Shown here piece by piece: positions 1 to 8,583 of a stretch of DNA of 8,583 nt (within the stretch, counting starts at the first letter, position 1; the number at the start of each line of letters is the position of its first letter). The notes under the pieces were generated by a model, which was given only the letters and a program-made list of their open reading frames with translations, was not told where the DNA came from and did not search any database. The stretch spans positions 1-8,583 of IMG/VR virus record IMGVR_UViG_2671180417_000003. The stretch is one strand, 5' to 3'. The DNA is from a virus. Its lineage: Duplodnaviria > Heunggongvirae > Uroviricota > Caudoviricetes. Both the position numbers and the translations under genes were made by a program.

Positions 1-138
1 TCTGCTTATCTTCGATTCATGACAGCCAATCATCTTTGCCAGACCGCGCTGGGTAAGCGTTGACAGGTTGATGAGTAAATCAGTTTCAGCGCGATCAATT
101 TCTCGCTGTGATAGTTTGCTGTAACTTGTTTGTTCCAT
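1..138 (-). CDS. CII-like transcriptional activator, N-terminal part only (gene starts at 138 and continues past the window start)
   Basis: Own minus-strand translation from ATG 138..136 is open to position 1: MEQTSYSKLSQREIDRAETDLLINLSTLTQRGLAKMIGCHESKISR. HTH-like segment (GLAKMIGCHESKISR) resembles lambda CII/P22 C1 family; in-frame stop two codons upstream fixes the start; position just downstream of cro-like gene on same strand matches cII. Not in ORF track because no stop inside window. Confidence 0.5.
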   Translation of the reverse strand, partial: MEQTSYSKLSQREIDRAETDLLINLSTLTQRGLAKMIGCHESKISR

Positions 139-176
139 TTCTTAAGATTTCCAATAGTGAATAGCTAGTTGAAAGG

Positions 177-194
177 TATGCGTGGAAACGCATA
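177..194 (-). promoter_or_regulatory. Perfect inverted repeat TATGCG-N6-CGCATA in the cro-like/cII-like intergenic leader (possible tR1-like or leader RNA structure)
   Basis: Plus strand 177-194 tatgcgtggaaacgcata: 6-bp perfect stem, 6-nt loop, followed on the minus strand by CCTTTC; lies 40 nt upstream of the cII-like start. Confidence 0.3.
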
Positions 195-220
195 TGGCCT
201 TAGTTGGTCAGATATATTGG

Positions 221-269
221 GACTCGCTTTGTCAGCGACGTAGGACGAATGTCCATTGTGAAAAGAGCG
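221..269 (-). promoter_or_regulatory. nutR-like region: boxA-like CGCTCTTTT, small hairpin GGAC-ATTC-GTCC, then conserved element TACGTCGCTGACAAAGCG
   Basis: Minus-strand reading just after the cro-like stop: CGCTCTTTT (plus 261-269) matches the lambdoid boxA core CGCTCTT; the 18-mer (plus 225-242) is 17/18 identical to an element in the N leader at 3175-3192; both can form a 4-bp stem around the loop TGACAAA. Confidence 0.45.
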
Positions 270-276
270 GTGTTAC

Positions 277-510
277 TTATGCAGCCGATGCTCTACGCGA
301 TACGAACACTAGGTTTTCCTTTTTCACAGGTTTATAACCCGTGAAATTACGAGTAGCTTCTTCGATTGCATTCGCTTTATCAGGGGAAGCTCTTCGAAAT
401 CCATATGCAATCTGGTCAAGATAGCCAACTGAAGTTTTCGCTAATGCGGCGAGTCGCTTCCATTCCTCACTAGAAGCCTCTTTTCGCCAGCGTAGTAGTT
501 CATTACTCAT
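277..510 (-). CDS. Cro-like small HTH DNA-binding regulator (77 aa)
   Basis: ORF track 277..510; SD GGAGG (plus 516-520 as CCTCC) 5 nt before ATG; HTH-like segment WKRLAALAKTSVGYLDQIAYGFRRASPDKANAIEEAT; divergent from the CI-type repressor across an operator-bearing intergenic region, the canonical cro position. Confidence 0.6.
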   Translation of the reverse strand: MSNELLRWRKEASSEEWKRLAALAKTSVGYLDQIAYGFRRASPDKANAIEEATRNFTGYKPVKKENLVFVSRRASAA

Positions 511-537
511 TAGTGCCTCCGTTTATCACACAGAACA

Positions 538-566
538 ACTTTACCATTTTGATAAATAATCCGCAA
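538..566 (-). promoter_or_regulatory. PR-like promoter for the cro-like gene: -35 TTGCGG (566..561), 17-bp spacer, -10 TAAAGT (543..538)
   Basis: Read on minus strand: TTGCGG-attatttatcaaaatgg-TAAAGT. Same -10 hexamer, same 17-bp spacing and same ATTTATCA motif inside the spacer as the PL-like promoter at 3082-3110. Confidence 0.45.
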
Positions 567-605
567 TGTAAATTTATCATATTGCGTATTTATCCATTTG
601 CTAAA
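540..605. promoter_or_regulatory. OR-like operator cluster: 17-bp dyads TTTACCattttGATAAA (540-556) and TTTATCcatttGCTAAA (589-605) plus half-site TTTATC (573-578); putative leaderless PRM (-10 GAAAAT 612-617)
   Basis: Three copies of the TTTATC/GATAAA half-site between divergent cro-like and cI-like genes; dyads have 6-bp arms and 5-bp AT-rich centre (17 bp, typical lambdoid operator size); the same dyad occurs perfectly at 3092-3108. Confidence 0.5.
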
Positions 606-623
606 TAGAGGGAAAATTGTGAG

Positions 624-1328
624 ATGGAAAACAAAGATATTCGCAAATCGAATCTGGCGTTTTTGCTAGATGAGCATAAAAAAATCGCGGGTAACACTAA
701 TGCAAGCTTTGCCGATAAGCTTGGGGTTAGCCCTTCTCAACTCACGCAAGTCTCCGGTGAAAAAAGCACTCGAAACATAGGGGATAAACTAGCAAGAAAA
801 TTTGAAGCCGCGCTTGGGTTACCTAATGGGTGGCTTGATTTGGTACATGATGTAACACCAATTGCATCATGCTCAGATTCTTTAACTTTTGTCGGTCAGG
901 TAAGAAAAGGGTTAGTGCGCGTGGTTGGTGAGGCAATTCTTGGTGTTGATGGTGCCATCGAGATGACCGAAGAGCGCGATGGGTGGCTCAAAATTTATAG
1001 CGATGATCCAGATGCCTTTGGTCTTCGTGTGAAAGGAGACAGCATGTGGCCCAGAATAAAATCAGGAGAATATGTACTCATTGAGCCTAACACCAAAGTA
1101 TTCCCGGGTGATGAGGTGTTTGTCAGAACCGTTGAAGGACACAACATGATTAAGGTTCTTGGCTATGACAGAGATGGAGAATACCAATTTACAAGCATTA
1201 ACCAGGATCACAGGCCTATAACGTTGCCTTATCATCAAGTAGCAAAGGTGGAGTATGTAGCTGGTATTCTGAAGCAATCTCGCCATCTGGATGACATCGA
1301 GGCAAGGGAGTGGCTGAAAAGTTCGTGA
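624..1328 (+). CDS. cI: CI-type prophage repressor: N-terminal HTH plus C-terminal S24 (LexA-like) peptidase domain, 234 aa
   Basis: ORF track 624..1328; HTH-like SFADKLGVSPSQLTQV; S24 catalytic dyad signature GDSMWP (Ser140) with Lys177 37 residues downstream (LexA-like spacing); divergent from cro-like gene. No Ala-Gly pair in the linker; position-equivalent is Leu106-Gly107. Confidence 0.9.
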   Translation: MENKDIRKSNLAFLLDEHKKIAGNTNASFADKLGVSPSQLTQVSGEKSTRNIGDKLARKFEAALGLPNGWLDLVHDVTPIASCSDSLTFVGQVRKGLVRVVGEAILGVDGAIEMTEERDGWLKIYSDDPDAFGLRVKGDSMWPRIKSGEYVLIEPNTKVFPGDEVFVRTVEGHNMIKVLGYDRDGEYQFTSINQDHRPITLPYHQVAKVEYVAGILKQSRHLDDIEAREWLKSS

Positions 1329-1388
1329 CTTCATCGTCACATAGCTGGTAACCAGTGGCCAGAAGAAACGTTTGGGTGAGGAGGATAG

Positions 1389-1730
1389 ATGGCGTTCACT
1401 GACCTTGAATATCAAGCGGTCAAAAAAGAAGTTCACCAATTCATTGAAAGCATAAGGCCGCCTGAACATATCCGCAATGAACTGGATATTGTTTATAGCA
1501 TCAATGACCAAACGATAGATATCGGCGAACAGCGCCCCGTGTGGCAGGGCAACCCAGGTGAAACAAACATCCTGCCATCAGCAAGAATCAAGTACATACG
1601 TTCTCTGGATAGATGGAAAATCTATTGGATGCGGAAGGATATGAAATGGCATCAGTACAGTACTGAACTTTCGCTGACTGATGCGCTTGAGCTTGTGCGT
1701 GCTGACCCGGATTGCTGCTTCTTCGGATGA
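1389..1730 (+). CDS. Hypothetical protein (113 aa), first gene after the repressor; function unrecognised
   Basis: ORF track 1389..1730; strong SD GAGGAGG (1378-1384) 4 nt before ATG; same strand as cI, 60 bp downstream; GC content similar to phage backbone; ends CCFFG. Confidence 0.7.
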   Translation: MAFTDLEYQAVKKEVHQFIESIRPPEHIRNELDIVYSINDQTIDIGEQRPVWQGNPGETNILPSARIKYIRSLDRWKIYWMRKDMKWHQYSTELSLTDALELVRADPDCCFFG

Positions 1731-1800
1731 GTGAAGAGACGTTTGGATGATGGATGATCGCAGAGATGCTCGTAGAGCATACAGCGATGCAGGAGAATTT

Positions 1801-2235
1801 ATGGCACTTAATTTAGAAAGAATATCTTTTATAACCCCATTTGATAGCAGCGAAGAACCCAACCAACCGACGCTTAATTTTACATGCAATGAATTTCCTG
1901 CGCGGCTATCAATTGATTTCAGGGTTGGTATGATCGGGTTGAAACCAAATTCAAGATATAATTTGGGTATTATGGTAATCCCCGCGCACCTAATTATAAA
2001 AAAAGGTGAGGAAATTCAATTCCCTGACGGCTCTTCGGAATCAGTTTCACTTTTCATCGATACGAAAGATAGCCATTTTGAAACAGGGGTTGGCGGACAG
2101 GTAATAGTAACATTGAAAGAAATTAGGGTCCCAGCTAAAGGGCTGTATAGTGTTATAGGGATATTGCAAGATAATGAAGACCCTAAAAATGAACTTCATA
2201 AAAATGAATCATTTTTCACCGTAGAGCTATTATGA
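1801..2235 (+). CDS. Hypothetical soluble protein (144 aa from ATG 1801; alternative start 1747 gives 162 aa); AT-rich cargo gene
   Basis: ORF track 1747..2235; preferred start ATG 1801 has SD AGGAG (1791-1795) with 5-nt spacer; stop TGA overlaps next start (ATGA at 2232-2235); AT-rich composition; no recognisable catalytic motif. Confidence 0.7.
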   Translation: MALNLERISFITPFDSSEEPNQPTLNFTCNEFPARLSIDFRVGMIGLKPNSRYNLGIMVIPAHLIIKKGEEIQFPDGSSESVSLFIDTKDSHFETGVGGQVIVTLKEIRVPAKGLYSVIGILQDNEDPKNELHKNESFFTVELL

Positions 2236-2852
2236 GTGACGACAGTAATTTAAATAATCATGGAAAGCAAGACACCAACATATCTGAAAGCCGGAGGTTG
2301 AAGGTTGTTGGCGGTTCCGATTTTGAGGCTGAATTTGATAATTCTCCCACCAAGGTGCAAAATAATTACATAAAACCGCCACAAACGGAGGAAGAAGTGG
2401 GAACGATCAGCAGAGAGGAACTTGATGCTCGCTTAGCTGCTAATAAAGCAGAGATGGAGTCTATTGCTTCTTCCATTAGGGCTGACATGGCTCTATCTCG
2501 TGAAAGCGTTAATGTCCAATTTGCATCACTTAATGCAGCCATAAGCTCTCTATCGTCCAAGATCGATGGAAAGATGGATAGCGCTGCTGGCGATATAAAA
2601 GCAATTAATGGGAGATTCGAAGGAATTCAAGGACAAATAACAGGGGTTAATACCGCAATTAGTGGTGTTCAGTCGGGTATTTCTATACGATTAGCCATTT
2701 TTAGTGTCATTATCGCTGTAATAGTTGCGATTCCCGGGCTGGTATCAGCTTTAAAGTCAGACCACGTACCTTTGCAACAGCCTTCCACTTTGCAAGCGCC
2801 GCCACAAAATACCCAGCCAACAGACAACAAAAAAATCACTCCCCAGCATTAA
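2232..2852 (+). CDS. Hypothetical single-pass membrane protein (206 aa) with long Ser/Ala/Ile/Gly-rich helical N-terminal region, one TM helix, Pro/Gln-rich C-tail
   Basis: ORF track 2232..2852; ATGA overlap with upstream gene; hydrophobic stretch IRLAIFSVIIAVIVAIPGLVSAL (about residues 152-174); C-tail KSDHVPLQQPSTLQAPPQNTQPTDNKKITPQH; AT-rich; followed directly by an intrinsic terminator. Confidence 0.75.
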   Translation: MSDDSNLNNHGKQDTNISESRRLKVVGGSDFEAEFDNSPTKVQNNYIKPPQTEEEVGTISREELDARLAANKAEMESIASSIRADMALSRESVNVQFASLNAAISSLSSKIDGKMDSAAGDIKAINGRFEGIQGQITGVNTAISGVQSGISIRLAIFSVIIAVIVAIPGLVSALKSDHVPLQQPSTLQAPPQNTQPTDNKKITPQH

Positions 2853-2858
2853 CGCATT

Positions 2859-2887
2859 AACCCGGCCTCAGCGCCGGGTTTTCTTTG
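2859..2887 (+). terminator. Rho-independent terminator closing the cI-downstream operon
   Basis: AACCCGGC-ctca gc-GCCGGGTT stem (GC-rich, 6-8 bp; 2859-2880) followed by TTTTCTTTG, 7 nt after the stop codon of the membrane-protein gene. Confidence 0.7.
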
Positions 2888-2993
2888 CCTCACGATCCCC
2901 ACACCTAAAAACACATAACCAATTGTATTTGTTGAAAAATAAATAGATACAACTTGCTAAACAACGCAATCCAGATCTCCCTCAAATCTCTTT

Positions 2994-3110
2994 ATTTATC
3001 CTGTCGAATTCCTACAACAAAATAAAACACCATAAGAATCAATACGATATTTGAAAACCAAGAGAATTTATCATTTTGCTATTGCCATTAATTTATCATT
3101 CCGATAAAGT
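2994..3110 (+). promoter_or_regulatory. PL/OL-like region: -35 TTGCCA (3082-3087), 17-bp spacer, -10 TAAAGT (3105-3110); perfect 17-bp operator dyad TTTATCattccGATAAA (3092-3108) plus upstream half-sites at 3067-3072 and 2995-3000
   Basis: Same half-site family (TTTATC/GATAAA) and same promoter hexamers/spacing as the OR/PR-like region at 538-605; shared 10-11-mers AATTTATCAT(T) at 3065-3075, 3090-3100 and 571-580, and TATTTATCC at 2993-3001 and 587-595; positioned about 250 nt upstream of the N-like gene. Confidence 0.5.
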
Positions 3111-3158
3111 TCACCCATCAGCAGGACGCACTACTCACCAGGGCGGTGAATATACAAC

Positions 3159-3193
3159 GATTCGAATATGAATCTACGGCGCTGACAAAGCGC
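3159..3193 (+). promoter_or_regulatory. nutL-like element in the N leader: hairpin GATTC-GAATAT-GAATC followed by TACGGCGCTGACAAAGCGC
   Basis: 18-mer 3175-3192 is 17/18 identical to the minus-strand element at 225-242 in the cro/cII intergenic region; stems GCGC/GCGC here versus TCGC/GCGA there (compensatory change) around identical loop TGACAAA; both are preceded by a small hairpin. Confidence 0.4.
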
Positions 3194-3358
3194 AATAACC
3201 AAAGTGAACTTTGGGGTGTGGTGAAGGGTTCATGGACGGGAATATGTCGCACGTAAAGCGGCGAGGCCTGCGGGACTATTGCCGAATTGAAGTAGGCCGA
3301 AACAGGTCGAAATGGGTCTCCCACCTACCACACCACCAAAGTTCATCAGGAGGTCTAT

Positions 3359-3742
3359 ATGACACGCAGAACTCAGTTCAAAGGCAATTCACGTTCTCGT
3401 CGTCGTGAGCGTTTAAAGGTAAAGGCATTAGCTAACGGCGTACTGGCCCGCGAAGAAGCAATAAGTTCAGAAGTATTACACCGCCCTACTCTAAGCAGAG
3501 CGCAGATTCAGGCTAAAGGTACTCACGAAACGCCTGAGCGCATAGAAGACGCTAAGCCAATTAAGTTCATGGCACAGGACGTGATCTGGCAACAGAAAGA
3601 ATACAGACGCAATCTGGAGCGAGCGGCCATTGTGTACGCGAATGAGTTTGGACATAAGCAACCAGAAACTGGTGTATGTCTTCCAAACGTAGCTCTTTAC
3701 GCGGCAGGCTACCGGAAATCAAAACAACTGACAGCAAGATGA
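3359..3742 (+). CDS. N: N-type transcription antiterminator (127 aa), Stx-phage/933W-like by recollection, with N-terminal arginine-rich motif
   Basis: ORF track 3359..3742; SD AGGAGG (3348-3353) 5 nt before ATG; N-terminus MTRRTQFKGNSRSRRRERLKVKALANG is a classic arginine-rich RNA-binding motif; first gene after the PL-like promoter and long structured leader. Confidence 0.75.
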   Translation: MTRRTQFKGNSRSRRRERLKVKALANGVLAREEAISSEVLHRPTLSRAQIQAKGTHETPERIEDAKPIKFMAQDVIWQQKEYRRNLERAAIVYANEFGHKQPETGVCLPNVALYAAGYRKSKQLTAR

Positions 3743-3803
3743 CTTGTGTTGGTCGCCAGAAAATGAAATTAGGCAGCAAACCACTTATTTGAGAGGAATT
3801 AAT

Positions 3804-4427
3804 ATGTCATCAATCCGCTTAACTACGAGAATGAAAGAGGAAATCGCTCGTAACGCTTTAATTAAGTCCGGGGTGTTCACTGAACTTGAAGAAGTAACAA
3901 AGTTAAAGAACCAGCTTGCACTTGACGCCAGAGTTATTGCGTTTGGCGGTAAAAAGAAAACTGAGGAAGTGGATCAGCTATCATCCAAGTTGGTAGCTAT
4001 AAGTGAAGAACTTGGAAAGATGGGATGTTCATTTTACTCATACGATGTTAGTTCTACTTCAATTTATCTGACTGTATCTGGCAGAAGGGTTGGATGGCAT
4101 TCATATGGGAAAGACGGCAACGGCAAAGATATATTGCTCCCTACTCCGATCAAAGATAAATGCATGTTTGACGCAGAACACGAAATAACAAAAAGGTTTG
4201 ATGAAATCTGCGCATTGCAACAAAAACTTGAAGCCAAGAAAAAGGATATCGAATCAAATGTATGGGCTGCTTTGAACTCAGTCACAACAGTTAAGCGACT
4301 TATTGAAGTTTGGCCTGAAAGCAAAGAATTGCTACCAAAAGAAGCAGATAAAGCAAGTACAGCACTTCCTGCTTTACGGGTAGAAGATTTGAATAAGATG
4401 ATTGGACTTCCTTCCGAGGCCGCATAG
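3804..4427 (+). CDS. Hypothetical protein (208 aa from ATG 3804), AT-rich accessory gene in the N-to-cIII slot
   Basis: ORF track 3744..4427 uses a TTG start; ATG 3804 preferred because of SD GAGAGGA (3791-3797) with 6-nt spacer; hydrophilic, Lys/Glu-rich with predicted coiled-coil-like segments; stop lies inside a terminator hairpin. Confidence 0.7.
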   Translation: MSSIRLTTRMKEEIARNALIKSGVFTELEEVTKLKNQLALDARVIAFGGKKKTEEVDQLSSKLVAISEELGKMGCSFYSYDVSSTSIYLTVSGRRVGWHSYGKDGNGKDILLPTPIKDKCMFDAEHEITKRFDEICALQQKLEAKKKDIESNVWAALNSVTTVKRLIEVWPESKELLPKEADKASTALPALRVEDLNKMIGLPSEAA

Positions 4428-4442
4428 TCGGCCTTTATTTTT
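4417..4442 (+). terminator. Rho-independent terminator (tL1-like) immediately after the 3804-4427 gene
   Basis: AGGCCG-catagt-CGGCCT 6-bp stem (4417-4434) followed by TTATTTTT (4435-4442); stop codon TAG sits in the loop. Confidence 0.65.
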
Positions 4443-4471
4443 GGCATAAACAACAGAATAAATACTGCACT

Positions 4472-4499
4472 GTGTATTCATTCCAACGAGTGAATACAC
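4472..4499. repeat. Perfect 9-bp inverted repeat GTGTATTCA-N10-TGAATACAC
   Basis: Seen directly at 4472-4480 and 4491-4499; no T-tract after it, so more likely a protein-binding dyad or RNA processing structure than a terminator. Confidence 0.4.
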
Positions 4500-4561
4500 G
4501 GAGCAATGTCGCTCGTAACTAAACAGGAGCCGACTTGTTCTGATTATTGGAAATCTTCTTT

Positions 4562-4586
4562 GCCCTCCAGTGTGAGGGCCTTTTTA
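4562..4586 (+). terminator. Rho-independent terminator (tL2-like) upstream of cIII
   Basis: GCCCTC-cagtgt-GAGGGC stem (4562-4579) followed by CTTTTTA; a second weaker hairpin AACGC-N10-GCGTT plus TTTTCG follows at about 4600-4623. Confidence 0.6.
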
Positions 4587-4648
4587 TATGCATACCAATA
4601 ACGCTTCACTCGAGGCGTTTTTCGTTATGTATAAATAAGGAGCACACC

Positions 4649-4813
4649 ATGCAATATGCCATTGCAGGGTGGCCTGTTGCTGGCTGCCCTTCCGAATCTT
4701 TACTTGAACGAATCACCCGTAAATTACGTGACGGATGGAAACGCCTTATCGACATACTTAATCAGCCAGGAGTCCCAAAGAATGGATCAAACACTTATGG
4801 CTATCCAGACTAA
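4649..4813 (+). CDS. cIII: CIII (54 aa), FtsH inhibitor that stabilises CII
   Basis: Translation [54 protein letters not shown] matches lambda CIII as I recall it; SD TAAGGAG (4636-4642) 6 nt before ATG 4649; the ORF-track entry 4547..4813 is an artefactual N-terminal extension through the terminator. Confidence 0.85.
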   Translation: MQYAIAGWPVAGCPSESLLERITRKLRDGWKRLIDILNQPGVPKNGSNTYGYPD

Positions 4814-4925
4814 ATTCACTATCGCCACTTTTATTGGCGATGAAAAGATGTTTCGTGAAGCCGTCGACGCTTATAAAAAATGGATATTAATACTGAAACT
4901 GAGATCAAGCAAAAGCATTCACTAA
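4782..4925 (+). CDS. kil: Kil (47 aa), host cell-division inhibitor
   Basis: [47 protein letters not shown] matches lambda Kil from memory; 32-nt overlap with cIII and 46-nt overlap with the gam long-form start, as in lambda; ORF-track 4656..4925 is an upstream extension. Confidence 0.75.
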
Positions 4926-4998
4926 CCCCTTTCCTGTTTTCCTAATCAGCCCGGCATTTCGCGGGCGATATTTTCACAGCTATTTCAGGAGTTCGGCC

Positions 4999-5295
4999 AT
5001 GAACGCTTATTACATTCAGGATCGTCTTGAGGCTCAGAGCTGGGCGCGTCACTACCAGCAGATAGCCCGTGAAGAGAAAGAGGCAGAACTGGCAGACGAC
5101 ATGGAAAAAGGCCTGCCCCAGCACCTGTTTGAATCGCTATGCATCGGTCATTTGCAACGCCACGGGGCCAGCAAAAAAGCCATTACCCGTGCGTTTGATG
5201 ACGATGTTGAGTTTCAGGAGCGCATGGCAGAACACATCCGGTACATGGTTGAAACCATTGCTCACCATCAGGTTGATATTGATTCAGAGGTATAA
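4999..5295 (+). CDS. gam: Gam, short form (98 aa), RecBCD inhibitor
   Basis: ORF track 4999..5295; near-identical to lambda Gam C-terminal 98 residues from memory; SD AGGAG (4987-4991). The upstream long-form start (ATG 4880) is in a different frame here, see findings. Confidence 0.9.
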
Positions 5296-5300
5296 AACGG

Positions 5301-6086
5301 ATGAGTACAGCACTCGCAACGCTGGCAGGGAAGCTGGCTGAACGTGTCGGCATGGATTCTGTCGACCCACAGGAACTGATCACCACTCTTCGCCAGACGG
5401 CATTTAAAGGCGATGCCAGCGATGCGCAGTTCATCGCATTGTTGATCGTCGCCAACCAGTACGGCCTTAATCCGTGGATGAAAGAAATTTACGCCTTCCC
5501 TGATAAGCAGAACGGCATCGTTCCGGTGGTGGGCGTTGATGGCTGGTCCCGCATCATCAATGAAAACCAGCATTTTGATGGCATGGACTTTGAGCAGGAC
5601 AATGAATCCTGTACATGCCGGATTTACCGCAAGGACCGTAATCATCCGATCTGCGTTACCGAATGGATGGATGAATGCCGCCGCGAACCATTCAAAACCC
5701 GCGAAGGCAGAGAAATCACGGGGCCGTGGCAGTCGCATCCTAAACGGATGTTACGGCATAAAGCTATGATTCAGTGTGCCCGTCTGGCCTTCGGATTTGC
5801 TGGTATCTATGACAAGGATGAAGCCGAGCGCATTGTCGAAAATACTGCATACACTGCAGAACGCCAGCCGGAACGCGACATCACTCCGGTTAACGATGAA
5901 ACCATGCAGGAGATTAACACTCTGCTAATCGCCCTGGATAAAACATGGGATGACGACTTATTGCCGCTCTGTTCCCAGATATTTCGCCGCGACATTCGCG
6001 CATCGTCAGAACTGACACAGGCCGAAGCAGTGAAAGCTCTTGGATTCCTGAAACAGAAAGCCACTGAGCAGAAGGTGGCAGCATGA
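5301..6086 (+). CDS. bet: Bet (Red-beta) single-strand annealing recombinase, 261 aa
   Basis: ORF track 5301..6086; sequence [88 protein letters not shown]... recognised as lambda Bet; followed by exo with ATGA overlap. Confidence 0.95.
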
Positions 6087-6763
6087 CACCGGACATTATC
6101 CTGCAGCGTACCGGGATCGACGTGAGAGCTGTCGAACAGGGGGATGATGCATGGCACAAATTACGGCTCGGCGTCATCACCGCTTCAGAAGTTCACAACG
6201 TGATAGCAAAGCCCCGCTCAGGAAAGAAGTGGCCTGACATGAAAATGTCCTACTTCCACACCCTGCTGGCTGAGGTTTGCACCGGTGTGGCTCCGGAAGT
6301 TAATGCTAAGGCGCTGGCCTGGGGAAAACAGTACGAGAACGACGCCAGAACCCTGTTTGAATTCACTTCCGGCGTGAATGTTACTGAATCCCCGATCATC
6401 TATCGCGACGAAAGTATGCGCACCGCCTGCTCTCCCGATGGTTTATGCAGTGACGGCAACGGCCTTGAGCTGAAATGCCCGTTTACCTCCCGGGATTTCA
6501 TGAAATTCCGGCTCGGTGGTTTCGAGGCCATAAAGTCGGCTTACATGGCCCAGGTGCAGTACAGCATGTGGGTGACGCGAAAAGATGCCTGGTACTTTGC
6601 CAACTATGACCCACGAATGAAGCGTGAAGGCCTGCATTATGTCGTGGTTGAGCGGGATGAAAATTACATGGCGAGTTTTGACGAGATGGTGCCGGAGTTC
6701 ATCGAAAAAATGGACGAGGCACTGGCTGAAATTGGTTTTGTATTTGGGGAGCAATGGCGATGA
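6083..6763 (+). CDS. exo: Exo (lambda exonuclease, Red-alpha), 226 aa
   Basis: ORF track 6083..6763; [69 protein letters not shown]... recognised as lambda Exo; ATGA start overlap with bet stop. Confidence 0.95.
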
Positions 6764-6942
6764 AGCATCCTCACGATAATATCCGCGTAGGCACGATCAC
6801 TTTCGTCTACTCCGTTACAAAGCGAGGCTGGGTATTTCCCGGCCTTTCTGTTATCCAAAATCCACTGAAAGCCCAGCGGCTGGCTGAGGAGATAAATAAT
6901 AAACGAGGGGCTGTATGCACAAAGCATCTCCTGTTGAGTTAA
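6760..6942 (+). CDS. Small protein (60 aa), lambda orf60a-like
   Basis: ATG 6760 overlaps exo stop (ATGA); [60 protein letters not shown]; ORF track gives 6754..6942 from an upstream in-frame ATG. Confidence 0.7.
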
Positions 6943-7106
6943 GAACGAGCATTGAGATGGCACATAGCCTTGCTCAAATTGGAGTCAGGTTTGTGCCAAT
7001 ATCAGTAGAAACAGACGAAGAATTTCATACGTTAGCCGCATCCCTTTCACAAAAGCTGGAAATGATGGTGGCGAAAGCAGAAGCAGATGAGAGAGACCAG
7101 GTATGA
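6915..7106 (+). CDS. Small protein (63 aa), lambda orf63-like
   Basis: ORF track 6915..7106; SD GAGGGG (6905-6910); overlaps preceding gene by 28 nt; sequence [63 protein letters not shown]. Confidence 0.7.
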   Translation: MHKASPVELRTSIEMAHSLAQIGVRFVPISVETDEEFHTLAASLSQKLEMMVAKAEADERDQV

Positions 7107-7186
7107 CAACCACTGAATGCATTCTTCTGGCAGCGGGCTTTATATTCTGTGTGCTTATGCTTGCCGACATGGGACTTGTTCAATGA
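7103..7186 (+). CDS. Candidate small hydrophobic peptide (27 aa) MTTTECILLAAGFIFCVLMLADMGLVQ
   Basis: Own translation; ATG 7103 overlaps the orf63-like stop (ATGA) and its stop overlaps the next start ATG 7183 (ATGA); hydrophobic core compatible with a single TM helix; not in ORF track (below size cutoff). Confidence 0.3.
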   Translation: MTTTECILLAAGFIFCVLMLADMGLVQ

Positions 7187-7398
7187 CACCTCAGCAGGAA
7201 AACGCCCTTCGCAGCATTGCCCGTAAGGCTAATTCTGAAATCAAAAAAGCCAGACAGCAGTTTCCGGATAAAAACGTCGATGACATTTGCCGTAGCGTAC
7301 TGAAGAAGCACCGCGAAACGGTAACGCTGATGGGATTCACACCGACTCACTTAAGTCTGGCAATCGGTATGTTAAACGGCGTCTTTAAGGAACGGTGA
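7183..7398 (+). CDS. Small protein (71 aa from ATG 7183), lambda orf61-like
   Basis: ORF track 7117..7398 starts at an ATG with no SD; ATG 7183 (MTPQQENALRSIARKANSEIKKARQQF...) is translationally coupled to the upstream small ORF; basic, hydrophilic. Confidence 0.6.
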   Translation: MTPQQENALRSIARKANSEIKKARQQFPDKNVDDICRSVLKKHRETVTLMGFTPTHLSLAIGMLNGVFKER

Positions 7399-7419
7399 AC
7401 ATGAAAAGCAAAATCATCA

Positions 7420-7444
7420 GGGAGCCACAGGCTCCTTTTTTATT
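7420..7444 (+). terminator. Rho-independent terminator after the orf61-like gene
   Basis: GGAGCC-aca-GGCTCC stem (7421-7435) followed by TTTTTT (7436-7441) and ATTATT. Confidence 0.55.
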
Positions 7445-7496
7445 ATTCGCATTCACCCTCAAGCGTATTAACCAACAATTCAGGGATTAATGAAAG

Positions 7497-7718
7497 ATGG
7501 CGGACATCATTGATTCAGCATCAGAAATTGAAGAATTACAGCGCAATACAGCAATAAAAATGCGTCGTCTGAACTACCAGACTATATCCGCCACTCATTG
7601 TTGCGAGTGTGGCGATCCGATAGATGAGCGGCGACGCCTGGCTGTTCGTGGATGCAGAGCTTGCGCCAGTTGCCAGCAGGATATTGAACTTATCAACAAA
7701 CAGAGAGGTGTGAAGTGA
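7497..7718 (+). CDS. TraR/DksA-family C4 zinc-finger protein (73 aa), lambda Orf73-like RNA polymerase secondary-channel binder
   Basis: ORF track 7497..7718; four-Cys motif C-C-E-C ... C-R-A-C-A-S-C (CCECGDPIDERRRLAVRGCRACASC) and size typical of TraR; position in exo-ea22 interval. Confidence 0.8.
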   Translation: MADIIDSASEIEELQRNTAIKMRRLNYQTISATHCCECGDPIDERRRLAVRGCRACASCQQDIELINKQRGVK

Positions 7719-7999
7719 ACATCAACACCACGATAACGATCGATACAGCCCTGAACACCGGCCTAGCGCTCCTTGGTTATTTCTACATCATGTTCTGCAG
7801 CGGACGATGGCTGTCACTGTTGTTCATGAAAAAATGGAATAAACGCCGTAAGCAGGAGCAACGCCAAAAGGCAATAGATGCATTTTTCGAAGCCTTCGGT
7901 ATTGACGGCATGGAACCAGGGGATCCAGCTCGCGCAATTAGCAGAGGGGGCGTAGTAATCCTTGTATACCGGAGTGAAGAGAAAAATGAGCAAGATTGA
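7715..7999 (+). CDS. Hypothetical small membrane protein (94 aa), GTG start overlapping upstream stop
   Basis: ORF track 7715..7999; GTG 7715 overlaps TGA of the TraR-like gene; SD AGAGAGG (7702-7708) 6 nt upstream; hydrophobic segment LNTGLALLGYFYIMFCSGRWLSLLF followed by basic KKWNKRRKQEQRQK. Confidence 0.5.
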   Translation: MNINTTITIDTALNTGLALLGYFYIMFCSGRWLSLLFMKKWNKRRKQEQRQKAIDAFFEAFGIDGMEPGDPARAISRGGVVILVYRSEEKNEQD

Positions 8000-8583
8000 C
8001 TATCAGGCACTGCGTGAAAAGGCAGAGAAAGCAACTAAAGGAAGCTACATCGTAGGGCATACATCTGTTAACCAGCACGGCAATTTAACAGGAGTTTTTG
8101 TTTGCCAAAAATGGAAAGGAGAACCCGGTGGCGTGATTGCGGAATGTCATGTTAACTGCCTGATTGAATCAGATGCTCAGGCTTATGCAAACGCTGAATT
8201 CATAGCAGAGGCTAACCCGGCTACCGTGCTGGCACTGCTGGATGAACAGGAAAGAAACCAGCAATACATCAAACGCCGTGACCAGGAGAACGAGGATATT
8301 GCGCTAACGGTAGGGAAGCTGCGTGTTGAGCTTGAAGCAGCAGAGAACAACCTTATTGATAGCGAATGCCATGTTGCTGAACTGGAAGAAGCACTACGCG
8401 ATAAGCAGGCGTTACTTGAAGCCTCAGAAAAGCGCAACGCAAAATTACAAAGCGAGAATGCATACATCCGCAACCGGTACAAAGAACTGGACCTATTAAT
8501 CGGGAAAAACATTCTGGTCATGCAGGCTGCCATTATCGAATGGCAGGCAACTGGCGACGCTAAGAGCGGACTAGCATGGATTT
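7986..8583 (+). CDS. Ea22-like protein, N-terminal 199 codons (runs off window end)
   Basis: Own translation from ATG 7986 is open to the window end: MSKIDYQALREKAEKATKGSYIVGHTSVNQHGNLTGVFVCQKWKGEPGGVIAECHVNCLIESDAQAYANAEFIAEANPATVLALLDEQERNQQYIKRRDQENEDIALTVGKLRVELEAAENNLIDSECHVAELEEALRDKQALLEASEKRNAKLQSENAYIRNRYKELDLLIGKNILVMQAAIIEWQATGDAKSGLAWI; coiled-coil-rich C-terminal part; N-terminus resembles Ea22-family proteins from memory. Missing from ORF track because no stop inside window. Confidence 0.7.
   Translation, partial: MSKIDYQALREKAEKATKGSYIVGHTSVNQHGNLTGVFVCQKWKGEPGGVIAECHVNCLIESDAQAYANAEFIAEANPATVLALLDEQERNQQYIKRRDQENEDIALTVGKLRVELEAAENNLIDSECHVAELEEALRDKQALLEASEKRNAKLQSENAYIRNRYKELDLLIGKNILVMQAAIIEWQATGDAKSGLAWI

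Follow-up and report, generated by a model that had tools for sequence, protein, structure and literature searches.

The right operator of phage lambda comprises three sites, OR1, OR2 and OR3, together with the promoter PR and the leaderless promoter PRM. The centres of its sites are 24 and 23 bp apart, and lambda cI bound at OR2 activates PRM from approximately 42–43 bp upstream of the start. Closer to the locus studied here are the Shiga-toxin phage H-19B and phage 933W. The immunity region of H-19B was reportedly described by Neely and Friedman in 1998 and by Shi and Friedman in 2001, and the repressor and operators of 933W are said to have been treated in 2004 by Koudelka and colleagues and by Tyler and colleagues. 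In the passages of a review that cite Shi & Friedman 2001, the right operator of H-19B is given four sites, and its operator and early-promoter regions are referred to as already studied experimentally; review text on 933W lists three OR and two OL sites.

The window, i.e., the whole 8583-bp stretch of DNA analysed here, comes from a lambdoid prophage, of which it holds the immunity and early-left region (Table 1). An S24-type repressor gene and a cro-like gene diverge around a spacer of 113 bp, where a lambdoid switch requires about 100 bp. At least three related imperfect dyads are found inside it (522-538, 540-556, 589-605 and the degenerate 573-589), and the operator consensus recurs at PL, upstream of an N-like antiterminator gene. 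Taken as a whole, the spacer is almost certainly best explained as the OR/PR/PRM segment of a lambdoid prophage whose immunity type is that of H-19B. The repressor matches Pfam Peptidase_S24 (E 4e-16) and the PHROG family phrog_4, transcriptional repressor; no Pfam HTH family was found for its N-terminal domain at E < 0.01, and a sequence search against solved structures in the PDB returned spurious weak pseudoazurin matches only, with no repressor and no lambda cI among them. The cro-like product belongs to PHROG phrog_35, transcriptional repressor (E 4e-7), with no Pfam family at E < 0.01. The equivalent gene is labelled cro in the records of BP-4795 and ST2-8624, and a GGAG-type motif occupies the place equivalent to its Shine–Dalgarno (SD) sequence in relatives.

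Table 1. Features of the window; the column GQ499358 gives the repressor-binding sites annotated in that record, converted to window coordinates.
Feature	Position	Strand	Sequence or elements	GQ499358	Remarks
cro-like gene (77 aa)	277-510	-			From the ORF list; first gene of the PR transcript
cI–cro spacer	511-623				113 bp
cro Shine–Dalgarno	516-520	-	GGAGG		Read from the sequence
OR0 (fourth operator)	522-538		TTTATC ACACA GAACAA = TTTATCACACAGAACAA	OR0 522-538	2 mismatches; "OR0 repressor binding site" in GQ499358
PR	538-566	-	-35 TTGCGG (566-561), 17-bp spacer, -10 TAAAGT (543-538)
OR1	540-556		TTTACCATTTTGATAAA (TTTACC ATTTT GATAAA), read from the sequence	OR1 540-556	1-mismatch dyad; reads TTTATCAAAATGGTAAA in the PR direction; overlaps PR spacer and -10
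OR2, annotated	565-581		AATGTAAATTTATCATA	OR2 565-581	4/12 versus dyad consensus
OR2, proposed	573-589		TTTATC ATATT GCGTAT		Conserved degenerate site; centre at -43 from the cI ATG
OR3	589-605		TTTATCCATTTGCTAAA (TTTATC CATTT GCTAAA), read from the sequence	OR3 589-605	1-mismatch dyad; overlaps -35 and spacer of candidate PRM
PRM, candidate	589-617	+	-35 TTTATC (589-594), 17-bp spacer, -10 GAAAAT (612-617)
cI repressor gene (234 aa)	624-1328	+			HTH-type N-terminal domain and S24 self-cleaving C-terminal domain
Cargo ORFs, three	1389-2852	+			Between cI and terminator
Intrinsic terminator of the cI/cargo (PRM) operon	2859-2880	+	8-bp stem, 6 GC pairs, T run		Terminator scan; upstream of OL
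OL3	3035-3051		AGAATC AATAC GATATT = AGAATCAATACGATATT	OL3 3035-3051	Putative site annotated in GenBank; weak, 7/12 versus consensus
OL2	3067-3083		TTTATC ATTTT GCTATT	OL2 3067-3083	3 mismatches; abuts PL -35 with a 2-bp overlap
PL	3082-3110	+	TTGCCA, 17-bp spacer, TAAAGT		9/12 in the promoter scan; upstream of N
OL1	3092-3108		TTTATC ATTCC GATAAA	OL1 3092-3108	Perfect dyad over PL spacer and -10; 0.002 expected per window
N antiterminator gene	3359-3742				Pfam N_peptide; downstream of PL
bet/exo, lambda-type	5301-6763				Further along the window

In its immunity genes and operators, the window agrees closely with H-19B. All 234 residues of cI are the same as in AAD04644, the H-19B protein translated from AF034975, Cro differs by one amino acid, and 112 of the 113 spacer bases are shared, the sole difference (position 558, A here and C in H-19B) falling between OR1 and the PR -35, outside every operator. 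The OL region (2860-3218) is 100% identical, so that the repressor and the operators at both OR and OL are those of H-19B, and the fourth site, OR0, is present between PR and cro. Window positions 200-1400 are 99% identical to BP-4795, ST2-8624, AU5Stx1 and many Stx1a- and Stx2a-converting phages, and a search of 5426 complete E. coli genomes found the H-19B-type OR sequence in 216 of them (≈4%). In the ST2-8624 record GQ499358 ("immunity region; similar to bacteriophage H19-B"), seven sites are marked as repressor-binding, and KU238070 annotates oR1–oR3 in a register shifted by 2–3 bp relative to GQ499358. A literature search by sequence with the exact operator 17-mers found no match. The operators of BAA2326 (O104:H4) were also considered and rejected as a match, being of a different immunity type (ATAACTGTGCGTAATG and similar).

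The element is thus already known: it is the H-19B immunity type, annotated in public records. A preliminary description of this DNA had assigned the immunity specificity of the prophage to this region, and it is indeed set by this cI/operator region, but the specificity is the known imm-H-19B and not a new one. Because this immunity type is so well known, recognising the set here adds no new biology. Its relevance is that the cI/operator set decides the immunity range of the lysogen and the ease of prophage induction, which in Stx phages governs toxin release.

Both 17-bp dyads proposed in that description, at 540-556 and 589-605, are exact to the base and correspond to the annotated OR1 and OR3. 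The underlying motif also held up in a search of the 8583-bp window: TTTATC-N5-GATAAA with at most one mismatch gave three matches, starting at 540, 589 and 3092, against a chance expectation of 0.037, as estimated from first-order Markov simulations; not one of the 3000 runs yielded three. All three strong dyads are confined to two regulatory spacers, the one between cI and cro and the one upstream of N. When up to three mismatches are allowed, the window contains 11 matches compared with a shuffle mean of 5.4. It is confirmed that the dyads are real and far above chance. Two other candidates were discarded. Positions 556-572 could be read as an extra tiled site (8/12), but its columns are unconserved beyond the PR -35, and AT-rich DNA readily yields matches of this quality. 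A two-mismatch dyad at 4434-4450 (TTTATTTTTGGCATAAA), just downstream of the ORF at 3744-4427, was judged a chance match and is probably not an operator, because about half a site of this kind (0.54) is expected per window by chance.

The early account had been confined to OR and had overlooked the operator copies at OL, both the perfect dyad OL1 and OL2. OL3 lies 32 bp from OL2, a distance that resembles the 33-bp spacing proposed below between OR1 and OR2. At OR itself, the suggestion that the region reproduces the OR1/OR2/OR3 logic of lambda stands insofar as this is an OR region; its three-site form does not, as the OR of H-19B has four sites, OR0 had been missed and the spacing is unlike that of lambda. 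OR0, just outside the range that the preliminary description had given, lies between the PR -10 and the SD of cro, where transcription from PR would start. It is limited to the H-19B group and is not present in non-H-19B relatives.

The register of the sites was examined across 94 loci, which represent 50 distinct upstream sequences and 32 distinct cI N-terminal domains (49–100% identity). They include Klebsiella phage KO-TP1, whose cI N-terminal domain is 51% identical (tblastn), 12 genome loci (Pantoea, Phytobacter, Enterobacter, Atlantibacter, Citrobacter and Biostraticola) and 80 IMG/VR loci. Counted from the cI ATG, the layout is fixed in all relatives, with the OR1 dyad starting at -84/-83, a degenerate site at -51 and the OR3 dyad at -35. 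Most relatives carry TTTAGC/GCTAAA half-sites and several lineages, H-19B included, carry TTTATC/GATAAA, while the left half of OR3 is TTTATC in every sequence compared. In every sequence, the base at position 5 of the -51 site tracks the type of OR1: 25 sequences have G in both, and 25 are T-type. Such a conserved layout supports PR, the predicted leaderless PRM and the site at 573-589.

This last site is the one on which our reading departs from the public annotation. The half-site TTTATC had been noticed at 573-578, where it is indeed found; it does not stand alone but is the left half of a 17-bp degenerate site, 573-589, that starts at -51 in all 50 distinct related sequences. This site matches 8 of 12 consensus positions, with a perfect left half and a right half that retains G12, A16 and T17. 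The frame disagrees with both OR2 registers in GenBank (565-581 in GQ499358 and 568-584 in KU238070). Since the annotated 565-581 is a weak match to the consensus, and since its columns outside 573-589 (-59 to -52 in the 50 sequences) are unconserved except for three that form the PR -35, 573-589 is favoured as OR2. We tentatively propose that the functional OR2 of imm-H-19B, and of a wider set of enterobacterial prophages, is 573-589, sharing one base pair with OR3 and centred at -43 of a leaderless PRM that would use the OR3 TTTATC as its -35, a combination that we regard as possible and somewhat short of probable. In this register, the OR2 and OR3 centres are 16 bp apart, with one shared base pair and roughly opposite helix faces. 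If this is true, the 33 + 16 bp geometry might make the occupancies of OR2 and OR3 interdependent and so bear on two traits described for Stx prophages, namely easy induction and low levels of repressor.

Alternatively, OR2 is the 565-581 of the GenBank record and TTTATC at 573-578 is merely part of that site. We consider this rather doubtful, although it has several attractions. It would give an even, lambda-like spacing, with 25 and 24 bp between centres, mirror the 25-bp distance between OL1 and OL2, and share 2 bp with the PR -35, just as OL2 does with the PL -35; moreover, OR2 is placed in or near this register by both public records, and the annotation may stem from the footprints of Shi & Friedman 2001. 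Nevertheless, its consensus match is half that of 573-589, the conserved frame starts at -51 with its position 5 covarying with OR1, the columns from -59 to -52 are kept only at the three PR -35 positions, and natural variants occur at 569, inside the annotated site.

The same alignment bears on the promoter of cI. A weak leaderless PRM with GAAAAT (612-617) as its -10 had been guessed at before, and the guess gains support from conservation: a hexamer xAxxAT is found at -12 to -7 from the ATG, with A2 and T6 invariant in the 50 distinct sequences and the neighbouring columns variable. GAAAAT ends six bases before the cI ATG (624), and a natural variant, 614 A>G, turns it into GAGAAT, the commonest -10 form in relatives. 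A leaderless PRM with a predicted start at or near A624 of the cI ATG is thus well supported by the comparison. It is unlikely that cI is instead translated from a leadered transcript through the SD-like AGAGGG at 607-612, with PRM further upstream and not at GAAAAT. KU238070 does mark the equivalent of 607-612 as the cI ribosome-binding site, a GAGG motif precedes the ATG by 11 nt, and AGAGGG would be left out of a leaderless PRM transcript. Yet AGAGGG is unconserved in relatives, whereas xAxxAT keeps A2 and T6 throughout; the promoter scan found no convincing plus-strand promoter upstream of cI; and an SD-to-ATG spacing of 11 nt exceeds the optimum. AGAGGG could serve PRE-type read-through transcripts, as in lambda.

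As for PR, the promoter elements previously read on the minus strand over OR1 are exact, and they are supported by the parallel with PL and by a register conserved in the 50 distinct related sequences. PR is built as TTGCGG-ATTA-TTTATCAAAATGGTAAAGT and PL as TTGCCA-TTAA-TTTATCATTCCGATAAAGT, and the two registers match base for base. The arrangement of TTGCnn, 4 bp and an operator ending in TAAA(C/G)T is kept in 14 loci from 8 genera, as well as in the 50 distinct sequences. Both by sequence and by conservation in this set, then, the operators overlap PR and the conserved candidate PRM. PR agrees with the sigma-70 consensus at 7/12 positions and escaped the promoter scan, whose sole promoter-like site between 450 and 700 is a minus-strand TTAGCA-17-TATGAT (604-576) scoring 9/12. 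If the latter were the true rightward early promoter, its -35 and -10 would be covered by OR3 and OR2, respectively, leaving OR1 and OR0 as roadblocks downstream. We find this very improbable in spite of the better score. Its hexamers are operator half-sites (TTTAGC, and GATAAA on the other strand), so a match of this kind is a by-product to be expected. TATGAT, the -10, is conserved neither in relatives (ATTGCT in KO-TP1) nor among H-19B-group variants, where ATAT at 579-582 is replaced by AAAA, whereas TTGCnn-17-TAAAnT is kept in every locus and has its exact counterpart in PL. The site at 576-604 was rejected as PR for want of conservation and is probably fortuitous. The possibility that the dyads do not bind repressor at all, and are either promoter elements or AT-rich repeats that arose by chance, can be dismissed, for although the cI–cro spacer is richer in AT than the window (68% versus 54%), the excess over expectation and the confinement to two regulatory spacers described above, the conservation and covariation of the dyads across genera, the match to the experimentally studied H-19B operator region and the specific repressor binding reportedly described in literature that the review passages cite all speak against it.

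Natural variation within the immunity type points to the same elements. The 34 loci with the same cI 5′ end resolve into 13 OR variants that differ at 11 positions (529, 536, 557, 558, 560, 561, 562, 569, 582, 585 and 614). OR1, OR3, the half-site 573-578 and the left half of OR0, 46 protected positions in all, are free of them (hypergeometric P = 0.002). Variants cluster at 557, 558, 560, 561 and 562, which belong either to the -35 of PR or to the 4 bp that separate it from OR1, and the flanking operators are invariant. Through this polymorphism, prophages that are otherwise homoimmune may differ in the strength of PR.

By analogy, we infer for this switch an order of occupancy, activation from OR2, a leaderless start and a role for Cro. 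A cI dimer would bind the 17-bp imperfect dyads of consensus TTTATC-N5-GATAAA. Occupation of OR1, over the PR spacer and -10, and of OR0, over the PR start region, would block transcription of cro and of the early genes that follow it. From the weak OR2, approximately 43 bp upstream of the cI ATG, a bound dimer may stimulate PRM as lambda cI does from its own OR2, and binding at OR3, over the -35-like TTTATC and the spacer of PRM, would switch off cI production once repressor concentrations are high. Cro would presumably use the same operator sites, and RecA-stimulated self-cleavage of the S24 domain would lead to prophage induction.

The ORF directly 3′ of cI (1389-1730, plus strand) encodes a DUF3024 protein (Pfam E 2e-31) that also matches PDC-S43, a candidate defence family of PADLOC (E 7e-42). 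This ORF occupies a rexAB-like slot, from which it would be co-transcribed with cI in lysogens, and it is absent from that place in H-19B. The two cargo ORFs that follow at 1747-2852, also on the plus strand, encode proteins of 162 and 206 aa, neither with a convincing Pfam or PADLOC family. Phages HK542 and HK244 carry the 1747-2852 segment at 99% identity in their own immunity regions, downstream of cI genes that differ from this one, a distribution that indicates cargo carried on a mobile cassette.

What may go beyond the existing annotation is one point, namely the frame of OR2 together with a geometry, predicted leaderless PRM included, that the family keeps throughout, as judged from aligned sequences. 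The residual value of the locus lies here, in a predicted leaderless PRM and an OR2 register unlike the annotated one, both drawn from cross-genus conservation and relevant for modelling or engineering the switch.

Compared with lambda, the locus shares divergent cI and cro genes, 17-bp imperfect dyads that recur at OL, an OR1 on the PR -10 and spacer, a middle site approximately 42–43 bp upstream of a weak promoter (here a candidate) that starts at the cI ATG, a promoter-proximal site that overlaps PRM and a repressor with an S24 self-cleavage domain. It differs in its recognition sequence, TTTATC-N5-GATAAA instead of the TATCACCGC type, and in having four OR sites instead of three. The centres are 18, 33 and 16 bp apart if 573-589 is taken as OR2 (OR2 and OR3 then sharing a base pair), compared with the 24 and 23 bp of lambda. 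OR3 lies on the PRM -10 in lambda and on the -35 of the candidate PRM here, and the cI N-terminal domain has no detectable sequence similarity to that of lambda.

The likeness to 933W is of another kind. Residues 81-234 of cI, its C-terminal 154, are 95% identical to those of the 933W repressor, and the N family and early-region layout are the same, but the N-terminal DNA-binding domain is unrelated and cannot be aligned, and the 933W operators (oR1–oR3) are 15-bp sites of another sequence. The combination of a shared C-terminal and an unrelated N-terminal domain was noted by Smith et al. 2012 (PMC3430580). Since the C-terminal domain is so similar, oligomerisation and RecA-stimulated cleavage are probably common to both; since the N-terminal domain and the operators differ, 933W is expected to be heteroimmune with the H-19B type. 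It is reasonable to place immunity specificity in the exchanged N-terminal domain and operators, because the C-terminal domain is shared and the N-terminal one unrelated. The repressor is modular, with a junction near codons 81-95, which implies recombination inside cI that swaps specificity and retains the cleavage and oligomerisation domain.

In KO-TP1 and in prophages of Pantoea, Enterobacter, Citrobacter and other enterobacteria, the cI N-terminal domain is 49–65% identical and the OR layout is the same base for base; these relatives lack OR0 and mostly use TTTAGC-N5-GCTAAA, with G instead of T at position 5. H-19B remains the closest system, as set out above for cI, Cro, OR and OL. It differs from the window in having none of its cargo genes (1380-2859) and in carrying erf where the window has bet/exo. 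Along 3744-6763 the mosaic breakpoints of the two differ, and only short patches (4467-4651) align, whereas N and OL are common to both.

Follow-up and report, generated by a model that had tools for sequence, protein, structure and literature searches.

The window, by which we mean the whole stretch of 8,583 nucleotides analysed here, represents the early-left region of a lambdoid prophage of the 933W/Stx type, with the gene order cro, cI, A, B, C, tM terminator, OL/PL, N and gam-bet-exo. From cI to N this order is collinear with that of lambda, 933W and HK542. The features on which the analysis draws are listed below.

277..510, minus strand: gene in the cro position, 77 aa, right half of the immunity module (ORF list)
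511..623: OR, the PRM-PR intergenic region, with TTTATCA-type operator half-sites (31.9% GC)
624..1328, plus strand: cI repressor of the 933W family, with HTH and S24 peptidase domain (Pfam Peptidase_S24, 3.8e-16)
1353..1379, plus strand: relic 1, a non-coding vestige of the 3′ end of a lambda-type cI (alignment to the lambda and HK542 cI genes)
1389..1730, plus strand: gene A, a DUF3024 protein, L0084 of 933W (Pfam, PADLOC, PHROGs)
1732..1769: left joint zone, 38 bp (homology breakpoints of 933W, 06_3288, HK542 and E2)
1733..1750, plus strand: relic 2, a second copy of the cI 3′-end motif (motif match, alignment)
1801..2235, plus strand: gene B, a 144-aa soluble protein (phrog_5893)
2232..2852, plus strand: gene C, a 206-aa single-pass membrane protein (phrog_5820)
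2858..2979: right joint zone, a ~120-bp block of the terminator plus ~100 nt (alignment of 7 phages)
2859..2890, plus strand: intrinsic terminator, equivalent to tM / t_imm (stem-loop, 933W annotation)
2980..3150, plus strand: OL/PL, left half of the immunity module (operator motifs, promoter-like site)
3359..3742, plus strand: N antiterminator (Pfam N_peptide, 2.2e-15; homologue of 933W N)

The cI product is annotated as a LexA family regulator (WP_000428098), and its N-terminal part is unlike that of the 933W repressor, homology to which begins only at 875. In identical prophages the cro-position gene is annotated as a hypothetical protein of 77 aa; together with cI and OR it sets the window apart from 933W and SCU-104. 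The OR region contains a promoter-like site on the minus strand (604-576) and shares the motifs AATTTATCAT and TGATAAAT with OL, where operator motifs lie at ~3065-3108 and a PL promoter is predicted (TTGCCA-17-TAAAGT, with the -35 element at 3082-3087 and the -10 element at 3105-3110). Strain War combines the cI of the window with different cargo, and its OL/PL region (~2980-3150) is 99% identical to that of the window; SCU-104, in which A-B-C are shared but cI is of another kind, reaches only 67-75% identity there. Judged by these alignments, OL/PL is shown to group with the cI/cro/OR immunity module and not with the cargo, and its AT-richness would fit a non-coding promoter/operator region. 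An earlier reading of this DNA from its sequence only had counted PL/OL as part of the B-C cassette, a grouping that we do not retain, since OL/PL tracks immunity type and the segment at 2858-2979 is common to all cargo types.

Gene A matches the Pfam family DUF3024 (PF11225; 2.4e-31, 108.7 bits against a cutoff of 24.9, residues 4-113), the PADLOC model PDC-S43 (PDLC05018; 7.2e-42, residues 1-113) and phrog_3467. PDC entries in PADLOC are computational candidates, and our literature search returned no paper on DUF3024 and one passing mention of PDC-S43. Genes B and C overlap at the start/stop sequence ATGA, and B may be translationally coupled to C; the start of gene B is most likely 1801 rather than the 1747 chosen by PGAP. 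The B protein is modelled as a putative Ig/Fn3-like beta-sandwich, which is a generic fold. The C protein has a variable N-terminus, a long helix (61-139), a TM helix (~150-174, with a hydropathy peak of 2.71 at residues 156-174) and a Pro/Gln-rich tail in which the alignment reveals a conserved PIIIQVP-like motif; its AlphaFold model is of low confidence (pTM 0.24). Neither protein matched a family in Pfam, PADLOC or NCBIfam, and their PHROGs are only of unknown function. Sub-threshold coiled-coil-like matches of gene C in Pfam, PDB and NCBIfam (Baculo_PEP_C, SmhB, MakE, apolipoprotein) were treated as noise. Homology of B-C to RexA or RexB was not found, tblastn labelling having left the B-C cluster unmarked, and a literature search yielded nothing on the HK542/HK244 immunity cargo or the protein accessions. 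Rfam returned no RNA family within 1300-3400.

In Citrobacter and Cedecea, B-C lies immediately downstream of repressors of differing types, on the same strand. In Yersinia, Salmonella, Pectobacterium and Enterobacter, genes of the C family likewise lie behind a repressor and a small partner gene of unrelated sequence, and the family occurs behind repressors in at least seven genera. The partners of C in Yersinia, Pectobacterium and Enterobacter are unrelated in sequence, and the resemblance of the Salmonella partner is at best marginal. A common origin of these small partners was considered and rejected, homologues of B being found only in Citrobacter and Cedecea.

The sequence-only reading had described a sharp drop in GC content downstream of gene A. 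Measured GC is 0.445 in cI, 0.459 in A, 0.471 in the A-B spacer, 0.375 in B (1801-2235), 0.432 in C (2232-2852), 0.358 in 2853-3120, 0.482 in N and 0.50-0.53 in gam, bet and exo, with 0.402 for the span 1731-3120 and 0.457 for the whole window. The by-eye estimates of the mid-40s for cI and A and of about 50% for the Red genes agree with these values, while that of the high-30s for 1801-2852 and the following non-coding region holds for gene B and the non-coding stretch but not for gene C, at 43%. The lowest-GC 435-bp stretch in the entire window starts at 1796 (gene B), and the best GC split within 624-2852 falls after 1795, in keeping with the proposed discontinuity near 1740-1800 and with the homology joint at 1732-1769 described below.

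When the position of the split is scanned, its permutation p-value is 0.33 for 624-2852 and 0.07 for A and B only. Direct contrasts give p=0.019 for A against B, p=0.115 for A against B+C and p=0.041 for cI+A against B+C, and the GC of gene C is indistinguishable from that of A (Fisher p=0.42) and of cI. Recursive maximum-likelihood segmentation of the whole window with permutation tests accepts a single change point, at 4946 (0.428 before it and 0.497 after it), and a jump between adjacent windows at least as large as the A|B step is found at 5.6% of window positions. At third codon positions (GC3), the contrast is clearest for A against B (0.496 and 0.319, p=0.005), marginal for A against C (p=0.043), and absent for cI against B (p=0.12) and cI against C (p=0.56). 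The homologues of B and C in Citrobacter and Cedecea also have a GC below that of the adjoining repressor genes. The analysis of GC and codon positions that had been proposed as a check therefore finds a step that is weak overall: the dip is real and correctly placed, yet it is modest, 'sharp' overstates it, and it is suggestive only, being insufficient alone for a boundary. Because the A|B step is non-significant after scanning, we dropped composition as the main evidence.

Alignment with related phages puts a mosaic joint at 1732-1769, between A and B. Homology with 933W and 06_3288 extends over 1-1769 and then from 2858 onward, that with HK542 and E2 over 1732-2979/2988, and that with War and 2013C over 1-1379/1389 and then from 2859 onward. 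The 38 bp at 1732-1769 are common to A-bearing 933W-type phages and HK542-type B-C donors. With 933W homology ending at 1769 and HK542/E2 homology starting at 1732, the suspected composite joint between A and B is borne out. HK542 and E2 have a different, lambda-type cI and do not carry gene A, and in HK542/HK244 B-C (1770-2857) stands directly behind this lambda-type cI. The segment 1732-2979 is 98% identical to the HK542/HK244 cassette, with 99.5% identity across both coding sequences, and in the phage collection B-C was found only in these two phages (99.5%), whose deposited records are labelled 'immunity region'. We presume that these records stem from Degnan et al. 2007. B-C follows three repressor types in all: lambda-type (HK542, E2), 933W-family (the window) and a third cI (SCU-104).

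Among 5,426 E. coli genomes, gene A is present in 227, B-C in 51 and the A|B junction in 18, and the complete cI-A-B-C-PL arrangement in 13. A occurs without B-C in ~209 of its 227 genomes, which answers the question of whether related prophages carry it separately, and B-C occurs without A in ~33 of 51; these counts (227, 51 and 18) are the opposite of genes that always travel together with identical flanks. IS1 copies in two genomes interrupt the B-C cassette and are not carriers of it. Arrival of B-C by transposition was rejected as an explanation, as the pair is neither accompanied by a transposase nor flanked by repeats of its own.

The cI-end motif, GAAGAGACGTTTGG, is matched twice in the window, where chance would give 0.00 matches. 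Relic 1 (CAGTGGCCAGAAGAAACGTTTGGGTGA, encoding ...QWPEETFG*) begins 25 nt past the real cI stop and aligns with the end of the cI reading frame in lambda and HK542; in the SCU-104 prophage, to which homology of the window begins at 1352, the same sequence is the genuine repressor end (...VIASQWPEETFG), 9 nt before the ATG of A. Relic 2 (GAAGAGACGTTTGGATGA, EETFG) lies immediately 3′ of the gene A stop, is also found behind L0084 in 933W, and aligns in HK542 with bases that are the true cI 3′ end. Cargo departs from the window at 1379-1389 in War and 2013C and at 1751 in RM8352. RMDEC465 is without relic 2 and diverges precisely at the A stop codon, so that some joints fall outside the cI-end motif. 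On the other side, the terminator at 2859..2890, with an 8-bp GC-rich stem followed by TTCTTTGCCT, is invariant in 7 phages and corresponds to the tM annotation of 933W; the only plus-strand terminator-like site in 450-3400 is at 2859-2880. The alignment finds 2858-2979 conserved in the window, HK542, E2, 933W, War, 2013C and lambda, with 91% identity to lambda-type prophages (H105); the homology to HK542 stops at 2979, and that to 933W-type prophages sets in again at 2858-2860. The alignments show that these boundaries delimit a slot. On its left it is bounded by the terminal ~20-27 nt of a lambda-type cI gene or, where the repressor is of the 933W family, by a non-coding relic of that gene end; on its right it is bounded by a ~120-bp block beginning with tM.

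In the 933W-type prophages examined, A follows 933W-family repressors. The same cI (96-99% identical over the common stretch) is found without A in War and 2013C_3653, and in SCU-104 what precedes A is the true C-terminal end of a lambda-type cI, so that the idea that A belongs with the repressor survives only in a loose form. Because A is bracketed by relics and also occurs behind the SCU-104 repressor, A together with relic 2 is best described, on alignment evidence, as a separate 371-bp stackable unit between two relic copies. The same comparisons show the window to hold a stack of two units, A plus relic 2 and then B-C.

We surveyed cargo in IMG/VR contigs that contain the terminator block; because the search used an exact 34-nt seed and the counts refer to the matches listed, the sample is biased. 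On contigs with at least 3 kb upstream, the cI-end motif lies 0.6-2.1 kb upstream in 95 of the 95 matches listed. No slot among these 95 listed loci is empty, alternative cargo of 0.6-2 kb occupying the place of B-C. Cargo between the two motifs forms at least 24 clusters (95 IMG/VR loci listed), and most of these types are unannotated. Cluster GC ranges from 0.347 to 0.443 and lies below that of the upstream cI end in all 24 listed, in one by just 0.002; in named phages, cargo GC is 0.402 for rexA, 0.425 for rexB, 0.354 for stk and 0.37-0.41 for the HigB module. Slot cargo in different phages is shown by these comparisons to be unrelated, 0.6-2 kb in length and AT-rich relative to the adjacent cI end. 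Among the IMG/VR matches listed, loci with two relics (copies 371 nt apart) enclose gene A in 20 of 20 cases, in which it precedes three different cargos, and the 371-bp unit behaves as an extra insertion, present in 20 loci and absent in 75.

These observations make it probable, with good confidence, that between cI and OL/PL lies a slot for exchangeable accessory genes, whose cargo is what the GC dip marks. Cargo would be swapped when lambdoid phages that co-infect a cell or reside in it undergo homologous recombination within the conserved edges, a mechanism that we infer from the points at which homology starts and stops. Since relic 2 lies behind A, the A unit could be placed before any cargo. 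An account that takes A as repressor backbone and B, C and PL/OL as one later AT-rich moron insertion would accommodate the GC minimum from 1796, the 35.8% GC of 2853-3120, the position of A behind 933W-family repressors in the 933W-type prophages examined and the real A|B joint. We nevertheless regard it as highly improbable: OL/PL co-varies with cI and not with B-C; the block at 2858-2979 is common to all cargo types, lambda included; the same cI is found without A; and A lies between two foreign cI-end relics and also behind another repressor type. Moreover, B-C substitutes for other cargo and does not interrupt contiguous sequence, and no B-C-specific promoter-like site was found: a consensus scan, which is weak evidence, detected none in 1731-1800, and the only site inside the cassette (2335-2363) fits chance (5 found against 6.4 expected). 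The comparisons do not bear out the earlier proposal of B-C as a later moron insertion: the pair is an allelic replacement, standing between conserved flanks where related phages have other cargo, and the data give no order of events.

It is also very unlikely that the dip reflects just the usual variation of GC between genes, or is a product of the codon or amino-acid make-up of gene B, with no ancestry signal. Sequence comparison places the mosaic joint ~30-60 bp from the GC split, no other 435-bp stretch of the window is as AT-rich as gene B, whose GC3 is 0.32 against 0.50 for A, all 24 listed cargo types fall below the adjoining cI end in GC (one marginally), and the Citrobacter and Cedecea homologues of B and C are likewise below their neighbouring repressors. 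Against this stand the results that composition gives when taken by itself, namely a segmentation that returns only 4946, a local split with p=0.33, a gene C no different from cI and A, and equal jumps at 5.6% of positions.

As for the function of the slot cargo in the window, the PRM transcript is predicted to span cI-A-B-C and to end at tM, and because the four genes lie on this one predicted transcript, A, B and C would be made in the lysogen. By analogy with the slot occupants RexAB, 933W Stk and BstA, B-C is most likely a lysogen-expressed phage-exclusion or abortive-infection module. It is conceivable, if rather doubtful, that B-C is instead a lysogen-expressed accessory module that is not anti-phage and acts in repressor cleavage or induction, the envelope, host fitness or the lytic cycle. 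B and C bear no likeness to catalogued defence proteins in PADLOC, accessory genes of the PRM transcript can act otherwise, as does 434 Hex (PMC3564112), and the periplasmic tail motif and coiled-coil of C would suit an envelope or structural role; yet the characterised slot occupants RexAB, Stk and BstA are exclusion or abortive-infection genes (PMC8585504, PMC3564112), the neighbouring gene A matches a defence-candidate model, and a constant membrane part with changing small partners may recall sensor-effector pairs. Extending the exclusion reading, we tentatively suggest that B-C, or the C family at large with its swappable small upstream partner, could be a repressor-linked two-component exclusion system of Enterobacterales prophages, RexAB-like but unrelated, in which the soluble partner would sense infection and the single-pass coiled-coil membrane protein would be the effector, and that the duplicated cI-end relic could be a portable homology linker for stacking units, here A and then B-C, on the PRM transcript.

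As an example of how lambdoid phages evolve by modules, the window is a textbook case. Two sequence anchors, the cI-end motif and the tM block, allow slot cargo to be collected from any lambdoid prophage, and the cargo types, at least 24 in number, amount to a compact candidate list of prophage-encoded defence genes. The annotation is also fixed, with the B start most probably at 1801 and OL/PL placed with the immunity module. B-C and the wider C family are candidate exclusion genes, and if B-C does exclude phage, the known repertoire of defence systems would grow modestly.

Recombination between cI and PL at a hotspot is already known. Passages in PMC8585504 and PMC7067206, citing Degnan et al. 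(2007, Mol Microbiol 64:232), describe the cI-N interval as a hotspot of mosaic diversity and a moron site. The window has the same interval with the same conserved edges as lambda, and differs in that its cassette stands behind a 933W-family repressor and has the extra unit A. A close counterpart is the 933W module L0084-L0083-stk-L0081: gene A is the orthologue of L0084 (~98% DNA identity), and both relics and the terminator block have the identical arrangement; the cargo after relic 2 is L0083-stk-L0081 in 933W (1.7 kb, 35% GC) and B-C in the window. According to a passage in PMC3564112, citing Friedman et al. 2011, 933W Stk is co-transcribed with cI and aborts HK97 infection.

Morons are taken here in the sense of Juhala and Hendrix (HK97/HK022 comparison, J Mol Biol 2000; cited in PMC10884400). 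Like morons, B-C consists of accessory genes not required for lytic growth, has a 3′ terminator and is probably expressed from the prophage. In composition, B is at 0.375 against 0.459 for A (p=0.019) and C, at 0.432, is no different, a contrast that is not significant after scanning although the trend is consistent across the 24 listed cargo types. In contrast to morons, B-C has no detected promoter of its own, its terminator is the shared tM, and it is an alternative allele of an always-filled slot and not an extra insertion. BstA of the Salmonella prophage BTP1 (PMC8585504) resembles B-C in lying downstream of the repressor, an association conserved across genera, and is presumably co-transcribed with the prophage repressor; it is a single unrelated protein that acts at phage replication sites, whereas B-C comprises two genes, one of them for a membrane protein.

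With lambda RexA/RexB, B-C shares slot, strand and flanks, a two-gene layout, AT-richness relative to cI and one membrane partner, although no sequence similarity was detected in Pfam, PADLOC or NCBIfam. RexA has 279 aa against the 144-aa predicted beta-sandwich of B, and RexB has several TM segments against the one predicted TM helix of C. RexB is described as an ion channel in the papers cited above. Considering the models of the two proteins together, the architecture of a soluble B and a single-TM C would be compatible with a RexAB-type sensor-effector pair.

The window, whose orientation is opposite to that of the lambda map, is the early-left arm of a 933W/Stx-type lambdoid prophage, as seen from its open reading frames, domain hits and whole-window similarity; the chromosome of E. 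coli strain S1-IND-01-A is 100% identical to it across 600-3400.

Features of the window, with GC fraction where computed
277-510, minus strand: cro-position gene
511-623: OR
624-1328: cI, GC 0.445
1389-1730: gene A, GC 0.459
1801-2235: gene B, GC 0.375
2232-2852: gene C, GC 0.432
2853-3120: span after gene C, GC 0.358
2859-2880, plus strand: terminator, the sole plus-strand terminator-like site between 450 and 3400
about 3060-3110: OL/PL
3359-3742: N, GC 0.482
3804-4427: Nmad5 gene, after N
between the Nmad5 gene and gam: cIII/kil
4999-6763: gam, bet and exo, GC 0.50-0.53

Comparison with related loci demonstrates an accessory slot between the 3′ end of cI and the terminator upstream of OL/PL, with conserved edges, AT-rich cargo genes and independent assortment of cI, A, the B-C cassette and OL/PL, and we consider this mosaic model very probably correct. 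Joints were mapped with blastn between the window and representative loci. The match to 933W and to the stk-bearing prophage of 06_3288 stops at 1769 and resumes at 2858, and between the equivalents of these positions both hold L0083-stk-L0081. Phage HK542 and the E2 prophage lack gene A, and their repressor is another one, of lambda type; they match the window over 1732-2979/2988 at about 98%, rising to 99.5% inside the B and C coding sequences. War and 2013C_3653 share the cI of the window (99% and 96%, respectively, over the shared stretch), diverge at 1379 and 1389, and both rejoin at 2859-2860, with other cargo in place (a HigB-HTH module in War, small ORFs in 2013C_3653). B-C is flanked by 1732-1769 and 2858-2979, two short zones that every donor shares; by these starts and stops of homology and the shared flanks, B-C (about 1770-2857) is a unit of its own.

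The repressor (624-1328) is itself hybrid relative to 933W, with a breakpoint at about 875-888 (about residue 84). Homology of 933W, RM8352 and RMDEC465 to the window cI begins only there, so 933W has a different N-terminal DNA-binding part of cI, a different OR and a different cro-position gene; the C-terminal S24 domain is common to both. A second swappable cassette lies just after N, at 3794-4466, and carries the Nmad5 (nucleotide modification associated domain 5) gene (Pfam E-value 3e-71, 40% GC); it is also found in HK542 (96.7%) and SCU-104, and an unrelated 471-bp ORF (L0079-like) replaces Nmad5 in 933W, War, 06_3288 and S1-IND-01-A. The lambda cIII thermoregulator element RF01804 was detected with Rfam at 4636-4694, at the start of the cIII gene (88.5 bits, E=4e-21).

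The left edge of the slot is the 3′ end of a lambda-type cI gene, where lambda, HK542 and SCU-104 encode the C-terminus ...QWPEETFG* with CAGTGGCCTGAAGAGACGTTTGGnTGA. These 27 nt recur in the window as non-coding sequence at 1353-1379 (relic 1), 25 nt past the true cI stop, and a second copy of 18 nt is present at 1733-1750 (relic 2), directly after the gene A stop; two copies were thus observed versus 0.00 expected. Cargo diverges at a relic or a few bases beyond it (War at 1379, RM8352 at 1751, 933W at 1769). The right edge begins exactly at the terminator hairpin and extends about 100 nt beyond, as a block nearly invariant across lambda, HK542, E2, 933W, War, 2013C_3653 and the window. Its non-coding part at 2881-2979, about 100 nt, hardly varies between lambda and 933W-type phages though both neighbours (cargo and OL) do; no Rfam family reached threshold there (the best, rliG at E=0.3, is noise), and the stretch may owe its conservation simply to use as a linker for recombination, or it may serve in regulation. 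Immediately 5′ of relic 1, CATAGCTGGTAAC (1340-1352) is similar to CATAGCTGATAAC, which in lambda follows the cI stop at a distance of about 25 nt, and may be another fragment of the lambda-type cI-rexA spacer or a chance resemblance.

Gene A encodes a DUF3024 protein matching PADLOC candidate model PDC-S43. In SCU-104, 9 nt separate its ATG from the stop codon of a repressor with a genuine lambda-type C-terminus, and homology of the window to this prophage starts at 1352, so relic 1 arrived with A, which is bracketed by two motif copies. In an IMG/VR census seeded on an exact 34-nt sequence, and consequently a biased sample, at least 95 contigs were listed, at least 75 with one motif copy and at least 20 with two. 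In all of the latter listed, the copies are exactly 371 nt apart and enclose gene A, and three different cargos follow the gene A unit; NYN-domain and DUF6978/DUF1828 cargo is also preceded by A in E. coli genomes. We found A in 227 of 5,426 complete E. coli genomes, B-C in 51, the junction between A and B in only 18 and cI-A-B-C-PL in full in 13, so that A does occur without B-C. Within the phage collection, B-C is restricted to HK542 and HK244, whose records containing it are labelled "immunity region" and presumably come from Degnan et al. 2007. An IS1 element interrupts B-C in NZ_CP063473.1 and NZ_CP031134.1, and in two more E. coli genomes (hits H174 and H175) the matches cover only 72% of it, split over two pieces, so part of the B-C copies are inactivated.

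Motifs resembling operators (TTTATCA..., about 3065-3108) are repeated in OR, and a PL-like promoter is present at 3082-3110. War, with the same cI and different cargo, is 99.1% identical across 2860-3793; SCU-104, with the same A-B-C and different cI/cro/OR, is 99-100% identical over 1352-2950, 67-75% over 2952-3151 and 99-100% from 3152. The accessory slot thus splits the immunity module in two, as in lambda, and we attribute the AT-richness of 2853-3120 to promoter/operator DNA. A sequence-only reading had viewed B-C together with PL/OL as one acquired cassette, and had suggested that A may belong with the repressor and that B-C may be a later moron insertion. Its mosaic joint between A and B stands, as 933W homology ends at 1769 and HK542/E2 homology begins at 1732. 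The remainder is wrong or unproven: OL/PL is conserved in War despite the different cargo and divergent in SCU-104 despite the same A-B-C, A lies between two motif copies and follows another repressor in SCU-104, and 933W, 06_3288, War and 2013C_3653 hold other cargo where B-C would have been inserted.

The same reading started from a sharp GC drop over 1731-3120 (GC 0.402), of which the position was recovered: the best split inside 624-2852 falls after 1795, and gene B is the lowest-GC 435-bp stretch of the whole window (start 1796). The sharpness (permutation p 0.33) and the extension over C (A vs C p=0.42) were not. There is a step from A to B in GC (p=0.019; A vs B+C p=0.115) and more clearly in GC3 (0.496 vs 0.319, p=0.005), but recursive segmentation of the whole window accepts a single boundary, at 4946, and the GC3 of cI (0.40) is not distinguishable from that of B or C. 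The boundary would not be proven from composition alone. Among the IMG/VR contigs listed, at least 24 distinct cargo clusters of 0.63-2.0 kb occupy the slot, including rexAB, L0083-stk-L0081, the HigB module and B-C. Cargo GC in the listed matches is 0.347-0.443 versus 0.435-0.473 in the adjacent 600 bp of cI, and is below cI in every cluster listed (in one by 0.002 only); the named phages show the same trend, and the GC cue is therefore a general property of the slot.

Gene B most likely starts at 1801, given a good Shine-Dalgarno, the starts of homologues and the HK542 annotation; the RefSeq/PGAP start (ATG 1747, 162 aa) lies inside relic 2 and lacks a good Shine-Dalgarno. The 144-aa B protein is acidic and soluble, with a predicted Ig/Fn3-like beta-sandwich fold (pLDDT 67), and structural neighbours of the model were uninformative. 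The start of C overlaps the B stop (ATGA); C has a variable N-terminus, a predicted long helix (61-139), one predicted TM helix (about 150-174) and a tail rich in Pro and Gln in which a PIIIQVP-like motif is conserved. Neither matched a Pfam, PADLOC or NCBIfam family above threshold, and homologues are few (12 clusters for B and 28 for C), all in Enterobacterales. In nearly all contexts examined, a prophage repressor gene directly precedes a B-C-type pair on the same strand, with varying repressor types (S24-type cI, RacR/Phage_CI_repr type, short HTH type), in Citrobacter, Cedecea, Yersinia, Salmonella, Pectobacterium and Enterobacter. The one exception is Yersinia locus L012 (3695-4699), where a 97-aa partner and a C-like gene have no adjacent repressor; this pair sits close to the border of a different prophage, with a DinI-like gene and phage tail and baseplate genes as neighbours. 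What stays the same across the pairs is C, whereas the small protein encoded upstream of it is homologous to B in E. coli, Citrobacter and Cedecea alone; partners of 97, 149, 99 and 120 aa (Yersinia L013/L014, Salmonella L020, Pectobacterium L022, Enterobacter L023) have no sequence similarity to B. The Salmonella partner has only a GLY..(V/I)...FF.V-like C-terminal pattern in common with B. Judged by sequence, a membrane component that does not change seems to be combined with partners that do.

We infer that cargo would be exchanged by homologous recombination within the slot edges, and that the A unit would be stackable because it brings its own copy of the left edge. We found no description of such stacking through a duplicated cI-end relic, or of the wider repressor-linked C family, in the literature covered, where Degnan et al. 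2007 enters only through later papers that cite it. Two of these (PMC8585504 and PMC7067206) describe the cI-N interval as a mosaic-diversity hotspot in which accessory loci are commonly found; as the cassette had also been sequenced earlier, our finding exemplifies a phenomenon already known. The remaining interest is in B-C as a candidate defence module. cI-A-B-C would be cotranscribed from PRM to the terminator at 2859-2880, and B-C could act in the lysogen as an exclusion or abortive-infection module, a function that we propose only tentatively, on the model of RexAB, 933W Stk and BstA, whose genes are found where B-C lies here (PMC8585504, PMC3564112).

Follow-up and report, generated by a model that had tools for sequence, protein, structure and literature searches.

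A candidate two-component phage-exclusion module with a predicted membrane-anchored coiled-coil protein in the cI operon of a lambdoid prophage

The last gene of a repressor operon in the viral record IMGVR_UViG_2671180417_000003 encodes a small protein with a hydrophobic segment near its C-terminus, and the question was what this protein is and what it may do in a lysogen. The analysed stretch of 8,583 nucleotides, referred to as the window, is the immunity region of a lambdoid prophage, in which cI is followed by a DUF3024 gene, a gene termed here the partner gene, the gene in question (TM-protein gene) and a Timm terminator, and then by oL/pL and N, with cro (277-510, - strand) divergent from cI:

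624-1328 (+): cI-type prophage repressor with HTH and S24 peptidase, first gene of the operon (Pfam Peptidase_S24, E=3.8e-16; phrog_4, transcriptional repressor)
1389-1730 (+): DUF3024 gene (Pfam DUF3024, E=2.4e-31; PADLOC candidate PDC-S43, E=7e-42)
1801-2235 (+): partner gene, type A, 144 aa, predicted soluble Ig-like beta-sandwich, no signal peptide
2232-2852 (+): TM-protein gene, ATG start, 206 aa, last gene of the operon
2859-2880 (+): intrinsic terminator, equivalent of lambda Timm (terminator scan: 8-bp stem with 6 GC pairs, T-run; Timm in the HK542 annotation)

The window cI, labelled LexA family regulator in RefSeq, has a length of 705 nt, as in BP-4795 and H-19B-type Stx phages, to whose oL region that of the window is identical. 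The terminator scan found no + strand terminator between cI and 2859, nor was a strong internal promoter found in this interval, and the annotation of HK542 gives the order pRM-cI-two genes-Timm. The DUF3024 gene, placed between cI and the two-gene module, forms a cassette of its own; HK542 and HK244 are without it, and their homology to the window begins at 1732. The GC content is low (0.39-0.43) and moron-like, and was counted in favour of reading the two genes as a module. An earlier note on this DNA mentioned neither the operon in which the genes lie nor the DUF3024 gene next to them, nor that the start of the partner gene is probably set wrongly.

To our knowledge, RexAB is the oldest known abortive-infection system, and it is housed in the slot between cI and N of lambdoid prophages. 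HK542 and HK244, two phages of lambda immunity, have the two-gene cassette of the window directly 3' of cI, at the place of lambda's rexA-rexB; ev243 carries rexA-rexB in the slot, and its homology to the window sets in again precisely at the terminator 3' of rexB; BP-4795, the cI of which is the same as that of the window, carries a HigB-like toxin-antitoxin (TA) pair. Comparison of four different cargoes placed the beginning of their mutual homology exactly at the terminator. The cI operon ends at this terminator (2859-2880), which is at the same time the conserved right-hand boundary of an exchangeable cargo slot. This slot, which also holds bstA, has been called a hotspot (PMC8585504, PMC7067206). 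It takes up non-defence cargo too, for example TA modules, and this was counted against an exclusion reading.

The open reading frame at 2232-2852 had been proposed in the earlier note, with coordinates that proved exact, and its product is divided into four parts:

2232-2405 (+): N-terminal head, residues 1-58, variable and predicted to be disordered, with a short conserved LKVVGGSDFEAEFDN motif (pLDDT 44-58)
2406-2687 (+): predicted coiled-coil stalk, residues 59-152, with REELxAxLxxNKAEV at its start and six heptads at its end (AF2 helix 61-139)
2688-2753 (+): single predicted TM helix, residues 153-174 (Kyte-Doolittle 2.71; AF2 helix 150-174), the TM segment being conserved across the family
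2754-2852 (+): Pro/Gln-rich tail, residues 175-206 plus stop codon, predicted to be periplasmic, with PSTLQAP in this copy

Kyte-Doolittle hydropathy, calculated in a 19-residue window with a usual cut-off of about 1.6, yielded a single hydrophobic segment with a value of 2.71 at residues 154-174, and IRLAIFSVIIAVIVAIPGLVSAL represents residues 152-174. The one clear TM helix of the earlier note was thereby recovered, as was the Pro/Gln-rich tail that it had placed behind this helix (residues 175-206). The same note had described the region before the TM helix as a long low-complexity helical N-domain. This region is indeed helical in the AF2 model (helix 61-139, pLDDT 81-91 across residues 61-110), but low complexity is not its proper description, which is better given as a heptad repeat: six I-x-G-x-[IMF]-x-x heptads occupy residues 111-152 (nt 2562-2687), in phase with the TM helix. 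Nor is the domain helical from its start, the first 58 residues or so forming a predicted-disordered head that is variable in the homologue alignment. No tandem repeat was found at the DNA level in the TM-protein gene.

Modelled as a monomer, the protein consists of one long helix (mean pLDDT 58.8). Homologue indels in the stalk are 7 residues long, and most relatives carry PIIIQVP or PTVIYVQQP in the tail, diverged to PSTLQAP in the window copy. The gene is under purifying selection, with a core pN of 0.13-0.22 vs a saturated pS of 0.76-0.92 when the window gene is compared with its Klebsiella, L032 and Cedecea orthologues. No recognisable enzymatic or channel domain was found in the TM protein or the partner.

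The partner reading frame is open from 1747 and annotated in RefSeq with 162 aa. Its true start is probably the ATG at 1801 and not 1747, as judged from the sequence: orthologues in Klebsiella, Cedecea and L032 have 143-144 aa and start at the equivalent Met, the HK542 partner is annotated in the 144-aa form, and the ATG is preceded by a Shine-Dalgarno motif. The structure model of the partner is of only moderate confidence (67.8). At either end of the gene lie the following signals:

1791-1795 (+): Shine-Dalgarno AGGAG for ATG 1801, read directly from the sequence
2232-2235 (+): ATGA start/stop overlap of the partner and TM-protein genes (ttATGAgt), translational coupling

The ATGA overlap with the upstream gene, reported previously, is real and is kept in every type-A locus, at -4 in all but Xenorhabdus L003 (-8). 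Other partner types are found at -4 to +18 nt from the TM gene; a small upstream ORF ends -8 to +18 nt from it in 51 of the 52 loci with the gene (the exception being L034), and the remote relatives P0066 and P0108 have a small ORF at 0-11 nt. The upstream partners belong to at least four unrelated families, combined with a conserved stalk-anchor, and the head sequences of the TM proteins fall into groups that correspond exactly to partner type. For partner types B and C, neither Pfam nor NCBIfam gave a match. From this comparative genomics we infer that the TM protein works as an obligate pair with the coupled upstream protein, and residues 1-58 are proposed as the docking site for the partner. 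The pair moves as a unit, being found both behind repressors (S24-type and short HTH) and at moron sites of the tail region; the loci behind repressors include E. coli, Klebsiella, Cedecea, Salmonella, Yersinia, Pectobacterium and Providencia.

On the basis of sequence and models, the TM protein is predicted to be a tail-anchored-like inner-membrane protein with its N-terminus in and its C-terminus out. As in the tail-anchored class, a signal peptide is absent, the single TM helix lies close to the C-terminus, and the bulk of the protein is an N-terminal domain predicted to be cytoplasmic; the 32-residue tail of the window protein is at the upper limit for this class, and in some relatives the tail measures 1-8 residues. 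A hydrophobic N-terminal segment is absent in 90 of 94 relatives, the part before the TM helix has a median length of 152 residues with about 38 charges, and K+R flanking the TM helix stand at 1.64 on the N-side vs 1.07 on the C-side (N>C in 41 members, N<C in 7). R153 is predicted on the cytoplasmic side of the helix. The stalk would comprise about 92 residues, measure about 13 nm and run in heptad phase into the TM helix, carrying the variable head in the cytoplasm, with approximately 30 Pro/Gln-rich residues reaching the periplasm.

The stalk is probably a trimer. Ile/Val occupies both heptad core positions, and Ile-Ile cores, as reportedly found by Harbury in 1993, favour trimers. When the family profile was compared with the PDB, the best matches were all trimeric coiled coils, namely SlaB-like 8qox_B (E=3.4e-5, over stalk plus TM), followed by sigma-1, HA2, gp26 and SadA. 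The view that the protein is an oligomerising coiled coil, anchored in the membrane and co-expressed with a partner, had been put forward before, and computationally it holds up by the heptads, the 7-residue indels, the trimeric-coiled-coil profile matches, the linked ORFs in 51/52 loci and the co-variation of head and partner.

The window protein matches phrog_5820 with E=3.6e-76 (residues 1-201 on profile positions 1-199 of 200), and 60/60 sampled relatives match this family too. This family is entirely unannotated: it comprises 283 clusters among 1.84 billion representatives, none of them with a name. Its predicted plan consists of a variable N-terminal head, the REELxAxLxxNKAEV signature (108 of 149 members), a coiled-coil stalk, a C-proximal TM helix and often a short PIIIQVP-like periplasmic tail, with the tail motif in 50 of 94 members and a tail length of 1-60 residues. 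The family was confined to prophages in every locus examined, and individual sequences lie on hundreds of contigs, recurring in E. coli and Klebsiella prophages; in E. coli the module has a sporadic distribution, being present in 51 of 5426 complete genomes, always in prophages. Locus contexts were obtained from IMG/VR and by exact look-ups; a pattern scan of genome contigs with the family alignment yielded one locus (Xenorhabdus), which reflects the limit of this method. In the literature searched (HK542/HK244, DUF3024, DUF1640 plus phage, cI hotspot), no functional study of these genes was found.

Given this context, the reading to which we assign the highest probability, roughly 0.45, is that the pair may be a lysogen-expressed, Rex-like two-component phage-exclusion module, with the TM protein as its membrane-anchored and probably trimeric part. 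A conserved, predicted coiled-coil membrane protein with a linked partner in the rexAB slot makes a good candidate for a new anti-phage module, and the PDC-S43 candidate defence gene (DUF3024) adjoins it. The partner would be a cytoplasmic Ig-like beta-sandwich docking on the head of the TM protein; being exchangeable, it would serve as the specificity subunit (sensor and/or inhibitor), with the conserved stalk-anchor protein as the membrane-acting component. Superinfection would change the head-partner complex, the oligomer would then perturb the inner membrane or the entry site, and the incoming phage would be stopped. Such an abortive-infection or exclusion reading is consistent with where the pair lies in the cI operon, namely the slot occupied elsewhere by rexAB, bstA (PMC8585504) or a HigB-like TA. 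The term pore-forming derives solely from the non-significant similarities to SmhB and MakE; a simple pore-former would require neither a rigid 13-nm stalk nor a conserved periplasmic motif, features that may instead indicate a role in scaffolding, in sensing or in blocking entry. The design, in which heads and partners can be swapped on a conserved stalk-anchor, follows a modular logic typical of immune systems; if active, the module would extend the defence repertoire by an effector type of new structure, the tail-anchored trimeric coiled coil.

It is unlikely that the membrane protein acts in superinfection exclusion at entry, blocking genome injection while the cell is not killed, with its periplasmic tail contacting, for example, tape-measure/ejection proteins or the host entry permease. 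An entry block would agree with expression in the lysogen and with the predicted inner-membrane location, which is also that of P22 SieA and other known prophage Sie proteins (PMC10883804), and the PIIIQVP / PTVIYVQQP periplasmic motif in about half of the family suggests periplasmic contact; however, some relatives are almost without a periplasmic tail (1-8 residues), the motif is degenerate in the window copy, and the strongest constraint is on the cytoplasmic stalk signature. Moreover, an obligate exchangeable cytoplasmic partner would be unexpected for a simple entry blocker, and known Sie proteins are single-gene and unrelated.

Rapid swapping of partner and head looks like arms-race modularity, the module is sporadic and always in prophages (51/5426 complete E. 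coli genomes), and both the slot and the PDC-S43 gene beside the pair are associated with defence (PMC8585504). These observations make it improbable that the pair is a lysogenic-conversion or regulatory factor with no role in phage exclusion, that is, a scaffold that alters envelope physiology, stress tolerance or virulence, or tunes the lysis-lysogeny switch, despite the sub-threshold resemblance of the stalk-anchor to DUF1640/CCDC90-like scaffolds, the lack of a catalytic domain and the occurrence of the non-defence genes lom and bor among lysogen-expressed prophage genes (PMC7067206).

Rather improbable is a TA-like addiction or stabilisation pair, in which the free membrane protein would be toxic and neutralised by the upstream partner, with prophage maintenance as the main benefit. 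A small upstream gene translationally coupled to a conserved downstream membrane protein would be in keeping with this, as would the combination of the conserved component with several unrelated upstream genes and the HigB-type TA in the equivalent slot of BP-4795, but there is no DNA-binding domain for autoregulation, and expression comes from the repressor promoter and not from a promoter of its own. Because many TA systems are defence systems, this explanation overlaps with that of an exclusion module. That a lysis protein (holin, antiholin, XhlA-like or i-spanin-like) is misplaced beside the immunity genes is very improbable, for although it would share a single TM helix and a coiled coil, and 1-2 of 60 distant relatives have weak PHROG matches to hemolysin and Rz-like spanin families, the window protein has no match to these, its gene belongs to the repressor operon with expression expected in the lysogen and not to a late lysis cassette, its TM helix is C-proximal where that of i-spanins is N-terminal, and no o-spanin or endolysin gene is adjacent.

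Several database resemblances were rejected as identities of the TM protein. Baculo_PEP_C (PF04513) / NPV_P10 scored 19.6 bits (E=1e-3) vs a gathering threshold of 38 bits and was read as a compositional coiled-coil resemblance; P0015 bears the name Baculo_PEP_C / NPV_P10 in one source. The similarities to ClyA-family alpha-pore-forming toxins are not significant (SmhB, E=0.013; MakE, 15.6 bits vs a cut-off of 360), and no defence model of PADLOC-DB v2.0.0 was matched by the TM protein (LmuB at E=0.016 being noise) or the partner. Baculo_PEP_C, Rota_VP6, LmuB, SmhB, MakE, SlaB, apolipoproteins, HA2 and sigma-1 all fall far under the family cut-offs; these weak matches were treated as coiled-coil/TM composition and used solely as support for a trimeric coiled-coil character.

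Among solved structures, the archaeal S-layer anchor SlaB (8qox_B; NF040788) is the best match, over a trimeric coiled coil rich in Ser, Asn and Leu with a C-terminal TM helix behind it, but it is secreted and extracellular and has beta-sandwich domains. There is also a weak NCBIfam match to NF040788 (19 bits vs a cut-off of 700); architecture and composition almost certainly account for the resemblance, and not membership.

DUF1640/CCDC90-like proteins (PF07798; MCUR1, CCDC90B and prokaryotic relatives), which are trimeric, likewise have a coiled-coil stalk facing the cytoplasm or matrix and a C-terminal TM anchor. PF07798 matched 30 of 60 distant family members over stalk and anchor (model positions ~75-170 of 175, or ~67-171 at the widest) at 23.5-30.2 bits, all under the gathering score of 33.5, and the window protein gave no match at E<=0.1. 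The conserved head of DUF1640 (model positions ~1-70) is absent, with a short variable head and a separate partner gene instead. The most conserved motif of phrog_5820, A-x-L-x-x-N-K-A-E at the stalk start, resembles [aliphatic]-A-T-K-[polar]-[DE], the beta-layer motif with which the DUF1640 stalk begins (PMC4786415); N-K-A-E is nearly invariant at this position, and 53 of 149 members have A-[NT]-K-x-[DE]. It is nevertheless quite unlikely that phrog_5820 is a prophage-borne branch of the DUF1640/MCUR1-CCDC90 'head-neck-stalk-anchor' proteins made into an immune device, in which a trimeric stalk with an exchangeable head-partner sensor (of the envelope via the tail, or of the cytoplasm via the Ig-like partner) would undergo a coiled-coil conformational change leading to membrane failure or entry block. 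If true, this would constitute a new anti-phage class, and relatives of the mitochondrial MCUR1 family would have a defined function in prokaryotes for the first time; the module, if active, could in any case shed light on the poorly understood DUF1640/MCUR1-like proteins.

HK97 gp15 and T4 Imm are grouped with the prophage inner-membrane superinfection-exclusion proteins. Like these and P22 SieA, an inner-membrane prophage superinfection-exclusion protein that guards against other phages (PMC10883804), the window protein is encoded by a temperate phage, expressed in the lysogen and predicted to be a small inner-membrane protein; however, there is no homology, and Sie systems are single-gene, with neither a long coiled coil nor a cytoplasmic partner. 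The abortive-infection defence protein BstA of the Salmonella prophage BTP1 is encoded directly 3' of the repressor and transcribed with it (PMC8585504), and the window module shares this position and transcription, whereas BstA is a single, soluble and unrelated protein that localises to phage replication sites and has no membrane component.

The Rex likeness of the candidate exclusion module is one of place and order: it lies between cI and Timm/oL/pL and is co-transcribed with cI, which is the slot and operon of lambda rexA-rexB, and in both cases the gene of a soluble protein precedes that of a membrane protein. No Rex family was among the PHROG or PADLOC matches of either protein, and we know of no T4 rII-type exclusion phenotype for the window pair. 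RexB is a polytopic protein of ~144 aa with 4 TM helices and RexA has ~279 aa, whereas the window membrane protein has one predicted C-proximal TM helix and a long coiled coil, and its soluble companion is a predicted beta-sandwich of 144 aa. If the exclusion reading is true, lambda-immunity phages in which this pair stands in for rexAB would have solved the same problem independently, with an unrelated soluble-plus-membrane pair, and because HK542 and HK244 are cultured phages, the module is immediately testable.

The gene at 2232-2852 (+) is a real, conserved and unannotated gene whose architecture, operon and slot are determined. The reading frame proposed in the earlier note was borne out, with an ATG start and a product of 206 aa (hereafter TM protein), and so was its overlap by ATGA with the upstream partner gene. 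The window represents the early-left part of a lambdoid prophage, in reverse orientation to the lambda map, with the following features:

277-510, - strand, cro
624-1328, cI (HTH and S24)
1389-1730, + strand, DUF3024 gene
1801-2235, partner gene
2232-2852, + strand, TM protein gene
2859-2880, intrinsic terminator
downstream of the terminator, oL/pL
3359-3742, N
3744-4427, + strand, Nmad5-domain gene
about 4649-4813, cIII with thermoregulator RNA
4999-5295, gam
5301-6086, bet
6083-6763, exo

Between cI and 2859, neither a + strand terminator nor a convincing internal promoter was found; the TM gene therefore closes the repressor operon, expression in the lysogen is expected, and the TM protein should be made there. 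The cassette has a lowered GC content of 0.39-0.43, as is typical of a moron. The Nmad5 (nucleotide modification associated domain 5) gene directly after N (Pfam E=4e-71, phrog_1965) is also present in HK542 and is replaced in the otherwise identical prophage of E. coli S1-IND-01-A. The Rfam model Lambda_thermo (cIII thermoregulator) matches at 4636-4694 (+) with 88.5 bits, overlapping the start of the lambda-like cIII ORF, which begins MQYAIAGWPV.

The TM helix claimed from the sequence coincides with residues 152-174 and is the single hydrophobic segment of the protein (19-residue Kyte-Doolittle mean of 2.71 over residues 154-174). The 'Ser/Ala/Ile/Gly repeats' described before it are present as heptads: the unit I-x-G-x-[I/M/F]-x-x occurs six times over residues 111-152, and its phase continues into the TM helix, homologues carry mutual insertions and deletions of exactly 7 residues, and no tandem repeat was found in the TM gene at the DNA level. 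In a monomer model from AlphaFold2, based on 23 homologues, residues 1-60 are disordered, residues 61-139 form one unbroken helix (pLDDT 81-91 over 61-110), residues 150-174 form the TM helix, and the tail after it is disordered. Both the TM gene and the partner gene are under purifying selection; against divergent orthologues (L023, L032, L037), pN was 0.13-0.22 and pS 0.76-0.92 in the core of the TM protein, with weaker constraint on head (residues 1-58) and tail (175-206).

An N-in/C-out topology is favoured because a signal-like segment is absent in 90 of 94 relatives, the pre-TM region is long and charged (median 152 residues, about 38 charges), and K+R are commoner on the N-side TM flank (1.64 vs 1.07 on the C-side). 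The membrane-proximal heptads have Ile or Val at both core positions, and the best PDB matches of the family profile are all trimeric coiled coils, led by the SlaB-like archaeal S-layer anchor 8qox_B (E=3.4e-5, covering stalk and TM) and including reovirus sigma-1, HA2, P22 gp26 and SadA; for these two reasons a parallel trimer is the most likely state.

The TM protein is a full-length match to phrog_5820 (E=3.6e-76). A word-indexed search retrieved 28 relatives in Enterobacterales. When 1.84 billion representatives were searched with a profile, 283 clusters reached E<=1e-3 and 101 of these E<=1e-10, with lengths almost always of 150-270 aa. Of 5426 complete E. coli genomes, 51 carry the close variant, each with one copy on the chromosome; among sequenced phage isolates it occurs in HK542 and HK244 only. 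The phrog_5820 members share a variable N-terminus, a signature (R-[ED]-E-L-x-A-x-L-x-x-N-K-A-E-V in 108 of 149), a coiled coil with varying heptad number, one TM and a tail. In every source they are named 'hypothetical protein', apart from one auto-named after Baculo_PEP_C. Neither TM protein nor partner was matched by PADLOC v2, Pfam above threshold, NCBIfam or a named PHROG, and the literature search found no paper on either. PF07798 (DUF1640/CCDC90-like) matches 30 of 60 distant members in the portion of the model that represents stalk and anchor, at 23-30 bits, all below the gathering score of 33.5; the Pfam scan gave no such match for the window protein itself. [quoted passage not shown] The near-invariant N-K-A-E opening the phrog_5820 stalk resembles this motif, and a distant architectural relationship is plausible; however, membership is not established, since the conserved DUF1640 head is absent.

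TM protein and partner are an obligate pairing with modular exchange of heads and partners. Of 52 loci with a TM gene, 51 have a small ORF whose end lies between -8 and +18 nt from the TM gene, L034 being the exception; in two remote relatives on short contigs, the gap to the upstream ORF is 0 and 11 nt. BLAST clustering separates the partners into at least four unrelated types:

type A, 143-172 aa, the type found in the window
type B1, 96-97 aa
type B2, 98-101 aa
type C, 112-120 aa, with CxxC pairs

The TM-protein heads group exactly by partner type, while stalk and anchor are common to all, as would follow from binding of the partner by the head, which we infer. The window partner probably starts at ATG 1801 (144 aa) and not at ATG 1747 (162-aa RefSeq form), given AGGAG at 1791-1795, orthologues of 143-144 aa and the HK542 annotation. 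Type-C partners (CxxC...CxxC, zinc-ribbon-like) lie at about 5480-5842 in L033-L036; the partner has 112 aa and an 18-nt gap in L033, 120 aa and an ATGA overlap in L035 and L036, and no intact ORF in L034, which suggests frameshift variation or decay in some copies.

A small ORF and then a TM gene follow repressors of either the S24 type or the short HTH type in E. coli, Klebsiella, Cedecea, Salmonella, Yersinia, Pectobacterium and a prophage carried by a Providencia IncC plasmid, and this arrangement is kept down to 34% identity. Partner/TM pairs also occupy tail-region moron sites (L038, L041, L053); TM gene and partner therefore move as a unit. At one further locus (L040, 4502-4984), a further stacked cargo gene, encoding 160 aa with a TM segment at the N-terminus, lies between repressor and pair.

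The cI-N interval is a mosaic hotspot housing rexAB and the abortive-infection gene bstA (PMC8585504, PMC7067206). In HK542 and HK244, the depositors' annotation gives the order pRM, lambda-type cI, two-gene pair, Timm, oL; their pair is 98% identical to that of the window, and the DUF3024 gene is absent, homology beginning at 1732, just past its stop codon. The DUF3024 gene (113 aa; PADLOC candidate defence family PDC-S43, E=7e-42) is an independent cassette, and the window slot therefore holds two stacked candidate defence cassettes. About 120 nt 3' of the TM stop codon are common to many lambdoid phages. When four phages with different cargoes were aligned (window, HK542, ev243 ending in rexB, BP-4795 ending in the gene beside a HigB-like TA), homology started exactly at the terminator stem ACCCGGCCTCAGCGCCGGGTTTT. 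BP-4795 has a cI of the same length as the window and an identical oL region, but different cargo: a HigB-family toxin, an HTH regulator and a hypothetical gene (1851-3192), as in many Stx1a phages with the same cI length and oL; this is a clean case of cargo exchange between fixed junctions. An 8-bp perfect direct duplication, GCATTAAC GCATTAAC, at 2846-2861 spans the TM stop codon and abuts the terminator junction; it is also found in HK542 and may be what remains of the recombination event that brought the cassette here.

We propose that TM protein and partner would form a Rex-like two-component phage-exclusion module, in which specificity or restraint would come from the exchangeable partner and action at the membrane from the conserved stalk-anchor protein. 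The chief alternative is a superinfection-exclusion protein blocking entry. Family tails span 1-60 residues, about half with a hydrophobic PIIIQVP / PTVIYVQQP motif, and this conserved, predicted periplasmic motif speaks for an entry block; against it, relatives without a tail exist and a cytoplasmic partner is needed. A TA-like addiction pair and a non-defence membrane scaffold are possible, and a lysis role fits poorly.

As a candidate Rex-like module, the pair is unsurprising in kind, yet it is well defined and widespread, and existing phages allow a direct test. It shares its slot position with lambda rexA-rexB, and its proteins are unrelated to Rex; the proposed function is that of a prophage-encoded exclusion cassette of one soluble and one membrane protein.

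Follow-up and report, generated by a model that had tools for sequence, protein, structure and literature searches.

Among lambdoid phages, the closest described counterparts of the repeated element considered here are the nut sites of H-19B, 933W, P22 and lambda. The nutR site of H-19B holds two hairpins, with Rho footprints on its spacer, and in nascent nutR RNA the spacer and boxB are protected from RNase H and RNase T1 by N plus NusA/NusG (PMC3526286). The same site has been used by the Sen laboratory in reporter and in vitro antitermination assays (PMC3526286), and four oligonucleotides for it, directed to boxA, the spacer, boxB and the region after boxB, are given in the supplement of Muteeb et al. 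2012 (PMC3526286). The GenBank record of 933W (AF125520) annotates a 'nutL; putative' of 67 nt that ends in GCGCTGACAAAGCGC and a 'nutR; putative' of 46 nt that runs from CGCTATTTT to TCGCTGACAAAGCGA. In the complex of the P22 N peptide with boxB (PDB 1A4T), the GACAA pentaloop is GNRA-like with its third base, a C, looped out (PMC12550061), and the looped-out C touches Arg and His of the N peptide (PMC12550061). The boxB of lambda, GCCCU-GAAGA/GAAAA-AGGGC, is placed in the transcripts from pL and pR just as the copies described below are.

The window, which is the whole stretch of 8,583 nucleotides that was analysed (positions 1 to 8,583 of IMG/VR record IMGVR_UViG_2671180417_000003), covers the immunity region and the early-left region of a Shiga-toxin-type lambdoid phage, and its best whole-window matches are Stx1a-converting phages, BP-4795 and 933W, with 97-98% identity over 67-80% of the window. 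The repeated element in it can be assigned with high confidence to the boxB of nutL and nutR of a lambdoid phage of the H-19B/933W/HK97 type, on the basis of its identity to H-19B nutR and P22 boxB, its position, orientation, fold and covariation, and the co-segregation of its loop with N. The element was already known, its description, annotation and experimental use going back more than 20 years, and its identification here is annotation, not discovery. The genes, promoters and nut-site parts of the window are as follows, with + and - for the strand.

138 to the window edge (-): cII (PF05269)
224-238 (-): nutR boxB, UCGCU-GACAA-AGCGA (UCGCUGACAAAGCGA), from the fold, the match to RS664 and the end of the 933W nutR
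239-242 (-): nutR UACG linker, inside the RS663 spacer oligonucleotide
243-254 (-): nutR spacer hairpin, GGAC-AUUC-GUCC, from the fold and the exact match to RS663
256-269 (-): nutR boxA, CGCUCUUUUCACAA, from the boxA consensus, alignment with the lambda and P22 nutR boxA, and RS662
277-510 (-): cro
604-576 (-): pR-like promoter, from a promoter scan
624-1328 (+): cI repressor, LexA-like
3082-3110 (+): pL-like promoter, TTGCCA-17-TAAAGT, from a promoter scan
3149-3158 (+): expected place of the nutL boxA judging from Stx2-1717, reading AAUAUACAAC, no canonical boxA
3159-3174 (+): GAUUC-GAAUAU-GAAUC, hairpin of the nutL spacer, which in H-19B nut sites is the 'reducer' dyad, from the fold
3175-3178 (+): nutL UACG linker between spacer hairpin and boxB, included in the 18-mer of the preliminary description
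3179-3193 (+): nutL boxB, GCGCU-GACAA-AGCGC (GCGCUGACAAAGCGC), from the minimum free energy (MFE) fold, identity to P22 and the last 15 nt of the 933W nutL
3359-3742 (+): N antiterminator gene, 127 aa, with the N-terminal arginine-rich motif GNSRSRRRERLK (Pfam PF25694)

Transcription from pL would start near 3117, and the start of the leader, CATCAGCAGGACGC, is conserved, being common to the window, lambda, P22 and Stx2-1717 in a leader alignment. The interval between cI and N (1389-2852, +) contains three ORFs of 113, 162 and 206 aa, with a hydrophobic segment in the 206-aa ORF; the same interval holds stk in 933W and rexAB in lambda. Past the last ORF downstream of cI, an intrinsic-terminator-like hairpin followed by a T run is found at 2859-2880 (+), and its position matches that of the 'tM' terminator annotated in 933W. 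On the other arm, approximately 30 nt past the nutR boxB, a hairpin UAUGCG-UUUCCA-CGCAUA followed by CCUUUCAAC is found at 177-194 (-), and in phage c341 the equivalent hairpin carries the annotation of a putative tR.

A search of the window for TACGNCGCTGACAAAGCG with up to two mismatches finds exactly two matches, at 3175-3192 (+) and 225-242 (-), and not one of 200 dinucleotide-preserving shuffles contains even a single match to this pattern, on which ground a chance repeat was rejected. The repeat extends to 19 nt in a repeat search (225-243 versus 3174-3192, 95% complementarity), such that CTACG[G/T]CGCTGACAAAGCG is present at 3174-3192 (+) in the N leader and at 243-225 (-) between cro and cII, with 18 of 19 positions identical. 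The nutL boxB at 3179-3193 (+) lies approximately 62 nt after the predicted pL start and 166 nt before the start codon of N, and the nutR boxB at 238-224 (-) lies 39 nt past the stop codon of cro and 86 nt before the start codon of cII. Both copies match the direction of transcription, N being on the plus strand and cro and cII on the minus strand, and this holds in all of the related loci. The preliminary description, which was made from the sequence of the window, had reported a near-identical element at these two sites, with flanks that are otherwise unrelated, with each copy oriented along the local transcription unit and with a base-pair-preserving difference between the stems, and each of these observations was borne out, the difference being in the outermost pair (G-C in nutL, U-A in nutR). 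Folding also confirmed the different small hairpin that it placed before each copy, except that the one given as 244-255 is off by one and lies at 254-243 (-). Its reading of the two copies as nutL and nutR is supported by the published H-19B oligonucleotides and by the 933W annotation. The oligonucleotides are collinear on window positions 198-281, three of them matching exactly and one with a single mismatch.

258-281: RS662, 'antisense to nutR boxA of H-19B', one mismatch
239-260: RS663, 'antisense to nutR spacer of H-19B', exact
219-242: RS664, 'antisense to nutR boxB of H-19B', exact
198-223: RS665, the region immediately after boxB, exact

The annotated nutL of 933W corresponds to window positions 3127-3193, and its annotated nutR to 269-224 (-). 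In the H-19B sequence (AF034975), the boxB, linker and spacer hairpins are identical to those of the window at both nut sites, and the nutL region is that of the window all the way from the start of the transcript to the end of the hairpin that follows boxB. The nutR boxA differs by one base (CGCUCUUUU in the window versus CGCUAUUUU in H-19B and 933W), and the N-leader module downstream of approximately 3216 is unlike that of H-19B but the same as that of 933W and HK97. The N protein of the window has 97.6% identity with H-19B N and 98.4% with the N of 933W-like Stx phages (Min27, EDL933-Stx) and with HK97 N.

The same boxB structure, a 5-bp stem capped by a GACAA pentaloop, was obtained as the MFE structure from short folds and from a 259-nt fold of the full leader, and the nutR boxB differs from the nutL boxB in its outermost pair only, U-A for G-C. 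Thus the hairpin of the preliminary description stands, and its 7-nt TGACAAA loop does not, the U and the last A being the closing pair. The z-score of the 76-nt nutR segment by itself is weak (-0.78) because the hairpins are short. The fold of the whole N leader has a z-score of -3.25 and includes a long-range stem of approximately 3204-3222 (GAACUUUGGGGUGUGGUG) with approximately 3322-3344 (CACCUACCACACCACCAAAGUUC) (+), which stops immediately 5' of the Shine-Dalgarno sequence of N and which resembles the stem that RNase III processes in the N leader of lambda. When the whole window was searched against Rfam (E up to 1), neither nut site matched a family and the only real match was the cIII thermoregulator; a model for nut or boxB appears to be lacking from Rfam. 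The thermoregulator match (RF01804, lambda cIII thermoregulator) is at 4636-4694 (+) and is full length, with 88.5 bits and E = 4e-21.

The nutL boxB is identical at 15 of 15 positions to the P22 nutL boxB, which was taken by accession (NC_002371, CGCTCTTTAACTTCGATGAT-GCGCTGACAAAGCGC); blastn with the 15-mer boxB padded with N gave no matches, and a full-text literature search for the literal string gctgacaaagc gave only unrelated primer lists. The GACAA loop, the U-A closing pair and the GC-rich 5-bp stem of a P22-type boxB are all present. Since the nutL copy is the P22 nutL boxB, whose structure has been solved with the N peptide, it belongs to the same class of GNRA-like pentaloops as the boxB of lambda, from which its loop differs in sequence. 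Both copies align column for column with the boxBs of lambda and P22, and the lambda and window boxBs have in common a 5-bp stem, a U-A closing pair and a 5-nt loop that starts with GA and ends with A, although the loop is GACAA in the window versus GAARA in lambda and the stem sequences differ. The earlier statement that this is not the GAAAA-type loop of lambda is therefore correct as to sequence but misleading as to class. Useful corrections are that the true loop is a GACAA pentaloop of the P22 type and that nutL has no canonical boxA. P22 has a canonical boxA and a short, unstructured spacer with no hairpin, in contrast to the hairpin-containing spacer of the window, and the P22 nutR boxB has a C-C closing mismatch, unlike that of the window.

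An N specificity unlike that of lambda, which the preliminary description had proposed, is a reasonable inference, the N of the window being in the Pfam family of P22 N. Its score against PF25694 ('Transcriptional antitermination N peptide') is 57.4 bits with a cut-off of 27.9, and that of P22 gp24 is 152 bits. The arginine-rich motif of the window N is of a different type from that of lambda N, and the window spacer differs from that of lambda by the inserted hairpin. The core of the motif is similar in P22 N and window N (GN-+-RR-ER); the motifs RTQFKGNSRSRRRER (window) and KSTFAGNAKTRRHER (P22) are identical at 7 of 15 positions and similar at 12 of 15, and in this alignment the His and Arg of P22 are placed opposite Arg and Lys of the window N. 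Elsewhere, the middle of P22 N is unrelated to the window N, and the C-terminal 30 residues are 70% identical. A sequence search of the PDB with the first 40 residues of the window N returned only a chance match and no N-peptide entry, so the link to 1A4T rests on the RNA sequence and on PMC12550061.

The sites differ from one another in what precedes boxB. The nutR boxA, CGCUCUUUU at 269-261 (-), fits a CGCUCUUUA-like consensus. At nutL, alignment of the leader with those of lambda, P22 and Stx2-1717 finds no canonical boxA at the expected place beside the spacer hairpin; in Stx2-1717 (L090), GCTCTTTAAACAAC stands directly before the spacer hairpin, where the window reads AAUAUACAAC. The 933W nutL annotation starts at CGCAYUACUCACC, of which the window equivalent is CGCACUACUCACC at 3127, and the homologue of this stretch in lambda is CGCACUGACCACC, with which the pL leader starts. 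Because CGCACUGACCACC lies upstream of the boxA of lambda, the CGCACUACUCACC copy of the window is probably not a boxA. Among relatives, the spacer hairpin varies in its loop, or its stem becomes GUCGA/UCGAC at the same place, and three unrelated stems (GAUUC, GUCGA and GGAC) are found at one place; as in the spacer dyad of the H-19B type, the sequence varies and the pairing is kept. In work of Neely and Friedman from 2000, antitermination in H-19B is reported to proceed without need for boxA, NusB or S10, and the spacer dyad, or 'reducer', reportedly acts through its pairing and not through its sequence. The degenerate boxA of nutL and the presence of three unrelated stems agree with these points. 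The sequence CUACG after the spacer hairpin (3174-3178, +; 243-239, -) and the sequence ACAA[C/U] before it (3155-3158, +; 259-256, -) are kept in all N subtypes, staying constant where boxB stems, loops and hairpin stems vary, and they are candidates for sites that are brought together by the hairpin, for example for contact with NusA. CUACG precedes the nutL boxB in all N subtypes, including the loci that were found by the nutR pattern only.

Related loci were collected from IMG/VR through N (80 loci, with N 98-99% identical to that of the window), and the nutL copy is present in all but one of them, 142-275 nt upstream of the start codon of N, the single exception having only 84 nt of sequence upstream of N. 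The nutR copy is present in all of those with enough upstream flank, on the opposite strand and 1.4-3.8 kb upstream, at a distance that varies with the immunity module in between. More distant N proteins from a phage collection (86% down to 34% identity) are accompanied by the same architecture with other boxB stems (AGGCU/AGCCU, CGGCU/AGCCG, UGGCU/AGCCA, GCUCC/CGAGC) and with a loop that is a pentaloop (GACAA, GUCAA) in some and a tetraloop (GAAA, GCAA) in others. A further 118 loci were fetched by the nutR spacer-hairpin pattern, which contains neither boxB nor N, and a boxB hairpin directly follows the pattern in 114 of the 118. Across all of these loci, fetched without the use of boxB, there are 116 distinct combinations of leader plus N and nutR, and in every one of the 116 the type of loop tracks the subtype of the N arginine-rich motif: GNSRSRRRERLK-type motifs are accompanied by GACAA at nutL (70/70) and at nutR (65/65 with data), RRRARRANL- and RRRERRAAL-type motifs by tetraloops (43/43), and the GTSRARRRERLK motif by GUCAA at nutL and GACAA at nutR. 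The N lineages of the Sakai/1717 type and of the Salmonella c341/S137 type have a true GNRA tetraloop (U-GAAA-A or U-GCAA-A) at both nutL and nutR, and N of the H-19B type is in all cases accompanied by GACAA; the tetraloop loci are among L083-L172, for example L090 at approximately 4890-4915 and the N leaders of L085, L086, L088 and L089. For alignment and counting, boxBs with a tetraloop were kept apart from those with a pentaloop, MAFFT having misplaced the one-base loop indel in a mixed set.

Tetraloop set: 11 distinct sequences, 100% of cells paired, both-side changes at 3/5 pairs, including the closing U-A to C-G, outermost pair U-A, A-U or C-G
Pentaloop set: 7 distinct sequences, 94% of cells paired, both-side changes at 2/5 pairs, outermost pair G-C, U-A or C-G

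In both sets, which consist of few and related sequences, the covariation score exceeds those of all 500 shuffles and of every slid control, and the pairing-preserving changes in relatives include G-U. The pair counts support the boxB structure but give no formal probability, because the sequences are related and few. One copy on each arm, orientation along transcription, pairing that is kept and a cognate N downstream of nutL, as in lambdoid nut sites, were all observed.

The element starts with CGCU like the consensus CGCUCUUUA and might be taken for boxA itself, a linear sequence that binds NusB/S10; CGCUGACAA has both CGCU and the terminal A-rich part in common with boxA, and nutL has no other canonical boxA. 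However, a good boxA, CGCUCUUUU, is already present 17 nt upstream in nutR, and the published oligonucleotide table calls the element boxB and the upstream one boxA (PMC3526286). Furthermore, the stem pairs covary, which a linear element would not need, and the element is identical to P22 boxB; an identity as boxA is given next to no probability. It is extremely improbable that the element acts as DNA, either as a protein-binding site or as a junction for recombination of mosaic modules, with the RNA hairpin being incidental: the asymmetric loop always runs along transcription on both divergent arms, the changes in relatives keep RNA pairing even through G-U, the type of loop tracks the N arginine-rich motif, and protection of the RNA by N plus NusA/NusG is published (PMC3526286). 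Such a function would nevertheless fit the position of the element at the edges of exchangeable immunity modules and its invariance between copies that lie approximately 1.3 to 3.6 kb apart.

A role mainly in termination, whether as the rut part of tR1 or as a hairpin that terminates or pauses transcription, rather than as a site for N, draws on the overlap of nutR with rut in H-19B, where Rho footprints on the spacer (PMC3526286), and on the lambda annotation, in which rutA and rutB flank nutR. Yet no U tract follows the hairpin, nutL has no overlapping Rho terminator (PMC3526286), and it was the spacer, not boxB, that Rho protected, whereas N plus NusA/NusG protected boxB (PMC3526286). A rut role at nutR adds to the N site and is no alternative to it, and a role confined to termination is judged highly improbable. 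Even when chance, boxA, DNA-level and termination-only explanations are taken together they are very unlikely, and the assignment of the two copies to the boxB of nutL and nutR is retained.

As boxB, each copy would fold in the nascent RNA, upon transcription from pL or pR, into a 5-bp hairpin capped by the GACAA pentaloop, and the arginine-rich N terminus of phage N is predicted to bind this loop. NusA bound to the adjacent spacer would join N and the other Nus factors, with the spacer hairpin ('reducer') shortening the effective distance from the boxA side to boxB, and the N complex would stay tethered to RNA polymerase by looping of the RNA. The tethered polymerase would then resist terminators downstream of nutL and nutR, among them the Rho-dependent tR1, of which the Rho-loading (rut) region would overlap nutR. 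Binding of N and antitermination at these particular copies are presumed from the related systems, especially in the case of nutL.

Where the loop of nutL changes, that of nutR and the arginine-rich motif change with it, RRRERLKAKALA being found with the pentaloop and RRRARRANLQ or RRRERRAALQ with the tetraloop. A tentative explanation, which is quite possible although we lean slightly against it, is that sister lineages within one N superfamily switched boxB between the GACAA pentaloop and a GNRA tetraloop (GAAA/GCAA, closed by U-A). Should the sites of one lineage be unusable for the other, the lineages would represent a natural switch of specificity, showing by which of its residues the motif reads the looped-out C; if the switch is true, it predicts cross-recognition between P22 N and nutL of the H-19B type, the boxBs being identical. 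In Shiga-toxin phages, it is N-dependent antitermination at nutL and nutR that drives expression of the delayed-early genes, and boxB thus has a role in phage induction and, indirectly, in toxin production.

Follow-up and report, generated by a model that had tools for sequence, protein, structure and literature searches.

Nmad5-family gene as an exchangeable cassette in place of ral in a lambdoid PL operon

Lambda carries accessory genes such as ral, ea10 and sieB between the antiterminator gene N and cIII. In the Caudoviricetes sequence analyzed here (the window, 8,583 nt, positions 1 to 8,583 of IMG/VR record IMGVR_UViG_2671180417_000003), this interval holds a single gene, which raises the question of what the encoded protein is and what it might do in this place. 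A sequence-only reading had described an AT-rich gene for an unrecognized protein of 208 residues, expressed early from PL, and had proposed it as a candidate anti-defence or exclusion factor.

A one-gene cassette between N and cIII

The gene is an intact open reading frame on the + strand (window 3804-4427) with an ATG at 3804 and a TAG at 4425-4427, and its 207 codons correct the earlier length by one residue. A longer form could start from TTG at 3744; as the PHROG alignment starts at residue 23 of that form, and homologues of the protein begin MSSIRLT, ATG 3804 is the real start. The length is unchanged in homologues of 33-97% identity, which, together with 2,318 homologue clusters at 50% identity, puts the coding status beyond doubt. 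For an antisense ORF of 129 residues (4064-4453) there is neither a family match nor conservation between lineages. The elements needed to describe the locus are the following.

3082..3110, + strand: PL-like sigma-70 promoter TTGCCA-17-TAAAGT, flanked by repeated AATTTATCATT sites
3179..3193, + strand: boxB-type hairpin GCGCTGACAAAGCGC (nutL candidate) in the PL leader, upstream of N
3359..3742, + strand: N antiterminator gene, 933W type (Pfam PF25694, E 2.2e-15; phrog_271, E 1e-37)
3740..3793, + strand: conserved 54-nt left slot junction, from alignment, ending inside the Shine-Dalgarno sequence
3791..3797, + strand: Shine-Dalgarno sequence GAGAGGA, 6 nt before the ATG (7 nt from the GAGG core)
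3804..4427, + strand: Nmad5-family gene (PF18757 / phrog_1965), 207 residues, 23 kDa, single stand-alone domain
4416..4445, + strand: intrinsic terminator, stem 4416-4422 / 4429-4435, then T-tract
4436..4648, + strand: ORF-free spacer with two further terminator-like hairpins (4562-4579, 4600-4619)
4649..4813, + strand: cIII gene (Pfam PF02061, E 1.5e-30), downstream boundary of the slot

N and cIII thus flank the gene in agreement with the proposed accessory slot, and its neighbours in the window are N, cIII, kil, gam, bet and exo, with gam-bet-exo located downstream. Alignments of the junctions with phages of the same flanks place the limits of the cassette at 3794 and ~4428. The left junction, 3740-3793, is left over from the 3' end of an N gene of the phage 21 type, no longer codes for protein, and reads VTCVGRQKMKLGSKPLI*; phage mEp235 has a longer relic of 24 residues, KPRSEMGVTCVGRQKMKLGSKPLI*, for which tblastn matches the N 3' ends of phage 21, HK542, HK544 and mEp043. 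The junction runs into the Shine-Dalgarno sequence, of which the first three bases come from the shared linker and the remainder is specific to the cassette; the strong ribosome binding site noted earlier is indeed a good one. On the right, the 3' arm of the terminator and its T-tract are shared backbone, while the 5' arm is made of the last codons of the cassette. In phage lambda, homology resumes at the last base of ral, and the same terminator, which is annotated as rho-independent in curated records, stands 3' of lambda ral and of an 84-residue ORF in mEp234. The spacer 4436-4648 corresponds to the ea10 position of lambda, 434 and 933W-like phages. Elsewhere, the same flanks enclose ral, ea10, sieB, an annotated anti-restriction gene or unrelated ORFs. 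The gene is hence shown to be a precisely bounded, exchangeable one-gene cassette in the ral position of the lambdoid PL operon.

The stop codon TAG lies within the loop of the terminator hairpin (GAGGCCG-CATAGT-CGGCCTT), as the sequence-only reading had noticed; with -11 kcal/mol and a z of -1.07 the hairpin is structurally ordinary. The function of the PL-like promoter is inferred from its position relative to the repressor gene and N, and operator-like AATTTATCATT repeats are found at 3065-3075 and 3090-3100. The hairpin in the leader is of the boxB type, which we take to be that of P22, and a lambda-consensus boxA was not above chance in the PL leader. Between PL and the gene no promoter is predicted, and no convincing intrinsic terminator is predicted before the gene's own; a weak terminator consensus match inside N (3661-3673) was discounted as chance. 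From this arrangement, N and the gene should share one transcript, whose first convincing intrinsic terminator is the gene's own. Since no such terminator would have to be passed, the gene may not need N. Its place in the PL operon, downstream of a PL-like promoter and a boxB-type hairpin, was correctly read, while the proposed control by N antitermination may be dispensable.

The composition of the gene also sets it apart from its flanks, as had been claimed. Its GC content of 40.4% compares with 48.4% in the left and 43.6% in the right flank (624 nt each) and lies at the 9.5th percentile of all 624-nt windows of the sequence. The AT-richness is real but modest, and an ORF at 1747-2235 has an even lower GC content.

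Family membership, motifs and predicted structure

The protein, which had not been recognized from the sequence, matches Pfam PF18757 with 240.2 bits against a cutoff of 27 (E 3.1e-71), its residues 4-203 aligning with profile positions 1-206 of 206, and phrog_1965 with an E of 3e-83. These alignments place it, over its full length, in the Nmad5 family, which is already catalogued and annotated in RefSeq, and functionally unstudied. PF18757 is named "nucleotide modification associated domain 5"; the name rests on gene neighbourhood and not on any assay. The family's original description is reportedly that of Iyer et al. (2013, NAR). No paper on PF18757, IPR040835, phrog_1965 or the PhiR12/mEp recombinant phages was found in the literature searched. 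NCBIfam has no model for the protein. The 'NMAD' domain of a validated defence system in the DefensePredictor paper is Nmad2 (PF18753), a different family, and this lead was dropped.

Two motifs characterize the family, and both are complete in the window protein.

4287..4319, + strand: signature motif T-T-V-K164-R165-L-I-E-V-W-P-E, codons 162-172, from alignments
4389..4412, + strand: tail motif L-N-K-M-I-G-L-P, codons 196-203, with N197, G201 and P203 near-invariant

The first follows the signature T-x-K-[KR]-L-x-x-x-W-P-E, with T162, K164, R165, L166, W170, P171 and E172 all present, and the position of R165 is lysine or arginine in 227 of 275 family sequences. The second follows the C-terminal signature L-N-x-x-[IV]-G-[LI]-P, with L196, N197, G201 and P203 present, and is found in 264 of the 275 sequences at a median of 5 residues from the C-terminus. 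Two AlphaFold2 runs gave a pLDDT of 85-88 for the protein and of 45-60 for the tail motif, which is thus predicted to be flexible and appears as a candidate docking motif. Its N-x-x-I-G-L-P may resemble beta-clamp-binding motifs (QLxLxL / QxxLxP). The predicted fold is a hydrophilic helical bundle without a membrane segment, in line with the Lys/Glu-rich, hydrophilic composition noted before (23 Lys, 20 Glu, GRAVY -0.32, pI 7.6). As far as the alignments indicate, the residues that are invariant throughout the family (G93, L166, W170, P171, E172, P178, L196, N197, G201 and P203) form no catalytic-looking constellation.

With 207 residues the protein is of typical size, as nearly all of the best 150 family representatives have 190-220. 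All 152 PF18757 profile matches carry this domain alone, and no domain fusions that could serve as 'Rosetta stone' evidence are among them. Homologues fall into 70 close clusters and the distant clusters given above. A search of predicted viral structures (BFVD) returned only other Nmad5 proteins, and a sequence search of the PDB gave nothing meaningful and no relative of solved structure. No defence family in PADLOC-DB matches the protein at E <= 1, no anti-restriction family matches it in the PHROG scan, and neither the Pfam scan nor the fold searches returned a similarity to any known host inhibitor.

Distribution and gene neighbourhoods of the family

Copies of at least 95% identity are present in 77 phage records and in 211 of 5,426 complete E. 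coli genomes (3.9%), where the RefSeq label is "Nmad5 family putative nucleotide modification protein". Members of the family occur in Stx1/Stx2 converting phages, N4-like phages and M6-like phages, and no Dhillonvirus examined lacks one. Several lytic genera have the gene in their core (148 Dhillonvirus records, Yuavirus, several N4-like phages), and its motifs are conserved from cyanophage to coliphage, across very different hosts. A scan of genome contigs with a strict pattern added little, as it found only 12 Enterobacterales prophage loci. The gene is dispensable, since it is interrupted by insertion sequences in 48 Stx2a phage records and a Dhillonvirus deletion is viable (PMC11846954). 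Plasmids carry it in 6 of 72,556 records, all of them phage-sized and non-mobilizable, and it is absent from conjugative plasmids; a reading as part of a plasmid anti-defence island was ruled out on these counts.

The neighbourhood of Nmad5 was recorded in 34 lineages (+-6 kb, same strand, all ORFs), in a census that is biased by crude ORF calling, a limited seed set and the retrieval of loci by a WPE-motif pattern. Replication or recombination genes occur near Nmad5 in 17 of these lineages, among them PolA in 14, a DUF2800 nuclease in 6 and an Enc34 SSB in 4, while a DnaQ-like exonuclease directly adjoins it in 4. Genes of modification or nucleotide metabolism were found in only 6 lineages and none of the tested neighbours in 11. 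The commonest companions of Nmad5 are therefore replication and recombination genes, not modification genes. A same-strand repressor gene lies upstream in 11 lineages, and in Serratia, Providencia and Klebsiella prophages Nmad5 is the next gene beyond the repressor, from which a regulatory gap of ~380 nt (about 1.1 kb in the Providencia prophage) separates it. In Dhillonvirus and one other phage it stands among head genes instead of a DNA-metabolism module.

Where modification or nucleotide metabolism is nearby, the chemistry varies. Nmad5 adjoins aGPT-Pplase and a thymidylate-synthase-like gene in Yuavirus and ThyX in N4-like phages. In Aeromonas-type prophages it has DUF4406 on one side and Dam, C5 or MT-A70 methyltransferase genes on the other, and in a Pam3-like phage it is near a PurZ/DatZ-type cluster. 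There is no modification gene beside the gene in the window and no modifying enzyme in its PL operon, and none is annotated among the 61 genes of mEp235, whose copy is 97% identical.

Possible roles and comparison with known systems

The reading that we prefer, tentatively and with somewhat less than even confidence, is that Nmad5 is a non-enzymatic early adaptor at the interface of phage DNA metabolism and the host. The protein would not be an enzyme; it would be a small adaptor with a helical-bundle fold, produced at a very early stage of infection or induction, and its basic patch (K164/R165) beside W170-P171-E172, together with the flexible LN..IGLP tail, would bind a partner conserved among hosts that differ widely. 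Candidates for this putative partner are phage DNA, replication or recombination intermediates, or a universal host DNA-metabolism protein. Binding would assist or shield transactions of phage DNA and, as a side effect, could alter how host defence sensors such as Tmn perceive the infection. The protein would neither modify nucleotides itself nor protect the lysogen, and being dispensable in the laboratory, its gene would be readily exchanged for ral, ea10 and other accessory cassettes.

The adaptor mechanism is drawn from anatomy and context. A non-enzymatic role is suggested by the lack of catalytic-looking residues among the invariant ones, the single-domain architecture and the low confidence of the tail in both AlphaFold2 runs; the companions in half of the lineages surveyed, and gam-bet-exo after the window gene, point to DNA metabolism. 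Speaking against an adaptor of this kind are the six lineages with modification or nucleotide-metabolism neighbours (5-NedU, ThyX, DUF4406 with Dam/MT-A70, PurZ/DatZ), the head-gene contexts and the eleven lineages without tested neighbours.

The experimental data closest to the question come from Dhillonvirus. Substitutions K216E and K296E in Nmad5 of SM_A8 and SM_S22 (CDS6), respectively, lead to escape from the defence system Tmn; the wild-type protein gives no protection from Tmn, the deletion does not cause escape, and the wild-type gene could not be cloned, apparently due to toxicity (PMC11846954). The escape allele resembles a gain-of-function mutation. We located both lysines, which align with R165 of the window protein, the signature basic residue of the family. 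These Tmn data concern a homologue with only 24-25% identity to the window protein and a large insertion, which limits their weight for the adaptor. A paper on Tmn synergy is silent on the trigger.

That the protein is instead a dedicated counter-defence factor, an immediate-early inhibitor that binds and neutralizes a DNA-targeting or abortive-infection defence in the manner of Ral or Ocr, for example a type I restriction-modification enzyme or a KAP NTPase such as Tmn, is possible and on the unlikely side. The exact ral position with the same terminator would fit, as would the presence of ral, sieB and an annotated anti-restriction gene among the alternative cassettes, the place at the head of the early-left operon in several prophages, the patchy occurrence of a dispensable gene among lambdoids, and escape from Tmn by one substitution at the signature residue. 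However, Dhillonviruses with wild-type Nmad5 remain unprotected from Tmn and its deletion makes no difference (PMC11846954), and core status in lytic genera, near absence from plasmids and motif conservation across hosts are none of them typical of a narrow, fast-evolving anti-defence gene. An anti-defence role is plausible at most; of the original proposal, the slot, the exchangeability, the dispensability and a Tmn-linked homologue speak for it, while the status as a lytic core gene is atypical.

A broader form of this reading holds that the family is misnamed, and that its more than 2,300 clusters represent a widespread, non-enzymatic, general module of counter-defence or immune evasion that acts via the Lys/Arg patch and the LN..IGLP tail; we regard this as unlikely. 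Equally doubtful is its further claim that the partner is a universal host DNA-metabolism or immune component and that the Tmn-escape residue marks the functional surface. If it were true, Nmad5 would be a functional alternative to ral in lambdoid and Stx phages.

A host-takeover or host-toxic factor of the kil/cIII kind, which blocks essential host replication, division or transcription early and has no specific relation to defence or phage DNA, is quite improbable. Early expression in the same operon segment as kil and cIII and the apparent toxicity of the Dhillonvirus homologue (PMC11846954) are compatible with it, but the toxicity was seen only as a cloning failure of a distant relative, the Pfam and fold searches gave no similarity to a known host inhibitor, and the recurrent PolA/exonuclease/SSB context would be left unexplained.

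We assign a similarly low probability to an accessory, non-catalytic factor with a specificity, targeting or stimulatory role in DNA or nucleotide modification, for which the enzyme here would have to be a host enzyme, as with Ral and EcoKI, or a phage methyltransferase outside the window. In its favour, four unrelated chemistries adjoin Nmad5 in the six lineages described above; the same variety argues against a role in any one of them, and the other 28 lineages have no such neighbour among the families tested. Neither the PL operon in the window nor the mEp235 annotation offers a modifying enzyme, and purified gp51-gp54 reconstituted the 5-NedU pathway of M6 in vitro in the absence of the Nmad5 homologue encoded nearby (PMC8989533); both observations also agree with an adaptor that is not involved in modification chemistry.

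A sieB/rex-like gene for superinfection exclusion or defence, active in the prophage to the benefit of the lysogen, is very improbable, even though the slot holds sieB in lambda and P22-type phages and the gene is AT-rich and cassette-like, because it is co-oriented within the repressed PL operon with no promoter of its own predicted and has no PADLOC match; the protein is hydrophilic without a membrane segment and belongs to the core of strictly lytic phages. The exclusion role proposed at first is hence unlikely.

As the gene was already catalogued, it is not a newly discovered element. The family, present in ~4% of complete E. coli genomes, bears a name that suggests enzymatic activity, and no evidence supports this. 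What is added here is that the gene is an exact positional replacement of ral, that temperate phages often have it at the start of their early-left genes, and that the only known phenotype-bearing residue, that of Tmn escape, is the signature basic residue of the family. If Nmad5 is a host-interface or counter-defence factor, this bears on the host range of Stx phages and on the engineering of therapeutic phages, Dhillonvirus being a genus used for phage therapy; if it proves inert in tests of such functions, it is one more lambdoid accessory gene.

Of the known systems, Ral is the closest in position, as its gene is likewise an early PL cassette after N, whose stop codon also lies within the loop of the terminator common to both, and like Nmad5 it is a small dispensable accessory gene. 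Ral acts on EcoKI, alleviating type I restriction and enhancing modification. With 66 residues against 207 it has no sequence or family relationship to Nmad5, and no Ral family matches the window protein in Pfam (E <= 1) or PHROG (E <= 0.1). The other cassettes of the slot (Ea10/SSB-like, a 933W-type ORF of 156 residues, the mEp234 ORFs of 84 and 322 residues, P22/H-19B gp17 and sieB) are interchangeable with Nmad5 between the same conserved junctions, and profile-profile comparison finds the alternatives unrelated to it (hhalign probability <1%). No similarity to Ea10 or an OB-fold SSB was found in Pfam, PHROG or the fold searches, and none to SieB in the Pfam and PHROG scans; sieB of lambda lies on the opposite strand, whereas the Nmad5 gene is co-oriented within the PL operon. 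The Ocr protein of T7, a highly acidic DNA mimic with anti-restriction activity, is made immediate-early, and Nmad5 would likewise be the first or nearly the first protein of the early operon in many temperate carriers; in contrast to Ocr, it is near-neutral (pI 7.6) and shows no structural similarity to it. The nearest systems within the family, those of Dhillonvirus and Yuavirus, have the same signature motifs, the same stand-alone architecture of ~200 residues and the same predicted fold. Dhillonvirus Nmad5 differs by its low identity and an insertion of ~50 residues, while the Yuavirus homologues MP1412_15 and SN1_019 are, unlike the window gene, embedded in a 5-NedU cassette.

An Nmad5 gene between N and cIII

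The window covers the early-left region of a lambdoid genome (Stx-phage / mEp235 / HK542-like), whose PL operon lies on the + strand:

277-510, - strand: cro-like ORF
624-1328: S24-type repressor
1389-2852: three ORFs at the rex position
2859-2880: terminator 3' of the rex-position ORFs
3082-3110: PL-like promoter with repeated operator-like sites
3179-3193: boxB hairpin candidate, which we take to be of the P22 type
3359-3742: N
3804-4427, + strand: Nmad5 gene
4649-4813: cIII
3' of cIII: kil, gam, bet and exo

The protein encoded between N and cIII had been called unknown in a sequence-only reading. This is superseded, as Pfam PF18757 ('nucleotide modification associated domain 5', Nmad5) matches it end to end with 240 bits (E 3.1e-71; gathering score 27 bits), phrog_1965, a family with no assigned function, matches it as well, and the RefSeq product name in E. 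coli genomes is 'Nmad5 family putative nucleotide modification protein'. At 95% identity or more, the gene is found in 77 phage records, Stx1a and Stx2a converting phages among them, and HK542, HK244, mEp235, Kapi1 and APC_JM3.2 are further carriers. Among 5,426 complete E. coli genomes, 211 have it. The family comprises 2,318 clusters at 50% identity (E <= 1e-3) and is virtually absent from plasmids; its best 150 representatives are nearly all stand-alone proteins of 190-220 aa, and all 152 PF18757 profile matches are single-domain. In APC_JM3.2 (MG197996.1, 36192-36815) the 97% identical gene is labelled 'Smchd1', apparently a eukaryotic protein name carried over in error.

The ORF starts at ATG 3804, stops at TAG 4425-4427 and yields 207 aa, not the 208 first read. 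As had been noted, it has its own Shine-Dalgarno sequence, here GAGAGGA 6 nt 5' of the ATG. An upstream TTG (3744) lengthens the ORF, and the PHROG alignment begins only at residue 23 of this longer form; the N-terminus MSSIRLT, common to all homologues, favours the ATG. The protein is indeed hydrophilic (GRAVY -0.32; pI 7.6) and Lys/Glu-rich (23 Lys, 20 Glu). The claimed AT-richness is real yet modest, because the GC content (40.4%, against 48.4% and 43.6% in the flanks) falls at the 9.5th percentile among equal-sized windows. An antisense 129-aa ORF gave no family match and is not kept across lineages.

Between the repressor gene and PL, the three ORFs at lambda's rexAB position (1389-2852) share one direction. 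ORF 1389-1730 is a DUF3024 protein (Pfam E 2.4e-31) and, in PADLOC, hits the defence candidate PDC-S43 (E 7e-42). ORF 1747-2235 (phrog_5893) and ORF 2232-2852 (phrog_5820) have no assigned function, the latter with weak coiled-coil-like matches and a hydrophobic C-terminal stretch in its translation. Together they are a candidate prophage-expressed defence cassette.

Cassette boundaries and expression

Compared with other phages that have the same N and cIII flanks, the Nmad5 gene is, by its sequence, a precisely bounded cassette at the ral position; the sharp junctions and the swapping of genes between these flanks bear out the accessory slot first proposed. The slot holds Ea10/SSB and a 156-aa ORF in 933W-like phages, Sakai and BP-4795, gp17 in H-19B, ral and sieB in lambda, an anti-restriction gene in ECP1, and 84-aa and 322-aa ORFs in mEp234, and no relationship between these alternatives and Nmad5 was found. 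The left junction is a conserved 54-nt linker (3740-3793) whose end falls inside the Shine-Dalgarno sequence. It translates to VTCVGRQKMKLGSKPLI followed by a stop, the C-terminus of phage-21-type N proteins, and represents a non-coding relic of the 3' end of such an N gene, here behind a 933W-type N. As other phages have this relic in front of unrelated cassettes, the junction seems to be a recombination joint.

At the right end, the hairpin GAGGCCG-CATAGT-CGGCCTT (4416-4435; -11 kcal/mol) is followed by a T-tract and contains the stop codon in its loop, as previously read. One terminator is common to three unrelated genes, namely Nmad5 (4416-4445), lambda ral (~1990-2030 of the retrieved locus L088) and the mEp234 84-aa ORF (1185-1211 of L234): the 3' arm and T-tract belong to the common backbone, the complementary 5' arm is supplied by each gene's last codons, and in all three the loop holds the stop codon or lies close to it. 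Further 3', the recombination module differs among carriers (Red in the window, Erf/SSB/Abc2 in mEp235, RecT in Kapi1).

The 213-nt spacer 5' of cIII (4436-4648) is ORF-free and holds two more terminator-like hairpins (4562-4579 and 4600-4619); ea10 fills this position in lambda, 434 and 933W-like phages. An IS3-family element interrupts the Nmad5 gene in 48 records of Stx2a phages (LC616032.1, locus L235, 234-2021, and 47 similar records). The insertion lies near the 5' end, with orfA/orfB on the opposite strand; what is left is a remnant ORF of 152 aa, and the next gene in the same interval is Ea10-like.

The gene occupies an early-operon position, and expression from PL under N had been proposed. 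Between PL and 4416 nothing convincing was found in a terminator scan, the sole site, a weak match to the consensus within N (3661-3673), being discounted as chance, and no promoter was predicted between PL and the gene. It should therefore be co-transcribed with N, in line with the early expression first proposed. The antitermination part of the proposal is less secure, as the scan suggests that the gene may need none, unless termination by Rho intervenes.

Predicted structure and neighbourhoods

Two AlphaFold2 runs (26 sequences, pLDDT 85.3, pTM 0.71; 51 sequences, pLDDT 87.6, pTM 0.74) agree. In both, three helices at the N-terminus (residues 8-72) lead into a region with a beta-hairpin (86-125) and a long helix (127-158); next come small helices that bear WPESKELLP (163-176), residues 184-191 as a disordered linker and, at 193-200, a tail helix of low confidence. 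The best PDB match by Foldseek had an E of only 0.19, and BFVD, a viral predicted-structure library, returned other Nmad5 proteins only. The residues invariant across the family (G93, L166, W170, P171, E172, P178, L196, N197, G201 and P203) form no catalytic-looking constellation, and Nmad5 is without an enzyme-like signature. In the motif T-x-K-[KR]-L-x-x-x-W-P-E, 227 of 275 sequences have K or R at the position of R165. The tail motif N-x-[LMI]-[IV]-G-[LI]-P (264/275; median 5 residues from the C-terminus) is near-invariant yet could not be placed with confidence by AlphaFold2, as would be expected of a docking element whose fold forms on a partner or within an oligomer.

Nmad5 neighbours are predominantly DNA-metabolism genes. 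In annotated genomes, the gene lies inside the 5-NedU hypermodification cassette beside PolA (Yuavirus MP1412), in the order PolI - ThyX - Nmad5 - hypothetical - primase (an N4-like phage), directly 5' of replication protein O (Vibrio phage Athena1), or alone in opposite orientation among head genes (Dhillonvirus). Pfam-annotated contigs show PolA ... Nmad5 - DnaQ-like exonuclease - PurZ/DatZ-type genes (a Pam3-like phage), Nmad5 - Rv2179c-like exonuclease ... PolA (another phage), and cI ... DUF4406 - Nmad5 - X - Dam/C5 or MT-A70 methyltransferase ... int (Aeromonas-type prophages). DUF4406 is presumably a nucleoside 2-deoxyribosyltransferase-like family; in two of these prophages (L236, 5660-6615; L238, 5663-6609) a 4-nt overlap between its gene and the Nmad5 start points to translational coupling. 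Prophages of Serratia, Providencia and Klebsiella have a regulatory gap after the repressor (~380 nt, but about 1.1 kb in the Providencia case) and then Nmad5 as the first gene; next comes kil or a DUF2800 - Enc34 SSB - PolA module.

Same-strand features within ±6 kb of Nmad5 in 34 lineages dereplicated at 70% identity; the census is crude (our own ORF calling, a limited seed set, loci fetched by WPE-motif pattern)
PolA: 14
Upstream repressor: 11
DUF2800 nuclease: 6
Enc34 SSB: 4
Adjacent DnaQ-like exonuclease: 4
ThyX / thymidylate synthase: 3
DNA methyltransferase: 2
DUF4406: 2
PurZ: 1
aGPT-Pplase: 1
Any replication or recombination gene: 17
Any modification or nucleotide-metabolism gene: 6
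None of the listed neighbours: 11

The neighbours ranked in the same order when 150 genes within ±3 positions were scanned with Pfam/PHROG.

Escape mutations and possible functions

Dhillonvirus phages, which carry a distant homologue, escape the host defence system Tmn by Nmad5 K216E (SM_A8) or K296E (SM_S22), and sensitivity returns on reverting the mutation (PMC11846954). Both deposited genomes contain the escape Lys; in the alignment its counterpart in the window protein is R165 of the signature motif. The SM_S22 CDS (PP627283.1, locus L089, 1506-2510, minus) has an 80-codon 5' extension overlapping the opposite-strand scaffold gene, and MRLTKDIK is the N-terminus in the SM_A8 orthologue and in every other Dhillonvirus. 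Its start is probably mis-annotated, and since the annotation adds 80 N-terminal codons, K216E and K296E are the same residue.

We tentatively favour a non-enzymatic adaptor, whose basic patch and docking tail would engage intermediates of phage DNA or a conserved component of host DNA metabolism, and whose engagement would alter what defence sensors perceive; taken as a whole, this is possible rather than probable. Nmad5 is dispensable in relatives: its deletion from Dhillonvirus gives no Tmn escape and leaves a viable phage (PMC11846954). The anti-defence role of the sequence-only reading is hypothetical, and a dedicated counter-defence protein, an analogue of Ral, appears rather unlikely. 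The wild-type Dhillonvirus gene was uncloneable and apparently toxic (PMC11846954); that Nmad5 is a host-toxic takeover factor is improbable. The 5-NedU pathway of phage M6 was rebuilt in vitro from purified gp54, gp51, gp53 and gp52, and worked without the adjacent Nmad5 homologue (PMC8989533), and in mEp235, with its 97% identical copy, none of 61 genes is annotated as a modification enzyme. The DUF4406 - Nmad5 - DNA methyltransferase context is a hint of modification, the strongest link remaining, and a non-catalytic accessory of DNA modification, possibly working through a host enzyme as Ral does, is quite improbable. A lysogen-protecting exclusion gene, also suggested at first, is very unlikely.

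The sequence-only reading is thus partly supported, for an ordinary, already catalogued lambdoid accessory gene with no assigned function. The remaining value lies at the level of the family, which is widespread, misleadingly named and, because one of its residues is known to carry a phenotype and its conserved tail is docking-like, directly testable. Set against lambda, the window becomes homologous exactly at the last base of ral.
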